Positions 1-64,000 of a stretch of 64,000 nt of DNA are shown one piece after another. The stretch is from Candidatus Aminicenantes bacterium. GTDB lineage: Bacteria; Acidobacteriota; Aminicenantia; Aminicenantales; UBA4085. Made by a program: the position numbers and the translations under genes. The stretch is taken from the NCBI GenBank assembly GCA_026393865.1, contig JAPKZI010000044.1, forward strand, positions 571-64,570, read 5' to 3'. The notes beneath the pieces were generated by a model that was not told the DNA's origin, did no database searches, and saw only the letters and a list, made by a program, of their open reading frames with translations. Position 1 is the first letter of the stretch; each line of letters starts with the position of its first letter.

Positions 1-854
1 GGATGAACCTGGGACCGGTCAAACTTGTCAAGGACATCAACGGTCGGCCCAATCTCATCGGGGACGGCATCAATGTCGCCCAGCGGGTGATGGCTTTCGC
101 CCAGCCCGGGCAGGTCCTTGTCTCCCGATCTTATTATGAAGTCGTTTCCTGCCTTTCCCAGGAGTATGCCCAGCTTTTCCACTATCTGGGAATGAAAGCG
201 GACAAGCATATCCGGGAGCATGAGATCTACGCGGTCGAACAAGTGAAGGGAAAAAGTCCTGCGCCGGCTCCTCCCGACAAAGAGATGCAGAAGCCGGCGC
301 CGGAAGGGGAGTCCCACGATGAACGGATCAGCCCTATCACCGTGGAGAAGACGAAGCCGATAACAGCCGACCGGACGGCGCCGAGAGATGCCGAAAGCCT
401 TAAATCCAAGCTCCCCGACAAGAAAACGAGCAAGATTTATTATGGACTCGTCCCTCTGGCGATCGTGTTGGCGGTAGTGGCGTTCCTGGTCTTGTTCAAA
501 TCCAAATCCGCGGACACTTCCGGAGATCTCAAAGACGGACAGGCCGATGTCGCCCCCGATCTCAAGACGGAAGAACCCCCCGGGAAACAAGTCGAAAAAG
601 ATCCGACCGTTTCCAAACCGTCGACTCAGGTCATCGCCGCCAAGGCCTCGGCGTTCATCCTGCTCGAGATCAAACCCTCCGGCGATATTTATGTGGATGG
701 GAAAATGATGGGTTCGTCGCCTCCCATGGAGTTCGTCCAGGTCCCTCCGGGGCGGCATAAGATCGAGATCAAAAATTCAGCCTTTAAAGCCTATACTCAG
801 ACCGTCGAGCTCAAGCCCAGCGAGAACATCAAAATCTCCCACGTCTTTCGCTGA
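1..854 (+). CDS. Class III adenylate/guanylate cyclase, C-terminal part (5' end outside window), then low-complexity linker, one TM helix and a C-terminal PEGA domain
   Basis: Frame-3 ORF open to the window edge. 'GDGINVAQRVMAFAQPGQVLVS' resembles the C-terminal catalytic-core motif of class III cyclases. TM-like 'YYGLVPLAIVLAVVAFLVLF'. C-terminal 'IKPSGDIYVDGKMMGSSPPMEFVQVPPGRHKIEI' fits the PEGA pattern. Confidence 0.6.
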   Translation, partial: MNLGPVKLVKDINGRPNLIGDGINVAQRVMAFAQPGQVLVSRSYYEVVSCLSQEYAQLFHYLGMKADKHIREHEIYAVEQVKGKSPAPAPPDKEMQKPAPEGESHDERISPITVEKTKPITADRTAPRDAESLKSKLPDKKTSKIYYGLVPLAIVLAVVAFLVLFKSKSADTSGDLKDGQADVAPDLKTEEPPGKQVEKDPTVSKPSTQVIAAKASAFILLEIKPSGDIYVDGKMMGSSPPMEFVQVPPGRHKIEIKNSAFKAYTQTVELKPSENIKISHVFR

Positions 855-920
855 TCCGAACGTTTTTTTCTTATTCTTTTTCAATTTCCGCGCCGCCGTT
901 TATATCGCCGCCGCGCGGCT

Positions 921-948
921 TTGACTAATGCTCTAAAAATGTTAGAAT
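921..948 (+). promoter_or_regulatory. sigma70-like promoter for tRNA-Ser
   Basis: TTGACT (921-926), 16-nt spacer, TAGAAT (943-948), about 24 nt upstream of the tRNA 5' end. Confidence 0.45.
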
Positions 949-971
949 AGCGCCGCCTTCCAGGCTGACGC

Positions 972-1062
972 GGAGAGGTGCTGGAGTGGTCGATCAGGAG
1001 CGCCTGCTAAGCGCTTGTCTCGGCTCAAACCGGGACCGCGGGTTCGAATCCCGCCCTCTCCG
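972..1062 (+). tRNA. tRNA-Ser (anticodon GCU), long variable arm, no encoded CCA
   Basis: Acceptor GGAGAGG/CCTCTCC. Anticodon stem AGCGC/GCGCT with loop CTGCTAA (GCT anticodon). Long variable stem-loop GTCTCGG-ctcaaa-CCGGGAC. T arm GCGGG-TTCGAAT-CCCGC. Discriminator G. Confidence 0.93.
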
Positions 1063-1144
1063 TACCTTTCCCAAAACGCTGACAAATCCCCCCTTGATTC
1101 GCAACAAAGCGTTTCGGCCATCTTCGGAGAAGGAGAGAATCATC

Positions 1145-4100
1145 ATGCGACTGAGGACTTGTCTTGCGATTTTCGTGATCCTGACCATGACGACGATGTT
1201 CGGCTGTCAAAATACCCGGGAAACGGTTCCGGCGGACTCCTACGCTTCCGTCCTAAAAACGTTCCAGGACCCGCCTTCGGAGTTCCGCAGCGCCCCTCTC
1301 TGGGTTTGGAACGACCGCGTCACCGAACGTCAGATCGAAGACCAGTTGGCCGATTTCAAGGCGCACGGGATCGGCGGCGTCTTCGTCCATCCCCGGCCCG
1401 GCCTCATCACGCCCTATCTGTCCGAGGAGTGGCTGTCTCTTTTCCGGCACGCCGTGGAGATCGGCAAGAGGCTCGATCTGAAGATCTGGATCTACGACGA
1501 GAATTCCTATCCGTCCGGATTCGCCGGCGGCCACGTTCCGGCCCAGATGCCGGACGCGTCGCGGACCGGCCTGCGCCTGGTCAGGGCCGAGACGCTGCCG
1601 GCCGCGTTCGAAAACGAGCCCCTGGTCGTCTTAAGGAAGTCGGCCTCGGGCTTCGACGATATCACCTCGGAGGCGCGTGCCAAGGGGAAAGAGCTGGGCC
1701 GCGGCGACTTCTATATCTTCGACCTGAACCGGCAAAAACCGAATCCCTGGTACGGCGGATTCACTTATGTCGATCTTATGCGCCGCGACGTTACCGAGAA
1801 ATTCCTGGACGTGACGCTCAACGCTTACAAGCGCGCCGCCGGCGCCGATTTCGGCGGCACGGTCCCCGGCGTTTTCCAAGACGAGGCCGAGATCAATCCG
1901 GCCGGCGGTCCGAACATGACCGTCGTCAATTACACGCCGGCCCTCTTCGAGAAATTCCGGGCCAAATGGGGCTATGACCTCAAACCGCATCTTCCCTCGC
2001 TCTTCGACGAGGTCGGGGACTGGAGCCGTGTCCGGCACGATTTCTACGCGACCCTCCTCGACTTGTTCATCGAGGGCTGGGCCAAACCGTATTTCGATTA
2101 TGCGGCCCGGAACAATTTAATCTTCAGCGGGCATTACTGGGAGCATGAATGGCCGCGGCCGGTGGTCAACCCGGACAACCTGGCCTTCGCCGCCTACGCC
2201 CACATGCCCGGCATCGATATCCTCATGAACGACTTCCAGACGGACACCCATGCCCAGTTCGGCAACGCCCGGGCGGTGAAAGAGATCCGAAGCGCGGCCA
2301 ATCAATCGGGAGCGAAGCGGACCATGTCCGAGACCTTCGGCGCGGCCGGATGGGACCTGACCTTCTTCGATCAGAAACGGATCGCGGATTGGGAATACGC
2401 GCTGGGGGTCAACTTCATCAACCAGCACCTGTCCTACGTGACGATCATGGGAGCCCGCAAGCGTGATCATCCCCAATCCTTCTCCTATCACGAGCCCTGG
2501 TGGCCGGCGTACAAGGTTTTGGCCGATTATTTCGGCCGCCTCTCCGTCGCCCTGTCCTTGGGAGAGCAGGAGAACCGGATCCTCGTCCTCGAACCGACGA
2601 CGACCGCTTGGATGGTCCAATCGCCCCGCGGCGAGACGGACAAGATGAAGGCCATCGGACGGGAATTTCAGGATTTCGTCAACGGGCTCGAGGAGAATCA
2701 GATCGAATACGATCTCGGCAGCGAGTTCACCCTCAAGGAGTCGGGGAAGGTCGAGGGGGGAAAAATGATCCTCGGCAAGCGCTCCTATGACCTGGTTGTC
2801 CTCCCCCCCGGTATGGATAACGTGGAGGGGCCGACCCTCGTTCTCTTGAGCGAATACGCTTCGAAAGGGGGGAAGGTCCTCTCCGGGCCGACGACGCCCT
2901 CTTTTGTCGACGGGAAGCCGGACGAGCGGGTGGCGAAGCTTGTTACAGCGAACGCGAAGAATTGGGCTCAGGCGAGCCCAAGCTCATGGATCGACGACAT
3001 CGCCGGGCTTTCCCCGTCCGTCGTCGTCTTTCAAAAGAAGAACACGGACAAGAGCGGACCGGACCTTCTTTTCCATCATCGCCGGACTCTCCAGGGAGGG
3101 GATCTCCTCTTTCTGGTCAACACGAGCGGACAAAAGGCCTCCGCGGGGACGATGACCGCCGCCGCCGCGTTCTGTGAAGAATGGGATCCTTTTACGGGTC
3201 AGGTCAAGCCCTATCCTTTCAAGATCGTCGGCGGCCGGTTGAACCTGGATTATGACCTCCCGCCGGGCGGGAGCCTCCTCTTCGGTCTGCGGCCGGACAA
3301 GATCGAACCATCGGATCAGCCGGTCGTCCATGAAGAGGACCTCAGTCCCCAAAAGTCCCTGAGCGTCCAACGGGATTCTCCGAACGTCCTGACGCTCGAC
3401 TACTGCGACTTGACCTTGGGAGGAAAGACGGAAAAGGACCTCTATTTTTACGAGGCCCAGCTCAAAACGTTCCGGCATCATGGACTCGATCGGAATCCCT
3501 GGGACAGCGCGGTCCAATACAAGACCAACATCCTGGATAAAGATAAATTTCGGCCGGATTCCGGTTTCGAAGCGACCTTCCGGTTTTTGCTCGGGGGAGG
3601 GGTACCGACGGCGTCGCTCCGGGCGGTGGTCGAGCGGCCCCACCTTTATCGGGTTTCCATCAACGATCGTGGGATCGAGCCTCTCAAGGACCAGTGGTGG
3701 CTGGACCGCGCCTTCGGCGTCTACGAGATCGGTCCCTTCGTCAGGACGGGAGAGAACCGGATCACGCTCAAAGCCGAACCGTTCACCATCCACTCCGAGC
3801 TCGAGCCGATCTATATTCTGGGCGACTTCGGGATCGAGAGCGCGGTGAAGGGCTTCAGGGTCATTCCGGCGGCCTCGTTGAGCCTTGGGCCTTGGAATGG
3901 ACAAGGTCTGCCGCTGTATTCCGGCACCGTGACCTATCAAAAGAGCTATGATCTGAGTCCCGGGGACATCAAAAAGGACCGGATCTTCCTCGAGCTCGGT
4001 TCGTGGAAAGGAGCTGTAGCCGAGGTCTTCGTCAACGGAAGATCGGCCGGGTTCATCGCCTTCGCCCCGTTCCGGCTCGACATCACGAGCTTCATCGCGT

Positions 4101-4312
4101 CCGGCGCCAATGAGGTCAAAGTCGCCGTTTGCGGCACGCTCAAGAACACCCTCGGCCCGTTCCACAATGACCCCGCGCTGGGCCGGGCCTGGCCGGGATC
4201 GTTCCAGCAAGGCGCGAAGGGGGGCTATCCTCCCGGTTCGAAATACAGCCTCGTCGGCTACGGGCTGTTCGAGGATTTTAAACTCGTCCGTTTCCGACTC
4301 GCCGACGATTGA
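1145..4312 (+). CDS. Large secreted lipoprotein glycoside hydrolase, GH106-like (alpha-L-rhamnosidase-type) with C-terminal sugar-binding-like region
   Basis: ATG 1145 preceded by GGAGAAGGAGAG. Lipobox signal 'MRLRTCLAIFVILTMTTMFGC'. N-terminal 'FQDPPSEFRSAPLWVWNDRVTERQIEDQLADFKAHGIGGVFVHPRPG' matches the typical start of this glycosidase family from memory. The track ORF start at 986 overlaps the tRNA. Confidence 0.6.
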   Translation: MRLRTCLAIFVILTMTTMFGCQNTRETVPADSYASVLKTFQDPPSEFRSAPLWVWNDRVTERQIEDQLADFKAHGIGGVFVHPRPGLITPYLSEEWLSLFRHAVEIGKRLDLKIWIYDENSYPSGFAGGHVPAQMPDASRTGLRLVRAETLPAAFENEPLVVLRKSASGFDDITSEARAKGKELGRGDFYIFDLNRQKPNPWYGGFTYVDLMRRDVTEKFLDVTLNAYKRAAGADFGGTVPGVFQDEAEINPAGGPNMTVVNYTPALFEKFRAKWGYDLKPHLPSLFDEVGDWSRVRHDFYATLLDLFIEGWAKPYFDYAARNNLIFSGHYWEHEWPRPVVNPDNLAFAAYAHMPGIDILMNDFQTDTHAQFGNARAVKEIRSAANQSGAKRTMSETFGAAGWDLTFFDQKRIADWEYALGVNFINQHLSYVTIMGARKRDHPQSFSYHEPWWPAYKVLADYFGRLSVALSLGEQENRILVLEPTTTAWMVQSPRGETDKMKAIGREFQDFVNGLEENQIEYDLGSEFTLKESGKVEGGKMILGKRSYDLVVLPPGMDNVEGPTLVLLSEYASKGGKVLSGPTTPSFVDGKPDERVAKLVTANAKNWAQASPSSWIDDIAGLSPSVVVFQKKNTDKSGPDLLFHHRRTLQGGDLLFLVNTSGQKASAGTMTAAAAFCEEWDPFTGQVKPYPFKIVGGRLNLDYDLPPGGSLLFGLRPDKIEPSDQPVVHEEDLSPQKSLSVQRDSPNVLTLDYCDLTLGGKTEKDLYFYEAQLKTFRHHGLDRNPWDSAVQYKTNILDKDKFRPDSGFEATFRFLLGGGVPTASLRAVVERPHLYRVSINDRGIEPLKDQWWLDRAFGVYEIGPFVRTGENRITLKAEPFTIHSELEPIYILGDFGIESAVKGFRVIPAASLSLGPWNGQGLPLYSGTVTYQKSYDLSPGDIKKDRIFLELGSWKGAVAEVFVNGRSAGFIAFAPFRLDITSFIASGANEVKVAVCGTLKNTLGPFHNDPALGRAWPGSFQQGAKGGYPPGSKYSLVGYGLFEDFKLVRFRLADD

Positions 4313-4405
4313 CTCCGCTATCGTCATGCGGTATAAAGGGGCACGACCCTGAGGCAAAGATCGGCCTGAGCGGATCCCGCTCAAGGTTCTGAACAGGAGA
4401 CCCGC

Positions 4406-5923
4406 GTGACGATGAGAACCGGCTTTGACAACGAGAAATACCTGAGAGAGCAGACGGCCGCGATCCTCGAGCGGGTCGGCAATTCGGAGGGCAAGCTTTA
4501 CCTGGAATTCGGGGGAAAGATCCTCTTCGACTTCCACGCGTCGCGCGTCCTGCCCGGCTTCGACCCCAATGTCAAGATGCGGCTGCTCCAGCTGCTCAAG
4601 GACAAGGCCGATATCCTTCTTTGCATCTACGCCGGCGATATCGAACGCAAGAAGGTCCGGGCGGATTTCGGCATCACCTACGACGTCGACGCGCTCAAGC
4701 TCATCGACGACTTGTCGGACTGGGGCATCGGGGTGCACGGCGTCGTGATCACCCGGTTCGACAACCAGCCCTCGGCCCGCGTTTTCAAGAACAAGCTCGA
4801 ACGCCGCGGGGTCAAAGTCTACACCCACAGCTTCACCAAGGGCTATCCGACGGATGTGGATCTCATCGTCAGCGACCTCGGCTACGGGGCCAACGAGTAT
4901 ATCGAGACCGAGAAACCGCTCGTCGTCGTGACCGGCCCGGGGCCGGGCAGCGGCAAGCTGGCCACGTGTCTGTCCCAGCTCTACCACGACTACCGGCGCG
5001 GCCATCGGTCGGGCTACGCCAAGTTCGAGACCTTTCCCATCTGGAACCTCCCTCTCAAACACCCGGTCAATGTGGCTTACGAAGCGGCCACGGCCGATAT
5101 TCAGGACTTCAACCTGGTCGATCCCTTCCACCTCGAAGCGTACGGGACGGTGTCCATCAACTACAACCGCGACGTCGAGATCTTCCCCGTGCTCCGGCGG
5201 ATCCTGGAAAAGATCACCGGCGCCGAATGCCGGTACAAATCGCCGACGGACATGGGCGTCAACCGGGCCGGCTTCGGAATTACCATCGACTCCGTCGTCC
5301 GCGAAGCGGCTCTCCAGGAGCTGGTCCGGCGGTACTTCCGCTATCACTGCGAATACGCCATGGGATTCGTGGACCGGAACACGGTCGAGCGGGCGGAACT
5401 TCTCATGCGCGAGATGAAGGTCGGCCCGGAATACAGGCAAGTCGTCGAACCGGCGCGGGAGGCGGCTGAAGAAGCCCGAGTCCGGGGCAAAGGCTATAAA
5501 GGGATCTTCTGCGGCGCCGCGATCCAGCTCCGCGACGCATCGATCGTCACCGGGGAGAACTCGCCCCTCATGCATGCCGGTTCCAGCCTGATCCTCAACG
5601 CGGTCAAAAAGCTGGCCGAGATCCCCGACAAGATCCCGCTTCTCTCATCCTCGACCATCGAGGCGATCGGCCATCTCAAGAAAGACATCCTGGGGGCCAA
5701 GGCGGCCAGTATGGATGTGGAAGAGATGCTGATCAGCCTCAGCCTCAACGCCTCGGCGAACCCGATGGCCGAGCTTGCCCTGGAGAAGCTCAAGGACCTT
5801 CGAGATTGCGAGGTCCACATGACTCACATTCCTACGCCGGGCGATGAGGCGGGGCTGAAACGGCTCGGTCTCAATCTGACGAGCGACCCGAATTTTTCGA
5901 GCAAAGACCTATTCGTGACCTGA
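4406..5923 (+). CDS. UPF0371 / DUF1846 family protein
   Basis: 'GFDNEKYLREQ...KLYLEFGGKILFDFHASRVLPGFDPN', 'VVVTGPGPGSGKLATCLSQLYHD', 'YAKFETFPIWNLPLKHPVNVAYEAATADI' are hallmark blocks of UPF0371. AGGAGA lies upstream. Start is GTG 4406 or ATG 4412. Confidence 0.8.
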   Translation: MTMRTGFDNEKYLREQTAAILERVGNSEGKLYLEFGGKILFDFHASRVLPGFDPNVKMRLLQLLKDKADILLCIYAGDIERKKVRADFGITYDVDALKLIDDLSDWGIGVHGVVITRFDNQPSARVFKNKLERRGVKVYTHSFTKGYPTDVDLIVSDLGYGANEYIETEKPLVVVTGPGPGSGKLATCLSQLYHDYRRGHRSGYAKFETFPIWNLPLKHPVNVAYEAATADIQDFNLVDPFHLEAYGTVSINYNRDVEIFPVLRRILEKITGAECRYKSPTDMGVNRAGFGITIDSVVREAALQELVRRYFRYHCEYAMGFVDRNTVERAELLMREMKVGPEYRQVVEPAREAAEEARVRGKGYKGIFCGAAIQLRDASIVTGENSPLMHAGSSLILNAVKKLAEIPDKIPLLSSSTIEAIGHLKKDILGAKAASMDVEEMLISLSLNASANPMAELALEKLKDLRDCEVHMTHIPTPGDEAGLKRLGLNLTSDPNFSSKDLFVT

Positions 5924-5944
5924 GCCGGGGCCGAGGAAGAAGCG

Positions 5945-6571
5945 ATGAAAAGCCTCTGGCGTTATCTCGGAGGGACCCTCTTTCACCCGGGCCGCACGTT
6001 CCAAGCGCTCCAGTCCGATCCGAAAATGGTCTCCAAGGGTTTCAAAGCGATCTTGCTCGTCGGGATCCTTTATACCCTGACTGTGGCCATGCTCGCCGCC
6101 GGCGGCGCCCTGATCACGGCTCCGGCCGTCATCGCCATCTCCGCGGAGAACTATTATTTCTTCGAGATGTTCTTCGCCCTGCCCGTCGTCGCGGCGGGTT
6201 GGATCCTGGCCGCGGGCTTCGCCCGGCTCTTGAGCAAATCGGGGAAGGGGAGGGGGAGCTTTGAGGGGACGTTGGCGGCGCTCGGTTTCGCCGTCACGGT
6301 CCCCCTGTTCGTGACCTGGATACCCGAGACGATTTTCGCCGCCTTGCTTCTTTTGGGCATGACCCAGGAGGAGTTCATGGATCTCATGGCCCAGCCGGGA
6401 TTCTTCCAGATCTTCGGATGGGCTTACCAGATCGCGGCTGTGGCCTGGCTGCTGGTCCTGATCATAATCGCGGTCGGCATCAGCCAGAAACTCAAATGGG
6501 GACGGGCGGTCCTCGTCGGCCTGCTGACCACGGTCCTTTTCATGACGGTCATGCTCATCTTCATCCGATGA
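5945..6571 (+). CDS. Yip1-like polytopic membrane protein
   Basis: 208 aa with about 5 hydrophobic helices. N-terminal 'LFHPGRTFQAL' is typical of Yip1-domain proteins. Its stop overlaps the next start (ATGA). Confidence 0.45.
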   Translation: MKSLWRYLGGTLFHPGRTFQALQSDPKMVSKGFKAILLVGILYTLTVAMLAAGGALITAPAVIAISAENYYFFEMFFALPVVAAGWILAAGFARLLSKSGKGRGSFEGTLAALGFAVTVPLFVTWIPETIFAALLLLGMTQEEFMDLMAQPGFFQIFGWAYQIAAVAWLLVLIIIAVGISQKLKWGRAVLVGLLTTVLFMTVMLIFIR

Positions 6572-8586
6572 TCAACGTCAAGGAGCATATCTACCACGAC
6601 GATCCGAACGTCGGACCCCCCGACATCCGCACGGAGTTGAAGAACGTCGATTATTTTTTCCTCGGCAACGGACTGATCCAGGCCGCGGTCCAGGCGGCCC
6701 CGGCCGGCGATGGGACCCCCGTCGGGCTGCTCATCATGGACCCGGAGCGTCTCCGGAAAAAGCGGGACGCCCTGACAATGGACGCTCAAACCGGCCTGGC
6801 GCCGACGATGCTCCATATCGCCGCGGAATCCGGGATCTTCACGCCGGCGACGGGACGCTTCGAGGCCTCATGGTCGCCGGAACATCGGATCCCGGCCGTC
6901 CGCGTCCGATGGGGGGATACGGTTTTGAAGGTCGAAGAATTTTTCTATTGCCCTGACAAATCCCAACCGGTCATTCTCCGCGAGGTCCGGCTCACGAACC
7001 GGAGGCGCCGGCCGGCGAGATTCGGAATCAGGACGGGCCTGCGGGGAACATTCCTGGAAAAGAGCGTCTGGCTGGGTCCCGGCGGCGAGAAAAGGCTTTT
7101 CATCCGCTATCTCCTTGACGCCGAGAATGATCAGGTCTGGATCGAGTGGACCCGCCGCTCGGCGGTCGCGTCCAAGACGGCCGCTTCCTGGACATCCTTG
7201 TCCCGGATCGACTTCGGCCATCCCTTGCTCGACCATTATTGGCGGGCTTCGAAGTTCCAGCTTCCCGCCGTGATTTCACGGACCGGACGCCTGGACGGAA
7301 GCGTCTGGCAGTATAACCGCGAATGGCTGAGGGACCAGGCCGTGATCGCCTTGGCCCTGACCATGATCGGAGAGCGGGACTTGGCCGGGACGATGTTCGA
7401 GCGTTTGTTCGATCGCTTCGTGACCGCCGAGGGCGATACGATCGATTCGAGCGAGAAGCGCGCCCCCGAAGAGGTCGAGCTCGACCAGAACGGGTTTCTG
7501 CTTTATACGTTCAAGGACTATGTCTTGTGGACGGGGGATGCCGGCCTCGCCCGTAAATATTGGGACAAAATCGTCGTCGCCGCGGAGTTCCCCCTCAAGG
7601 ATACATTCCGCCATCGGCCGAGCGGTCTTCTGGCCAACCGGCGGGAGTTCTGGGAAAGGCACCAGGCCCACGGGATCGAGCCGGGGATCGAGCTCGTTCA
7701 CCAGCTCTTCACATCGTTCGGACTGAGCGCGGCGGCCGTTCTGGCCCGCAAGCTAGGCCGCGAGGAAAACGCCGTCCGCTGGGACGGCGAAGCGCTCAGG
7801 CTCAAAACGGCGATGCTCGAAGATCCCGAATTCCGGATGATCGACGAACGGGGATTCGTCAAACGGCGAAGGGCGGACGGCCCCGTTCAGGAGACCATCA
7901 CGGCCCGGCCCGATTCAGGCCTGCCGGCGGAAGCGCCCTTGGCGAAGCCGGGTGATCATTTTCTCAATCCCGACACGTCCACGATGCTGCCCATCGCTCT
8001 CGGATTCGTTCCGCCGGAATCCCCGCTCTGCCGCCTGACGCTGGCCTCTCTCGAAACGCTTTGGAACCAGGCTTGGCAAGGCGGAGGCTACGGCCGATAT
8101 CATGCCAGTTCGGAGCCCGATTCACCCGGGGCCTGGCCGTTCCCCTCCCTGTTCGCGGCCCGGGCCTCGGTCGAGATGGAGCTTTTCGACAACGTCTGGC
8201 GGATCTTGAATTGGCTGGCCGCCGTTTCCGGCGCCGGGGCAGGTACGTGGTTCGAGTTTTACGGAAAAAGGCTGGCGCCTCCGTTCCCCCAGGTCGGGAT
8301 CGTTCCCTGGAATTGGGCGGAAATGGTCATTCTTTTCGTTCATCATATTCTCGGCGTGCAGCCTCAGGAAGGCGGCTTGCGCCTGCGGCCGAGACTTCTG
8401 CCGGGCTTAAGCCGGATCCGGGCGTCTTTTCCTTTCCGAAAAGGACGGCTGGATCTGATCGTCGGAAGGACGAAGAAGGGAAATCCAACGAAATTTCGAA
8501 CCGACGGAAAAATCCTCGCGTCCGCTCCCGGTGAAGCGCTTTTGGCCTATCCCGACCGCGACCTGAGGGTGACCGCCCGGGTCTGA
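6568..8586 (+). CDS. GH15-like (glucoamylase/six-hairpin) glycosidase family protein
   Basis: Start chosen at ATG 6568 ('MINVKEHIYH'), overlapping the upstream stop. 'WQYNREWLRDQAVIALALTMIG' and later aromatic-rich blocks resemble the GH15 (alpha/alpha)6 catalytic domain. Confidence 0.5.
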   Translation: MINVKEHIYHDDPNVGPPDIRTELKNVDYFFLGNGLIQAAVQAAPAGDGTPVGLLIMDPERLRKKRDALTMDAQTGLAPTMLHIAAESGIFTPATGRFEASWSPEHRIPAVRVRWGDTVLKVEEFFYCPDKSQPVILREVRLTNRRRRPARFGIRTGLRGTFLEKSVWLGPGGEKRLFIRYLLDAENDQVWIEWTRRSAVASKTAASWTSLSRIDFGHPLLDHYWRASKFQLPAVISRTGRLDGSVWQYNREWLRDQAVIALALTMIGERDLAGTMFERLFDRFVTAEGDTIDSSEKRAPEEVELDQNGFLLYTFKDYVLWTGDAGLARKYWDKIVVAAEFPLKDTFRHRPSGLLANRREFWERHQAHGIEPGIELVHQLFTSFGLSAAAVLARKLGREENAVRWDGEALRLKTAMLEDPEFRMIDERGFVKRRRADGPVQETITARPDSGLPAEAPLAKPGDHFLNPDTSTMLPIALGFVPPESPLCRLTLASLETLWNQAWQGGGYGRYHASSEPDSPGAWPFPSLFAARASVEMELFDNVWRILNWLAAVSGAGAGTWFEFYGKRLAPPFPQVGIVPWNWAEMVILFVHHILGVQPQEGGLRLRPRLLPGLSRIRASFPFRKGRLDLIVGRTKKGNPTKFRTDGKILASAPGEALLAYPDRDLRVTARV

Positions 8587-8682
8587 ATGTCCTTGGTTGA
8601 TTGAAAAAAAGGGACATCCTGCGTTACACTGGGGAGCCATATCCCGGCGACCGGAAATTCATTTTATAAATCGAGCTTTGAC

Positions 8683-10080
8683 ATGAGGCCGGCTGAAGAT
8701 ATAAGAAGCGAGATTCCCGTCCCGCATCGGACCATCGTCCTCATCGTTTCGACCGCCGCGGCCTTCCTGACGCCCTTCATGTCGTCGGCCCTCAACGTGG
8801 CTCTGCCTTCGATCGGCCGGGAATTCGCGATGAACGCCGTCCTCCTCGGCTGGGTGGCGACGTCGTTCATCCTCGCGGCGGCGGTCTTTCTTGTTCCCTT
8901 CGGCAAGTTCGCCGACATTCACGGCCGCAAAAAGATCTTCGCTTGGGGAAGCCTGGCCTATGCCCTGACCTCGGTCTTATCCGCTCTCGCGCCATCGCCG
9001 GGCCTTCTTCTGGCGTCACGAGTCCTCCAGGGGATCGGCGGGGCGATGATCTTCAGCACCGGGGTGGCCATGCTCACCTCGGCCTATCCGATGAGCGAGC
9101 GGGGCAAGGTGCTCGGCATCAATGTCTCGTCCACGTACCTCGGCCTGTCGTTGGGTCCGGTGCTGGGCGGGATTTTGACCCAGAACCTGGGCTGGCGGAG
9201 CATCTTCTGGATCAACGGCGCCTTGGGCCTCGTCGTTTTCGGCCTTGTGCTCGCCTATCTCCCGGAGGAATGGGCTGAAGCGCGCGGAGAAAAATTCGAC
9301 GCCGCGGGCTCCCTGCTCCTCGGATCGACGCTCATCGCCGTCATGCTCGGCCTGTCCCGGCTCCCGAAGCCCATCGGCGGGATCTTGATCCTCGTCGGGC
9401 TCATCGCCGCCGCATTTTTTATCCGGTGGGAAATGCGGAGCTCGAATCCCGTCCTCAACATGAACCTGTTCCGTCAGAACACCGTCTTCGCCTTTTCTAA
9501 TTTGGCCGCCTTGATCAATTATTGCGCGACCTTCGCCGTGGGATTCCTGGTCAGTCTTTATCTGCAATACTTCAAAGGCCTGAGCCCGCAGAAGGCCGGC
9601 CTGATCCTCATCGCTCAACCGGTCATGATGGCGGTCTTCTCGCCCTTGACCGGACGGCTCTCGGACCGGATCGAGCCTCGTCTCCTGGCTTCGGCCGGAA
9701 TGGCCGTTTCGGTTCTGGGGCTCCTGTTGCTGTCGTTCCTCGGCCCGGCGACCGGTCTCGGATTCATCTTCGCGGCCCTCCTCGTCCTCGGCTTCGGTTT
9801 CGCCCTCTTTTCCTCGCCCAACACCAACGCCGTGATGAGCTCGGTCGAGAGACGATTTTACGGCGTCGCTTCGGCCACGCTGGGGACGATGCGGATGACC
9901 GGCCAGATGCTGAGCATGGGAACGGCCATGCTCATCTTCGCCCTCTTCCTCGGGGCGTCCCGGATCACGCCGGACGTCTTCCCCCAGTTCCTGACCGCGG
10001 TCAGAACCGCTTTTTGGTTTTTCGCCGCGCTCTGCATGGGAGGAGTTTTCGCCTCTCTGAGCCGGGGCAAACTCAGATAA
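8683..10080 (+). CDS. MFS transporter (14-TM DHA2/EmrB-like)
   Basis: 465 aa, many TM helices. 'GKFADIHGRKKIF' loop motif and 'LQGIGGAMIFSTGVAMLT' are typical of drug:H+ antiporter MFS. Confidence 0.8.
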   Translation: MRPAEDIRSEIPVPHRTIVLIVSTAAAFLTPFMSSALNVALPSIGREFAMNAVLLGWVATSFILAAAVFLVPFGKFADIHGRKKIFAWGSLAYALTSVLSALAPSPGLLLASRVLQGIGGAMIFSTGVAMLTSAYPMSERGKVLGINVSSTYLGLSLGPVLGGILTQNLGWRSIFWINGALGLVVFGLVLAYLPEEWAEARGEKFDAAGSLLLGSTLIAVMLGLSRLPKPIGGILILVGLIAAAFFIRWEMRSSNPVLNMNLFRQNTVFAFSNLAALINYCATFAVGFLVSLYLQYFKGLSPQKAGLILIAQPVMMAVFSPLTGRLSDRIEPRLLASAGMAVSVLGLLLLSFLGPATGLGFIFAALLVLGFGFALFSSPNTNAVMSSVERRFYGVASATLGTMRMTGQMLSMGTAMLIFALFLGASRITPDVFPQFLTAVRTAFWFFAALCMGGVFASLSRGKLR

Positions 10081-10149
10081 AGGGGGACATGTTCAGAATT
10101 CCTTAATTCGGATCGTGCCCCCGAATTCGAGAAACATTTTAGTCCGGAT

Positions 10150-10656
10150 GTGATCATGAAAAACGCCGCTTATTGGATTAAGACCCTCGAGCTCATCGAA
10201 CACCCCGAAGGGGGATATTTTCGCGAGATCTATCGGGCGGGGGAATCGATTCCCGCCGAAGCGCTTCCGTCCCGATACGGCGGCCCCAGAGCTTTCTCGA
10301 CGTCGATCTATTTTCTGCTTAAGTCCGGCCAGGTATCGCACCTCCACCGTCTCCGGTCCGATGAGATCTGGCATTTTTATGAGGGCGGTCCACTTCTGTT
10401 CCACGTGTTCGATGAAAGCTCCTATCGCCGGCTCCGCCTGGGCCGCGATCCCGGGGCCGGTGAGGTCTTGCAGGCCGTCCTTCCACGAGGCGTCCTGTTC
10501 GGGGCGGAGCCGCTGAGAGCCGGGTCGTTCGCCCTCTGCGGGTGCACGGTTGCGCCCGGCTTCGATTTCGCCGACTTCGAGTTCGGCCGCGGCGAGGATC
10601 TTCTGGCCCGATATCCCCGATACAAGGCGCTGATCGGCCGCCTGACCGTCCTCTGA
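10150..10656 (+). CDS. Cupin superfamily protein (DUF985-like)
   Basis: 'LELIEHPEGGYFREIYR...STSIYFLL...SHLHRLRSDEIWHFYEG' matches the DUF985 cupin pattern. Start is GTG 10150 or ATG 10156. Confidence 0.65.
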   Translation: MIMKNAAYWIKTLELIEHPEGGYFREIYRAGESIPAEALPSRYGGPRAFSTSIYFLLKSGQVSHLHRLRSDEIWHFYEGGPLLFHVFDESSYRRLRLGRDPGAGEVLQAVLPRGVLFGAEPLRAGSFALCGCTVAPGFDFADFEFGRGEDLLARYPRYKALIGRLTVL

Positions 10657-10657
10657 C

Positions 10658-10686
10658 TTGAAAAAATCGCCCCGTTTCCATATAGT
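10658..10686 (+). promoter_or_regulatory. sigma70-like promoter for the flavodiiron gene
   Basis: TTGAAA (10658-10663), 17-nt spacer, TATAGT (10681-10686). Confidence 0.4.
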
Positions 10687-10728
10687 ATTTTTTAGATTAT
10701 TTCCACGGACCGACGAAAGGAAAAACCA

Positions 10729-11907
10729 ATGAGACCACGCCAGATCAAGGACCAGATATACGCGGTCGGGGCCGTCGACTGGGACCGCCGGCTATTCGAT
10801 GGATTGATCCCGCTTCCGGACGGAACGAGCTACAATTCGTATCTCGTCCGGGGGAGCGAAAAGACGGCCCTGCTCGATACGGTCGACCCCTCGAAACGCG
10901 ATATCTTTTTCGAGAATCTCCGGGAGGTCGCCTCCATCGATTACCTGATCGCCCATCACGGCGAGCAGGACCATTCGGGCCTGATCCCGGAGATTCTGGC
11001 CAAATATCCCCAGGCCAAGGTCGTCTGCTCGCCCAAGGCCAAGGGAATCCTCATGGACCACCTCGGCTTGTCCGGAGACAGGATCCTGACCGTCGACGAC
11101 GGCCAAACGCTCTCGCTGGGCGACCGGACCTTCGAGTTCGTCCATACGCCGTGGGTCCATTGGCCCGAGACCATGGGCACGTATCTCCGCGAGGACAAGG
11201 TCTTTTTCAGCTGTGATTTCTTCGGCTCTCACATCGCCCAGTCGGATCTTTTCGTGGCCGATGAGGCTCCCGTTTATGAAGCGGCCAAACGCTACTTCGC
11301 CGAGATCATGATGCCGTTCCGGACGGCGATCCAGAAGAACCTGGAGCGGCTGAAGACGCTCGAGATCGGGATCATCGCCCCGTCGCACGGGCCTCTCTAC
11401 GGCCGGCCGGAATTCATCCTCGAAGCCTACCGCGAATGGACCTCGGACAGGTTGAGGAACGAAGCCGTCGTGGCCTACATCTCCATGCACGGCAGCACGG
11501 CTTCGATGGTCGATCATTTCGTCGCCGCCCTGGCCGAACGCGGCGTCCGGGTCCACCAGTTCAACCTGGCCGAAACCGATATCGGCAAACTGGCCGTCGC
11601 CCTCGTGGACGCGGCGACAATCGTCCTGGGGACGCCGGCGGTCCATATCGGACCTCATCCCCGGATCGCTCATGCCGTCTTCCTGGCGAACGCTTTGCGG
11701 CCGAAGCTGAAATTCGCCTCGATCATCGGCTCCTACGGCTGGGGTCACAAGATCGTCGAGCAGATCGCGGCCATGATCCCCAACCTCAAGGTCGAGGTCC
11801 TGGCGCCCGTGATCTGCCGCGGAAAGCCCCGCGAAGGGGACTTCGCCGCTCTGGAAAAGCTGGCCGAGACGATCGCCCGGAAACACGCGGAGCTCGGGTT
11901 GAAATAG
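10729..11907 (+). CDS. Flavodiiron protein (FprA-type; metallo-beta-lactamase-like plus flavodoxin-like domains)
   Basis: 'HHGEQDHSG' di-iron ligand motif, 'FVHTPWVHWPETM', and a C-terminal flavodoxin-like 'VVAYISMHGSTASMV'. RBS AAAGGAAAAA. Confidence 0.8.
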   Translation: MRPRQIKDQIYAVGAVDWDRRLFDGLIPLPDGTSYNSYLVRGSEKTALLDTVDPSKRDIFFENLREVASIDYLIAHHGEQDHSGLIPEILAKYPQAKVVCSPKAKGILMDHLGLSGDRILTVDDGQTLSLGDRTFEFVHTPWVHWPETMGTYLREDKVFFSCDFFGSHIAQSDLFVADEAPVYEAAKRYFAEIMMPFRTAIQKNLERLKTLEIGIIAPSHGPLYGRPEFILEAYREWTSDRLRNEAVVAYISMHGSTASMVDHFVAALAERGVRVHQFNLAETDIGKLAVALVDAATIVLGTPAVHIGPHPRIAHAVFLANALRPKLKFASIIGSYGWGHKIVEQIAAMIPNLKVEVLAPVICRGKPREGDFAALEKLAETIARKHAELGLK

Positions 11908-11919
11908 GGGGAGGATTTT

Positions 11920-13032
11920 ATGCGCATCGACCGGATCGAGATCCGCCATACGAAAATGGAGCTGGTGACCTCGTTCGAGACGTCCATGGGCATCGAGACC
12001 CAGGAGGAACACATCATGGTTCGGGTCGACGGCGACGGGGTGACGGGCTGGGGAGAGTGCGTCGTCGAAGAGTTGCCGCTCTATTCTTCCGAAACGGTCC
12101 AGACCGCCTGGTCTGTCCTGAGGGATTGTCTGATCCCGGCCGTCCTGGGCAAGACCATCTCTAAGGTCGAGGAGGCCATCGCTCTGTGGACGAAGTTCAG
12201 GGGCCATCGCATGGCCAAGGCGGGGCTGGAATCAGCCCTCTGGGACGCGCTGGCCAAGGCGAAAGGCGTTTCGCTGGCCAAAATGCTGGGCGGCACGCGC
12301 GACCGGGTGGACGTGGGGGTCAGCGTCGGCCTTCAGGCGTCTCCGGAAGCCTTGGTCAGGAAAGTGGGAGCGCATCTGGACGAAGGATACCGCCGGATCA
12401 AGATCAAGATCGCGCCCGGCCGCGACGTCGAACTGGTCAAGGCACTCCGCAAGGAATATCCGAAGGTCCTCCTCCAGGTGGACGCCAATTCCGCCTATGA
12501 GCTGAGCGACATCGATGTTTTCCGGGCGATGGACGACGCCGGCCTGCTCTTGATCGAACAGCCCTTGAGCTATGAGGACATCTACGATCATTCCAAATTG
12601 CAGCGCGAGCTCAAAACGGCCATCTGTCTCGACGAGAGCATTCACAGCCTGGCCGACGCGCGCGCGGCGCTGGAATTGAACAGCTGCCGCGTGATCAACA
12701 TCAAGCCCGGCCGCGTCGGGGGCTTCACGGAATCGGCGGCCATTCATGATTATTGCGCTTCGAAGAAGATCCCCGTTTGGCACGGCGGGATGCTGGAATC
12801 CGGGATCGGGCGCGCCGGGAACGTCGCCCTGGCCTCGCTGCCGAACTTCACCCTCCCCGGCGACATCTCGGCCAGCCGGCGCTATTACCGGGAAGACATC
12901 GTCGAGCCCGAATTCGTCCTCAATCCCGATTCGACCTTGACCGTGCCGACCGGACCGGGGATCGGAGTCACGGTGTTGATGGACAGGCTGGACCGGGTCA
13001 CGGTCCGCCGCGAGGAGTTCAGGCATCGATGA
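11920..13032 (+). CDS. o-Succinylbenzoate synthase / N-acylamino-acid racemase family enzyme (enolase superfamily)
   Basis: KxK 'RRIKIKIAPG', metal ligands in 'LQVDAN', 'LIEQP', 'ICLDES', and second catalytic Lys in 'INIKPGRVGG'. No other men genes nearby, so menC is not asserted. Confidence 0.7.
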   Translation: MRIDRIEIRHTKMELVTSFETSMGIETQEEHIMVRVDGDGVTGWGECVVEELPLYSSETVQTAWSVLRDCLIPAVLGKTISKVEEAIALWTKFRGHRMAKAGLESALWDALAKAKGVSLAKMLGGTRDRVDVGVSVGLQASPEALVRKVGAHLDEGYRRIKIKIAPGRDVELVKALRKEYPKVLLQVDANSAYELSDIDVFRAMDDAGLLLIEQPLSYEDIYDHSKLQRELKTAICLDESIHSLADARAALELNSCRVINIKPGRVGGFTESAAIHDYCASKKIPVWHGGMLESGIGRAGNVALASLPNFTLPGDISASRRYYREDIVEPEFVLNPDSTLTVPTGPGIGVTVLMDRLDRVTVRREEFRHR

Positions 13033-14173
13033 TCCGGCCGTCGCCAAAGGCCAGGAGGGTGTCCAGAACCTCCGCCGGCTGTAGCGAGGTGCCGTCCCGC
13101 GGCGAATCGATAATGCGATAATCAAAGAAGGCGTTGTCGCCTGCATACCAGGGCGGCCCCGCGGGGCGGCCCGCGGCGGTCCTTTTTTCGAGCTCTTTGA
13201 GGTTGAGACGCGTCCCCAGACCCTTTAAGTGGATTCCGCGGTCCGGGTCCACGCCGAGAATAAAGCGGTCCTCCCCGAACTTCGTCATTAGAAAGCCGAA
13301 TCCCCGGCGGTCCGGAGGATGCTCGCGGTCGCGGCGGGCCCATTCCTTGAGCAGGAAACTGCGCGGATTGGCCACGGTCAAGCCGTCCACGTCCACGACG
13401 GACCGGCCATCGACGGCGGCCGGGGCCCCGGGCATTGCCCGGGGGTCCATTTCCGCCGTACTCGCCTGTGGATACAAATCACGGGCGAGTGGCGAGCCGA
13501 AGGCTCGTCCCTTGACCGCCGGAAGCCGGAGGCGCAGGATCCGGCCCCGATCGAGGTCGGCCAGGTAGCTCGAGTAATCCCCCTCCACCTTGTGGACGGC
13601 CCGCTCGTAGCGGTCGATGCCGGCGAAGAGCTTTCGGTTCTCGATGATATCGTCGCCTTCCGCCGCGCGGGTATAAAGAAACCGCATGAATCTTAGGCCT
13701 TCATCGGTCCTCTGCCGGTTGATCTCGTCCTCGCTCTTTTTTGATCCCGAAAAAAGAGCCCGGAGAACGGCATAGGGCGTCGCGGCGAGGTCGAGAGAGT
13801 TGGGCAGGGCCGCCGAATCCACCATTTTGGCATAAGCCGCGATCCTTTCCATGGCCGGATCGACGCGGCCTGTCTCCAGCAGCTTCAAGGTGAGAAAGAT
13901 CGAGGCCAGGGCGTCGAAGTCCGGAAGCCGATGGGTGATGAATGTCAGCGGGGGGGCATCCGCTCCGCCCGTCCCCGCCTGCGATGGGCGAATATGGTCG
14001 AGAACGAGACGAGGGTGTTTAATGATGAGCGAAGTCGTGCATTCAGGCTCGGCGTCGGGGTGATGATGGTCGATGACGCCGGGGACGGTCTTCATCCCCA
14101 CGTCCAGGACGATCGTCCCGGGCGCGGGCTCGAAGCGCTCGCCGTAGTTGACGAATTTGAAGGATATGTCCAT
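13019..14173 (-). CDS. Uncharacterised protein with DHH/MYG1-like metal-binding motifs
   Basis: ATG 14173 lies 10 nt after the mutY stop. 'IVLDVGMKTVPGVIDHHHP' (res ~22-40) and 'FITHRLPDFDALASIFL' (res ~78-94). The rest has no motif I recognise. Confidence 0.55.
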   Translation of the reverse strand: MDISFKFVNYGERFEPAPGTIVLDVGMKTVPGVIDHHHPDAEPECTTSLIIKHPRLVLDHIRPSQAGTGGADAPPLTFITHRLPDFDALASIFLTLKLLETGRVDPAMERIAAYAKMVDSAALPNSLDLAATPYAVLRALFSGSKKSEDEINRQRTDEGLRFMRFLYTRAAEGDDIIENRKLFAGIDRYERAVHKVEGDYSSYLADLDRGRILRLRLPAVKGRAFGSPLARDLYPQASTAEMDPRAMPGAPAAVDGRSVVDVDGLTVANPRSFLLKEWARRDREHPPDRRGFGFLMTKFGEDRFILGVDPDRGIHLKGLGTRLNLKELEKRTAAGRPAGPPWYAGDNAFFDYRIIDSPRDGTSLQPAEVLDTLLAFGDGRIIDA

Positions 14174-14183
14174 GAGGGATCAT

Positions 14184-15209
14184 TCACAAGAGGGACACAG
14201 TATTGTGTCCTTTTAAAGATCTATTTTCAAGGAATCGAATGATCTTGACGCTGCCCGAAGGGAACGGATATTTCTGGAGATCCTTCGATGCGATCCATTT
14301 CCGCCGCCCCGCCTTCAATTCCGGTTCGCCTTTAAGCCGGCAAGCGAACGCGTGGAGGTCGACCTGGAACTGAGTATAGGAATGATCGACCTTGACCAGG
14401 AATTTCGCCCGCGAGACTTCGGTTCCGAGCTCTTCCTTGATCTCGCGGGCGAGGGCCTTCTCCCGGCTCTCCCCGCGCCTCATCTTGCCTCCCGGGAATT
14501 CCCACAGCCCGGCCAGGAGTCCGGCGGCCGGTCTTTTTTGAATCAAGATCCGTCCGTCCTTTTCGATGATGCCGACGACGGCGGTGATATGCCGGGTACT
14601 TCTTTTTTTCGGCTTTGGGATGATCTCCTGCTCGCCGGCATCGTAAGCCCGGCAGGCGGGCTGGACCGGACAAAGGAGGCAGAGCGGGTTCCGGGATCGG
14701 CAGATGAGCGCCCCCAGTTCCATGAGGGCTTGATTGAAATCTCCCGGGGAACGGAGCGGGATCTCGTCATTAAGCCGCTCGAGGATCGTCTTGTCCGGCC
14801 GGTTGTCCGCTTGTCCGTGAATCCGCATGACCCGCATCATGACCCTCCGAACGTTCGCGTCCAGGACGGGATACGGCTGGTTAAAAGCCAGGCTGAGGAC
14901 GGCCGCGGTGGTATAGGGCCCGAAGCCGGGGACGGTGAGCAATGTCTCCGGGTCGGCTGGAATTCGGCCGCGGTGATCGCGGACGAAGATCTTGGCGGCG
15001 GCATGAAGGTTCCGGGCCCGCTGATAGTAGCCCAGCCCCTGCCAGGCGCGAAGGACTTTTTGAAAAGGAGCCCGGGCCAATCCCTCGAGATCCGGGAAAA
15101 GCGTCAGCCACTTTTCATAATAAGGGATGACGGCGCCGACCGTCGTCTGCTGGAGCATGATCTCCGAGATCCAGATCCGGTATGGGTCCCGTGTTCGACG
15201 CCAGGGCAA
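14184..15209 (-). CDS. mutY: A/G-specific adenine DNA glycosylase MutY with C-terminal NUDIX-like domain
   Basis: 'PYRIWISEIMLQQTTV', FeS cluster loop 'CRSRNPLCLLCPVQPAC', C-terminal 'GLWEFPGGKMRRGESREKALAREIKEELG'. The first canonical start is TTG 15209, but conserved N-terminal sequence continues upstream (see findings). Confidence 0.85.
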   Translation of the reverse strand: MPWRRTRDPYRIWISEIMLQQTTVGAVIPYYEKWLTLFPDLEGLARAPFQKVLRAWQGLGYYQRARNLHAAAKIFVRDHRGRIPADPETLLTVPGFGPYTTAAVLSLAFNQPYPVLDANVRRVMMRVMRIHGQADNRPDKTILERLNDEIPLRSPGDFNQALMELGALICRSRNPLCLLCPVQPACRAYDAGEQEIIPKPKKRSTRHITAVVGIIEKDGRILIQKRPAAGLLAGLWEFPGGKMRRGESREKALAREIKEELGTEVSRAKFLVKVDHSYTQFQVDLHAFACRLKGEPELKAGRRKWIASKDLQKYPFPSGSVKIIRFLENRSLKGHNTVSLL

Positions 15210-15276
15210 ATCCCGCCGGCGGGCCCGGTACCACTTAAGAATCGGCCGGGTGAATCGGTCCGCGCCGGGAGTCCCG

Positions 15277-16662
15277 CTATTTTTTTTCAGGTTCTTTCTT
15301 CTCCGGCTCAGGGGCCTTCCAATCCTTGGCCTCCTTGGGAAATTCGGTCAGGAAGGCCGAATCGACCTTGAAGAAATAATCGAGCTTGGCGTTCTTGACC
15401 ACGGCCTGCTTTTTGTCCTTGTCCTCCTTGCCGACGAGGACTGAGAACGATTTTTCCACTGGTTTTTCCCCGGCTTCCTTGGTCCAGATCGTCACCTCGG
15501 CCTGAGGCTTGTCGAGGCCGTATTCGGCCGGGCTTTTAGGCGCGTCGATATATTCGATCGCCTCGAGGCTCTCGATCTTGCGGACGAAGGTGTCGACCTT
15601 GGAGGCGTCGGCCTCTTCTTTTTGAGCGGCGTCGGAATACCATTTGTCGTTCGGGGCCTTGGTCAGCGTCAGGTTCAGCCCGCCCTTTTTGAGGGCGACC
15701 TTGCTCGCCTGCCAGGTATTGAATGGGGCGACCTTGTTCTCCCGGAGATCGGCCGGCTTCTTGTCGAGATCGGCCGAGAGATCGATCTCGGGAACGATGA
15801 TCTTCGTCGATTGCGAGGTCGTGACGTAAGTCTTGTCGTCGGCTTTATGGAAGGCGAAGGTCAGCTCCTTATTGTCCTTCGGCAGAGACAGGACGACCTG
15901 ATATTCGGGCTTGTCCAGCCCTGATTTTTTCAAGTCCTCGGCTTTCTTGATCTCGGCCGTAAATTCCTTGGCCCTCTGGTTGGACAGGGAATCGAGAAGC
16001 GTCGTGATCTTGCCGTCCTTGGCCCGCGCCTTGAACGGAGCCTGGAAGAACCACTCGCCGTCCTTTTTACGCGCTTCCCATGAAGCCTCTTTGGCCTGGA
16101 GCTTAATGCCGGCCACGTCCGCGGTCTCGAATTTGAAGATGTCCTTCTGGCGGAAATCGAACAGCTTTTTCTCGAGCGGCGTCTTGAGCGTGCTCGGGAG
16201 AAGGACGACCCGCTTGTCGCCCTCCTTTTGGGCGTAGAATGTGTTGCCGAGCGGATTTTCCTGGCCGATCAAGACCTTGACGGGGTTGTCCTGGCCTTTA
16301 ACCCACAGCGAGACCTCTTTCTGGGGGATCTGGTATTTCTTGAGGTCGGCGTTCTCCTTCTCCACGACCCGCTCGATCTTCAGATCGGCGAAGCCGTCGA
16401 CGAACTGACCGACTTCGGTGTTGTCCGCCTTGACCTCCAGGGGTTCAAGGATCATCCAGTCGCCTTGATCGTCCTTTTTGAAGGTCAGTGTCTCGCTCTC
16501 CTTCTTGAACGTGATCTTCTGGACGTCGGCGGAGACGAGCGTCACGAATTTCTCTTCGGGGCCGGCGGCCTTGTCGGCTGGTCCCTTCTTGTCCAGGAAC
16601 AGGATGAAGGCCAAAAGGGCGATGAACGCACCCAAGAGCATGAACGTGTTTTTGATCTTCAC
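15277..16662 (-). CDS. DUF4340 domain protein (accessory to GldG-type ABC systems), N-terminal TM anchor
   Basis: GTG 16662 preceded by GGAGGAG and overlapping the gldG-like stop (GTGA). 'VKIKNTFMLLGAFIALLAFILF' anchor. Lys/Glu-rich beta-rich repeats typical of DUF4340. The upstream half of the 803-aa track ORF is out-of-frame overlap with gldG. Confidence 0.65.
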   Translation of the reverse strand: MKIKNTFMLLGAFIALLAFILFLDKKGPADKAAGPEEKFVTLVSADVQKITFKKESETLTFKKDDQGDWMILEPLEVKADNTEVGQFVDGFADLKIERVVEKENADLKKYQIPQKEVSLWVKGQDNPVKVLIGQENPLGNTFYAQKEGDKRVVLLPSTLKTPLEKKLFDFRQKDIFKFETADVAGIKLQAKEASWEARKKDGEWFFQAPFKARAKDGKITTLLDSLSNQRAKEFTAEIKKAEDLKKSGLDKPEYQVVLSLPKDNKELTFAFHKADDKTYVTTSQSTKIIVPEIDLSADLDKKPADLRENKVAPFNTWQASKVALKKGGLNLTLTKAPNDKWYSDAAQKEEADASKVDTFVRKIESLEAIEYIDAPKSPAEYGLDKPQAEVTIWTKEAGEKPVEKSFSVLVGKEDKDKKQAVVKNAKLDYFFKVDSAFLTEFPKEAKDWKAPEPEKKEPEKK

Positions 16663-18221
16663 AGCGCCCTCCTCCGGACCCAGATGGAGATGCCGACGGC
16701 CAGCACCAGGAGCGGCAGGATGATGACCGAGACCCAGAAGATGAGTTTGCCCTGCGACGGGGTGAGCTGGACGGCCCGCGGATTGGACGTCCTGGGCTGG
16801 ATCGAGATGAGATCGGATTCTTCGGTCAGCCAGTTGACCGTGTTGAGAAAGAAGTTTCCGTTTCCGGATAAGTTGTAATAGCGGTTCGTGGCCATGTCCG
16901 AGTCGCCGAACACGGCCATCCGGCCTTCCTTGGAGGCCGTCCCGGCCGCGGCGCCGGCATCGGTCTTCGGCTTGATCGTCGCCACGGCCGCGACTGACAA
17001 GGGTCCGAGCTTGTCCTTGGCCTTGTCGAAAGAGATCTCCTTGAGGGTCATCTTCGCCTTGAGCTTGAAGTCCCGCTTCGACCAGGAATTGGAGCTCGTC
17101 CGGCCGAGGACCTGAGAGGTGGAGACGGCCTCGGGCTTGGGGTCGATCGTCTCGACGAGCCGGGCGAAGGGGAAGAACGTGGCGTAGCGGAAGGCCTTGG
17201 TGATCTCGTGGGATTCGTACTCGTTCAAGGTCGGGATGAAATAGTCGCCGCCGATCAGACGCGACATGGAATCGACGATGATGTCGTTCTCCAGGCGGAA
17301 GCCGAACTTGGCCAGGTAAGGGACAAGACCAGGCGCGGTCTGGGGATCGACCATGAAGAACACGCGGCCGCCCTCCCGAAGATATGTGTCGATCGTCTCC
17401 AGCTCGTTCGGCAGCAGGTCTTTCACCGGACCCGGGATGACCAACAGGGCGCAGTCCTTGGGAAAGTTCTCCGAGAGCGCCAGCGGCTGTTTCTTGACCT
17501 CGTAGCCGAGCTTGCCCAGCTCGTCCTTGGCGAAGGAGAAGCTGTTCTCGTCGGTGACCTCGGTGCTGTGTTCGCCGTGTCCTTCGAGAAAATAGATGAC
17601 CTTCTTCTTCTCGCGGGTCACCTTGATGAGGGCGTTGGTCACGTCCTCTTCGGTCGAAGCGGTAATGCGGTTCTCCTTGTCGCCGCATTCGAAGATCGTC
17701 GTGCCGTCCTGGGTGATGTCGTAGCGCTTGATCATGGCCGGGTTCTTGTCGGGATCGATGAACTCGGTTTTGATCTTGGCCGAATGGTAGGCGTAGATCT
17801 TGAGGAGATCCTCCATCCTCACCCGGCCCATGTTCCCCTCGCGGAAGAAGCCCTTGACGGTGACGTCGTTCTTCAGGGCCTGGACGACCTTGATCGACTG
17901 GTCGGACAGGGAATGGAGCTTGGATTCGGTGAAATCGAAGCGATGATGATGCCGGGCGAAGAAGATGTTGACGAGCGTCAGGAGCCCGAGGACGAGGACG
18001 ACGACGAGAAGGAGGTTTCCGGAGTAGAGGAAGGAGCGTCGGCTGAATCCTTTTTTGAGCTTCCCCAGGTTGAGGCCGATGTAAGCGCTGACGGCGGCGA
18101 TGCCGAGGAGGGCGAGCCCCAGGGCGATGAACTTTTTAAAAGGCCAGACCCGGAAAGCCACGACGGCCAGAAAGATCAGGCCCACGCCGATGGTGTTCAG
18201 GTTCTTTTTGATTTTGTCCAT
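16659..18221 (-). CDS. GldG-like ABC-transporter auxiliary protein
   Basis: 520 aa with N- and C-terminal TM anchors. 'VIYFLEGHGEHS', 'LLVIPGPVKDLLPNELETIDTYLREGGRVFFMVDP' are characteristic of the GldG family. Confidence 0.75.
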   Translation of the reverse strand: MDKIKKNLNTIGVGLIFLAVVAFRVWPFKKFIALGLALLGIAAVSAYIGLNLGKLKKGFSRRSFLYSGNLLLVVVLVLGLLTLVNIFFARHHHRFDFTESKLHSLSDQSIKVVQALKNDVTVKGFFREGNMGRVRMEDLLKIYAYHSAKIKTEFIDPDKNPAMIKRYDITQDGTTIFECGDKENRITASTEEDVTNALIKVTREKKKVIYFLEGHGEHSTEVTDENSFSFAKDELGKLGYEVKKQPLALSENFPKDCALLVIPGPVKDLLPNELETIDTYLREGGRVFFMVDPQTAPGLVPYLAKFGFRLENDIIVDSMSRLIGGDYFIPTLNEYESHEITKAFRYATFFPFARLVETIDPKPEAVSTSQVLGRTSSNSWSKRDFKLKAKMTLKEISFDKAKDKLGPLSVAAVATIKPKTDAGAAAGTASKEGRMAVFGDSDMATNRYYNLSGNGNFFLNTVNWLTEESDLISIQPRTSNPRAVQLTPSQGKLIFWVSVIILPLLVLAVGISIWVRRRAL

Positions 18222-18224
18222 GAC

Positions 18225-18992
18225 TTATCTCCACCGTCGGGATTGGATCACGGAGTGGGTCAGGAAAAGGCCGAAGAAAGCGAAGCTGACGTAATAGACC
18301 ACGTCGGTCGTGTCCAGGATGCCTTGGGTCATGTTGTCGAAGTGCTGGAGGAAGGAGACGTAGTTGAGGATGTCCTTCCAGGCCCCGGCGGCCGAGTTCG
18401 AGGCCCAGTTGAGGACCCAGAAAAGAAGCAGAGCGCCGAAGGTCAGGATGGCCGACACGATCTGATTTTCCGTGAGCGAAGAGAAGAAGATGCCGATGGC
18501 GATGAACGCCGCGCCCAGCAGAAACAGACCCAGGTAGCCGTTGAGGATGGGGGCGACTTCGGGATTGCCGTAGGCGAAGGAGAAGATCGAGAGCAGACAG
18601 GTCAGGGCGAGCATGGCCAGGAGGACGAGGAGAGAGGCGACGAACTTCCCCAGGATGATCTGGTTGACCGAGATGGGCGAAGTGTAGAGGAGTTCCTCCG
18701 TGCCGATCTTCTTCTCTTCGGAGAACAGGCGCATGGTCAGCAGGGGAAGCATGAGGAGGAGGATGATGCTCATGTTGTTGAAAAGCGGCTGGTAGACCAT
18801 CTGGTTGATGTTGATTTGCGAATAATAATACTGGTTCTGGGCCATTTGCATAGCCTGGGCGTTGAACCACATCAGGATGTTGTAGTAGAAGAAGCCGACC
18901 AGGACCAGGAAGACCATGATGACGACATAGGCGATGGGCGAAGTGAAATAGGTCCGGAGCTCTTTTTTGGCGACGACCCAGACGTTCTTCAT
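18225..18992 (-). CDS. ABC-2 type permease (GldF-like)
   Basis: 'AKKELRTYFTSPIAYVVI' N-terminus, 6 TM segments. ATGA overlap with the upstream ATPase gene. Confidence 0.75.
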   Translation of the reverse strand: MKNVWVVAKKELRTYFTSPIAYVVIMVFLVLVGFFYYNILMWFNAQAMQMAQNQYYYSQININQMVYQPLFNNMSIILLLMLPLLTMRLFSEEKKIGTEELLYTSPISVNQIILGKFVASLLVLLAMLALTCLLSIFSFAYGNPEVAPILNGYLGLFLLGAAFIAIGIFFSSLTENQIVSAILTFGALLLFWVLNWASNSAAGAWKDILNYVSFLQHFDNMTQGILDTTDVVYYVSFAFFGLFLTHSVIQSRRWR

Positions 18993-19915
18993 TGTTCCGT
19001 GCCTCCCGAGACGATCTTGAGGTAAAGGTCCTCGATGTTCATGGCCATGGGTCGCATCTCAAGCAGTCCGAACCGCTTTTCGACGAGGAGCCGGACGATG
19101 TCGTCCCGCAGGTCCAATCCGGGTTTCCATTCGACCTTGAGCTCGCCGTCCGCGGCTTCGACCTTGTCGACGCCGGCGATCTTGCGGATCTCGGCCGCGG
19201 CCTCCGGGCCGTCCTTCCTGACTTTGATGAACAGGCCTTCTTTATGGCGGATCGAGGCGGTCAGGTCCTCAAGCGAGCCCGAGGCCATCAGCCGGCCCTC
19301 GTTGATGATGACGACGCCGTCGCAGGTCTGGGTGACCTCGGGCAGGATGTGCGTCGAGAGGATGATCGTGTGCTCGCCCTTGAGCGATTTGATGAGGCTG
19401 CGGATCTCGATGATCTGGGCCGGATCGAGGCCGATCGTCGGCTCGTCCAGGATGAGGACGAGCGGATCGTGAACGAGGGCCTGGGCGATGCCGACCCGCT
19501 GCTTGTAGCCGCGGGAGATGTTCTTGATGAGGCGGCCCTTGACCGACTCCAGCCCGGTGGTCTTGACGACCTTGGCCACGGACTCCGTCCGCCGGCCCGC
19601 CGGGACCTTCTTGATGGCGGCGACAAAGCCCAGGTATTCGGTCACGGTCATATCGGGATAAAGAGGGAGGGTCTCGGGCAGATAGCCGAGAATCTTCTTG
19701 ACCTCGTTGGGCTGCTCGAAGACATCGAGGTTCCCGACCGAGGCCCGGCCTTCCGTGGCCGGCAGGAAGCCGGTCAGAATGCGCATGGTGGTGGTCTTGC
19801 CGGCCGCGTTGGGACCGAGAAGTCCCCAGATCTTGCCTTTTTCGACCTTGAAGCTCAGGTCGCGGACGGCCGTCAGATCACCGTATTTCTTGGTGAGATG
19901 GTCAACGGCAATCAT
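18989..19915 (-). CDS. ABC transporter ATP-binding protein (GldA-like)
   Basis: Walker A 'GPNAAGKTT', signature 'ISRGYKQR', Walker B 'LILDEPT'. Strong RBS GGAGG. Confidence 0.9.
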   Translation of the reverse strand: MIAVDHLTKKYGDLTAVRDLSFKVEKGKIWGLLGPNAAGKTTTMRILTGFLPATEGRASVGNLDVFEQPNEVKKILGYLPETLPLYPDMTVTEYLGFVAAIKKVPAGRRTESVAKVVKTTGLESVKGRLIKNISRGYKQRVGIAQALVHDPLVLILDEPTIGLDPAQIIEIRSLIKSLKGEHTIILSTHILPEVTQTCDGVVIINEGRLMASGSLEDLTASIRHKEGLFIKVRKDGPEAAAEIRKIAGVDKVEAADGELKVEWKPGLDLRDDIVRLLVEKRFGLLEMRPMAMNIEDLYLKIVSGGTEQ

Positions 19916-19966
19916 TCATGAACCTCCTTTTTTTCCTTTTTCCATAATTCTCCTCACAGAAGTGTC

Positions 19967-21904
19967 TTACATCCGGTCCGGAACGGGGATCCCCAGAAGG
20001 TCGAGGGATCGGGCCAGGACGTCCCGAGCGCTCAAAATGATCAGGATCCGGACGGCCTTGACGGCCGCGTTCCCTTCAGCCAGGACCGGATATTTATGGT
20101 AATACCCGTTCAGCTTCTGGCAGAGGTTGAAGGTGTATTTAGCCAGGTGGGAGAACTCGAGCGAAGAGATCGAATGAAGGACCTCTTCCTCGAATTTAGC
20201 CACGTAGGACACGACGTCCCAGAGGTCGGCCTGCTCTTCCGGAGCCAGCGCCTCGAAAGAGACGTCCGCTCCGGCCGCGAGCTTCTCCAGGTCGGCCTCC
20301 GTCGTCCCTTCGCGCTCTTCCATCTTGCGGAAGATGCTGTTGAGCCGGACGCACGAGTATTGGAGGGAGGGTCCGGTCTCGCCGTCGAAGCTTAAAGCGT
20401 CGTCGAAATCGAAGATGATCAGAGAGTTACGCGAGTATTTGAGCATGAAATAGCGGAGCGCGCCGGAAGCGATTTCGGCGCCGGTGCGCTTTTTCGGCTC
20501 GAACGCGATTTCGGGATTTCTTTTGTCGACCTCGGCGAAGGCCTTCTGCTCGAGCCGGTCGAGGAGGTCGTCGGCCTTGACCCCCAGCCCTTTCCGTCCG
20601 GAGACCTCGACGAAGGCCCGGCCTTCATCCTCCGGCGACGGCTTCAGGTTCAATTCTTTCAGGCTGCGGGGGGACAGGGCGACCATCTCGTAGGAGAAAT
20701 GGATCGATTTTTCCGCCTGCGCCTCGAAATGGAGGGCGCGCAAACCCTGGACGACGACCTTTTGGAGATAGGATTGGCGCGTATCGATGACATTGTAGAC
20801 CTTCGTCGCGGCCCCGAACGACTGGCCTCCCGCGTTAGGCCGGGCCGTGCTGATCCAGACCGTTCGGCCGTTCTCCCGGAGGAACGGCTCATAAAAGAAA
20901 TCCTTTTCCAGGAGCCCGAATTTCCAGAGCTGATAGGCGATGTCCTTGCCGACATAGGTGACCGTCCCGTCCGAGCGGACGATGATCTTCTCTTTGTCGT
21001 CCTCGTCCTCGAGCTTCATCACCCAGCATTTCGCGTTCGGTCCGTCCTCGACATGATAAATGCCGTGCTTTTCTTTGAGGAGGGCGTAAGCCCTCTCCCA
21101 GAATTTGAGCCCGAGGATGCTGCTTTCGCAGGGGAGGACGTCGTAGGCCGCCCCGATGCGCTTCATGGTCGCCAGGTGGGCGCGGAGGATCCGGCGCGAA
21201 ACGGTTTGGGCCATGGCGGCCTCGGGATCCCGACCGTGCTCGATCTTCTTCAGGATTTCGGCCTTTCGCGTCCGGGCTTCGGGATGGGATTCGAGATAGG
21301 CGGACGTGCGGGCGTAGAGGTCCCAGCAGTAGAAATCGAACTTGTCCCTGATGGCCTCGAGGTCGGCGAGAGTTTTTTTCTCGAGCTCGAGGAGGCCGAA
21401 GACGACATCCACGACCTGGACCCCGGTATCGTCGATGTAGTTTTGGACCTCGACGGTCTCGCCTTTGTATCTCAGACAGCGGACGAGCGTGTCGCCCAGG
21501 CAGGCGTTGCGGAGGTGACCGATGTGGGCGGCCTTGTTGGGGTTGATGTTGGTGTGCTCGACGATGATCTTGCGTTCGTCCGGTCGCAGCGACCGGTCAT
21601 GGCGGCTTCCGAGCAGGCGCTCGAAAAATTCCTTCCGGTCGAGAAAGAGATTGATGTATCCGGCGCCCGCGACCTCCATCTTTTCGACGCCCGGAAGCGG
21701 GCCGATCCGGGCCATCATCTCCTGGGCGAGCGGACGGGGATTGGTCTTGAGCTTTTTGGCCAGCTGGAACGGGAAGGACAGGGCCAGGTCGCCCATCTTC
21801 GCCTGAGGCGGATAGATGAAGTCGATATCGGATTCCGCGGCGGGAAAGGCGTCCCGGAGTCTCTCGAAGATGATCGTTCGAAGCTGGGTCTTGGTTTTTA
21901 GCAT
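19967..21904 (-). CDS. argS: Arginine--tRNA ligase
   Basis: Class I 'HIGH' motif as 'AAHIGHLRN', anticodon-binding C-terminal domain ending in '...DRM' typical of ArgRS. Confidence 0.9.
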   Translation of the reverse strand: MLKTKTQLRTIIFERLRDAFPAAESDIDFIYPPQAKMGDLALSFPFQLAKKLKTNPRPLAQEMMARIGPLPGVEKMEVAGAGYINLFLDRKEFFERLLGSRHDRSLRPDERKIIVEHTNINPNKAAHIGHLRNACLGDTLVRCLRYKGETVEVQNYIDDTGVQVVDVVFGLLELEKKTLADLEAIRDKFDFYCWDLYARTSAYLESHPEARTRKAEILKKIEHGRDPEAAMAQTVSRRILRAHLATMKRIGAAYDVLPCESSILGLKFWERAYALLKEKHGIYHVEDGPNAKCWVMKLEDEDDKEKIIVRSDGTVTYVGKDIAYQLWKFGLLEKDFFYEPFLRENGRTVWISTARPNAGGQSFGAATKVYNVIDTRQSYLQKVVVQGLRALHFEAQAEKSIHFSYEMVALSPRSLKELNLKPSPEDEGRAFVEVSGRKGLGVKADDLLDRLEQKAFAEVDKRNPEIAFEPKKRTGAEIASGALRYFMLKYSRNSLIIFDFDDALSFDGETGPSLQYSCVRLNSIFRKMEEREGTTEADLEKLAAGADVSFEALAPEEQADLWDVVSYVAKFEEEVLHSISSLEFSHLAKYTFNLCQKLNGYYHKYPVLAEGNAAVKAVRILIILSARDVLARSLDLLGIPVPDRM

Positions 21905-21917
21905 CTCGGGGCCGCTT

Positions 21918-21926
21918 ATTATACCA
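21918..21926 (-). promoter_or_regulatory. Extended -10 promoter element for argS (TGgTATAAT)
   Basis: Minus strand reads TGGTATAAT, then 13 nt, then the argS ATG. No recognisable -35 or Shine-Dalgarno. Confidence 0.4.
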
Positions 21927-21957
21927 GAAACCGCTTTCTTTTGCGGGCGAGGCGAAG

Positions 21958-22061
21958 AAAGGGGGACGACGCATCCTGTCCCCAGTTTATCTATTTCCGT
22001 TATATATATTTCCCTTTAGAAAGTGAAAAGAAAAGAGGGACAGGATGCGTCGTCCCCCTTT
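21958..22061. repeat. 25-bp perfect inverted repeat flanking a 54-nt AT-rich core
   Basis: AAAGGGGGACGACGCATCCTGTCCC (21958-21982) is the exact reverse complement of GGGACAGGATGCGTCGTCCCCCTTT (22037-22061). Each arm is also self-complementary (GGGGAC-N10-GTCCCC). Confidence 0.9.
22021..22058 (-). terminator. Possible intrinsic terminator of the sugar-modification operon (right arm of the inverted repeat)
   Basis: On the minus strand GGGGAC-gacgcatcct-GTCCCU is followed by CUUUUCUUUUCACUU, directly after the methyltransferase stop (22067). Confidence 0.4.
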
Positions 22062-22066
22062 TTCCG

Positions 22067-22810
22067 TTATTTTTTTTGGGCGAGACAGAAGAGGGAACTG
22101 CCCCAGGGCAGGTTGATTTTCTTCGTTAGAAGCGCTTCGATCTTGAGGATGCCGGTAAGAAGGCCGTTGGCCGGCCGCGGGAGTGCTTTGAGATCGGATT
22201 CGGGCGCGTTTGTTTTCGCGCCCCGGAACTTCTCCGTCATCCGGAACATGAAGATGAACGGGAAGAGAAAAAAGTTGTAGTAACTCAGCCGGATGACCTG
22301 GAATCCGGCTTTCTCCAGTTTCTGTTTGAGATCTTTTTTCCGGTAGCGCTCCCGGGCGTGGACGGCCAGGTCGTGACGGCTTCGCAGGACGTTGAAAGCG
22401 CTGTCGGCGACGAGAAGCAGCCCGCCCGGCCTCAGCGTTCGATGGACGTCCTTCAAGGCGGAGACATCGTCGAGGATGTTCTTGTGATAAAGGACATCGA
22501 GGAGGGAGGCGGCATCGAACGATCCGTCCTTGTAAGGAAGACGCTGAACGTCGGCGCGCGCCAGATTTTTGAGGCCTCGCTTCCGGCAGAACACCAGCGC
22601 CTCCTCCGAATAATCACAGCCGAACACGGGTCCGAACCGGGCGAAGACGGTCATGTTGAATCCGGTGCCGCAGCCCGCATCGAGCCAAACCAGGGGGCGG
22701 CGAGTCGTCCCCTGCGATCGGAGCAGATTGAGGAGGATTTTGCGGCGGCCCCGGAACCACCAGAACGATTCCTCGAGCTCGAAATGCTTTTGGTATTCGG
22801 CTTTTTCCAA
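22067..22810 (-). CDS. Class I SAM-dependent methyltransferase
   Basis: 'WLDAGCGTGFN' SAM-binding motif I, 'FDAASLLDVLYH', 'LRPGGLLLV'. Start set at TTG 22810, just after the DegT stop. The longer track ORF overlaps DegT by about 290 nt. Confidence 0.7.
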   Translation of the reverse strand: MEKAEYQKHFELEESFWWFRGRRKILLNLLRSQGTTRRPLVWLDAGCGTGFNMTVFARFGPVFGCDYSEEALVFCRKRGLKNLARADVQRLPYKDGSFDAASLLDVLYHKNILDDVSALKDVHRTLRPGGLLLVADSAFNVLRSRHDLAVHARERYRKKDLKQKLEKAGFQVIRLSYYNFFLFPFIFMFRMTEKFRGAKTNAPESDLKALPRPANGLLTGILKIEALLTKKINLPWGSSLFCLAQKK

Positions 22811-22827
22811 GGCACCGCCCCGCGCCG

Positions 22828-24084
22828 CTAGGCTCTTCGCCCCGATCCGCGGAGCTTCTTTATAGCCAGGCAAACAGCCGCGATCTGGGCCTGAGTCAGG
22901 GCCAGACCCGACGGAACATAAAAACCCTTTCGCGACAGCTCCTCGGATACAGGGAAGCGCAGCCCGCGATACGCTTTGTCCTTCGCGAATACGGGCTGTT
23001 TGTGAACGGGCAAGAAGAACGCCCGCGTGTCGATCCCGGCGTCCTTGAGCTTCGCCATGACGTCGTCGCGCGAAAGTCCGAATTCCTCCTCGACGAGGAC
23101 GGCGTACATCCAATAGACATTCCGGGCCCAGGTCATCTCTTCAGGCAGGGTTAGACCGCGAACGCCGGCCAATCCTTTCTTATAGGCGGCGGCCATCGTC
23201 CGTTTAAGGGCGATGTAACCATCGATCTCCTCGAGCTGGGCCAGCCCGATGGCGGCCTGGACGTTGGTCATCCGGTAATTGAAGGCCAGCTCGGTATGGA
23301 GAAATCTTTTGCCCGGGGCGTGGGCCAGGTCTTTGAGGCGGCGGCACCTGTCGGCGAGCGCATCGTCGTTCGTCACGACCATTCCGCCTTCGCCCGTCGT
23401 GACGATCTTGTTGGCGTAGAAGCTGAAGCAGCCGATGTCGCCGATGGCCCCGGCCTGAAGCGCTTTCCTCGGGCCTCCCCTTTTTTCCGGGGAAGGGGAG
23501 GGGGGATTCTTCATGGATTCGCCCGGCGGATAAGGATAATAGAGCGCGCCATGGGCCTCGGCCGCGTCTTCGATGACGAGCAGGCCGAACTCCCGGGCGA
23601 TGGCCAGGATCTCATCCATGGGACAGGGATGCCCATAGAGATGGACGGGAAGGATTGCCCGGACGCGGCCTCCGGTCCTTTTATTGACCAGAGCTTTTTT
23701 CTTTTTGTCGAAGCGGCCGTCTTTCCGGATGAAATCCCGCACCTTCGTCGGATCCAGGTTGAAAATCGCCCGGTCCACGTCCACGAGCGCCGGCTTCGCG
23801 CCCGTGTAGAGGACGGCGTACGGGACGGCGATCATGGTCAGGTCCGGGATAATGACCTCGTCGCCCGGCCCGACGCCGGCCGCCGCCAAGGCCAGATGAA
23901 TGGCGGTAGTGCCGCTCGTCGTCGTGACGGCGTGCTTGACGCCGATATATCGGGCGAAGGCGGCCTCGAATTTCCGGATGTATTCGCCGGCCGACGAGAT
24001 CCAGCCGCTCTTGATGCAGTCGGCGACGTATTGGAGGGCATTCTTGGCGATCAGGGGCTCATTGACGGGGATCATGATCATCAA
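22828..24084 (-). CDS. DegT/DnrJ/EryC1/StrS-family PLP-dependent sugar aminotransferase
   Basis: 'VTTTSGTTAIHLAL', 'LPVHLYGHPCPMDEI', 'SFYANKIVTTGEGGMV' (PLP lysine block). Carries an unusual Pro-rich insertion. Confidence 0.85.
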   Translation of the reverse strand: MMIMIPVNEPLIAKNALQYVADCIKSGWISSAGEYIRKFEAAFARYIGVKHAVTTTSGTTAIHLALAAAGVGPGDEVIIPDLTMIAVPYAVLYTGAKPALVDVDRAIFNLDPTKVRDFIRKDGRFDKKKKALVNKRTGGRVRAILPVHLYGHPCPMDEILAIAREFGLLVIEDAAEAHGALYYPYPPGESMKNPPSPSPEKRGGPRKALQAGAIGDIGCFSFYANKIVTTGEGGMVVTNDDALADRCRRLKDLAHAPGKRFLHTELAFNYRMTNVQAAIGLAQLEEIDGYIALKRTMAAAYKKGLAGVRGLTLPEEMTWARNVYWMYAVLVEEEFGLSRDDVMAKLKDAGIDTRAFFLPVHKQPVFAKDKAYRGLRFPVSEELSRKGFYVPSGLALTQAQIAAVCLAIKKLRGSGRRA

Positions 24085-24482
24085 AAGAATTCCTTGTCGT
24101 CGAAACCGGCGTAGGGGCCTTGCTTGACCTCGATCATTTTGGCCTCTTCGAGGACTTTCACCTTGTGGCCGCCTTGCGCCAGGAGGATGGCGTCGCCCGG
24201 CTTCATGAGCAGGGTCTTGAGTTTTTCGCCGTCGTCGTCGAACAGCTCGACCCGGATCCTCCCTTCGAGAAGGACGAGGACCTCCTGCGTCCGGAAGATC
24301 TCCCGCTTGACCAGCTTGTGCCGGTGGCGTTTGACGACCTTTCCCTTCGGGTGAATGAGCATTCCCAACTGCTGGGAGAATTCGCCGGGCGTGAAGAAAT
24401 TCGGGCCGGGATTCGAGAATTCCCGGCGGAGGACGATGGCGTAGAGGTGGCCGTTCTTGGTGATCCGGATGAGACCTTTCAT
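24081..24482 (-). CDS. Small cupin-fold protein (WbuC/FdtA-like sugar-modification cupin)
   Basis: 133 aa. 'HPKGKVVKRHRHK...QEVLVLLEGRIRVELFD...GDAILLAQGGHKV' is the cupin two-motif pattern. Sits between GT2 and aminotransferase with a 4-nt overlap. Confidence 0.55.
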   Translation of the reverse strand: MKGLIRITKNGHLYAIVLRREFSNPGPNFFTPGEFSQQLGMLIHPKGKVVKRHRHKLVKREIFRTQEVLVLLEGRIRVELFDDDGEKLKTLLMKPGDAILLAQGGHKVKVLEEAKMIEVKQGPYAGFDDKEFF

Positions 24483-24483
24483 G

Positions 24484-25233
24484 TTATTCGACCCTCGTGA
24501 AGCGGAGTTTGACCGTCAGCCAGACGTATTTCCAGCCTTTCTTGATGAAATCGGAGAATTTCTGGCCGGTCTTGCCGACGCCCGTCCGCCGCTCGACGCA
24601 CATGTATGGGATCTCGGCGACCTTGTAGCCCAGCTTCCGGGCCCGGAAGATGAAGTCGATGAAATATTCGCCGTAGTCGCCGCGGAGCGTGATCTTATCC
24701 AGGACCCGGCGCCGGAAGGCGATGAATCCGCTCGTGTAGTCGCCGAAATCCCGGCCGAGGAGGGCGCGGATGAAACGGTTCAGGGTCACGCTCATGAGGT
24801 AGGCGAGGAGGGTGTCGTTGCTGCCGGTGACGATCTGGACGCCGCCGCCTTTGACGTAGCGGCTGCCGACGGCGACGTCGAGACCCCCGGCAATCCCATC
24901 CAGGAGGTCCTTGATCTTATGCGGCGGCATGGAGAAATCGCAGTCCGACCAGACGATGACCTCGCCCCGGGAAGAGGCGATCCCGTCGCGGAGCGCCGAG
25001 GCCAGGCCCTTTTTATCGATCCGCCGCAGAAGATGGAGATGGGGGTGATTCTTTTGCATGCCCTCGACGATTTGCCAGGTGCCGTCCGGCGAATTGTCGT
25101 CCACGACGATGATTTCCGTGCTGGAAGGGGTGTATTTCAGGACCTCGAGGATGATCGGGCCGATGTTGTCCCGCTCGTTAAAGGTCGGGAAGATGATCGA
25201 CACGTCCCGCGCCGGCCGCTCTGTCGTGTTCAT
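24484..25233 (-). CDS. Family 2 glycosyltransferase (polyprenol-phosphate sugar transferase, DPM1/ArnC-like)
   Basis: 'VSIIFPTFNERDNIG', 'EIIVVDDNSPDGT', 'VIVWSDCDFSMPP'. Start set at ATG 25233, 10 nt after a TAAAAT box. An alternative ATG is at 25311. Confidence 0.75.
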   Translation of the reverse strand: MNTTERPARDVSIIFPTFNERDNIGPIILEVLKYTPSSTEIIVVDDNSPDGTWQIVEGMQKNHPHLHLLRRIDKKGLASALRDGIASSRGEVIVWSDCDFSMPPHKIKDLLDGIAGGLDVAVGSRYVKGGGVQIVTGSNDTLLAYLMSVTLNRFIRALLGRDFGDYTSGFIAFRRRVLDKITLRGDYGEYFIDFIFRARKLGYKVAEIPYMCVERRTGVGKTGQKFSDFIKKGWKYVWLTVKLRFTRVE

Positions 25234-25365
25234 GGGCAGTGGTATTTTACCTGTTCTGGCGAAGGGATGCCAGAAGGAAATGGAAAAGAGAACCGGGCCG
25301 AGGGTGGCCATGCTCTCAAGCGTTCTTCACAGTCCCCGCGTTCCCCCAAATTCGCGCCAATTCAT

Positions 25366-25394
25366 TTGACCCCGTTCCCGGGATATGATAATAA
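25366..25394 (+). promoter_or_regulatory. sigma70-like promoter with extended -10 for the gcv-gly operon
   Basis: TTGACC (25366-25371), 17-nt spacer ending in TGa, TAATAA (25389-25394). Confidence 0.4.
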
Positions 25395-25440
25395 ATTAGT
25401 CTACTTTCTCTTGTCTTCATCCTAATAAGGACGCCATCAT

Positions 25441-26529
25441 ATGAAACAAACACGCTTCAACGCCAACCATCGCCGACTCGGGGCCAAGATGATCGAGTTC
25501 TGCGGCTGGGACATGCCCGTCGAGTACAAAGGCATCATCGACGAGCACATCGCCTGCCGGACGGCCGCCGGCCTGTTCGACGTCAGCCACATGGGCGAGA
25601 TCCACGTGACCGGCAAGGATGCCCTGGCTTTCGTCCAGCACATTTCGCCGAACGACGCCGCCCGTCTTTCGCCCGGCATGATCCAGTACACGGCCTTGAT
25701 GACGGCCAAGGGCACGTATGTGGACGACATGCTGGTCTATTGCCTCCATCCGGAGTTCTATCTCCTCGTCGTCAACGCCGCCAACACCGACAAGGACTAC
25801 GCCTATATCGTCGCCCAGAAGGGCGCCTTCCAGATCGGCTTGGACAACCCCTCGGACCGATACAGCCAGCTCGCCCTCCAGGGCCGCAAGGCGATCGCGA
25901 TCCTCCAGCCCATGACCGACGTCGTCCTGGCGCCGATGAAGTCTTTCACCTGCGCTTTCGGCAAGGTGCTCGGAAAAGAATGCCTGGTCTCCCGGACGGG
26001 CTACACGGGCGAGGACGGATTCGAGATCTACACGCTGGACCGCGAGCCGGGCCCGATCTGGGACGCGATCATCGAGTCCGGAAAGCCGTACGGCCTCCAG
26101 CCGGTCGGCTTGGGCGCCCGCGACACCCTCCGCCTCGAGGCTAAGCTCCCGCTCTACGGTAACGACATCGACGACACGACCACCCCCTTGGAGGCGGACT
26201 TCAAGTGGATCGTCAAGTTCAAGAAGGGCGAATTCCTCGGATGCGACGTTCTTGTCCGCCAGAACGAGCAGGGGATCAGCCGGAAGCTGGTCGGCTTCGA
26301 ACTCGTGGACCGGGGGATCGCCCGGCCGCATTACCCCGTCTATGTGGGCGGCGTCCAAGCGGGCCAAGTCGCCTCGGGGACGTTCTCGCCGCTCTTCAAG
26401 AAGAGCCTCGGACTCGTCTATCTGCCGATCGGTCAAACGGCGGTCGGCACGGAGTTCGAGATCGGGATCCGCGACAAACGGGTCCGGGCCAAGGTCGTCC
26501 CCACGCCGTTCTATAAGAGGAATTATTGA
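25441..26529 (+). CDS. gcvT: Glycine cleavage system aminomethyltransferase (T protein)
   Basis: 'GWDMPVEYKGIIDEHIACRTAAGLFDVSHMGEI', 'SRTGYTGEDGFEI'. Confidence 0.93.
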   Translation: MKQTRFNANHRRLGAKMIEFCGWDMPVEYKGIIDEHIACRTAAGLFDVSHMGEIHVTGKDALAFVQHISPNDAARLSPGMIQYTALMTAKGTYVDDMLVYCLHPEFYLLVVNAANTDKDYAYIVAQKGAFQIGLDNPSDRYSQLALQGRKAIAILQPMTDVVLAPMKSFTCAFGKVLGKECLVSRTGYTGEDGFEIYTLDREPGPIWDAIIESGKPYGLQPVGLGARDTLRLEAKLPLYGNDIDDTTTPLEADFKWIVKFKKGEFLGCDVLVRQNEQGISRKLVGFELVDRGIARPHYPVYVGGVQAGQVASGTFSPLFKKSLGLVYLPIGQTAVGTEFEIGIRDKRVRAKVVPTPFYKRNY

Positions 26530-26581
26530 GCGGCTCGCAATGACAACCGGTATCAAGAATTTTTCCTAGGAGGACAACCGC

Positions 26582-26968
26582 ATGTATCCGAACAATTACC
26601 ATTACACGAAAGATCATGAGTGGGTCGCGGTGAACGGCGACACGGCCACTGTCGGCATCACCGATTACGCCCAGAACCATCTCGGCGACGTCGTTTACAT
26701 CGAACTTCCCGCCGTCGGCAAACACCTGGACGTCCATCAGACGATCGGGTCGATCGAGTCGGTCAAGGCCGTTTCAGAGGTCTTTTCCCCGGTCTCCGGC
26801 GAGGTCGTCGAAGCCAACATCGAGCTCAACAACTCCCCCGAGGCAGTCAACCAGGACCCCCACGGCAAGGGCTGGATCATCCGCCTTAAGATGAAGAACA
26901 AAGGCGACCTCCAGGCCCTGATGAGCGCGGCGGACTACGAAAAATATCTGGAAGGACTCGAAGCTTAA
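26582..26968 (+). CDS. gcvH: Glycine cleavage system H protein
   Basis: 'YTKDHEWV', lipoyl-lysine block 'IESVKAVSEVFSPVSGEV'. Confidence 0.93.
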   Translation: MYPNNYHYTKDHEWVAVNGDTATVGITDYAQNHLGDVVYIELPAVGKHLDVHQTIGSIESVKAVSEVFSPVSGEVVEANIELNNSPEAVNQDPHGKGWIIRLKMKNKGDLQALMSAADYEKYLEGLEA

Positions 26969-26969
26969 C

Positions 26970-28316
26970 ATGAGCTATATTGCCTTAAGCGATCAAGACA
27001 AGAAGGAGATGCTCGCCCGCGTCGGCGTTTCCTCGGTCGACGAGCTCTACGGCTGTCTGCCGGAGGAGATCAAGCTCAAACGGAGGCTGAATCTTCCTGA
27101 GGCCCTGTCCGAACCGGAACTCATCCGCCGGTTCGAGGGCTTGGCCGCGAGCAACACGTATGCCGACTACGTCTCGTTCCTCGGTGCGGGCGTCTATCGC
27201 CATTTCATTCCCACGGTCGTGGATTACCTCAGCTCCCGCGGCGAATTCGTCACCCCCTATACTCCTTACCAGCCCGAAGTCAGCCAGGGCACGCTCCAGG
27301 TCATCTTCGAATACCAGACGCTCATCTGCCAGTTGACGGGCATGGACATCTCGAACGCCTCGCTCTACGACGGAGCGATGGCCGCGGCCGAAGCCGTCCT
27401 CATGGCCAGCCGCCTGAACGCCAAGCCCAAGATCCTCGTTGCCCGCTCGCTTCATCCCCAATATCGCGAAACGATCCGGACCTACATCAAGAACATGGGC
27501 GTCCGCGTCGAAGAAATCGAATTCGGCGATTGCGGGGGAATTAAAACGGCCGACCTGATGAGCAAGCTGGACAAGGACACGAGCGCCGTCCTCCTCCAAT
27601 CGCCGAACTTCTTCGGCGTCGTCGAAGATCTCAAGAAGTTCGCCGATCTGGCCCATGAACATCAGGCGCTGTTCATCGTCGCGGTCGCGGAAGCGGCCTC
27701 CTTCGGCGTTCTCGAAGCGCCGGGCAGGTTCGGCGCCGACGTCGTCTGCGGAGAAGCCCAGTCGTTCGGACTCGCGCCGAGCTTCGGCGGACCGTTCCTC
27801 GGCTTCATGGCCTGCAAGAAAGAACACCTGCGCCAGCTTCCCGGCCGCATCGCCGGCCAGACCAAGGATGTTGACGGAAAGCGCGGTTTCGTCCTGACGC
27901 TGTCCACCCGCGAGCAGCATATCCGCCGAGAAAAAGCCACTTCGAACATCTGCACGAACCAGGCCTTATGCGCCCTGCGGGCGACGATTTTCCTCGAGAC
28001 GCTCGGGCCCGACGGCCTGAGAGAGATGGCCGTCCAGAACATGCAAAAAGCGGCCTACGCGGCCGAGAAGCTCGGCAAGATCGCGGGCGTCAAAGCCCGT
28101 TTCGAAGGCCGTTTCTTCAACGAGTTCGTTCTGGAATTCCCCGGGGACGTCGGCCGGATCAATGACGGGCTTCAGGCGAAAGGGATCGTCGGAGGCCTGG
28201 ACCTCAAGGGATTCTATCCGGAGCTGGCCAATAACGCCCTGTTCTGCGTGACGGAGGTGCACACGAAGAAAGAGATAGACCGGCTGGCCTCGGTTCTCAA
28301 GAAGGTGCTCCGATGA
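26970..28316 (+). CDS. gcvPA: Glycine dehydrogenase (decarboxylating) subunit 1
   Basis: 'FLGAGVYRHFIPTVV', 'TPYTPYQPEVSQGTLQ', 'REQHIRREKATSNICTNQAL'. Confidence 0.92.
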   Translation: MSYIALSDQDKKEMLARVGVSSVDELYGCLPEEIKLKRRLNLPEALSEPELIRRFEGLAASNTYADYVSFLGAGVYRHFIPTVVDYLSSRGEFVTPYTPYQPEVSQGTLQVIFEYQTLICQLTGMDISNASLYDGAMAAAEAVLMASRLNAKPKILVARSLHPQYRETIRTYIKNMGVRVEEIEFGDCGGIKTADLMSKLDKDTSAVLLQSPNFFGVVEDLKKFADLAHEHQALFIVAVAEAASFGVLEAPGRFGADVVCGEAQSFGLAPSFGGPFLGFMACKKEHLRQLPGRIAGQTKDVDGKRGFVLTLSTREQHIRREKATSNICTNQALCALRATIFLETLGPDGLREMAVQNMQKAAYAAEKLGKIAGVKARFEGRFFNEFVLEFPGDVGRINDGLQAKGIVGGLDLKGFYPELANNALFCVTEVHTKKEIDRLASVLKKVLR

Positions 28317-29761
28317 TCCGCGAACCATTGATTTTTGAAATCAGCGATAAAGGCAAGAGGGCGTTCCGCCTGCCGAAGCTCGATATCAAGGCGAAAAAGG
28401 CCCTCTTCGAAGGACTGGCGATCCGGGACGCGATCACGGATTTTCCCCAGGTCTCCGAAGTCGAGGTCGTCCGCCATTTCACCCGTCTCTCCCAGCAGAA
28501 CTACTGCGTGGACCTCGGCATTTATCCTCTCGGCTCCTGCACGATGAAGTACAACCCCAAGGTCAACGAGAAGGTGGCGGCGCTCGACGGCTTCGCCCAG
28601 TCCCATCCCTTGGCTCCCGTGGACATGGTCCAGGGAAATCTGGAGGTCATCAAACTCGTCGAGGATTATCTCGGCGAGATCGCCGGCATGAACGCCTTCA
28701 CTCTCCAGCCGTCGGCGGGAGCGCAGGGCGAGCTGACCGGGATGATGCTCATTCATGCCTGTCATGAGGCGCGGGGCAATCCGCGGAAGATCGTTCTGAT
28801 CCCGGATTCCGCCCACGGCACCAACCCTTCGAGCGCCCACCTCTGCGGCTACACCGTCCAGGAGATCAAGTCCAACGAGAACGGAACCGTGGACCTGGAG
28901 GACCTGGCCCAGCGCATGACCGAGGACGTGGCCGCGCTGATGGTGACCAATCCGAACACGCTCGGCGTCTTCGAATACGATATCTGCAAGATCGCCGAGA
29001 TCGTCCACACCAAGGGAGGCTTCGTCTATATGGACGGGGCCAACATGAACGCCCTGACCGGAATCTGCCGGCCGGGCGATATGGGCGTCGACGTCATCCA
29101 TATCAACCTTCACAAGACCTTCTCCACGCCGCACGGCGGGGGAGGGCCCGGCTCCGGACCGGTGGGCGTCAAAGCCGTCCTGGAGCCCTATTTGCCCATC
29201 CCGCGCGTGGAGATGAAAGACGACGTTTATGTCCTGAACTTCGACCGGCCCGGCTCCATCGGCCGGGTGCGCAGCTTCCACGGGAATTTCCTGGTGGTCG
29301 TCAAGGCCCTGGCGTATATGTTGTCGCTCGGCCCGGACGGGATCCGGGAGATCGCCGAAATGGCCGTCCTCAACGCCAATTACATCCGCAAGAGCCTGGA
29401 GAAGGATTTCCACCTCAAATACACGACGCCCACCCTTCATGAATGCGTCTTCTCCGACAAGCTCCAGAAGGACCACGGCGTCTCGAACCTCGATATCGCC
29501 AAGCGGCTGATCGATCTCGGCGTCCATCCGCCGACGATGTCCTTCCCGCTTATCGTCCACGGAGCGCTCATGATCGAACCGACCGAGACCGAGAGCCGGC
29601 GCGACCTGGACATGTTCATCGAGGCCATGAAACAGATCGCCCGGGAGGCCAAAGAGGATCCCGGCATCCTCAAGAGCGCGCCGCACCAGTCCTATGTCCG
29701 GCGGCTCGACGAAACGACCGCCGCCCGCAATCCGATCGTCAAATGGGAGAGAGAAAAATAA
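28313..29761 (+). CDS. gcvPB: Glycine dehydrogenase (decarboxylating) subunit 2
   Basis: 'PLGSCTMKYNPK', PLP-lysine block 'HINLHKTFSTPHGGGGPG'. 4-nt overlap with gcvPA. Confidence 0.92.
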   Translation: MIREPLIFEISDKGKRAFRLPKLDIKAKKALFEGLAIRDAITDFPQVSEVEVVRHFTRLSQQNYCVDLGIYPLGSCTMKYNPKVNEKVAALDGFAQSHPLAPVDMVQGNLEVIKLVEDYLGEIAGMNAFTLQPSAGAQGELTGMMLIHACHEARGNPRKIVLIPDSAHGTNPSSAHLCGYTVQEIKSNENGTVDLEDLAQRMTEDVAALMVTNPNTLGVFEYDICKIAEIVHTKGGFVYMDGANMNALTGICRPGDMGVDVIHINLHKTFSTPHGGGGPGSGPVGVKAVLEPYLPIPRVEMKDDVYVLNFDRPGSIGRVRSFHGNFLVVVKALAYMLSLGPDGIREIAEMAVLNANYIRKSLEKDFHLKYTTPTLHECVFSDKLQKDHGVSNLDIAKRLIDLGVHPPTMSFPLIVHGALMIEPTETESRRDLDMFIEAMKQIAREAKEDPGILKSAPHQSYVRRLDETTAARNPIVKWEREK

Positions 29762-29764
29762 ACC

Positions 29765-30613
29765 ATGAGCCTCCAGTCCCTCATCATGAACCTGCAGAAA
29801 TACTGGGCGGACCAGGGCTGTTATCTGGCGCCGTCGTATGACCTCGAGGTCGGGGCGGGGACGATGACCCCGGACACTTTCTTCCGCGTCCTCGACAAGC
29901 GGGCGTGGAAGGTGGCCTATGTCCAGCCCTCGCGCCGGCCGACGGACGGCCGCTATGGCAAAAACCCGCACCGCGTCCAAAAGCACTACCAGTTCCAGGT
30001 CATTGTCAAACCCTCGCCGGCGGACATCCAGCAGCTCTACATCAACAGCTTGACCTCTCTCGGCATCGACCTGAAGGACCATGATCTCAGGTTCGACGAG
30101 GACGACTGGGAATCCCCGACGATCGGGGCCTGGGGGGTCGGCTGGCAGGTCATGTTGGACGGGCTTGAGATCACCCAGTTCACGTATTTTCAGCAGGCCG
30201 GCGGACTGGAGGTCTTTCCCATCCCCGTCGAGATCACCTACGGCCTCGAGCGGCTGGAGATGTTCCTCGAGGAGAAGGACAACATCTACGACCTGAAATG
30301 GTCCGAGGACGTCAGCTACCGCGATCTCCGCTACGAGGAGGAACGGCAGTTCTCGGAATTCAATTTCAGCCAGGCCACGGTCCCATCGCTTCGGGAGATC
30401 TTCAACCAGGCCGAACGAGAGGCCGGCCGGCTCATCGAAAAGGACTTGATCCTTCCGGCCTACGATCAATGTTTGAAATGCTCGCACGCGTTCAACCTGC
30501 TGGACAGCCGGGGAGCGATCAGCGTCACCGAGCGGGTGAAAATGATCGCCCAGATCCGGGCCCTCGTGAACCAGGTCGCCTTGAAGTTCACGGGCGCCGG
30601 GGGGGCCTCGTGA
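29765..30613 (+). CDS. glyQ: Glycine--tRNA ligase alpha subunit
   Basis: '[10 protein letters not shown]', '[28 protein letters not shown]', '[10 protein letters not shown]'. Starts 3 nt after the gcvPB stop. Confidence 0.93.
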
Positions 30614-32697
30614 TGGAATTCCTGCTCGAGATCAATGTCGAGGAAATGCCCTCGTCCCACGTCCGGACGGCGATCGAGGATTTGAGGGACAGGTTCGAAA
30701 AAGAGCTCGCCGCGGCCAAGATTCCGGTTAAGGAGCTCCGGACTTACAGCACTTGCCGGCGCCTCGTCGTCGTGGCCGAACTGGCCGAAGGCCAGGAAGC
30801 CCGCGAGCAGATCGTCACCGGTCCGCCCAAGGCCGTCGCCTTTGCCGCGGACGGCGCGCCCACGGCCGCAGCCCTCGGATTCGCCCGATCGCGGGGGATC
30901 GATGTCGCCCGGCTCGAGATCATCACGACCGAAAAGGGCGAATACGTCGGTTTCCGGAGGATCGAGAAAGGACGGGACGCGGCCGAGATCCTGGCGAGGA
31001 TCGTCCCGCAGGTGATCGGATCGCTGTCCTTTCCGAAGATGATGCGCTGGGGCGAAGGCCAGCTCCGGTTCTCCCGCCCGATGCGGAACATCCTTTGTCT
31101 TCTGGGCGGCAAGATCGTGCCGTTCGTGATCGACGGCCTGGCCTCCTCGGACACCACGACGGGCCACAAGATCCGGTCGCCGCAAAAGATCGCCGTGACG
31201 TCCTTTGAACAGTACAGGGCGGCCCTGAAGGAGCATTTGGTGACCGTCGACGCCGAGGAGCGAAAGACGGCCCTCCTCGCCCAGATCGAAAACCTTCTCG
31301 CTCCTCTCAAAGCCCAGCTTTATCCCGATCCCGAGCTGTTGAACAAGCTGGCCAACGACGTGGAATGCCCGCTCGTCATCATGGGGGTGTTCCCCGAACT
31401 TTACCTCGACCTTCCCCTCGAGATCTTGAGCACGGCCATGCGCGAAGGGCAGAAGCTCTTCTCCGTCGTCAGAGGCAGGAAGCAGCTCCCTTGCTTTCTG
31501 GGAGTGGCCGATATGCCGGCCGATACCCGGGGCTTCATCCAAAAGGGGAATGAACGAGTGCTCAAAGCCCGCCTCGAGGACGCCCGGTTCTTCTGGGAGC
31601 AGGACCTCAAGCTCAGCTTGAAAAAACGGGCGCCGGCTCTCAAGCACGTCCTCTTTCAAGAGAAGCTCGGAAGCTACGATGACAAGACCCAGAGGCTGAA
31701 AAAGATCGCGACGTATCTCTGCGGAAAAATCGAGGACTGCAAGGACGCGGCCGACGTGGCGATGGCCGCCGAATATTGCAAGACCGACCTGGTCACTGAC
31801 ATGGTCCGCGAGTTCCCTTCGCTCCAAGGGAAGGTCGGCGGGCTCTATGCCCGGGTCGAGGGCCTGCCGGCGGACGTGTCCCAAGCCATCTATGAGCACT
31901 ATCAGCCGGTCGGACTCGACGATGAATCCCCCTTGTCCTTGGGCGGGGCGATCCTGTCCATCGCCGACAAGCTCGACTCCATCATCGGGGTCGTCGGCGT
32001 CGGCGTCCAGATGACCGGTTCGAGCGACCCGTTCGGCCTGCGCCGGAACGCCCAGGGGATCTGCAAGATCATCCTCGACCGAAAGCTGAACTTTTCGTTT
32101 CCGCGGTTATTGGACAAGGTCCTCGCGGTCTACGGCGACAAGCTCAAGCGGCCGAAGGCGGAGATCCTCGACTACGGCCGCGAGTTTTTCCTCAATCGCC
32201 TGCGCTATATCTACGAGCGCCGGGGATACAGGTACGATCTCATCAACGCGGCGCTCGGGGCGGGCCTCGACAACATCTCTCATTCCTTCCTGCGGGTCAA
32301 GGCGCTCGACGCCCTCAAGGCCAGCCCGCAGTTCGAGCCTTTCATCCTGATGGCCAAGCGGGTGAACAATATCCTGACCGGCCAGCCGGCCTGTTCGCTC
32401 AACGCCGACCTCTTCGTCGAGAAGGCGGAGATGAACCTCTTTTCGACGTTCTCCATCGTCAGGGAGAACGTCGTCCCGATGATCGCCAAGGGCGATTTCG
32501 CCCAGGCTCAGAAGATGGTCTTTCGGTTGCAGCCCGGCCTCAACCAGTTTTTCGACAGCGTCCTGGTGATGGATAAGGAGAGCCGGCTGAGGAAGAACCG
32601 GCTGGCGCTACTCCAGGCGATCCGCCGGATCCTGGTCCAGATGGCGGATTATTCCCAGGTCGTCGTCGAAGGGGAGCAGCCCGCGGCCAAAAAATGA
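30613..32697 (+). CDS. glyS: Glycine--tRNA ligase beta subunit
   Basis: ATG 30613 overlaps the glyQ stop (TGATG). '[13 protein letters not shown]', 'FPKMMRWGEG', 'DARFFWEQD' are typical GlyS blocks. The track ORF start at 30298 lies inside glyQ. Confidence 0.9.
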   Translation: MEFLLEINVEEMPSSHVRTAIEDLRDRFEKELAAAKIPVKELRTYSTCRRLVVVAELAEGQEAREQIVTGPPKAVAFAADGAPTAAALGFARSRGIDVARLEIITTEKGEYVGFRRIEKGRDAAEILARIVPQVIGSLSFPKMMRWGEGQLRFSRPMRNILCLLGGKIVPFVIDGLASSDTTTGHKIRSPQKIAVTSFEQYRAALKEHLVTVDAEERKTALLAQIENLLAPLKAQLYPDPELLNKLANDVECPLVIMGVFPELYLDLPLEILSTAMREGQKLFSVVRGRKQLPCFLGVADMPADTRGFIQKGNERVLKARLEDARFFWEQDLKLSLKKRAPALKHVLFQEKLGSYDDKTQRLKKIATYLCGKIEDCKDAADVAMAAEYCKTDLVTDMVREFPSLQGKVGGLYARVEGLPADVSQAIYEHYQPVGLDDESPLSLGGAILSIADKLDSIIGVVGVGVQMTGSSDPFGLRRNAQGICKIILDRKLNFSFPRLLDKVLAVYGDKLKRPKAEILDYGREFFLNRLRYIYERRGYRYDLINAALGAGLDNISHSFLRVKALDALKASPQFEPFILMAKRVNNILTGQPACSLNADLFVEKAEMNLFSTFSIVRENVVPMIAKGDFAQAQKMVFRLQPGLNQFFDSVLVMDKESRLRKNRLALLQAIRRILVQMADYSQVVVEGEQPAAKK

Positions 32698-32711
32698 CCG
32701 CGCCGGGGGAA

Positions 32712-33137
32712 TCAGACCGTTTCCGGAATATTGTCCGGCGGCTCCGTCTCGGACAGAAATCTATCCTCGAGGGCGACGATCTTTTCCAGGATCTCCGGAG
32801 GGTTGTGATTCTTGCTTTCTCCGTAGGGAAGGAGCTGAACGCCGATCTGGTATTTGTAGCGGGCGTCGGGATTGGGTGAGTACCAGCGGACGATGCCCTC
32901 GATGACGAGCGGGGCCGGCTCATCCGGGAGGAAGAGCCGGAGCGTGATGTGGCTGTCGAACTTCGGGATCTCGTGGGCAAAAAAACGGATCCCTCCGCGG
33001 CTGAGGTCGATGAGGGGGAGAGGCTCGGAGCCAAAATCGCTCTTTTTAAAGAAGGTCGATTCCTTTCGATATTTGATCTCGGCCCCCGGGATCTGAAACC
33101 GGACACATAACCGCTTTTCCAGGCTCATCTCGCCCAT
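32712..33137 (-). CDS. PilZ domain protein (canonical c-di-GMP motifs)
   Basis: RxxxR as 'RLCVR' and D-x-S-x-x-G as 'DLSRGG' about 35 residues later. 141 aa. Confidence 0.75.
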   Translation of the reverse strand: MGEMSLEKRLCVRFQIPGAEIKYRKESTFFKKSDFGSEPLPLIDLSRGGIRFFAHEIPKFDSHITLRLFLPDEPAPLVIEGIVRWYSPNPDARYKYQIGVQLLPYGESKNHNPPEILEKIVALEDRFLSETEPPDNIPETV

Positions 33138-33218
33138 GGCGTCCTCCCGTGTTTTTGCCGGTTCAAACTATAGCACAGCTTGGCCGAAAATCAAAAAAAA
33201 TCTAGCGCGGCGTTCTCT

Positions 33219-33247
33219 TTGGAAATGCCCGCGGGCTGAGATATACT
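33219..33247 (+). promoter_or_regulatory. sigma70-like promoter for glgC
   Basis: TTGGAA (33219-33224), 17-nt spacer, TATACT (33242-33247). RBS AAAGGAG precedes ATG 33278. Confidence 0.4.
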
Positions 33248-33277
33248 ATCTCTCCCGACCGGGGAAAGGAGCGCTCC

Positions 33278-34555
33278 ATGGCCAAAGTGGCGACGATGAT
33301 CATGGCCGGCGGGCAGGGGAACCGTCTCTATCCGCTGACCAAGATGCGGAGCAAGCCGGCGGTTCCCATCGCCGGGCGGTTCCGGCTGATCGATATTCCC
33401 CTCAGCAACTGCATCCATTCGGGCTACCGGAAGATCTTCGTCCTGACCCAGTTCGCCAGCGAATCCCTGCACCGCCATATCTTTCTGACTTACCGGTTCG
33501 ATATCTTCCAAAAGGATTTCGTGACGATCCTGTCGGCCCAGCAGACGCTCGAGAACCGCGATTGGTACCAGGGCACGGCCGACGCCGTCCGCCAGAACCT
33601 CCATTTCCTGGAGAACGAGGGCGACCTGGTCCTCATCCTCTCGGGCGACCACCTCTATCGCATGGATTACCGGAAATTCGTGGATTTTCATATCAAGACG
33701 GGCGCGGAGATTAGCATCTCCGTGATCCCCGTCCGGCCCGACGAGGTCAAGGATTTCGGGGTGATGAAGGTCGATCGGACCGGCCGCATCATGGAGTTCC
33801 GCGAAAAACCCAAGGAGGCGGCGGCCATCGAGGCCATGGCGGTCGAAGACGAGGCGTTCCGCGCCCACGGGGTCGATCCCGCCGGGCGGACCCACCTGGC
33901 TTCGATGGGCATATACATCTTCAATTGGGCCGTCCTTCACGAACTTCTCGAAAACAATAAGAACGATGATTTCGGCAAGCAGATCATCCCCGATGCCATC
34001 CACCGGAAAAAGGTCTTCGGTTATTTCTTCGACGGCTACTGGGAGGACATCGGCACGATCAAGAGCTTCTTCGAGGCCAACCTGAACCTCACCGAACCGC
34101 TCCCCCGATTCAATTTCTATGACGAAGACAGGCCGATCTTCACCCATGCCCGGTTCCTGCCGGGATCGAAGATCATCGCCTCCGACGTCGCCCAATCGAT
34201 CCTGTGCGAGGGGAGCATCATCAACGGCTCCCGGATCCGGGACTCGATCGTCGGGGTGCGCTCCCGGATCGGCGAAGGCTCCAGCCTGGAGAGGACGATC
34301 ATCATGGGGGCCGACTATTTCGAGTCCCGGGAGGAACTGGAGCGGAACGCGGCCGCGGGAGTCCCGCCCATAGGGATCGGCCGGGGATGCGAAGTCCGCA
34401 ACGCCATCCTCGACATGAATGCCCGGGTCGGGAACGGGGTGAAGCTCGTCAACGCCCGGGGCGTCCGGGACGAGAAGGCGGAAAGTTACTGTATCGTCAA
34501 CGGCATCATCGTCGTGCCGAAGAACGCCGCCATCGCCGACGGGACGGTCATTTAG
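33278..34555 (+). CDS. glgC: Glucose-1-phosphate adenylyltransferase
   Basis: 'AGGQGNRLYPLTKMRSKPAVPIAGRFRLIDIPLSNC', 'WYQGTADAV', C-terminal left-handed beta-helix repeats. Confidence 0.92.
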   Translation: MAKVATMIMAGGQGNRLYPLTKMRSKPAVPIAGRFRLIDIPLSNCIHSGYRKIFVLTQFASESLHRHIFLTYRFDIFQKDFVTILSAQQTLENRDWYQGTADAVRQNLHFLENEGDLVLILSGDHLYRMDYRKFVDFHIKTGAEISISVIPVRPDEVKDFGVMKVDRTGRIMEFREKPKEAAAIEAMAVEDEAFRAHGVDPAGRTHLASMGIYIFNWAVLHELLENNKNDDFGKQIIPDAIHRKKVFGYFFDGYWEDIGTIKSFFEANLNLTEPLPRFNFYDEDRPIFTHARFLPGSKIIASDVAQSILCEGSIINGSRIRDSIVGVRSRIGEGSSLERTIIMGADYFESREELERNAAAGVPPIGIGRGCEVRNAILDMNARVGNGVKLVNARGVRDEKAESYCIVNGIIVVPKNAAIADGTVI

Positions 34556-34633
34556 GAGTTAGTTTTAGATCGACGCGGCGACAGGTATGAATTAGGAGTA
34601 TCGTTGGGAGATGACGTATTTTTAAAAGCATGT

Positions 34634-34642
34634 GTGATATAA
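34634..34642 (+). promoter_or_regulatory. Extended -10 promoter element (TGaTATAAT) for the lemA operon
   Basis: TGATATAAT at 34634-34642, 25 nt before ATG 34668. RBS AAAGGAAGGA in between. Confidence 0.4.
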
Positions 34643-34667
34643 TCGATTAAGAAAGGAAGGAAAAAAC

Positions 34668-35312
34668 ATGTCCAACGGAACGCCCAACACTCCGGCCCCG
34701 GCCCCCAAGAAGAAAATCGGGCTTCTCGGCTGCTTGGGAGTCATCGTCATCATCGTGATCATTGCCGCGCTGTCCGGCATCGGCACGTACAATAGCCTCA
34801 ACAAGCTCGACCAGGCCGTCAAGTCCCAGTGGGCCCAGGTTGAAAACCAATATCAGCGGCGAGCCGATCTCGTCCCCAACCTGGTTGAGACGGTCAAGGG
34901 CGCGGCGGCCTTCGAGAAGGACACCTTCACGGCCGTGACCGAGGCCAGGTCCAAAGTGGGCCAGGTCAAGCTCGACGCGAGCAATCTCAATAATCCCGAG
35001 GCCTTCGCCCAGTTCCAACAGGCTCAGGACGGATTGTCTTCGGCCTTGTCGCGCCTCATGGTCGTCATCGAGAAATACCCGGAGCTCAAGGCGACCGAGA
35101 ATTTCCGGACGCTCCAGTCCCAGCTCGAGGGCACGGAAAACCGCATCACCGTCGAACGCATGCGCTTCAACGAAGCCGCCCAGGCCTTCAATACCAAGCG
35201 GATGAGCTTTCCGACGGTGCTGATGGCCGGACTCTTCGGCTCCCGTTTTGCCGAGAAGCCTTATTTCAAGGCCCAAGCCGGCGCCGAGACCGCCCCTAAA
35301 GTTAAATTCTGA
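34668..35312 (+). CDS. lemA: LemA family protein
   Basis: N-terminal TM anchor, 'YNSLNKLDQAVKSQWAQVENQYQRRADLVPNLVETVKG', 'YPELKATENFRTLQSQLEGTENRI'. Confidence 0.88.
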   Translation: MSNGTPNTPAPAPKKKIGLLGCLGVIVIIVIIAALSGIGTYNSLNKLDQAVKSQWAQVENQYQRRADLVPNLVETVKGAAAFEKDTFTAVTEARSKVGQVKLDASNLNNPEAFAQFQQAQDGLSSALSRLMVVIEKYPELKATENFRTLQSQLEGTENRITVERMRFNEAAQAFNTKRMSFPTVLMAGLFGSRFAEKPYFKAQAGAETAPKVKF

Positions 35313-35314
35313 TC

Positions 35315-36067
35315 GTGCGCCCGTTACGCCTCGGCCTCGGTCTCGTCGCGCTATTCATCTGTATGCCGCTTCTTGCGCCGGCGTCGACCGATATCGTCAT
35401 CCCGCCCTCGCCCTCGCAGTGGGCGACGGACACGGCGGGCTTCCTCTCGCCGGCCGCGCTCGAGGCCGTCAATTCTCAGCTTCGGAGCTATTCCCAGACG
35501 ACCGGCCGTCAGGTCCTGGTCTATATCGGGAAGACGACCGGCGGCTATCCGATCGAGGAATTCGCCGTCAAGGCATTCGAGGCCTGGAAGCCGGGACGGA
35601 AGGGCATCGATGACGGACTGGTGCTGTTCATCATGGCCGAGGACCGCAAACTCAGAATCGAGGTCGGCTATGGTCTCGAAGGGGTCGTCACAGACGCCAA
35701 ATCTTCCAGGGTCATCAACGAGATCCTCGTGCCGCGGATCCGGGCCGGCGACAATGACGGGGCCGTCAAAGGAGCGGTGGACTCCCTCCTCGGCACAATC
35801 GAGGGCCGGCCGGCCGGCGATACCCAGCCGGTCCCCGAGCCGTCCGCCTCAAAATCCAAGGTCCCGCCCATTTTCATCATCATCGGGATCATCATCTTGC
35901 TGATCATCTTCATCACGAATCCGTCGTTCGCCCTCTGGCTTCTATTGAACATCCTCTCCGGCGGCAGGGGAGGCGGAGGAGGAGGGGGCTTCGGCGGAGG
36001 GAGAGGCGGCGGATTCAGCGGCGGCGGCGGCCGCTCGGGCGGCGGCGGAGCGTCGGGGGGCTGGTAA
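35315..36067 (+). CDS. TPM-domain protein (YgcG-like) with TM segment and Gly-rich tail
   Basis: GTG 35315. Signal peptide, 'GRQVLVYI...GLVLFIMAEDRKLRIEVGYGLEG', C-terminal 'GGRGGGGGGGFGGGRGGGFSGGGG'. Confidence 0.8.
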   Translation: MRPLRLGLGLVALFICMPLLAPASTDIVIPPSPSQWATDTAGFLSPAALEAVNSQLRSYSQTTGRQVLVYIGKTTGGYPIEEFAVKAFEAWKPGRKGIDDGLVLFIMAEDRKLRIEVGYGLEGVVTDAKSSRVINEILVPRIRAGDNDGAVKGAVDSLLGTIEGRPAGDTQPVPEPSASKSKVPPIFIIIGIIILLIIFITNPSFALWLLLNILSGGRGGGGGGGFGGGRGGGFSGGGGRSGGGGASGGW

Positions 36068-36082
36068 CGACAGGAGAGCGAC

Positions 36083-36562
36083 ATGCCGTTCATGCACAGA
36101 CGCAGGCTCATCAAGGAGATCGATCCCGGTCGGATTCAGGCGGCCATCCAGGCCGCCGAGAAAAAAACGTCGGGGGAGATCCGCGTCTCTGTTTCGCCGT
36201 TTTTCTGGGGGAGCGTCCGTCCGGTCGCGGAAAAAGCTTTTCAGCGGCTGGGGATGACGAATACCAGGCAGAGGAACGGCATTCTTTTCTTCATCGTCCC
36301 CTCCCGCCGCCGATTCGTCATACTCGGAGACGAAGGCATCCACGCCGGGGTCGGCCAGGATTTCTGGGACCATTTGACGGCCGTTATGTCCGCGGAATTT
36401 CGCAAGGGCCGTTTCCGGGATGGATTGATCAAAGGCATCGAGGAAGTCGGCGAACACCTCGCCGCCCATTTCCCCTACGATCCGGCGGCCGATAAGAACG
36501 AACTCTCCGACGACATCGATTTCGGAAAAACGGGGACTCGAGCAAAAAAGAAATCTCTCTGA
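36083..36562 (+). CDS. TPM-domain protein (cytoplasmic paralogue)
   Basis: 'AEKKTSGEIRVSV', 'NGILFFIVPSRRRFVILGDEGIH'. RBS AGGAGA. Confidence 0.75.
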   Translation: MPFMHRRRLIKEIDPGRIQAAIQAAEKKTSGEIRVSVSPFFWGSVRPVAEKAFQRLGMTNTRQRNGILFFIVPSRRRFVILGDEGIHAGVGQDFWDHLTAVMSAEFRKGRFRDGLIKGIEEVGEHLAAHFPYDPAADKNELSDDIDFGKTGTRAKKKSL

Positions 36563-38125
36563 TCAGCGGATCTCGTATTTCTCCATCATCGGTCCGAATT
36601 TTTTCATCAGCTCTTCATAGAGGTCCAGGGGCGGTTTGGCGTCGGCGGGAAGGAACGGCTTGTAGGGGAACTTTTTGGCATATTCCTCGAATTCGATCCG
36701 CAGTTTTTTCAGTTCCTCCGGCTTCGTCATCAGATCGACGGCCGAAGCGGCGATCGCCTTCGCCCCGGCGTTCAGGCCTTTCCAGGCCGTCGAACCGTAA
36801 TTACAAGCGACGGAGGACCAGTGGTGACCGATGGCCCCGGGAACCTGGCCCGGAAAACGGATCGAGGCCGTCGGCGTGACGAGCGTCACATCGCCGACAT
36901 CGGACGACCCGCCCCCGAAAGATACGCCGCTCGGCGTCCGAAGGTTATCGACTTTAGTCGGCATCCCCTCTTCCCGCGCCTTCAATTCCTTCTGAAGGGC
37001 CTTGGCGAAGGCGTTCTCTTCCTCGGTCCAAACGGGCATGCCGACGAGCTCGATATTCTTCTGGATGAGCTCGGCGGCCGCCTTGTTGCTGTGCGTCTGG
37101 TGGGCGGCGGCGATAAAGCGGGGAGGCAGGAGTTCCGTGCCCGAAGCCAGGGCGCCGGCTTTGGCGCAGCTGAGAACGCGCTCGAACATCTCCTCGACCC
37201 GCTCGTCGCTGTTCCGGACGTAATACCAAACGCTGGCCCGGTCGGGCACGACGTTGGGGGCCTGCCCGCCTTCGGTGATCACGTAGTGCATCCGGTAGGC
37301 CGGGTCGAGATGCTCGCGCAGGAAGTTCGTGGCGATGTCCATAATCTCCACGCCGTCCAAGGCGCTCCGGCCCGCCCAGGCATTGGCCCCGTGGGCGGTC
37401 CTTCCTTTGAAGGAAAAGATGACCGAAAAAACGGCGTTGCCGCCCCGGCCATAGCTCGTCCCGAAGCCGCTGCCGCTGTGGTTGTCGATGACGGCGTCCA
37501 CATCGTTGAAGAGGCCGGCCCGGATCATATGAGGCCGGCTGGCGATGATCTCCTCGGCCGGGGAGCCGAAGACCTTGATCGTCCCTTTGAGGCCGAATTT
37601 GTCCATGGCCTCCTTGACGGCGATGGCCGCGGCCGCGGCCGCGGCGCACATGGCGTTGTGTCCGCAGCCGTGCCCAGGCGCGCCCGACACAAGCGGGTCC
37701 TGCGCCGGAACGCGTCCTTTTTGGGAGAGCATGGGCAGGGCGTCGAATTCGCCGAGCAGTCCGATCACCGGCTTCCCGGACCCGTAGGAGGCGACGAAGC
37801 AGGTCGGCATGCCGGCCAGACCGCGCTCGACTTTGAACCCGGCCTGCTCGAGCGTATCGGCCAGGAGCTTGGACGATTTGACCTCCTGAAGGCCGAGCTC
37901 GGCGTACGACCAGATCGAATCAGAGATCCGGCCGAATTTTTCCACGACCGGAGGCTGGCCGAGCCAGTCGAGGACGAACTGTTTTTCCTTGGCGACCTTA
38001 ACCTTGGCCCTTGCTTGCGCGGAGGGCAGAGCAACGCTCGCCGGGGCCTGGCCGAAGGAGATCGACAGACACAGGACGAGGACGAGACCCGCCAACGCGG
38101 GCCGGGACAAGGCGTTTGTTTTCAT
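36563..38125 (-). CDS. Secreted M20-family amidohydrolase (AbgB / aminobenzoyl-glutamate hydrolase subunit B-like)
   Basis: Signal peptide 'MKTNALSRPALAGLVLVLCLSISFGQAPA'. 'GHGCGHNAMCAA', 'FGSPAEE', 'GRTAHGANAW' metal and dimerisation blocks. Confidence 0.75.
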   Translation of the reverse strand: MKTNALSRPALAGLVLVLCLSISFGQAPASVALPSAQARAKVKVAKEKQFVLDWLGQPPVVEKFGRISDSIWSYAELGLQEVKSSKLLADTLEQAGFKVERGLAGMPTCFVASYGSGKPVIGLLGEFDALPMLSQKGRVPAQDPLVSGAPGHGCGHNAMCAAAAAAAIAVKEAMDKFGLKGTIKVFGSPAEEIIASRPHMIRAGLFNDVDAVIDNHSGSGFGTSYGRGGNAVFSVIFSFKGRTAHGANAWAGRSALDGVEIMDIATNFLREHLDPAYRMHYVITEGGQAPNVVPDRASVWYYVRNSDERVEEMFERVLSCAKAGALASGTELLPPRFIAAAHQTHSNKAAAELIQKNIELVGMPVWTEEENAFAKALQKELKAREEGMPTKVDNLRTPSGVSFGGGSSDVGDVTLVTPTASIRFPGQVPGAIGHHWSSVACNYGSTAWKGLNAGAKAIAASAVDLMTKPEELKKLRIEFEEYAKKFPYKPFLPADAKPPLDLYEELMKKFGPMMEKYEIR

Positions 38126-38256
38126 ATTCCCTCCCGGAAAAAGTTTCGCGGCCGCGGTTCATTCCCCGATGATCTTGACCAGGATCCGCTTCCGGCGCCG
38201 GGTGCTTTTCATGCGGCAGGGGCCAGCTTATACCAGGCGGATTTTTGTTGTCAAAT

Positions 38257-38283
38257 GTCATCCTGAGCGAAGCGAAGGATCTC
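38257..38283. other. Copy of the short 'GTCATCCTGAGCGAAGCGAAGGATCTC' hairpin element
   Basis: ATCCT-gagcgaagcga-AGGAT stem-loop in an intergenic region. It translates to the 'SFASLRMT' / 'HPERSEGS' peptides that head many spurious small ORFs in databases (recollection). Confidence 0.4.
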
Positions 38284-38306
38284 ATTCAACTTTGTTGAGG
38301 TCGCGC

Positions 38307-38335
38307 TTGACAAGGGTCAGACTTGTCCGTAAAAT
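38307..38335 (+). promoter_or_regulatory. sigma70-like promoter of the TetR-efflux operon with overlapping palindrome (candidate TetR operator)
   Basis: TTGACA (38307-38312), 17-nt spacer, TAAAAT (38330-38335). Inverted repeat GACAAG (38309-38314) / CTTGTC (38322-38327) lies within it. Confidence 0.5.
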
Positions 38336-38370
38336 GACCAACTGGTAATTAACTGACCGGAGAGTCGAAA

Positions 38371-38982
38371 ATGGGCATCAAAGAGCGACGGGGACGCGAA
38401 GAAAAAGCGCGCCTGACGTCGATCATCGCCGCGGCCGAGAACGTCTTCGCCGAGCGCGGCTACCACCAGGCCCGGATGGACGACATCGCCGAGGCGGCCG
38501 AGCTGGCCAAAGGAACTCTTTATTATTACTTCAAGAGCAAGGACGAAATCTATGTCCACCTGCTGGAGCGGGAAGGACGGAAGGTCCATGATGAGGTCCG
38601 GACCCGAATCACCGAGACGTCGACCTTTATCGAGGCCCTCCAGCAGACCCTCGATTTCTACCTCGAGTATTTCGACAAGAACCAAGGTTTCCTGAAGATG
38701 TTCCTGCCCTGCATGTTCGGGTTCGTCCGCTTCGAGGGCGACGAGACGTTCAAAGAGTCGGCCAAGATCTACGAATTACACGGCGACTTTATCCGGGATA
38801 TCCTCAAGCGGAAGATAACCCGGGAGAAAGTGCCCTTCGCCCTGGATGAGCTTCTCAAGTTCATCAAAACCCTGCAGATCGGCATCGGGATCAAACTGCT
38901 CGAGGGCCACAAGGCCGAAGCCGAAGCGGCTGCCCATTTCTTCATCGGTCTCATTAAACGCGTAATGGAGGAATCGAAATGA
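38371..38982 (+). CDS. TetR/AcrR family transcriptional regulator
   Basis: N-terminal HTH '[32 protein letters not shown]'. Confidence 0.88.
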
Positions 38983-40283
38983 CACGACACGTTCCCAAGA
39001 TCATCTTGGTCCTGGCCCTCGGGGCAGGCACGGCGGCGCTCGCCCAGGACAGGATGACGCTCAAGGAAGCCGCCGAGTTCCTGCTCAAGAACAGCGAGCA
39101 GGTCCAGATCGCTCAGGAGTCCGTGGTCGGCGCCGAGCTCAAGATCAGCGAAACGAAGAGCCTCTATTGGCCCCAGGTCAACGTCGCCGGGAGCTATATG
39201 CGGATGAGCCTCGTCAGCGAAATGTCCATGCAATTCTTAGGTCAGACATACAATTTCCGGTTCGGGCTTCCGAACAATTACAACATGCAGGCCTCGGTCG
39301 CCGAACAAGTGTTCAACTGGGGGCGGACGGCGCGGATGGTCGAAATGAACACGGCCGGGTGGAACTTGGCCCAGGATGGCGTCCTCTTGGCCAAACACTC
39401 GCTCTCCTACCAGGTCGTTCCTATTTATTACGGGACGCTCTTCTTCAGAGAAGCGATCAAGGTCCTCGACGACAACCTCAGGACTTTCGAGAAAAAGCGG
39501 GACATCATGAGCCAACGCTATCAAGCCGGGCTGGCCTCGAGTTTCGACCGGGATCTGATCCAGGTCCAGATCAGCGGCCTCCAGGCTCAGAAGCTCGACT
39601 TCGAGAACAACATCCACAAGTTCCAGATCATGTTCAACGCCCTGTCGGGGCGTGATGAAAAAGCGCCTTTTGATCCGGCCGCTTCGCTCGCTTTCGAGCC
39701 GGAGAACTTCGATCAGGCCGCGCTCCTCCAGGAAGCGTTGGCCAACCGGGTCGAGTTCCAACAGGTCCAGCATCAGCTCAATCTCGGCCGGGCCTCGCGC
39801 GACCTGGCTAAGACTGCCGATAAGCCGACCGTCGCCGCTGTCGTCAACTATCAATTCCGGAACGGATTCATGCCGGACATGGAAAAAATCAAAGGGAACT
39901 GGACAGCGACGCTCTCGGTGGCCTATCCGGTATTCGATGGCCGGCGAACGGCCGCCCAAGTGGCCCAGGCCGAGTCCAACCTGCGGGCGGTCGAAATGAG
40001 GAAGACGGACCAGGAACGGACGGTGACCATAGAGATCCAGTCCGGCCTGGCCGACCTCAAGACAATCGAACAGAAACTCGAAATCGAGAAGGTCAAGATC
40101 AAGCAGGCCGAGGACGCCCTCCGGATCGCGGACGAACGATACCAGAACGGCCTCCTCAACGCCACGGACCTCATCGATACCCAGAACGCGCTCGAGAGCG
40201 CCCGGCTCAATCTTCTCCAGCTCATTTATAATCATACCTTGAGCAAATTCAATTTGTTTCGTTCTTGTGGGAGGAAAATATGA
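38979..40283 (+). CDS. TolC-family outer membrane efflux protein
   Basis: Signal peptide, two tandem OEP repeats ('AQESVVGAELKISETKSLYWPQV', 'AESNLRAVEMRK...RYQNGLLNATDLIDTQNAL'). ATGA overlap with tetR. Confidence 0.85.
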   Translation: MTRHVPKIILVLALGAGTAALAQDRMTLKEAAEFLLKNSEQVQIAQESVVGAELKISETKSLYWPQVNVAGSYMRMSLVSEMSMQFLGQTYNFRFGLPNNYNMQASVAEQVFNWGRTARMVEMNTAGWNLAQDGVLLAKHSLSYQVVPIYYGTLFFREAIKVLDDNLRTFEKKRDIMSQRYQAGLASSFDRDLIQVQISGLQAQKLDFENNIHKFQIMFNALSGRDEKAPFDPAASLAFEPENFDQAALLQEALANRVEFQQVQHQLNLGRASRDLAKTADKPTVAAVVNYQFRNGFMPDMEKIKGNWTATLSVAYPVFDGRRTAAQVAQAESNLRAVEMRKTDQERTVTIEIQSGLADLKTIEQKLEIEKVKIKQAEDALRIADERYQNGLLNATDLIDTQNALESARLNLLQLIYNHTLSKFNLFRSCGRKI

Positions 40284-41197
40284 AAATCGGAAGAATCATC
40301 ATCATCCTGATCCTGATCGCCCTCGCGGCGTTCGTCGGATACCGGGCTAACCAGAATATCCAGGCTAAGAAAAAGGCGGCGAGCCAGCCGGCCCCCGAGA
40401 CGATCGTCCCGGTCGAAGCCGTCCTGCCGAGCCGGCTGGAGATTGCCGACAAGGTCCACGCCGTGGGCAGCATCCAGTCGGACGCCGAGGTCTCAATCTT
40501 CTCCAAGGTGAGTGGCAAGGTCGCCAACAACCTGGTCAAGATGGGCAGCGCCGTCCAACCCGGCCAGATCGTGTCCGTCGTCAATCGCGACGAGGTCGGT
40601 TACGACTACAAACCCTACGAAGTGAAAAGCGACGCCAAGGGCGTCGTGGCCCGGATCATCCTGAACCCCGGAGCCTCAGTCAATCCCAACTCGCCGATCA
40701 TGAATCTGATCGATATCGACACGGTCAAGGTCGTCGTGGCCGTGGACGAGAAGAAGATCCGATTCATCGGGATGGGCCAGAGCGCTCGGGTAGCCCTCGA
40801 AGCCTATCCCGGCGAGATCTTCTCCGCGCGGGTCACGAACATCAGTCCGATCGCCAATCCCATCAGCCGCACGGTCGACGTCGAGCTGAGCATCCCCAAT
40901 CCCAACCACCGCATCAAACCGGGCATGTACGTCGAGGTCGAATGGGTGATCAGCACGCGTACGGCGACCGTCGTCCCCCTGGGGGCCGTGGTCGATCGCG
41001 GCGGGCAGAAGTTCGTGTTTCTCGCCGCGGACGGCCTGGCCAAAATGAAGGCGGTGTCCGTTGGGGCCGTCGTCGGCGACGTCATTGAGATCCTCACCGG
41101 ACTCAAGGGCGACGAAAGGATCGTGACGACCGGGGCCGGCCAGCTCAACGACAAGGACAAGATCAAGGTCGTCGCGTCCAAACCCGCCCAAGTCTGA
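40280..41197 (+). CDS. Efflux RND periplasmic adaptor (MFP/HlyD family)
   Basis: ATG 40280 behind GGAGGAAAA, overlapping the tolC-like stop. TM anchor plus 'IFSKVSGKVANNLVKMGSAVQPGQIV' lipoyl-like motif and C-terminal beta-barrel blocks. Confidence 0.85.
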   Translation: MKIGRIIIILILIALAAFVGYRANQNIQAKKKAASQPAPETIVPVEAVLPSRLEIADKVHAVGSIQSDAEVSIFSKVSGKVANNLVKMGSAVQPGQIVSVVNRDEVGYDYKPYEVKSDAKGVVARIILNPGASVNPNSPIMNLIDIDTVKVVVAVDEKKIRFIGMGQSARVALEAYPGEIFSARVTNISPIANPISRTVDVELSIPNPNHRIKPGMYVEVEWVISTRTATVVPLGAVVDRGGQKFVFLAADGLAKMKAVSVGAVVGDVIEILTGLKGDERIVTTGAGQLNDKDKIKVVASKPAQV

Positions 41198-41211
41198 GGA
41201 ACGATCCAGCC

Positions 41212-44200
41212 ATGAAAATCGCCGATATTTCGATCAAACAGCCCGTTTTCATCACCATGGTCATCCTCTCCCTGGTGGTCGTGGGCGTCCTGTCCTACTC
41301 CCGCCTCGGCGTCGATCTGATGCCCGATATCACCCTGCCGATCGTCGCCATCACCATCGCCAATCCCGGCGTCGGCCCCGAGGAGATGGAATCCCAGGTC
41401 AGCAAGCCGATCGAGGACGTCCTCAGCACGATCAACGGGGTCGACAAAATCTCGTCCACCTCGGCCGAGGGGGTCTCGGTCGTCGTGGCCTCTTTCGTCC
41501 TGGAGAAGGACGCCCAGCTGGCCTCGACCGAGGTCCGGGAGAAGGTCGCCGGGATCCGGAATACGCTTCCCAGGGAGATCATCGAACCCGTCATCAACAA
41601 GTTCGATCCGTCGGCTTCGCCGATCATCTCCTTCGGCATCCTGAGCAAGAGCGGCCGGATGAACCTTCCCCAAGTCCGTCAGTTCGTCGACGATACGATC
41701 AAAGTCCAGATCCAGCAGGTGGACGGAGTCGGCGCGGTCGACCTCATCGGCGGGCTGGAGCGGGAGATCCAGGTCGAGGTCAACCTGGACAAGATGAACG
41801 CCCTGGGCATATCCATCGCCCAGATCACCCAGGCTATCCGCGGCGAGAACCTGAACCTGCCGGCCGGGCGGGTCACGGAGAAGTCCCAGGATTTTCTCGT
41901 CCGAACCAAGGCCGAGTTCACCAGCCTCCAGGAAATGCTGGACATCGTCATCGCCAACGTCGGCGGCAATCCCGTTTACCTGAAGGACATCGCCGCCGTC
42001 AAGGACGATTTCAAGACCAAGAGGGCGATTTCGCGGATCAATGGCCGGGAATGCGTTTCGCTCATCGTCCAAAAGCAGTCGGGGACGAATACGGTCAAGG
42101 TGGCGGACCAGGTCAACAAGATGATCGCGGCCGCTAAAACAGCCAACCCTGACCTCGATATCAGGACGACGACGGACTCGTCGCTCATGATCGAGGAGTC
42201 CCGGGACGACGTCATCAAAACGTTGATCCTGGGCATCCTGTTCGCCGGGCTGGTCGTGCTCTTTTCCTTCGGCGACCTCCGCAACACGCTCATCACGGTG
42301 GCCGGACTGCCCGTCTGCCTCATCGCCGCCTTTGGCGTCATGGGGGCGCTCGGCTACACGGTCAACATGATCACCTTGCTCGCTCTAAGCCTGTCGGTCG
42401 GTCTCCTCATCGACGACGCCATCGTCGTCCGCGAGAACATCTTCCGTCACATGGAGAAGCTCCACCAGGATCCAAAGCAGGCCGCCAGCGATGGGACGTC
42501 CGAGGTGGGATTGGCCGTCACGGCCACGACAATGACCATCGTCGCCGTCTTCCTCCCGGTCGCCTTCACGACCGGAATCGCCGGCAAGTTCTTCCGCCAA
42601 TTCGGAGTGACGGTCGCCGCGGCCGTCCTCATCTCTCTCTTCGAGGCGTTCACCTTCGCCCCGATGCTGTCCGCCCATTTCTTCAAGAGTGTCGAGCGGA
42701 ACGGTAAAAAAACGCTGTCCTCCCGTTTTCAGGACCTCGTCACCCGGCTCTATGACAAGCTGGGGAACAATTACCGGCCGCTCTTGCGCTGGGCCTTGAA
42801 ACACCGCAAGACCATGATCCTGATCACGACCTTGGTCTTCTTCCTCAGCGCCTATCTCTTCACCGTGGTCGGGACCGGCCAAACCCCTCACGGCTCGCGG
42901 CCGGAATTCAATCTCGTCATCCAGACCCCGTCCGGCAGCTCGCTCGGCCAGACCGATTTGATCGTCCGGTCGATCGAAAAGATCCTGAAAGCGCAGCCTG
43001 AAATCGGGGACGTGGCCGCGGTCGTGGGGTCCACGGACGGTTCGTCCGACGTGGCCACGATCAACGTCAAGCTGACCATCCCGACCAAACTGGCCCAGGA
43101 GTACCAGGACAAGCTCCGGCCGATGCTGACCGACATTCCCGGCGCGTCGATCACCTTCCAAGAGGCCAGCTCGATGGGCGGCGCGGCCTTCGCCTCGATG
43201 CAGCAGCTCCCCGTCCAGATTTATCTGAAGGGGACGGACCTCTCCGCCTTGAGCAACGCCGCCGATCAGGTCAAGCTCGCCCTCCAGAATATCTCCGGCT
43301 TGGTCGACGTCAACAGCGACAACCGGCCGCCCAAACCGGAACTTCAAATCAGGCTCGACCGGGAGCGGGCTTCGCGGCTCGGGACCGGCACGGCTCAAAT
43401 CGCCGCGGCGATGCGTTCGATCGTCGACGGCGACATCGCTTCGAAATATCGCGAGTTCGAGAAGCTTTATGACATCCGCGTCCGCGCCTCCGAGGATGTC
43501 CGTTTCAACCTCGAGAAGCTCGGCCGGGTCTATCTGCCGACTATGCGCGGCGGCACCATCACCCTGGACCAGGTCGGCCGGCTTCAAGCGGTCAGCGGCC
43601 CAACCCAGATCAAGCGCTCCAACCGGACCCGGCAGATCATGATCGGAGCCAACATCCTCAAGGGCCGGGCCCTCAACGAGATCACGCAGAAGGTCAACGC
43701 CTCCCTGGCCGCCCTGCCGTTCCCCAAGGGCGTGACCTACCAATTCGGCGGGCAGGTCGAAATGAACCAGAAGATGTTCGCCTCGCTCGGCCTGGCCATG
43801 GCCCTGGCCATCGTCTTCGTCTATATGGTCCTGGCCTCCCAGTTCGGGTCGTTCGTCCAGCCGTTCGTCATCATGCTCGCCCTGCCGCTCTCCATGATCG
43901 GGGCGGTCCTCGGGCTCCTCCTGGCCAACAAGCTCTTCGACATGGTCGCCTTCATCGGACTGATCATGCTCATGGGCCTGGTGACCAAGAACTCGATCCT
44001 CCTCGTCGACTACACGAATGTCCTGCGGAAAAGGGGATTGAAGCGGTTCGAAGCGATCGTGGAAGCCGGCTCGACGCGGCTGCGGCCCATCCTGATGACG
44101 ACGCTGGCCATGATTCTGGGGATGATCCCGGTCGCGGCCGGCTTCGGGACGAGTTCCGGGTTCCGCGCGGCGATCGGCTACACGATCATCGGCGGCCTGA

Positions 44201-44298
44201 TCAGTTCGACGATCCTGACCCTGGTGGTCGTCCCGGTCGTCTATTCGATCCTGGACGACCTCGTCTTGAAGGCAAGGCGGAAAAAGATGGAGACCTGA
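41212..44298 (+). CDS. RND efflux permease (AcrB/HAE1-like)
   Basis: 1028 aa, 12-TM architecture. 'MKIADISIKQPVFITMVILSLVVVG', 'LSLSVGLLIDDAIVVRENI', 'GLIMLMGLVTKNSILLVDY'. Confidence 0.92.
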   Translation: MKIADISIKQPVFITMVILSLVVVGVLSYSRLGVDLMPDITLPIVAITIANPGVGPEEMESQVSKPIEDVLSTINGVDKISSTSAEGVSVVVASFVLEKDAQLASTEVREKVAGIRNTLPREIIEPVINKFDPSASPIISFGILSKSGRMNLPQVRQFVDDTIKVQIQQVDGVGAVDLIGGLEREIQVEVNLDKMNALGISIAQITQAIRGENLNLPAGRVTEKSQDFLVRTKAEFTSLQEMLDIVIANVGGNPVYLKDIAAVKDDFKTKRAISRINGRECVSLIVQKQSGTNTVKVADQVNKMIAAAKTANPDLDIRTTTDSSLMIEESRDDVIKTLILGILFAGLVVLFSFGDLRNTLITVAGLPVCLIAAFGVMGALGYTVNMITLLALSLSVGLLIDDAIVVRENIFRHMEKLHQDPKQAASDGTSEVGLAVTATTMTIVAVFLPVAFTTGIAGKFFRQFGVTVAAAVLISLFEAFTFAPMLSAHFFKSVERNGKKTLSSRFQDLVTRLYDKLGNNYRPLLRWALKHRKTMILITTLVFFLSAYLFTVVGTGQTPHGSRPEFNLVIQTPSGSSLGQTDLIVRSIEKILKAQPEIGDVAAVVGSTDGSSDVATINVKLTIPTKLAQEYQDKLRPMLTDIPGASITFQEASSMGGAAFASMQQLPVQIYLKGTDLSALSNAADQVKLALQNISGLVDVNSDNRPPKPELQIRLDRERASRLGTGTAQIAAAMRSIVDGDIASKYREFEKLYDIRVRASEDVRFNLEKLGRVYLPTMRGGTITLDQVGRLQAVSGPTQIKRSNRTRQIMIGANILKGRALNEITQKVNASLAALPFPKGVTYQFGGQVEMNQKMFASLGLAMALAIVFVYMVLASQFGSFVQPFVIMLALPLSMIGAVLGLLLANKLFDMVAFIGLIMLMGLVTKNSILLVDYTNVLRKRGLKRFEAIVEAGSTRLRPILMTTLAMILGMIPVAAGFGTSSGFRAAIGYTIIGGLISSTILTLVVVPVVYSILDDLVLKARRKKMET

Positions 44299-44471
44299 CG
44301 AAACCGTGGAAGTCCGGGGTCGACGGCCACGGCCTGCTCTTCCATTGATTCGAGGAATTCTTGAGGCTGACGTCCAGTCGAGCGATTCCGGCGAGCCGGC
44401 CCCGGTCGGGCGGAGTAGGGGGTCGGGACCTCCAGAGACCATGATCCGGAAAGGGAGAATCCTCGGGCTTA

Positions 44472-45458
44472 TTATTTTTCTTTGAGGACCTTGGTGATCT
44501 CGTCGACCAGAGGTTTCGATCCGATATAAAGGGCCGTCCGCTGGTGGGGTTTCTCCGGGACGATGTCCAGGATCGGTTTGCCGTTCTCATCGACCGCTCC
44601 GCCGCCGGCCTCGCGGCACATGAAAGCGACGACCGCCGCCTCGTACATCAACCGCAATTTCCCCTGGGGCCGGTTCTTCCGGGGATCGGGATGGTTGACG
44701 ATGGCGGGATACATGAACAGGCCGCCGTTGAGCAGGATGCGGTGGAAGTCCCCGGCCAGAGCGCCCATGTAGCGGAAGCGGTATTTTTTTTCGTTCTCGG
44801 CGATCCATTTCTGGACGGGCAGGGCGTACGTTTCCCGGTGGGACGAATTGAACGAGAGCTCCCAGGTCTTTTTGGAGACGGGCAGCATCATGCTCGTCGG
44901 TTTGACGAAATTGAACGTCTCATCGAGATGGAATCTCCAGCAGCCCGCGTTGTGCAGGGCGATGGTGAAAGTGCCGGTCGGGATGACGAACATGCCGGCG
45001 GCGATGTATTCGCGGCCGGCCCTCAGATGCATATCCTCCGCCCCCTCGAGGGCGCGCTTGGCTACGCCGAAGAGCAATCCGATCGGCAGGTTGTGGGGGA
45101 CGTTGGACGAGCCGTCCATGGGGTCGTAGTAGACGAAGTACCGGCCGCCCTCCTCGTTCATCACGATGATCTCTTCCTCTTCTTCGCCGATGGCGTGGAC
45201 GACCCGGCCCGAACGGGCGAGAGAATGCTTGACCAGCTCGTTGGCGATCATGTCCATATGGAGGACGTCCTCGCCCTGGATGTTGGTCGATCCCGTCATC
45301 CCCAGGTTTCCCCGCAGGGCGCCGGTCGAATAGTAGAATTGGATGCGTTTGGCGGCGTTGAGGATGGAGTTCATGAGGATCAGGAAGTGGTAGCTGCGTT
45401 TGTGGCGCTCCTGGTGCTCCAATAAGAAATCCATGAACGTTTGTTCGATTTGGATCAT
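44472..45458 (-). CDS. fbp: Class 1 fructose-1,6-bisphosphatase
   Basis: 'NIQGEDVLHMDMIANE', 'YFVYYDPMDGSSN', 'FRYMGALAGDFHRILLNGGLFMYP', 'GKLRLMYEAAVVAFMCREAGG'. Confidence 0.9.
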   Translation of the reverse strand: MIQIEQTFMDFLLEHQERHKRSYHFLILMNSILNAAKRIQFYYSTGALRGNLGMTGSTNIQGEDVLHMDMIANELVKHSLARSGRVVHAIGEEEEEIIVMNEEGGRYFVYYDPMDGSSNVPHNLPIGLLFGVAKRALEGAEDMHLRAGREYIAAGMFVIPTGTFTIALHNAGCWRFHLDETFNFVKPTSMMLPVSKKTWELSFNSSHRETYALPVQKWIAENEKKYRFRYMGALAGDFHRILLNGGLFMYPAIVNHPDPRKNRPQGKLRLMYEAAVVAFMCREAGGGAVDENGKPILDIVPEKPHQRTALYIGSKPLVDEITKVLKEK

Positions 45459-45622
45459 GGCTGTTCCTCCCCTCAGGATTCGGCCCGCGCGGCCGCTCGG
45501 GCCGACGGAATCACCATGTTCTTATCTTAGCCGAGGAACGCCTCGGGAAACAAGGGTTTTTGTCAATCCCGGGAGGACACCCTTCGGATCCGCCTTTTCT
45601 TCGTCTGCTTCATTCCCCGAAG

Positions 45623-47806
45623 CTAAGGGAGCGGAGGACGATCTTTTCGCCGCAGAACGAGAAAAAGCAATCCGAACGCGTTCGCCAGAAACAAATATTC
45701 AAAAAGGACGGGCAGTCCGGCCAGCGGGACGAGGATCGCCGACAGTCCCACGGCGGCCGCGCACGATCCCAGGAGATCCCACCCGTATCCCAGCCCGGCC
45801 TGTCCCTTGTCCTTGAAAAAGAGCCTGTTGGAGACGATGAAAAAATCCCCTCCCAGATAGCCTAAAACGAAGAGCAGGGCGAAGGGAACGATCGGCGGCG
45901 GTCGATAGTCCAGGGCGAGTCGCATGGTCAGGACGACGAGCAGCAGCCCGGACTGCAGGAGCACGATGTGCCGATCGCGGAGCCGTCCGCGTTTGGCCCC
46001 GACCAGCGCTCCCAGCGCCAACCCCGTCATGAACGCGGCCAGGATCAGGGCGACCTGACGGTAGAGGAATCCATACAGGGCTTGGAACCAGATGAGGATC
46101 ATGATCTCGCCGGCCATCGTGGTCAGGCCCATGAGGGCGATGGGAACGGCCGAAATCGCGGATCTTCGCCCCCTCCCTCCGATGAAGGCGAGGAGCCCGA
46201 CGAAGACAAGGAACGGAACGCCCAGCAGCCAGGGGACGGGGATCCGGGCCAGGCCGAGAAGAACCTTCGATTCGAGGCTTTTGAACTGCGTGCTCCAGAG
46301 AACGGAATTGAAGAAATAGCTGATGGGACGGAGGTCCGAGTTCAATCCCGCCGGCCCCGCATCGATCTTCATACGAAGGGCCTCGACCCGCAGGGGATGG
46401 AGACGCGCCGGAAGCCGTTCCGGCGTCACGTAGCGGTTCTTCAGGCCGAACCGCCGCATCGTCCCGATCAGGTCCTCGGCCTCCACCGTCAGCGGCCCGG
46501 CGGATGCCAGGAAAACGTTGGAATCTCCGGGGACGACCTTGACCACGGGGAACGCCTGCCGCAAGGTGTTGGCCATGACCGAGAGAAATTTTTGAAGCTC
46601 CGGACCGATATAGTTTTCGGCCGACGGCACGCGGAACGAGAAGACCCCGCCCTCGGCCAGCTTGTCTCGAACACGAGCGAAGAATTCCCGCGTGTAGAAC
46701 CGGTTGATCTGGGCGGTGGCCGGTTCAGGCAGGTTAAGGATAACGGCGTCATAGACGGCCGGGGTCTCTTCCAAGAACGCCCGGCCGTCGTCATAAACGA
46801 GATGAGCCCGCGGGTTTCGAAGGGATCCTTTCTCGGCGTCGGGCTGGAAGATCTCGGACAGCCGGATGATCTCGGGATCGAGCTCGACGTAATCCACGTC
46901 GGTCCGGGGATATTTGAGAATCTCGGCCAGGCTTCCGCCGGCGCCGCCGCCGATCAACAGGACCCGCCCGGCCTCAGGCCTCTGGAGCAGGGCGAAATGC
47001 ACGGATTCCTCGGCCGCGTCGAGGTCGGGGAAGGAGTAGACACGGAGCGAGTTGTCGTAAAGGGTGAACTGCTCGGACGTTCGAATGACCTGCAGCTTGC
47101 CGTAAAGGCTGTCCTTCGTCCGGACGAGGGCGAAAGGCCGCCAAGCGAGCTTTTGGGCCGGAAGGTCGGAAAAGAAAAGAGCGGCGTGGACAACCAAGAC
47201 GAGAGTGAAGGCGATGGCCGCCTTCCTGCCGTTCAACAAGAAAAACACAGCCGCCGCCGAGGCCGCCCCGATGACGGCCAGCGCCTGCCAATTGGACAGC
47301 AGGGGGATGAGGGTGAGATAGGTCAGGAGGCCGCCCGCGGCGGCGCCGATCGATTCCCAGAGATAGACCCGGGGCAGGTGACCTTCGTCCTTGACCGTGA
47401 AAACGAAGATCGCCCCCAGAGGAAAATTCAGGAAGAAAGAGAGAACGACGGCGAAGAGAAGGATCGGCCCGAGACCGATCAACTCGCCCGGCAAAATGCC
47501 TAGGAAGAAGCGGGAAAACCGCAGAGCGGCGAAACAGCCGGGGGCGACGAGCAGGACGCCGAAAAAAAGGACCGCCAATCCCTTTCTCCCGGGCTCCCGC
47601 CCCGAAGCCCACAGGCTCCCGCATCCGCCCCACAAGAGCCAAGAGGCCAGGACGAGCCCGAAGACCAGTTCGTTGCCGTAGAACTGGGCCGCGAATTCCC
47701 TGAGGAGAAAGATCTGGAGCGAGGCGGCCAGCAGGCCGAGGAGCAAGGCCGGCGGAGAGAACCTCAGGTCCAGATTCCCGGGACCCGATGCTGACAATTT
47801 GGACAC
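45623..47806 (-). CDS. Polytopic membrane protein with central spermidine-synthase-like (SpeE-fold) domain, catalytic motifs degenerate
   Basis: Multiple TM helices on both sides of 'RVLLIGGGAGGSLAEILKYPRTDVDYVELDPEII...YDAVILNLPEP...FYTREFF'. Start uncertain: GTG 47806 (43-nt overlap with the upstream gene) is preferred over ATG 47881/47872 (about 110-nt overlap). Confidence 0.65.
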   Translation of the reverse strand: MSKLSASGPGNLDLRFSPPALLLGLLAASLQIFLLREFAAQFYGNELVFGLVLASWLLWGGCGSLWASGREPGRKGLAVLFFGVLLVAPGCFAALRFSRFFLGILPGELIGLGPILLFAVVLSFFLNFPLGAIFVFTVKDEGHLPRVYLWESIGAAAGGLLTYLTLIPLLSNWQALAVIGAASAAAVFFLLNGRKAAIAFTLVLVVHAALFFSDLPAQKLAWRPFALVRTKDSLYGKLQVIRTSEQFTLYDNSLRVYSFPDLDAAEESVHFALLQRPEAGRVLLIGGGAGGSLAEILKYPRTDVDYVELDPEIIRLSEIFQPDAEKGSLRNPRAHLVYDDGRAFLEETPAVYDAVILNLPEPATAQINRFYTREFFARVRDKLAEGGVFSFRVPSAENYIGPELQKFLSVMANTLRQAFPVVKVVPGDSNVFLASAGPLTVEAEDLIGTMRRFGLKNRYVTPERLPARLHPLRVEALRMKIDAGPAGLNSDLRPISYFFNSVLWSTQFKSLESKVLLGLARIPVPWLLGVPFLVFVGLLAFIGGRGRRSAISAVPIALMGLTTMAGEIMILIWFQALYGFLYRQVALILAAFMTGLALGALVGAKRGRLRDRHIVLLQSGLLLVVLTMRLALDYRPPPIVPFALLFVLGYLGGDFFIVSNRLFFKDKGQAGLGYGWDLLGSCAAAVGLSAILVPLAGLPVLFEYLFLANAFGLLFLVLRRKDRPPLP

Positions 47807-48885
47807 GTTCCTTGCCTCAGATCGTTCCTGACGATCTTGTAGCCGCTTCTTTCGATGACCATCTTCCGGCATTTCGGACAAAAGGTGTTCTCCCCTTCGT
47901 GGCCCGGGATGTTCCCGGTGTAGACGTAGCGGAGACCCTCTTGGAGGGCGGTCTGGCGGAGCTTTTCAAGGGTCGAGATAGGCGTCGGGGGGAGGTTCTT
48001 GATGAGATACATGGGATGGAACCGGGTGAAGTGGAGCGGGACTTCCGGCCCGATCTCCCGATGGAGCCACTGGGTCATCTTCCGGACGTCCTCGACGGCG
48101 TCGTTCAACGTCGGAATGACGAGGTAGACGATTTCCAACCAGATCCCGGCTTGGGCGATGATCTTGATGGCCTCGAGGACCGGTTTCAATTCGCCCCGGA
48201 CGTACGTCCTATAGAAGTCCTCGTCGAAGGACTTAAGATCGATCTTGATGGCCTCCACGACCTTCGTCAGGGCTTCGAGGGGCTCGGGGTTGATATGCCC
48301 GCCCGAGACCACGACGCTCCGGACGCCTTGGCGCTTGGCTTCGACGGCGGTGTCGACCATATATTCATAAAAAACCGTCGGCTCGGAATATGTGTAAGCG
48401 ACGGTGGGACAGCGATATTTGACCGCCGCGTCGGCGACGGCGCGGGGAGGGAAGTCCAAGGCTTGGACCTGCTCCGGCCGGACCTGCGAGATCTCCCAAT
48501 TCTGGCAGAACTTGCAATGAACGTTGCAGCCGGCCGTGGCGATGGACAGGGCGTCCGACCCCGGCAGGACGTGGAAAAAGGGTTTTTTTTCGATGGGATC
48601 GACGTTGACCGAGCAGGCTTTGCCGTAGACGAGCGTGTAATATGTCCCGCCCTCGTTCTGGCGGACGCCGCAGTAGCCTCGCTCCTTATCGCCCAGCTTG
48701 CAGCGTCGGGGACAGAGGCCGCATTCGATCTCCCGGTCGGCCAGGCGCTTGTAATAGCGCGCCTCGACATGGGACAGGTTGACCGTCTGGCCGAAGGCGT
48801 AGAGATGATGAAGCGCCGGCCCGGGATCCGCGCTCAGAACGGCTCCCGCGCCCGCCGCGGTCCGGAAGAAAATACGTCTTTTCAT
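47764..48885 (-). CDS. AmmeMemoRadiSam-system-type radical SAM enzyme (AmrS/PflA-like) with twin-arginine signal
   Basis: 'CGLCPRRCKLGDKERGYCGVRQN', 'NVDPIEKKPFFHVLPGS', radical SAM box 'GCNVHCKFCQNWEISQ'. N-terminus 'MKRRIFFRTAAGAGAVLSA' is Tat-like. Confidence 0.8.
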   Translation of the reverse strand: MKRRIFFRTAAGAGAVLSADPGPALHHLYAFGQTVNLSHVEARYYKRLADREIECGLCPRRCKLGDKERGYCGVRQNEGGTYYTLVYGKACSVNVDPIEKKPFFHVLPGSDALSIATAGCNVHCKFCQNWEISQVRPEQVQALDFPPRAVADAAVKYRCPTVAYTYSEPTVFYEYMVDTAVEAKRQGVRSVVVSGGHINPEPLEALTKVVEAIKIDLKSFDEDFYRTYVRGELKPVLEAIKIIAQAGIWLEIVYLVIPTLNDAVEDVRKMTQWLHREIGPEVPLHFTRFHPMYLIKNLPPTPISTLEKLRQTALQEGLRYVYTGNIPGHEGENTFCPKCRKMVIERSGYKIVRNDLRQGTCPNCQHRVPGIWT

Positions 48886-48901
48886 GGGCTTGCTCGATCC
48901 C

Positions 48902-49798
48902 TCAGGCCGTTTCCTCGACGATCTGGATCCCCGAAAGCGTCGCCGTTCCCAGCCCCATCCGTTCCGCCGTCCGGAGATAGAGCGGCGCCCGCTTGTCTTC
49001 TTCCAAAGAGGGAAGCCCTTTCGCTTTCCGGAGATCCTCGACGATCCGCCAACCGACGAAATCCGCCGCCACGGGGTCCAGGCTGAAGATCAACGCTTCA
49101 TAGGTTTCCGCCCAGCGGGCGTGGTAGGAAGGGCCTCGATGGTATTGAACGACCAGGGCGTCCAGGATCGTCAACCGGTGTTTCGATTTGATCGACGGAG
49201 CGTCGAAGAGCTCGGCGATGAAGGGATTGCAGTTGTCGTCATGGTATTTGTTGGGATTATGGACGGCGCCATAATAGTTTTTCAAGCCGGCCGTGATCCC
49301 GGCCATCCCATGGTCTTTCAATACGGCCAGGCTGACCGAAGCGGTGACGAAGCTCGACTGGATGGCCGAGAACAGGCTCCCGATGTTGAGATGAGTGATC
49401 GGCTCGCCGGGGTAGCCCATACCGGCCGTGTCCGTCCCCATGATCTGAAAGACATCACCGCCGGAATTCAGGCGGTATCGAGCTTCCTTGAGCTCGCGGT
49501 TCGTCCGATCCCAGACGACGATCTGTCTCTCTCGGATCCCCGCCGCGACCATGAGGCGGGCGAGGGGCAAGCTGACTTCGGGGGGCGTTGTGAGCTCGGG
49601 AGCGGCTATGGCGTTGACCTTGATCCCGATGCGATCGGCAGGCGCGAAGATCGTCCGCAACCCCGCAACGCTATTGTTCTGGCCGGTGAGAAGACGGAAG
49701 CCGCGCTCGTACATGTTTGCGAGGACCTTCGGCTCGACCTCGCCTTTTCGCGGTATAACCCCTTTTCCCCGGACGATCACGACCTTTGAAGCGGCCAT
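48902..49798 (-). CDS. DUF362 domain protein
   Basis: 'KVVIVRGKG...RIGIKVNAIAAPELTTPPEVSLPLARLMVAAGI...IVVWDR' matches the DUF362 N-terminal pattern. ATG 49798 lies 7 nt after a TAATTT box. An alternative TTG is at 49807. Confidence 0.65.
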   Translation of the reverse strand: MAASKVVIVRGKGVIPRKGEVEPKVLANMYERGFRLLTGQNNSVAGLRTIFAPADRIGIKVNAIAAPELTTPPEVSLPLARLMVAAGIRERQIVVWDRTNRELKEARYRLNSGGDVFQIMGTDTAGMGYPGEPITHLNIGSLFSAIQSSFVTASVSLAVLKDHGMAGITAGLKNYYGAVHNPNKYHDDNCNPFIAELFDAPSIKSKHRLTILDALVVQYHRGPSYHARWAETYEALIFSLDPVAADFVGWRIVEDLRKAKGLPSLEEDKRAPLYLRTAERMGLGTATLSGIQIVEETA

Positions 49799-49805
49799 CG
49801 ATGTC

Positions 49806-49835
49806 AAATTACCCCAGCCGGTCGAGACTTGTCAA
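49806..49835 (-). promoter_or_regulatory. sigma70-like promoter of the DUF362/radical SAM/SpeE-like operon (leaderless configuration)
   Basis: Minus strand: TTGACA (49835-49830), 18-nt spacer, TAATTT (49811-49806), 7 nt, then ATG 49798. Confidence 0.4.
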
Positions 49836-49857
49836 TGCGGTCCGTTGCGGTTATATT
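49829..49857 (+). promoter_or_regulatory. sigma70-like promoter for the 49891 gene, sharing its -35 with the divergent promoter
   Basis: TTGTCA (49829-49834), 17-nt spacer, TATATT (49852-49857). The near-palindromic TTGTCAA core also reads TTGACA on the other strand. Confidence 0.4.
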
Positions 49858-49890
49858 AAGAGCCGGGACCTGAATCGATAGGAGTCAAGC

Positions 49891-50802
49891 ATGGAGAGGA
49901 AGATGTCGAGAAAAGAAATCGTCTTGATCCTGGCCCTGGCGGCGGCGCTCAATTCGCCGGCGCCGGGGGCTCAAAAAATCGGGGCGTCGTCCCTGACGTC
50001 GCTTCTTCCCCAGGTGGCCAATTGGAAGGCCGCGGAGGGCGTCCAGCGCTATGGTCCGGAAACCCTTTACGAGTTCATCGACGGGGCGGCCGAGGCGTAT
50101 ATCAGCTACGATTTCAAGGAGTTGATCGTCGCCGAGTTCCAGGGCGGCCGGACGAAAACGTCCTTGACGACCGAGATCTACGACATGGGATCGGAGCTGA
50201 ACGCGTTCGGCATCTACAGCGCCGAGCGCTTTTCCGAAAGCCGTTTCATCCCGATCGGCGTTCAAGGCTACCTCGAAGAGGGGACCTTGAATTTCCTGGC
50301 CGGCCGCTATTACGTCAAACTGATGTGCTATGAGGGCGGCGGCCAAACCGAGGGATTCCTGAAGCTTTTTGCCGAAGCCATCGTCGACAAGATCAATAAC
50401 CCGGGAGGTTTTCCGGTTCTCCTGCGGGCCTTCCCGAAGGACGGGCTCGTCGCCAACAGCGAAAAGTTCATCCTGCGCAATGTCATGGGGTTCAAGTTCC
50501 TGAAGAACGGGTTCATCGCCGGCTATCGGCAGGCCGGTCAGGAATTCGACGCCTTCCTCATCGACGGAAGGACCGCCGACGAAGCGGACGCCATGCTGAA
50601 GCAATATCTGGATAATTTCATCAAGAGCGGGCAGGCCGCCGACAAGCGGTCGTACGGAGTGCATGTCAAGGATGCTTATCTAAAGCACGTCTTCGTGGCC
50701 AAAGCGGGTTCCTATATCTGCGGCGTGACCAAGATCAAGGACGGCCAGGACGCTCTGGGAGAGAAAGTCCTGGCGGCGCTGGTCAACGGCTTGAAAAAAT
50801 AG
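49891..50802 (+). CDS. Hypothetical secreted protein
   Basis: RBS AGGAG. Signal peptide 'RKEIVLILALAAALNSPAPGAQ'. 'GPETLYEFIDGAAEAYISYDF' and 'AFGIYSAERF' blocks recall an exported DUF family, but I cannot name it with confidence. Confidence 0.5.
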   Translation: MERKMSRKEIVLILALAAALNSPAPGAQKIGASSLTSLLPQVANWKAAEGVQRYGPETLYEFIDGAAEAYISYDFKELIVAEFQGGRTKTSLTTEIYDMGSELNAFGIYSAERFSESRFIPIGVQGYLEEGTLNFLAGRYYVKLMCYEGGGQTEGFLKLFAEAIVDKINNPGGFPVLLRAFPKDGLVANSEKFILRNVMGFKFLKNGFIAGYRQAGQEFDAFLIDGRTADEADAMLKQYLDNFIKSGQAADKRSYGVHVKDAYLKHVFVAKAGSYICGVTKIKDGQDALGEKVLAALVNGLKK

Positions 50803-50931
50803 CCGCGGGTGGGCAAGGAGGATTCCTCTCGTGAGAAGGGCCGGGTCGCACTTTCTTCCAAGGAACTTTTGACCGAGAATGATGACGTGAGGCGTGAAAC
50901 TCGCTGACGGTCCGTGAAATAATCCGGCCGG

Positions 50932-51597
50932 TTATCCGGGCTGGATGATTTTGGAGCGGCGGGACGATTCGGCGATCCGGGCGAATTGTTCGGTCAAGTG
51001 CTCGAGATAAGCCCGACCCTGGAAATTCTTCCTCGTCCAAAAGCGCGCCGCCAGGATCAGGCGGTCCAGGCACTGGAACTTCTCCTCGCTCTTGTAGCCG
51101 TCCCCCGCGGCCGTCAGGATCAGACCGCCCTCGTACGTGCAGTTCTGCAGGCTCCGGAAGACCATCTCGCCGGCGTCGTTTCGCGAGGTCCGCTCTTCTC
51201 CCGGCAGCAGGATGAGATTCCGGCCCCTGGACAGCTTGTCCTTGGCGTATTCGAGGGCGAGGATGGCCTCGCCGTCGGTGAACGCCGGATCACGTTCGCC
51301 GATCTCTTTGAGCGGAGCCTCGATGTTCAGCGCCAGCCAGGCGGTCCGCTCGTCCTTCCAGGGATCGTCCGGGGGACGTCCCGGGCGCGCCGGCGGAGCC
51401 GGCTTCTTTTCCAGGATCTTTTTTTCCCGGTAGGGTTTGTGTTCGGCCAGGAAACGGCAGGCGGGCGGGCAGGCGACCTCCCTACCGCGCATGATCCCGC
51501 AGCACAGAGGGCAGAGGTCGCTCCTCAGACCGGGACAGCGGCGCTTGGCTTTTCTTTGACGGCAACGGGAGCACTTGACCATGGGCCGACAGATCAC
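50932..51597 (-). CDS. Hypothetical protein with N-terminal 8-Cys zinc-ribbon-like cluster
   Basis: GTG 51597 overlaps the rnc stop (GTGA); alternative ATG 51582. Pattern C-x2-C-x8-C-x7-C-x2-CC-x9-C-x3-C within the first ~50 residues. The rest is a soluble alpha-helical-looking domain. Confidence 0.5.
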   Translation of the reverse strand: MICRPMVKCSRCRQRKAKRRCPGLRSDLCPLCCGIMRGREVACPPACRFLAEHKPYREKKILEKKPAPPARPGRPPDDPWKDERTAWLALNIEAPLKEIGERDPAFTDGEAILALEYAKDKLSRGRNLILLPGEERTSRNDAGEMVFRSLQNCTYEGGLILTAAGDGYKSEEKFQCLDRLILAARFWTRKNFQGRAYLEHLTEQFARIAESSRRSKIIQPG

Positions 51598-52364
51598 TTC
51601 TTGAAGATGAACGTCTCCTTGGTCAAGGCTTTGATCTTTTTTCCGAAGAAGCTCTTGAGAGCCTTTTCGGCCCCCTTGAGCTCGGCCGCTTTCCGCGAGG
51701 GGCCGCTGGCCTTGGCCAGGGATGTCTTGTTGACGAAGACCTCGACTACGAATTCCTTATTGTGATCGGGTCCGGTCGACTTCATCAGCTTATAATGGGG
51801 AGCCGGAAGGTCCTCTTTGTGAAGGAATTCCTGGAGGGCCGATTTATAGTTGTTGATGTCGAGCTGGTCCTCGTCCTTGATCTTCTTGAACGATCCGCGG
51901 AGCAGGTTCAGGTAGACATCCTGGGCCGCTTTGTAGCCGCCGTCGAGGAAGACGGCCCCCAGCACGGCTTCGAAGGTCCCGGCCAGGATGCTGTCCTTTT
52001 TCCGGCCGCCGCTCTTTTCCTCGCCCCGGCCGACGCGCATGAAATGGTCGAGCCGGATCTGCCGGGCATACTCCGCCAAGCCGATCGTGCTCGTTGCCGA
52101 GGATTTCAACTTCGACAGGTCGCCCTCGGTGACCTCGGGGTAGGATCCGTAGAAGAACGCGGCGGCGATCAGGCCGACGACGGAATCGCCCAGGAACTCC
52201 ATCAATTCGTTGTCCCTGGACTTTTCGGCGCTCTCGTAGGCGAAGGAGCTGTGCGTCAGCGCCTGGAGGAGGAGGTCCTTGTTCCGAAACTGATAGCGAA
52301 GCTCACGTTCGAGCTCCGAGACGACGCTTGGCTTTTTTCTTTTTCTCAAGATGTTCCTCATCAT
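51594..52364 (-). CDS. rnc: Ribonuclease III
   Basis: ATG 52364 overlaps the pyrC stop (ATGA). 'LLLQALTHSSFA', signature 'NELMEFLGDSVV', dsRBD 'YKSALQEFLHKEDLPAPHYKL...GPDHNKEFVVEV'. The 551-aa track ORF N-terminus is an out-of-frame shadow of pyrC. Confidence 0.9.
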   Translation of the reverse strand: MMRNILRKRKKPSVVSELERELRYQFRNKDLLLQALTHSSFAYESAEKSRDNELMEFLGDSVVGLIAAAFFYGSYPEVTEGDLSKLKSSATSTIGLAEYARQIRLDHFMRVGRGEEKSGGRKKDSILAGTFEAVLGAVFLDGGYKAAQDVYLNLLRGSFKKIKDEDQLDINNYKSALQEFLHKEDLPAPHYKLMKSTGPDHNKEFVVEVFVNKTSLAKASGPSRKAAELKGAEKALKSFFGKKIKALTKETFIFKK

Positions 52365-53644
52365 GATGCGAAAGGATAAACGACGCGGCCGCCGACGATC
52401 GTCATCACGGGGGCGCCTTTCAGCTTCCAGCCGTGGAAGGGGCTGTACTTTCCTTTCGAAACGAACGCCCCCGCGTCGACCACGACGTTCTGGTGCAGGT
52501 TGAGGATCGTCAGGTCGGCATCGGCCCCGACGGCGATCCGGCCTTTGGCCTTGAGGGAGAGGAGCTGGGCCGGTTTCGTCGAAATCATCTCGATGAAGCG
52601 CATGATCGAGATGACGTTCTTGTTGACGAGCCGGTCGAGAAGGATGGACACGGACGTCTCCAGCCCGACCATGCCGAACGGCGCCTTTTCGATCGGCGCG
52701 TCTTTCTCCTTGAAGGTGTGGGGGGCGTGGTCGGTGGCGAACACGTCCGCCGTGCCGTCCTTGACCGCGGCGATCAGCGCCCGGACGTCCTCGGGGCTCC
52801 GCAGCGGGGGATTCACCTTGAAGACCGGTTCCCGTTTTTCGAGATCCCGGTCGTCGAGAACGAGATGATGCGGCGAGACCTCGGCGCTGATCCTGACGCC
52901 CCGCGACTTCGCCTCCCGGACGAGATGGGCCGCGCCACCGGTGCTGAGGTGGGCGAGATGGACCCGGGTCTCCAACGCTTCGGCCAGGATGATATCCCGG
53001 GCGACCATGATATCCTCGGCCGCCGCGGGGATGCCGGGCAGCCCTAGCCGCCGTGACATCGCTCCTTCGTGGATGACGCCGCCTTCCGAGAGCGGCCGGT
53101 CCTCGCAGTGGTCGATGACGAGCGCGCCCAGCGACTTCGCCGTTTCGAGCGCCCGCCGCATGACCCGGTTGTCCTGGACGCATCTCCCGTCGTCGGAGAA
53201 GGCGATAACCCCGGCCGCGACGAGATCGGCCATGTCCGTCACCTCCCAACCCAGAAGCCCCTTGGTCAGGGCTCCGATCGGGTAGACGTTCACGACGGCC
53301 TTCTTGGCGGCTTGGGCCAGAATGAAATCGGTCACGGCCCGCTCATCGTTGGCCGGTTTCGTGTTCGGCATGGCGCAGACGGAGGTGAATCCGCCTCGCG
53401 CCGCCGCCCGGGTTCCTGTCTCGATGGTCTCCTTGGATGTCTGTCCGGGCTCGCGCAGGTGCGCATGCATATCGATGAAACCGGGCGCGACGACGAGGCG
53501 CGCGGCGTCGATGACGGTCGCGTCCTTGGCTTTGATCGAAGGCTTGATGTCGGCGATCCTGCCGCCGTCGATCAGAATGTCGAGGGTTTCGTCGACGGCG
53601 GACTCGGGATCGACGACCCGGCCGTTCTTGATCAGGATTTTCAC
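52361..53644 (-). CDS. pyrC: Dihydroorotase
   Basis: GTG 53644 six nt after GGAGG. 'PGFIDMHAHLREPG', 'AMPNTKP', 'ATDHAPH'. Confidence 0.9.
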   Translation of the reverse strand: MKILIKNGRVVDPESAVDETLDILIDGGRIADIKPSIKAKDATVIDAARLVVAPGFIDMHAHLREPGQTSKETIETGTRAAARGGFTSVCAMPNTKPANDERAVTDFILAQAAKKAVVNVYPIGALTKGLLGWEVTDMADLVAAGVIAFSDDGRCVQDNRVMRRALETAKSLGALVIDHCEDRPLSEGGVIHEGAMSRRLGLPGIPAAAEDIMVARDIILAEALETRVHLAHLSTGGAAHLVREAKSRGVRISAEVSPHHLVLDDRDLEKREPVFKVNPPLRSPEDVRALIAAVKDGTADVFATDHAPHTFKEKDAPIEKAPFGMVGLETSVSILLDRLVNKNVISIMRFIEMISTKPAQLLSLKAKGRIAVGADADLTILNLHQNVVVDAGAFVSKGKYSPFHGWKLKGAPVMTIVGGRVVYPFAS

Positions 53645-53685
53645 GCGGGGCCTCCTCGGAGACGCCGTTCTCCGGCCATATTCGG

Positions 53686-53697
53686 AACCTCTCCTGT
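53686..53697 (-). promoter_or_regulatory. PyrR-binding-loop-like RNA motif (ACAGGAGAGGUU) in the pyrR-pyrC spacer
   Basis: The minus strand reads ACAGGAGAGGTT. From memory, the Bacillus PyrR binding-loop core is UCCAGAGAGGCU, so the match needs one extra G. A CGGAGA-N6-TCTCCG hairpin (53657-53674) follows, abutting the pyrC SD. Confidence 0.25.
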
Positions 53698-54251
53698 CAT
53701 TTCAGCGCAACGGGCTCCGTGATCAGAACCTCATCGCGGTTGTCGATCTCTTTGAGGCGGACCTTGATGATCTCGCGCCGGGAGGAGGGGAGCTGCTTGC
53801 CGATGTAGTCGGCGCGGATCGGGAGTTCGCGGTGGCCGCGGTCGATGAGAACGAGCAGTTGGATCGATCTCGGCCGGCCCAAATCGAACAGGCCTTCCAT
53901 GGCCGCCCGGATCGTTCGGCCGGTCATCAGGACGTCGTCGATGAGAATGACGTCCTTTTTGGCGATGGGGAACGGGATGTCCGTCTTGGTCCCCTTGTGA
54001 GGCGTCTCGTTCTTGGAAAAATCGTCCCGGTAGCGGGTGATGTCCATAATGCCCACGAGGATGTCCACCCCCTCCTTCTCCTTGATGATTCTGGCGATGC
54101 GCTTTCCGATATAGATACCGCGCGTGCGGATCCCGACGATCACGAGAGCCTTGAGGTTGCGGTTGCGCTCGAGGATTTCGGTGGCCATGCGGTCGATAAC
54201 GCGCCGGATCTTCGTCGCGTCCATGACGCTGGCCTTGATCTTTTCAGTCAT
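53697..54251 (-). CDS. pyrR: Bifunctional pyrimidine operon regulator / uracil phosphoribosyltransferase PyrR
   Basis: 'VIVGIRTRGIYIGKRIA', PRPP motif 'VILIDDVLMTGRTIRAA'. Confidence 0.9.
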   Translation of the reverse strand: MTEKIKASVMDATKIRRVIDRMATEILERNRNLKALVIVGIRTRGIYIGKRIARIIKEKEGVDILVGIMDITRYRDDFSKNETPHKGTKTDIPFPIAKKDVILIDDVLMTGRTIRAAMEGLFDLGRPRSIQLLVLIDRGHRELPIRADYIGKQLPSSRREIIKVRLKEIDNRDEVLITEPVALK

Positions 54252-54271
54252 AATCCGACTCCTGGCCTATG

Positions 54272-55234
54272 TTATACCATATTTCGCGGAGACGAGATCT
54301 CATTCTTTTCGAAATACCTCCGGGCGTCCTCAAGGTCCTTGCGGATCCGGGCGGCCAGCTCCGCGGCGTCGTGAAACGTCCGCTCATCCCGGATCTTCTT
54401 CAAAAAGAACAGTTTGACGGTAGAGCCATAGATGTTCTTCTTAAAATCGAGGATATGCGCCTCGATCGTGAAAGGGCGGGCGGGGCCGGGATCGGAGGGG
54501 AACGTCGGCCGGTTTCCCGTGTTCGTCAGGGAACGGCGGCGTTTTCCCTCGATTTCGACAAGCGAGACGAACACGCCTTTGGGGATGATCTCGTTCGGGG
54601 TTTCGATATTGGCCGTGGGAAATCCGAGGCTTCGTCCCCGCGCCTCTCCCCGGACCACGTCCCCTTCGATATCGTACGGACGGCCGAGAAGTTGATTAGC
54701 GGCGCCGATATGGCCCAGCTTCAGCAGCTCGCGGATCGCGCTGGAGCTGACGACAAGGGATTTTTTTCGGACCGGCGGGATGACAAGGACGTCGAACCAA
54801 AGCCGTTTGCCGAATTTCCGCAAGGCCGGGATATCTCCGCGCCGTCCCTTGCCAAACCGAAAATCGGGGCCGACGATGACGGACCGGGCCCTCAGTTTTT
54901 TGACCAGGACCTTATAGACGAAATCCTTGCCCGAGAGACGGGCGAATTCCGAGTTGAACGGAGCGACCAGGATCAGGTCGACGCCGAGGCCGGCGATGCC
55001 TTCGAGCCTTTGGTCGAGCGTCTGGATCATGCTGATCTTCTCGGAACCGAAGATCTTTTCGGGATGGGGCGAAAAGGTGAGGACGCCGGAAAGACAATCT
55101 TTGTCCTCGGCTTCTTTTAACAATCGGGACAGGATCTTCCTGTGACCCAGATGGAGACCGTCGAAATTGCCGATGGCGAGAGCCGTTTTCCGGGGAAGGT
55201 CGGGCACCGCCTCGAGCGAGCGATAGATCTTCAT
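54272..55234 (-). CDS. ribF: Bifunctional riboflavin kinase / FAD synthetase
   Basis: 'AIGNFDGLHLGHRKI', 'LTFSPHPE', C-terminal kinase 'GRSLGFPTANI', 'FLKKIRDERTF'. Confidence 0.9.
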   Translation of the reverse strand: MKIYRSLEAVPDLPRKTALAIGNFDGLHLGHRKILSRLLKEAEDKDCLSGVLTFSPHPEKIFGSEKISMIQTLDQRLEGIAGLGVDLILVAPFNSEFARLSGKDFVYKVLVKKLRARSVIVGPDFRFGKGRRGDIPALRKFGKRLWFDVLVIPPVRKKSLVVSSSAIRELLKLGHIGAANQLLGRPYDIEGDVVRGEARGRSLGFPTANIETPNEIIPKGVFVSLVEIEGKRRRSLTNTGNRPTFPSDPGPARPFTIEAHILDFKKNIYGSTVKLFFLKKIRDERTFHDAAELAARIRKDLEDARRYFEKNEISSPRNMV

Positions 55235-55279
55235 AGGATTGATATCATCCGGCGCTTGGGGCGGTGACCGCCCGCTTCA

Positions 55280-55582
55280 TCACATTTTAATGAGGTTGGC
55301 TTGTTTCATGTAATTCATTTTGAGCTGAAGGAGACAGGATTCGAGAAATTTTTCTTCCTCTTCGTTGAGATTGCCCTTGGTCCGGTCCTTGAGAAGGTCG
55401 AGCATGTCGATAAGCCGTTTGGCGAAGGCCAGGTTCCCCTCAGCCGTCTTTTTAAGCGGATCCTCCATCAGACCGAGCTTGACCAGAGCTTGCGTATAGA
55501 AGGGGAAGACGATGGAGCTGAAATCGAGCGGCGGCAGGAATTCCCCGGCCTCGTCCTCGTCGTGTTGGTGTTCGTCGCTCAT
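55280..55582 (-). CDS. DUF1844 domain protein
   Basis: 100 aa from ATG 55582. Acidic N-terminus then 'FSSIVFPFYTQALVKLGLMEDP...NLAFAKRLIDMLDLLKDRTKGNL'. The longer track ORF would run antisense through mazG. Confidence 0.7.
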   Translation of the reverse strand: MSDEHQHDEDEAGEFLPPLDFSSIVFPFYTQALVKLGLMEDPLKKTAEGNLAFAKRLIDMLDLLKDRTKGNLNEEEEKFLESCLLQLKMNYMKQANLIKM

Positions 55583-55717
55583 CTTCGATTCGTTCTTTGG
55601 CTTGAGTGATGAGCCCTCATCATACTTGGAATCAGGCGAAAATTCAAGAAAACGAGCGACCCCTTTTCTCTTTATGCCGACTTGGCTACAATGGAACGTC
55701 ATCCGAACGAGGTCATT

Positions 55718-56536
55718 ATGAAAAAAGCCGATTCCGCCGGACCCGGGTTTCAAAAACTCGTCGGGATTCTGGCCGCGCTGCGAGGACCGGAAGGGTGCCC
55801 GTGGGACAAGGAGCAGGACGAGCGGTCCATCGCCAATTATTTCCTGGAAGAGGTCTACGAGGCGATCGACGCGCTCGCCCGGAATGACGCCGCTGGCCTG
55901 GCCGAGGAATTGGGCGACGTTTTGATGGAAATCGTGTTCCTGGCCCGGATCTATGAGGAAAAAGGGATGTTCACCGTCTCCGATGCTCTTGACGGCATCA
56001 ATCGGAAGATGGTCCGCCGGCACCCTCATGTTTTCGGCGGCAGAAAGATGGAGTCATCTCAACGTGTCCTGGACCTGTGGATCCGCCGGAAAAAAGCCGA
56101 AAAAAAGCGGAAATCGCATTTTGAGGGCATCTCCCGGCAGGCCCCCTCGCTTCTGGCCGCGTTCCAGATCGGTCAGCGGGTGGCCCATGTTGGATTCGAC
56201 TGGCCTTCGCCTGATGAAGCTCTCAAAAAGGTCCGGGAGGAGATCGGCGAGCTCGAAGAGATCATGGCCCGGAAGAGTCGCCGTCGGATAGAAGAAGAGC
56301 TCGGCGACTGCTTTTTCGCTTTGGCTAACGTCGCCCGGAAATTGGGCTTGAATCCGGAGACGGCCCTGCGCCAGGCAAATGACAAATTCATCGAGAGATT
56401 CACGAGACTCGAGAGGAAGCTCAAAGAAAAGGGGATGAAGCTGGGGAAGGCGACCCTGGCCGAGATGGACGCGGTCTGGGAGGACATTAAAAAAAAGCGG
56501 AAAGCCCCGGCGAGACGGAAGCTTCGGTTGGAATGA
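55718..56536 (+). CDS. mazG: Nucleoside triphosphate pyrophosphohydrolase MazG
   Basis: ATG 55718 five nt after GAGG. 'GCPWDKEQDERSIANYFLEEVYEAIDA', 'EELGDVLMEIVFLA', second repeat 'EEELGDCFFALANVAR'. Confidence 0.88.
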   Translation: MKKADSAGPGFQKLVGILAALRGPEGCPWDKEQDERSIANYFLEEVYEAIDALARNDAAGLAEELGDVLMEIVFLARIYEEKGMFTVSDALDGINRKMVRRHPHVFGGRKMESSQRVLDLWIRRKKAEKKRKSHFEGISRQAPSLLAAFQIGQRVAHVGFDWPSPDEALKKVREEIGELEEIMARKSRRRIEEELGDCFFALANVARKLGLNPETALRQANDKFIERFTRLERKLKEKGMKLGKATLAEMDAVWEDIKKKRKAPARRKLRLE

Positions 56537-56573
56537 GGGACCTGCCTCCGAAGGAAGGCGGCCGGCCGTCTTC

Positions 56574-57705
56574 TTATCTCGCGGGCTTGGTTTTCCGCAG
56601 GACCAGGCTGGCCTTGATGAACTCGTCCAGGTCGCCGTCGAGGACCTTGTCGGTATCTCCGGTTTCGAGGCGTGTCCGGGTGTCCTTGATCATCTTGTAG
56701 GGGTGGAGGACATACGACCGGATCTGGTTCCCCCAGGCGATATCCGTCTTGGCGTCCTCCAGCAGTTCCACCTTCTCCAATTTCTTCTTCCGCTCGAGCT
56801 CGTAGAGACGAGCCTTGAGGACCTTCATGGCCGCGGCCTTGTTCTTGTGCTGAGAACGTTCGTTCTGGCACTGGACGACGATCCCGGTCGGGATGTGGGT
56901 GATCCGAACGGCCGAGTCCGTCGTGTTGACGTGCTGACCGCCCTTGCCGCCCGAGCGGTAAGTGTCGGTCCGGAGATCGTCCGGATTGACCGCGATCTCG
57001 ATGTCCTCGTCCACTTCGGGATAGACGAAGACGGCCACGAACGAGGTGTGCCGCCGCTTGTTGGCATCGAACGGGGAGATGCGGACCAGCCGGTGGACAC
57101 CGGTCTCCTGGCTGAGATTGCCGAAGACATAGTCGCCCTCGATCCGGATGGTCGCGCTTTTCAATCCCGCCTCCTCGCCCGGCTGCATGTCGAGGATCTC
57201 GGTTTTGAATCCCTTGCGCTCGGCGTAGCGGAGATACATCCGCATCAGCATGGAGGCCCAGTCTTGGGACTCCGTCCCGCCGGCGCCAGGATGGATGGTC
57301 AGGATCGCGTTGCGCGGGTCGTCGACCTCATAGTAGAGCGTCTGCAGTTCGGCCTCTTCGAGGTGTTTGCCGAACGCCGCCAGGGCTTGATCGAAGTCCT
57401 TGTCGACGTTCTCACCTTCCTTGGCCAGCTCGAGCAGGACGTCGATATCTTCTTTTTTCTGGTAGAGGGCGCTCAGGAACTGGACCTCACGCTCCAGCCG
57501 TTTCTTGCTCTGCTGGAGCGACTGAGACCTCTTCTGGTCCTGCCAGACTTCGGGAGTTCCGAGCTCGCGGCCTAAGGCCTCAACCCGGGCTTTCTTGTCG
57601 GCGAGGTCAAAGAAACCCGCGGAGCTCTTCGAATTTAGCGAAGCGCTCGCGGGCCTTGGCTTCAAGGTCGCTGGAATGTTCGATGGAGAGGTTGTTAGGG
57701 CTCAT
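56574..57705 (-). CDS. prfB: Peptide chain release factor 2, two frames joined by programmed +1 frameshift
   Basis: Frame 0: ATG 57705 ... CGC GGG TTT CTT TGA C (CTT 57612-57610, TGA 57609-57607). The +1 frame continues from GAC (57608) to the stop at 56574. 'SPF' and 'GGQHVNTTDSAVRITHIPTG' are present. Confidence 0.9.
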
Positions 57706-59222
57706 GGTCGTCTCTTTAACAGAGACATAATAAAGAAGATAGCGCTGATTGTCAAGCACAGAAACGAAAACGCGTCGCCCCACCGGGCATAAAAGGTCAG
57801 CTTTTTAGAAGGGGAGACCGTTCCGGTCAGGAACGTCCTCGTCCCGATCTCGGACCGGGTGACGACCCGGCCGTAGGGATCGACGATCCCGCTGATGCCC
57901 GTCGTCGCCGCCCGGAGAATGAAGCGCCGGTTCTCGACGGCCCGAAAGACGGCATTCGAAAAATGTTGGTAGGGGGCCGAAGACTTTCCGTACCAGCCGT
58001 CGTTGGTGATGGTCACGAGGAAGTCCGCCCCTTTTTTCGTGAAACGGCGGACGAGATCGGGGAAAATGAGCTCATAGCAGATCGGCGAGCCGAATTTCAG
58101 GTCCTTGAACGGATGAAGAAGGGGTTCGGTCCCCGGCGTGACCTCGCCGATGGCGTGAGTCATTTTCTGGATGAAACCGAAGACCTTTTTGTACGGCGTG
58201 TATTCGCCGAACGGGACCAGGTGCATTTTGGCGTATTTCGAGACGGTCAGGTCCGGGCCCAAGCTGAGAGCGGTGTTGAAGTATTGCTCCCGGCCCGGGG
58301 GTCCGGCGGTTTCGTTCGTTCCCAGGAGAAGCGTGACCTGCGCGTCCCGGACGAACTGGGACAGGATGCGTCTGAAGTTCTGATAGATCGCGTCGTCGCA
58401 GGTGAAGCACATCGGCACGGTGAACTCCGGCCAGATGATCAGCTTCGCGCCTTGGCCGGCCGCCCGGCGGGTCAGATCGAGATGCTCTTCGAACAAGGAC
58501 AGGATGTCCTTGGTCGAGACCTCGTTCCAGTAAATATCGGAAGACACATTCCCCTGGATGACGGCGGCGGTGAACGTCTCTCCGCTTTCGGGGACCTTTT
58601 TCAAGCTCAGGAATCCGCCCAAATGGACGAGGACGATGACGATGAGCCCGAGGGCGAACGGCGGCCTTTTGGAGAGGCGGATGGAATAGACAAAAAGGCT
58701 TTGAAACAGGACGAGGACGAATGAAACCCCAACCACGCCGGATATAGCCGCGATCTGGATGAGGGACAGATTCTGAAACTGGCTGAGACCGAGAATTCCC
58801 CAGGGAAATCCCGTCAGGAGATGGGTGAGGATGTACTCGAGGGTCACCCAGAGGAACGGCGCGGCAACAAAGGCCGCCCCGGCCCGCTTCCGATGGATCA
58901 GGGAAAAGGCGAAGCCGAAAACAGCCCAGGTCGAGGCGAGCAACAGGATCAGAGCCAGATAGATCAGGAGGCTGAAGACCGTCGAAAGATGGCCGTAATG
59001 GGCCGGCACGGCCGGGATCCAATAAAGGAGGACGCCGTAAAAAAGCGCGCCTGAGGTCCAACCGGTCAGAAACGACCGGCCGGGAGTCAGACGCGAGATC
59101 AGAAACAGAAAAGGGATAAAGGAAATCCAGGCGAGGAACGGCAGGCCGATCTTCGGGAAGGCGAGAGCCGTGAGGAATCCCGAGAAAGCGGCGAAGACGA
59201 AATCGGACAGCTTCAGTTTCAC
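57702..59222 (-). CDS. lnt: Apolipoprotein N-acyltransferase
   Basis: About 8 N-terminal TM helices plus a C-terminal nitrilase-like domain ('LIIWPEF', 'YAKMHLVPFGEYTP', 'PICYELIFPD'). GTG start. Its stop overlaps the prfB ATG (ATGA). Confidence 0.88.
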   Translation of the reverse strand: MKLKLSDFVFAAFSGFLTALAFPKIGLPFLAWISFIPFLFLISRLTPGRSFLTGWTSGALFYGVLLYWIPAVPAHYGHLSTVFSLLIYLALILLLASTWAVFGFAFSLIHRKRAGAAFVAAPFLWVTLEYILTHLLTGFPWGILGLSQFQNLSLIQIAAISGVVGVSFVLVLFQSLFVYSIRLSKRPPFALGLIVIVLVHLGGFLSLKKVPESGETFTAAVIQGNVSSDIYWNEVSTKDILSLFEEHLDLTRRAAGQGAKLIIWPEFTVPMCFTCDDAIYQNFRRILSQFVRDAQVTLLLGTNETAGPPGREQYFNTALSLGPDLTVSKYAKMHLVPFGEYTPYKKVFGFIQKMTHAIGEVTPGTEPLLHPFKDLKFGSPICYELIFPDLVRRFTKKGADFLVTITNDGWYGKSSAPYQHFSNAVFRAVENRRFILRAATTGISGIVDPYGRVVTRSEIGTRTFLTGTVSPSKKLTFYARWGDAFSFLCLTISAIFFIMSLLKRRP

Positions 59223-59236
59223 GGGCGCGGGGCGCG

Positions 59237-59911
59237 TCAGCCCTTCACGACAAAAAAGTCGGTCTTATTTTTCTTCAGGTCGGCGGCGATCTTGTCCTGA
59301 GCGTCGGCGGCGTCCTGTTTGCTTTCGTAGGGGCCGATCCGGATCCGGTAGACGGGTTTTTTGTCCTTGGCCAGAGGCATCAGGACGATGGTCGGGTAGC
59401 CCAATTTCTCGACTTTTTGGGCAAATCCGTCGGCGGCTTCCTTGTCGTTGACCGCGCCGATCTGGACATAGAAGATGCCTTCCTGTTGGGCGGCGGCCGG
59501 CTTGGCTTCTTTCTTGGCCGGCTCCGTTTTGGCCTCAGCCGGCTTTTTCTCGGCCGGGGCCGTCGGCGGCTTAGCCTCGCTTTTAGCCTCGACTTTAGCC
59601 CCGGCCTTGTCGTCGGTCTTTGTCTCGGCCGGTTTCGCCTCCGTCTTCGTATTCACCGGGGCCGCCTGGCCCGGCGTCGGCTGGTTCGTAACCGTCGGCG
59701 GCGCCTCCGCGGATAGGGGTGTTTTCTGGGCTAAGGTTTCGGTTTTGACCGAGGGAGCGCCCCCGGCGCCCGCCGCGAGCTGCGTCTGCTTCTTCCCGAC
59801 GGAGATGCCGAGGAGAAAGATGCACACGCCGAAGGCCAGGATCGCCAGGAAGACGATGGCGAGCTGGGTGCTCGTGAACTTCAATTCGCGGAATTGTTTT
59901 TCGTTTGTCAT
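59237..59911 (-). CDS. SPOR domain protein (TM anchor, Ala/Pro/Lys-rich linker, C-terminal SPOR)
   Basis: 'FYVQIGAVNDKEAADGFAQKVEKLGYPTIVL...YRIRIGPYESKQDAADAQDKI' is the SPOR pattern. Confidence 0.8.
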   Translation of the reverse strand: MTNEKQFRELKFTSTQLAIVFLAILAFGVCIFLLGISVGKKQTQLAAGAGGAPSVKTETLAQKTPLSAEAPPTVTNQPTPGQAAPVNTKTEAKPAETKTDDKAGAKVEAKSEAKPPTAPAEKKPAEAKTEPAKKEAKPAAAQQEGIFYVQIGAVNDKEAADGFAQKVEKLGYPTIVLMPLAKDKKPVYRIRIGPYESKQDAADAQDKIAADLKKNKTDFFVVKG

Positions 59912-59932
59912 GGGGAACCTTATATCGATCTC

Positions 59933-59941
59933 ATTATATCA
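59933..59941 (-). promoter_or_regulatory. Extended -10 promoter element (TGaTATAAT) for the SPOR-lnt-prfB operon
   Basis: The minus strand reads TGATATAAT, 21 nt upstream of ATG 59911. Confidence 0.4.
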
Positions 59942-60103
59942 CGATTCGGCGGCGGCGAAACGAAAGGGCGGGATCGACAGCCTCGTCGGCCGCGATTTGG
60001 AGGGACGCGAGGCCGCTCAAACGATGTTAAAATCGCTTCTCCCGAGGCCGTCCAAATGATTTTCTTCACGTTGATTCCATTATAGAAAGGAGTCATCGGT
60101 CTG

Positions 60104-60145
60104 TCAATAAATTGTCTTGACAAAACGTCCTCAATAAATTAATTT
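60104..60145 (+). promoter_or_regulatory. Promoter of the IHF-like gene bracketed by two IHF-consensus-like direct repeats
   Basis: TTGACA (60117-60122), 17-nt spacer, TAATTT (60140-60145). TCAATAAATT occurs at 60104-60113 and 60131-60140, each fitting TCAA-N4-TTR of the WATCAANNNNTTR consensus. Confidence 0.4.
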
Positions 60146-60168
60146 TATGTCCTGTTAAGGAGTTCCTC

Positions 60169-60447
60169 ATGATCAAGAACGACATTGCCCTCGCGATCGA
60201 AAAGAAATCCGAATTCAACGGGGCGAAGTCATTGTTGATCGTCGAAACGATCCTCGAATGTCTCAAGGACGCGCTGACCAAGAAGGAGAAAGTGGAGATC
60301 CGGGGATTCGGGAGCTTCAAGGTCGTGGCCAAAAAGACCGGCTACGGCCGGGACATCCGCCGCAAAAAACAGATCCACATCACTCAGGGCAAGCGGATCA
60401 AGTTCCGCTCCGGCCAGGAGCTGAAGAACATCGCCGCCAAGTCGTAG
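60169..60447 (+). CDS. HU/IHF-family DNA-binding protein (IHF-like)
   Basis: 92 aa. 'VEIRGFGSFKVVAKK...GRDIRRKKQIHI...RIKFRSGQELK' has the IHF-type 'EIRGFGSF' arm motif. RBS AAGGAG. Confidence 0.85.
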   Translation: MIKNDIALAIEKKSEFNGAKSLLIVETILECLKDALTKKEKVEIRGFGSFKVVAKKTGYGRDIRRKKQIHITQGKRIKFRSGQELKNIAAKS

Positions 60448-60504
60448 ACTTGAATCCGCTCGGCCTCTCGTTATCCCGGACATCTCAAGGCAAGGGGGTT
60501 TGAC

Positions 60505-61446
60505 GTGGCTTATAAGGAACGACCTCTGTCCCCGGACGGCCTGACGACCTATCCGCTCCGGTCCCGTTCGAGCAAGGTCCGCGTCGCGGATTTGGCCAAG
60601 GTCGCCCGACCGGGCGATCCTGTCGCCCGTTTCGTCCAAGGCCTTCCCCGGTTCCTGGCCGCCAAGGACCTCCAGGAGCTGAGGGCGGCGATGACGAAAG
60701 CCCGCCGCGGCCGGAAGGCTCTGATTTGGGCCATGGGGGCTCACGTCCTCAAGGTCGGGCTCAGCCCCGTTCTTATCGACCTGATGAAGTGCGGCTGGAT
60801 CTCGGCCGTGGCGCTCAACGGCGCGGGCATCATCCACGATTTCGAATTGGCCTACGCCGGCGCGACTTCCGAGGACGTGGCGAGCCAGATCAAGGCGGGC
60901 CGCTTCGGCATGGCCCGGGAAACGGGTGAGCGGCTGAACGACGCGATCCGCCGTGGGGCCGAGGACGGCCTGGGGCTGGGCGAATCCGTGGGCCGGATGA
61001 TCGCGGAGTCCGATTTTCCGTTCAAGAAATGGAGCCTCTTGGGGACCGCCTATCGCCTGGGCATCCCTGCCACGGTCCATGTCGCTATCGGGACGGACGT
61101 CATTCACATGCATCCCCGGGTCAGCGGCGAGGCGCTGGGAGCGACTTCTTTAAAGGATTTTTTCCTTTTGGCCGCGCTCGTCAGGGGACTGAACGGCGGG
61201 GGGGTGTTCCTCAACATAGGCTCGGCCGTCGTTCTGCCCGAGGTCTTTCTCAAGGCGGTGTCGCTTGTCCGGAATCAAGGCCGGGCGCTCGACGGCTTCA
61301 CGACGGCCGTCTTCGATTTCCACCATCATTATCGTCCCGCTCAAAACGTGGTCCGCCGGCCTCTAGGGAAAAAGGGGAAAGGGTATTATTTCGTCGGCCA
61401 CCACGAGATCATGATCCCGCTGCTGGCCGCCGCGCTGGGGCCGTAA
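60505..61446 (+). CDS. Deoxyhypusine-synthase-like (DHS-like NAD-binding fold) family protein, function unknown
   Basis: GTG start. 'ALIWAMGAHVLKVGLSPVLIDLMKCGWISAVALNGAGIIHDFELA' resembles the 'GA..HD' block of DHS-like proteins. The assignment is tentative. Confidence 0.4.
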   Translation: MAYKERPLSPDGLTTYPLRSRSSKVRVADLAKVARPGDPVARFVQGLPRFLAAKDLQELRAAMTKARRGRKALIWAMGAHVLKVGLSPVLIDLMKCGWISAVALNGAGIIHDFELAYAGATSEDVASQIKAGRFGMARETGERLNDAIRRGAEDGLGLGESVGRMIAESDFPFKKWSLLGTAYRLGIPATVHVAIGTDVIHMHPRVSGEALGATSLKDFFLLAALVRGLNGGGVFLNIGSAVVLPEVFLKAVSLVRNQGRALDGFTTAVFDFHHHYRPAQNVVRRPLGKKGKGYYFVGHHEIMIPLLAAALGP

Positions 61447-61462
61447 AGACTCCGCCTGCGAA

Positions 61463-62089
61463 TTATCCCGACGATCCGTTCTTGATCCGGCCGTCCAAGA
61501 GCAATTCCTCGTAAAGCTCTTCCGCTTGCTCGATGGTCTCTTCCATCGATCCGGACGTATCCACGACATAATCGGCGAATTCCAGTTTTTCGTCGGCCGG
61601 CATCTGGGCCCGGACCTTTAGCCGGGCTTCCTTGCAATCGATAAGGTCGCGGTCCATCAGGCGTTGGACCTGGATCTCCTCCGGGCAGGTGGCGACGACG
61701 ATCTTGTCGAAGAATTCGGCGAATCCGGCCTCGATGGTCAGCGCCGCTTCGGAGACGAAGATCTTGACCCGGCCTTCTTGATCGAGCCGGGCGATGGTCT
61801 CCTTCTTCTTCTTCATGACCAGAGGATGAACGACCGCGTCGACATAATGTCGCGCGGCGGCGTCCTTGAAGATGATCGCGGCGAGCTTCTTTCGGTCGAT
61901 CGACCGGTCGGATTTGAGTATGGCCGGACCGAAACGGTCGATCATCTTTTTCCAAGCGGGACGGTCCGGGGCCATGATCTCGCGGGCGACGTCATCGGAC
62001 TTGTCGAGATGGCAGCCGCGTCGGCGGAGAACATCCGCGATGACGGATTTTCCGGAAGCGATGCCGCCCGTCAGGGCCACGGTCAACAT
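61463..62089 (-). CDS. coaE: Dephospho-CoA kinase
   Basis: P-loop 'LTGGIASGKS'. Size (208 aa) and motif spacing are typical of CoaE. Confidence 0.88.
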   Translation of the reverse strand: MLTVALTGGIASGKSVIADVLRRRGCHLDKSDDVAREIMAPDRPAWKKMIDRFGPAILKSDRSIDRKKLAAIIFKDAAARHYVDAVVHPLVMKKKKETIARLDQEGRVKIFVSEAALTIEAGFAEFFDKIVVATCPEEIQVQRLMDRDLIDCKEARLKVRAQMPADEKLEFADYVVDTSGSMEETIEQAEELYEELLLDGRIKNGSSG

Positions 62090-62105
62090 GCGCGGTCCCG
62101 CCGGC

Positions 62106-62510
62106 CTATTTCTTGGAGCCGCGGATGAACTTGAACTCTTTGTCGAAGCGGACGGCCACGCCCTGTCTCTTGTTCTTCTTGTTCGGCTTTTCGAGGCGGA
62201 CGGTCATCCCCCCGATCCGCAGCTTGAGGGCCCGGCTTTCGGTAAGCTCTTTGGGCAGATCGATCATGATGTTGAGTTTGGAGCCGACCACGACACCGGA
62301 GTCCAGGCAGAAGTAGGCGCCGGTCGAGCTGATGTTCTCGAGTTTCGCCGCTTCCTTGAAATCCTTGCCCTGGGGCAGCGTGCCTTCGACGATGGCCGTC
62401 AGGGGCAGTTCGAAGCGCCATTCCCGGCGGCGGTTGATGTCGACGGGCACGCGGATCTTTTTCACGGACGGGCCGCGCTTGGCGGCTTTCTTTACGGCTG
62501 ATGTGTTCAT
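62106..62510 (-). CDS. PilZ domain protein (canonical motifs)
   Basis: 'RRREWR' (RxxxR) and 'NISSTG' (N-x-S-x-x-G). 134 aa with basic N- and C-terminal tails. Confidence 0.75.
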   Translation of the reverse strand: MNTSAVKKAAKRGPSVKKIRVPVDINRRREWRFELPLTAIVEGTLPQGKDFKEAAKLENISSTGAYFCLDSGVVVGSKLNIMIDLPKELTESRALKLRIGGMTVRLEKPNKKNKRQGVAVRFDKEFKFIRGSKK

Positions 62511-62537
62511 GGCGTTCTTCCCCTTGTCCTTTCGATC

Positions 62538-63230
62538 TTAGAAGAGGGCCGAGTTGATGGCGTAGAGCGCCAGCTGGAGACGGCTGTGCGTGTCGAGCTT
62601 GGCGTAGATGCTCTTGATGTGCGAGCGGACCGTGTTCTTGCTGATGAAGAGGATCTCGGCGATGTCGTCGTTGCTCTTGCCCTGACCGATGAGCTTGAGG
62701 ACCTGGAATTCGGTCGGCGTGAGCTGGTCGAGGGTCTTCTCCTTCATGTCGCGCCCGACGACCGCGATGATCCGGTCCATGATGCTGCTCATCTTGTCCC
62801 GCGGCAGCCAGATCTCGCCGCGGTGGATGACTCGGACGGCCTCCGGGAGCTGTTCGGAGGGATCGTTCAGGTCGAAATAGCCCCGCGCTCCGACGTTGAT
62901 GAGGCTGACGATCTCCTCGTGCGAGGGAATGTTCCCGACGAGGAGCATCTGCGATTTGATCTGGTCCTTGGAGATCTCGCGGATCGCCTTGCAGATCTCG
63001 CGCATGTTGGGGAGCGTCTCGGTGCTGGCGAAGAGGATGACGTGGGGCTGGAGCTTGCGGATCGAGTCCATCAAGGACTCGATGGTGTTCTTTTCGATGG
63101 TGACGACTTCGATCTGCGGGTCGGTCTCAAGGGCTTTCAGGATCCCGGAGAGGATCAGGCCCGACGGGCAAAAGATGAGGACCTTGACCGTCGTCGCGTC
63201 CGAAGAGGAGGTGTCTTTCTTTTTGTTCAT
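62538..63230 (-). CDS. LuxR/NarL-family regulator with pseudo-receiver domain
   Basis: C-terminal HTH 'LTPTEFQVLKLIGQGKSNDDIAEILFISKNTVRSHIKSIYAKL'. N-terminal REC-like fold lacks the acidic pair ('VLIFCPSG'), the phospho-Asp ('HVILFAST') and the conserved Lys. Confidence 0.8.
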   Translation of the reverse strand: MNKKKDTSSSDATTVKVLIFCPSGLILSGILKALETDPQIEVVTIEKNTIESLMDSIRKLQPHVILFASTETLPNMREICKAIREISKDQIKSQMLLVGNIPSHEEIVSLINVGARGYFDLNDPSEQLPEAVRVIHRGEIWLPRDKMSSIMDRIIAVVGRDMKEKTLDQLTPTEFQVLKLIGQGKSNDDIAEILFISKNTVRSHIKSIYAKLDTHSRLQLALYAINSALF

Positions 63231-63287
63231 GCGTTTTTGCGTCCCTTAGGCAATTTTGGTCCTGTCATTTCTCTCTGATTGGATGGA

Positions 63288-63316
63288 ATTCTATTAAATC
63301 GAATCCGGGATGTCAA
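63288..63316 (-). promoter_or_regulatory. sigma70-like promoter for the LuxR-family gene
   Basis: Minus strand: TTGACA (63316-63311), 17-nt spacer, TAGAAT (63293-63288). Preceded by hairpin CGGTCC-gaa-GGACCG after the upstream PilZ gene. Confidence 0.5.
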
Positions 63317-63351
63317 GGAAGGGCGGCGGTCCTTCGGACCGGCATGAGGTC

Positions 63352-63732
63352 TTAGAGTTGAACCTGAAAATTCCTGTCGAGCTTTACCGAGATGAGCTGG
63401 TTCTTGGTCTTGATAGAGACGTCCGCTTTGACGAAAGCGACCGTCCCGGAAAGACGAAGGTCGAAGCGCTTTTCGAGATAAAAGGTCTGAGGGACCCGGA
63501 GGCAGAGCAGAAGCTTCGTCCCGACCATCACCTTGGCCTGAAGGCAGAGAACGGCCTCCTGGGCGCTGAGCGACGAGACTTCCGTATGTTCCAAGAATTC
63601 CCGTTCGGCGGCGTCGAAGCCTTTGACCAACGCGGGAAGACAGAGCTCGAAGGACCGCTCCCTCTTCCGCGTTTCGGAAAAACCTTGAATGGAGGAGGTA
63701 TCGTTCACGTTCATATCCATGAGAGTGATCAC
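63352..63732 (-). CDS. PilZ-like protein with degenerate second motif
   Basis: 'RKRER' (RxxxR) is present, but the D/N-x-S-x-x-G position reads 'SLSAQE'. The start overlaps the upstream PilZ stop by 4 nt. Confidence 0.55.
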   Translation of the reverse strand: MITLMDMNVNDTSSIQGFSETRKRERSFELCLPALVKGFDAAEREFLEHTEVSSLSAQEAVLCLQAKVMVGTKLLLCLRVPQTFYLEKRFDLRLSGTVAFVKADVSIKTKNQLISVKLDRNFQVQL

Positions 63733-64000
63733 GCGTCGGGTCGGATGATGTATTTGCTGTCGAACTTGATCGTGACCTTCTGGCGGATGAGGCGGTCGCG
63801 GTCGGCTTCGACATGGGTCACTTTGCCTTTGATGACCATTTTCAGGGACTTGTCCTGGGCGAGCTTCTCCGGTAGGTCGATGATCAGTTTCAACCGCATC
63901 CCGATATTGATCGGATTCTTGATGTAAAACGTCGATCCCTCATGGCTGATGTAGGTCAGGACCGTGTCCTCGGCGAATTCTTTTCCCCGGGCGTTCAAGC
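63729..64000 (-). CDS. PilZ domain protein, C-terminal part (5' end beyond window)
   Basis: ORF open to the window edge. 'YISHEGSTFY' occupies the x-S-x-x-G motif position. The beta-barrel-like remainder is similar in pattern to the neighbouring PilZ genes. Confidence 0.5.
   Translation of the reverse strand, partial: LNARGKEFAEDTVLTYISHEGSTFYIKNPINIGMRLKLIIDLPEKLAQDKSLKMVIKGKVTHVEADRDRLIRQKVTIKFDSKYIIRPDA

Follow-up and report, generated by a model that had tools for sequence, protein, structure and literature searches.

How a transcription factor can be switched when its receiver domain has lost the residues for phosphorylation is the question raised by a gene cluster at the end of a 64,000-nucleotide stretch of Candidatus Aminicenantes DNA (contig JAPKZI010000044.1; hereafter the window). 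There, three single-domain PilZ genes surround the gene of a LuxR/NarL-type regulator. PilZ domains are c-di-GMP receptors that usually work by protein-protein contact. An earlier note on this DNA proposed that the PilZ proteins, and not a kinase, control the regulator in a relay from c-di-GMP to transcription. The present analysis supports a modified form of this idea, in which the locus controls a lineage-specific Aminicenantales surface regulon (pili, exopolysaccharide, and surface proteins) through a regulator that would be switched by one PilZ protein, PilZC, and would act on a conserved promoter element, the TCACCC box. The case for this reading and the case against it are about evenly balanced.

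Organization and conservation of the locus

The minus-strand genes described in the earlier note are all present and in the order given there: pilZA, pilZB, a near-consensus promoter, the LuxR/NarL-type regulator gene (luxR), pilZC, and coaE (Table 1). The part of pilZA within the window (63729-64000) encodes the C-terminal 89 residues, and the gene extends 94 nt beyond the window end. The GTG start of pilZB overlaps the pilZA stop codon. The two genes are separated from luxR by a pilZB-luxR gap of at least 89 nt in every genome. The hairpin in this gap has no T-run, and a terminator scan gave no call there; termination at this site is thus uncertain.

Downstream of the gap, the spacing is tight. 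From the luxR stop codon to the pilZC start, the median distance is 24 nt (8-30 nt in most genomes), and the median gap between pilZC and coaE is 16 nt (37 genomes). An equivalent of the luxR promoter, TTGAC(A/T)-N17-TAnnAT, was recognized by eye 5' of luxR in nearly all 38 orthologous loci. This promoter region has no TCACCC box in the 38 loci, and the promoter looks constitutive. A scan of the locus against Rfam for riboswitches and known RNAs gave no match at E <= 1.

Table 1. Features of the locus in window coordinates; positions above 64000 are window-equivalent.
Feature	Position	Strand	Basis
coaE, dephospho-CoA kinase, 208 aa; final gene of luxR-pilZC-coaE	61463..62089	-	Pfam CoaE E = 2.5e-44
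pilZC, canonical single-domain PilZ, 134 aa	62106..62510	-	Pfam PilZ 26.3 bits, cut-off 22.5
luxR, LuxR/NarL-family regulator, 230 aa	62538..63230	-	Pfam GerE E = 6e-20
luxR-pilZC-coaE promoter, sigma70-type, TTGACA-N17-TAGAAT	63288..63316	-	11/12 consensus positions
Short hairpin 3' of pilZB, GGTCC-GAA-GGACC	63328..63340	-	Read from sequence
pilZB, degenerate PilZ paralogue, 126 aa	63352..63732	-	Profile alignment; no Pfam match
pilZA, degenerate PilZ paralogue, 121 aa	63729..64094 (C74:64299-64664)	-	Contig beyond window
pilZA/pilZB box promoter	64133-64223 (C74:64703-64793)	-	Conserved block in orthologous promoters
Box distal palindrome TCAATGCGGGAGGTGA	64223-64208	-	
Box elements TCACCC, TCATC, GGGGTGA	64189-64184, 64177-64173, 64168-64162	-	
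Box promoter -35 TTGACC, N17, -10 TAAGAT	64161-64156; 64138-64133	-	Promoter scan 9/12
Separate stand-alone canonical PilZ, 141 aa	32712..33137	-	Pfam PilZ 31.4 bits; RLCVR and DLSRGG

Next after pilZA, at a distance of about 320 bp, come a nucleotidyltransferase-aminotransferase gene in divergent orientation and then proS. The 8.8 kb of contig past the window holds these two genes together with pcm, lpxB, and pseudopilin genes, and it contains no GGDEF, EAL, or HD-GYP gene. The DGC/PDE gene that the earlier note considered possible upstream is therefore absent from the 8.8 kb past position 64000.

The order and orientation of the module are identical in all 38 Aminicenantales genomes that have the regulator. 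The arrangement is therefore far from chance, and the possibility that homologous regulators never adjoin PilZ genes is contradicted in every one of these genomes. Across the order, pilZA identity ranges from 39 to 93%, and pilZB is missing from two families (f5 and f9).

The regulator was absent from searches of 150 other Acidobacteriota genomes. Among 1.84 billion representative proteins searched, there was one full-length cluster at 73% identity, and then came ordinary NarL-type proteins at about 30%. Among the closest regulator homologues, there are no PilZ-LuxR fusion proteins; long homologues considered as candidate fusions are tandem regulator duplications or mis-fusions and carry no PilZ domain.

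The PilZ proteins

PilZC retains both c-di-GMP-binding motifs, RRREWR (R-RxxxR) and NISSTG ([D/N]xSxxG), in all 38 orthologues. Its N-terminal tail is rich in Lys and Arg, and its AF2 model is a six-strand beta-barrel (pLDDT 73). Foldseek matches of this model include MotI/DgrA, PA0012/TssZ, PA4608-type proteins, the PilZ domain of BcsA, and MrkH, with the highest identity (23%) to PA0012.

The other two proteins have diverged from this pattern. The PilZA fragment reaches 18.9 bits (E = 0.0019) against Pfam PilZ, below the 22.5 cut-off; its orthologues have no RxxxR, and their second motif reads [YF]I[SN]H[EQ]G. In PilZB, RxxxR is out of register or lost (the last R is gone), and E replaces the G of [D/N]xSxxG. 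Both motifs are missing from PilZA and PilZB in every genome. Profile comparisons with hhalign gave 99.4% for PilZB with PilZC, 99.8% for PilZB with PilZA, and 99.7% for PilZA with PilZC. PilZA and PilZB are conserved degenerate paralogues of PilZC. Among the three PilZ proteins, c-di-GMP binding can be expected from PilZC alone. The earlier picture of several small PilZ adaptors acting as c-di-GMP receptors thus holds for PilZC, with its intact motifs, and fails for PilZA and PilZB.

A search with PilZC against its own genome (E <= 0.01) matched PilZA and PilZB only, and the three have no paralogues elsewhere in that genome. The fourth stand-alone PilZ protein of the earlier note, at 32712-33137, is confirmed and has canonical motifs. 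It gave no match to PilZC at E <= 0.01; by this measure, it lies outside the module and does not count as a paralogue of PilZA, PilZB, or PilZC. NCBIfam gave no significant match for PilZA, PilZB, or PilZC, although PilZC matched TIGR02266 weakly (E = 0.067). Querying PDB sequences with the PilZC profile gave no match.

The TCACCC box and its predicted regulon

A conserved composite element, the TCACCC box, was newly found here and is predicted to drive pilZA and pilZB. It consists of two 6-4-6 palindromes and one extra half-site, and it abuts the -35 element. The pilZA/pilZB promoter in which it lies is of the activator type. A match to the box PWM lies 5' of luxR in 37 of the 38 loci, with the box 2.8 kb upstream in the 38th, although matches at pilZA promoters are circular because 36 of them formed the training set of the PWM. 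The genome of the window has nine PWM matches (0 in 30 permuted controls), of which the pilZA box is the only one on this contig. Across the clade, the box pattern occurs 2-14 times per genome in all 41 Aminicenantales genomes, where the reversed-pattern control gave 0 matches. The pattern was found in none of 11 sister-order genomes, all of which are without the regulator. In a sample of four other genomes, 33 of 34 boxes are followed, within 330 nt, by an ORF in the same direction that encodes at least 70 aa.

The genes downstream of boxes point to the cell surface. They include coaD-pilMNO, a prepilin-like gene with GT87, a Wzz/GNVR kinase gene, and a Wzx flippase gene with GT2, together with genes for InlB-repeat surface proteins, HEAT with HD-GYP, REC-GGDEF, and a T2SSE ATPase. 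In 19 of 30 genomes, the score of the coaD-pilM box exceeds 12 bits; nine more have a weaker yet recognizable box at the same position (by eye). Among REC-GGDEF genes, the box was rejected as a general feature, as it is present in only 3 of 29 orthologues, and no conserved feedback on c-di-GMP synthesis is therefore claimed. The association of the box with c-di-GMP enzymes is patchy. The genome encodes seven GGDEF proteins. Since pilZA and pilZB stand behind a box promoter, they are predicted to be outputs of the regulon and more than co-expressed inputs.

The make-up of the regulon bears on what the PilZ proteins do. They may be effectors of the regulon machinery and not controllers of the regulator, with PilZA and PilZB as c-di-GMP-blind adaptors of the type IV pilus ATPase, in the manner of PA2960 or XAC1133, and PilZC as a c-di-GMP brake or clutch on pili or polysaccharide synthesis; the PilZ genes would then adjoin a master regulator only as members of its regulon. 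It fits this account that pilZA and pilZB share the box with coaD-pilMNO, pilin genes, the T2SSE ATPase gene, and EPS genes. It also fits that, among single-domain PilZ proteins, more than 17% are non-canonical, lacking both motifs, and that the largest cluster of these has a predicted role in pilus biogenesis (bioRxiv 10.1101/2020.02.11.943704). However, pilZC has no box, and its predicted co-transcription is with the regulator gene and with no pil or EPS gene. The trio also has no paralogues elsewhere in the genome and matches no named PilZ subfamily (NCBIfam, PDB sequence search). Control of the machinery by the PilZ proteins themselves is rather unlikely.

We infer that the regulator binds the TCACCC box. 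In the best-conserved and top-scoring instance, the box lies directly 5' of the regulator locus in 37 of 38 genomes, which argues against binding by another Aminicenantales-specific factor, with the targets of the LuxR regulator elsewhere and only the location shared. NarL-type dimers bind 7-2-7 sites, and the 6-4-6 inverted repeat of the box agrees with such sites. In addition, the recognition helix of the regulator and the core of the box are both invariant across the order. The co-occurrence of box and regulator is limited to one clade, their contact is putative, and the regulon offers many other response regulators (a receiver domain was found in 8 of the 44 box-downstream proteins scanned); even so, a different box-binding factor seems quite unlikely.

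A receiver-like regulator with an invariant WLPR site

The regulator has a GerE match (Table 1) and no Response_reg match in Pfam even at E <= 1. In all 38 orthologues, the phospho-site positions read FCPS, LFAS, LVGN, and YFDL against the canonical DD, D, T, and K. The earlier note was correct that this receiver is not phosphorylatable, since all phospho-site residues are replaced, across the order. In NCBIfam, the regulator reaches no equivalog cut-off (best 86 bits against 300). Its AF2 model has a (beta-alpha)5 receiver fold, a helix at residues 144-165, and an HTH; a pLDDT of 73 gives this model moderate confidence. The top Foldseek matches are LiaR, VraR, RcsB, and NarL, and VpsT is 28th. 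While the full length aligns to LiaR, VraR, and NarL, residues 115-227 (WLPR, alpha6, and HTH) align to VpsT. All 15 positions of the recognition helix and 18 of the 22 in alpha6 are invariant over the 38 genomes. Ile and Met align at VpsT I141, the hydrophobic dimer contact, and the alpha4-beta5/alpha6 surface is conserved.

At the base of alpha6, WLPR (residues 141-144) aligns with WLTR of VpsT (W131-L-T-R134), and its proline is invariant in all 38 orthologues. A tally over 83 related LuxR-type proteins found W..R at this site in 18 of 27 proteins without the phospho-Asp, as against 14 of 56 that keep it, which suggests that the W..R site may be an alternative input or dimerization device. 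The VpsT-type motif for c-di-GMP binding is W[F/L/M][T/S]R, which the regulator does not have. QstR and BrpT, two regulators with WLPR, function without c-di-GMP; in QstR, P129T creates a dependence on c-di-GMP, and R130A impairs the protein only mildly (PMC6237807).

Thus, direct sensing of c-di-GMP at WLPR in the manner of VpsT, with the PilZ genes as mere neighbors or targets, is very unlikely and was set aside on the QstR and BrpT data, despite the exact register with the VpsT motif, the long helix that follows, and the enrichment of W..R where the phospho-Asp is missing. The regulator itself is probably without c-di-GMP binding. Because the WLPR variant acts without c-di-GMP in QstR and BrpT, any c-di-GMP input to the regulator would come through a partner protein. 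That partner is most plausibly PilZC, whose gene is predicted to be co-transcribed with luxR. The argument from WLPR leans on two Vibrio proteins, whose likeness to the regulator is confined to its C-terminal half.

A proposed mechanism

In the reading preferred here, the PilZC-switched regulator would dimerize through alpha6 without a signal, like the WLPR regulators QstR and BrpT. It would occupy the TCACCC box and activate box promoters, whose -35 elements are mostly weak. As the regulator would be blind to both phosphate and c-di-GMP, PilZC, made together with it, would read the c-di-GMP level, dock on the conserved alpha4-beta5/alpha6 surface, and switch the regulator's activity. PilZA and PilZB would be produced only while the box is active and would be unable to bind c-di-GMP. 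They may feed back on the regulator as signal-independent competitors of PilZC or act downstream on the pilus machinery.

Several observations speak for this reading. The gene order is kept in 38 of 38 genomes, the gaps are tight, the luxR promoter is conserved, and the motif status of the PilZ proteins is consistent. Further points in favor are the PilZ fold modelled for PilZC, the pseudo-receiver with its WLPR and alpha6, the c-di-GMP independence of QstR and BrpT, the distribution of the box and the genes that follow it, and the seven GGDEF proteins of the genome. The TssZ-HinK pair provides a precedent for a PilZ protein that controls a transcription factor by direct contact. Other observations speak against it. 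The regulator and the box co-occur in one clade only, which amounts to a single evolutionary event. The closest homologues include no PilZ-LuxR fusions, pilZB is missing from two families, and few REC-GGDEF orthologues (3 of 29) have a box. The core of the regulon is pili, and the degenerate PilZ proteins PA2960 and XAC1133 act on the pilus ATPase, not on a regulator. The regulator model is of moderate confidence, and ordinary NarL-type regulators rank above VpsT in Foldseek.

A more elaborate version would make the three PilZ proteins a partner switch, in which PilZC, made constitutively with the regulator, gives it c-di-GMP sensitivity, and PilZA and PilZB, encoded within the order-wide regulon and without c-di-GMP binding, compete as decoys for the docking surface, setting a feedback threshold. 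This version is unlikely. If it is true, the regulator would be the first transcription factor known to be governed by receptor and decoy PilZ paralogues, and proline-variant VpsT homologues would have a natural route for regaining second-messenger control.

For most single-domain PilZ proteins, no partner is known, and degenerate PilZ paralogues and WLPR homologues of VpsT are two unexplained classes. In the locus, a canonical PilZ protein, two degenerate ones, and a WLPR pseudo-receiver regulator are encoded together in a fixed operon arrangement. The locus has a defined candidate operator, and its regulon (pili, exopolysaccharide, and surface proteins) is predictable. As all parts are small, soluble, and expressible in E. 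coli, the relay hypothesis is directly testable. The locus is also a first handle on how the widespread, uncultured Aminicenantes may turn surface-attached, and the TCACCC box could serve as a marker of the regulon in metagenomes and metatranscriptomes.

Comparison with known systems

The earlier note regarded the arrangement as an undescribed system. However, a relay from a PilZ protein to a transcription factor has a precedent in TssZ (PA0012) and HinK of Pseudomonas aeruginosa, where a c-di-GMP-binding single-domain PilZ protein directly contacts a DNA-binding regulator (PMC10912698). HinK, described as LasR-type in the abstract of that paper and as LysR-type (LTTR) in its discussion, is not a pseudo-receiver LuxR protein. 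Unlike the Aminicenantales module, TssZ-HinK has no degenerate PilZ paralogues, operon linkage, or shared box.

HapZ-SagS and MapZ-CheR1 of P. aeruginosa are further pairs in which a single-domain PilZ protein binds a partner and c-di-GMP enhances the binding; HapZ acts on a two-component protein. However, SagS is a histidine kinase and CheR1 a methyltransferase, so neither partner is a transcription factor, and the genes are not in a conserved operon. PilZ (PA2960) and XAC1133, with FimX and PilB, are motif-less adaptors in type IV pilus biogenesis. PilZA and PilZB resemble them in being motif-less and in their predicted co-regulation with pil genes, although no sequence relationship is detectable in Pfam or NCBIfam. 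Moreover, PilZA and PilZB are paralogues of a canonical PilZ protein of the same locus, and they adjoin a regulator and not pilB.

VpsT of Vibrio cholerae (PDB 3KLN/3KLO) shares the domain order and motif position of the regulator and controls matrix genes within a c-di-GMP network. In contrast to VpsT, which binds c-di-GMP via W[F/L/M][T/S]R, the regulator has its invariant proline at the third residue. QstR (V. cholerae) and BrpT (V. vulnificus) combine, as the regulator does, a LuxR-type HTH, a phosphorylation-independent receiver-like N-terminal domain, and WLPR at the base of the dimerization helix. This likeness is C-terminal only; VpsT, taken as proxy, aligns to residues 115-227 at about 20% identity (Foldseek). 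No PilZ partner is reported for QstR (PMC6237807). BrpT is a biofilm regulator, and the regulon predicted here includes polysaccharide and pilus genes. QstR and BrpT are controlled through their own transcription, whereas the Aminicenantales regulator has a constitutive-looking promoter and a canonical PilZ gene alongside.

Organization of the locus

The window belongs to a 3.2 Mb assembly that is 86% complete, and its contig extends beyond the window end, which completes pilZA. Near-identical proteins bear source names that assign it to Candidatus Aminicenantes/Aminicenantales. The minus-strand cluster described earlier, comprising three single-domain PilZ genes (pilZA, pilZB, and pilZC), a LuxR/NarL-type gene (luxR, encoding the regulator), and coaE, is confirmed for every gene. 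A promoter scan detects exactly two sigma70-like sites on this strand, one before pilZA and one before luxR, the latter being the strong promoter already proposed. The luxR promoter itself contains no TCACCC box, the composite conserved element of the pilZA promoter. The locus is divided into two predicted transcription units, a constitutive-looking luxR-pilZC-coaE and a box-dependent pilZA(-pilZB). The stand-alone fourth PilZ gene of the window is real, canonical, and unrelated to the trio.

Features of the PilZ-luxR locus and its surroundings (window numbering; w.e., window-equivalent, the same numbering extended past 64000 on the contig)
Feature	Position	Strand	Remark
Fourth PilZ gene	32712-33137		stand-alone
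HU/IHF-type DNA-binding protein gene	60169-60447	plus	convergent, downstream of coaE
313-aa ORF	60505-61446	plus	convergent, downstream of coaE
coaE	61463-62089	minus
pilZC	62106-62510	minus
PilZC tail, residues 1-25	62436-62510		Lys/Arg/Ala-rich
luxR	62538-63230	minus
luxR 5' leader	63231-63290		about 60 nt
luxR promoter		minus	TTGACA-17-TAGAAT, 11/12 consensus positions
pilZB	63352-63732	minus	GTG start overlaps pilZA stop
pilZA	63729 to beyond 64000 (w.e. end 64094)	minus	partial in window; 121 aa in full
pilZA promoter		minus	TTGACC-17-TAAGAT
Box block	w.e. 64133-64223		just past window end
Promoter-like site of divergent gene	w.e. 64208-64260 (2779-2831 in L002, the fetched copy of the locus)		TTGACG-17-TAACAT
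Nucleotidyltransferase-aminotransferase fusion gene	about 320 bp beyond pilZA	plus	divergent; 604 aa

The earlier note raised the possibility of a DGC or PDE gene upstream. This was not borne out, as no GGDEF, EAL, or HD-GYP gene occurs nearby on the contig extended past 64000; proS, pcm, lpxB, and pseudopilin genes follow the divergent fusion gene. In at least 16 genomes, the REC-GGDEF orthologue shares a contig with luxR and lies 13-30 kb away from it, past coaE (924010 vs 945448 on G014:C1; 247401 vs 231169 on G009:C2), and in the window's own genome it is on another contig, C7. A DGC is loosely linked to the luxR locus in relatives, not adjacent to it.

Several smaller features surround these genes. 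In the pilZA box, the distal palindrome overlaps the -35 element of the divergent gene's promoter-like site, and therefore this gene may be co-controlled; it adjoins the box in some genomes only. The luxR leader carries CCAAAnnTGCCnAAGGGnC just before the start codon, a motif kept in many genomes that may be merely the ribosome-binding region. Rfam yields no known RNA here, and the 313-aa ORF near coaE has no Pfam match.

Conservation across the Aminicenantales

One regulator orthologue is present in 40 of the 41 Aminicenantales genomes searched (69-96% identity), and complete loci were fetched from 38 genomes in nine families. The neighborhood is conserved in all 38, with luxR-pilZC-coaE co-directional and preceded by either one or two degenerate pilZ genes. 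Median gaps are 24 nt between luxR and pilZC and 16 nt between pilZC and coaE. The pilZA-pilZB gap is 7 nt in the home family and about 100-200 nt elsewhere, and that between pilZB and luxR is never below 89 nt. Two families (f5 and f9) lack pilZB; therefore, the invariant core is one degenerate pilZ, luxR, canonical pilZC, and coaE.

Beyond the Aminicenantales, a search of 150 other Acidobacteriota genomes (E <= 1e-25) did not recover the regulator; the set takes in 11 sister-order genomes of the same class. When 1.84 billion representative proteins were searched exhaustively, one full-length cluster (73% identity) came up, followed only by ordinary NarL-type proteins at about 30% identity. 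PilZC homologues also carry Aminicenantes labels. The comparative evidence comes from one clade throughout.

The regulator

Alignment with LiaR, VraR, and NarL covers the whole regulator. In its AF2 model (pLDDT 73), a (beta-alpha)5 receiver leads through a helix (144-165) into a four-helix LuxR domain. As the earlier note held, the receiver cannot be phosphorylated: FCPS, LFAS, LVGN, and YFDL stand in place of the acidic pair, phospho-Asp, Thr, and Lys, respectively. Across 38 orthologues, invariant positions make up 15/15 of the recognition helix, 13/15 of the last helix, 18/22 of alpha6, and 6/6 of the linker. The first half of the receiver is variable, and the alpha4-beta5 segment, HEEiVsLiNvGaRGYfD, is almost invariant.

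HMMER aligns GEIWLPRDKM of the regulator with DEMWLTRKLA of VpsT, placing WLPR on the VpsT c-di-GMP motif W[F/L/M][T/S]R. This alignment first suggested VpsT-like direct sensing of c-di-GMP, a reading reversed by work on two other regulators. WLPR occurs in exactly this form in QstR (V. cholerae) and BrpT (V. vulnificus), both c-di-GMP-independent; QstR dimerizes through alpha6 without any signal, and its P129T substitution, which restores WLTR, confers c-di-GMP dependence (PMC6237807, citing Chodur et al., 2017). All 38 Aminicenantales orthologues keep this proline, and the regulator would, by analogy, be blind to phosphorylation and c-di-GMP alike.

Among 83 related LuxR-type proteins, W..R at the VpsT site occurs in 18 of 27 without the phospho-Asp vs 14 of 56 with it. 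In LuxR-type homologues of many lineages (P0141-P0270), W-[LIVM]-x-R at this site (WVER, WIER, WLSR, and others) accompanies loss of the phospho-acceptor residues. This association points to a broad, mostly uncharacterized class of alpha6-dependent pseudo-receiver regulators.

Canonical and degenerate PilZ proteins

The trio had been taken as c-di-GMP receptors, which holds for the motifs of PilZC and fails for those of PilZA and PilZB. PilZC scores above the Pfam PilZ cut-off, and every orthologue has R-RxxxR (RRREWR) and NISSTG. AF2 models it as a six-strand barrel preceded by an N-terminal tail of 28 residues, disordered and rich in Lys, and Foldseek retrieves PilZ structures with this model, including MotI/DgrA and PA0012/TssZ. 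The tail is unusually long; its sequence varies between orthologues, and its basic character is common to all of them. DNA contact or a mere extension of the c-di-GMP-wrapping loop could be its role.

PilZA and PilZB are homologous to PilZC over the full length (hhalign probabilities 99.4-99.8%) and are its only paralogues in the genome. In every genome, PilZA lacks RxxxR and has [YF]I[SN]H[EQ]G as its second motif, and in PilZB the first motif is missing its last Arg and the second has Glu for Gly. Both are under purifying selection (PilZA identity is 39-93% across the order). Judged from sequence, they are functional proteins that are not expected to bind c-di-GMP. The locus has one canonical PilZ with one or two blind ones.

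The TCACCC box and its predicted regulon

The box emerged, as a block conserved throughout the order, when pilZA upstream regions of 36 genomes were aligned. Its distal part is a palindrome, TCAnnn-N4-nGGTGA, followed after N17-19 by TCACCC, N6, TCAYC, N4, and GGGGTGA, directly abutting the -35 element TTGACC, then N17 and TAAGAT. A 38-nt weight matrix built from the pilZA promoters finds nine sites above 14 bits in the window's own genome vs none in 30 column-permuted controls. The pattern TCACCCN6TCAYCN6GGNGATTG (<=1 mismatch) occurs 2-14 times per genome in 41/41 Aminicenantales genomes and is absent from the 11 sister-order genomes, which lack the regulator; the reversed pattern gives 0 matches everywhere. 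In 37 of 38 loci, the box closest to luxR is on the strand of that gene, 600-1375 nt upstream; 36 of these promoters had served to train the matrix, which makes the matches circular, and the untrained locus, L040, scores 24.5 bits. Some families have an additional box before pilZB. In four other genomes, 33 of 34 boxes have a co-directional ORF of >=70 aa beginning <=330 nt downstream and most box promoters have poor -35 hexamers, the pattern expected of activator-dependent promoters. The box marks a predicted regulon confined to the clade having the regulator.

Besides pilZA-pilZB, box-driven operons in the window's own genome encode CoaD-PilM-PilN-PilO; a prepilin-like protein with a GT87 glycosyltransferase; a Wzz/GNVR tyrosine-kinase co-polymerase; a Wzx-type flippase with GT2; a methyltransferase, DegT aminotransferase, and epimerase set; two InlB-repeat surface proteins; a HEAT protein with an HD-GYP-type HD_5 protein; an REC-GGDEF cyclase with an Hpt protein and a sensor; Memo with an M64 peptidase; and RlpA. 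The 44 box-downstream proteins from the four other genomes include PilM (2), CoaD (2), N_methyl pilins (2), a T2SSE ATPase, Wzz/GNVR (2), M64 (2), HEAT (2), and many PAS, kinase, and receiver proteins. Of two box-gene pairs tested across the order, coaD-pilM has a box exceeding 12 bits in 19 of 30 genomes, with a weaker version seen by eye at the same position in nine more. For the REC-GGDEF orthologue, a box is present in just 3 of 29 genomes. Therefore, the type IV pilus assembly operon, together with the degenerate pilZ genes, forms the conserved core of the predicted regulon. Polysaccharide and surface genes often belong to it, and c-di-GMP enzymes occasionally.

Both late CoA-biosynthesis genes are tied to the system across the order: coaE closes the luxR-pilZC unit, and coaD heads the box-driven pilMNO operon, with a second, consensus-like promoter between box and gene (region G000:C107:16606-17280, on another contig of the window's own genome; orthologous loci L105-L134). 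A large polysaccharide gene cluster on contig C27 of the same genome (57600-89300) contains no fewer than two box promoters, at 57688 and 76186, along with additional TCACCC-N4-GGTGA palindromes at 76153 and 89236.

A candidate relay and its precedents

The regulator probably lacks both known inputs. It probably binds the TCACCC box, because the best box is located at its own locus, its invariant recognition helix pairs with an invariant box core, and the 6-4-6 box palindromes fit the 7-2-7 geometry of NarL-type dimer sites. More tentatively, PilZC could pass the c-di-GMP level to the regulator by a predicted contact, since their predicted co-transcription is invariant, other inputs are absent, the alpha4-beta5/alpha6 surface is conserved, and the TssZ-HinK relay of P. 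aeruginosa provides a precedent. Feedback of PilZA and PilZB on the regulator is a less likely prediction. Alternatively, by analogy with PA2960-type proteins (PA2960 being the motif-less PilZ of pilus biogenesis), they may act instead on the pilus machinery.

The earlier note considered the arrangement undescribed, which does not hold in principle: precedents exist for each ingredient, for PilZ adaptors and degenerate PilZ proteins as for WLPR regulators and a relay from PilZ to a transcription factor. As to the combination, the papers searched describe neither these ingredients in one conserved two-promoter locus, nor a split of canonical and degenerate PilZ proteins between input and output positions, nor the box regulon, and a full-text search for Aminicenantes and c-di-GMP together found no paper. 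The conserved candidate operator and its predicted regulon are new here.
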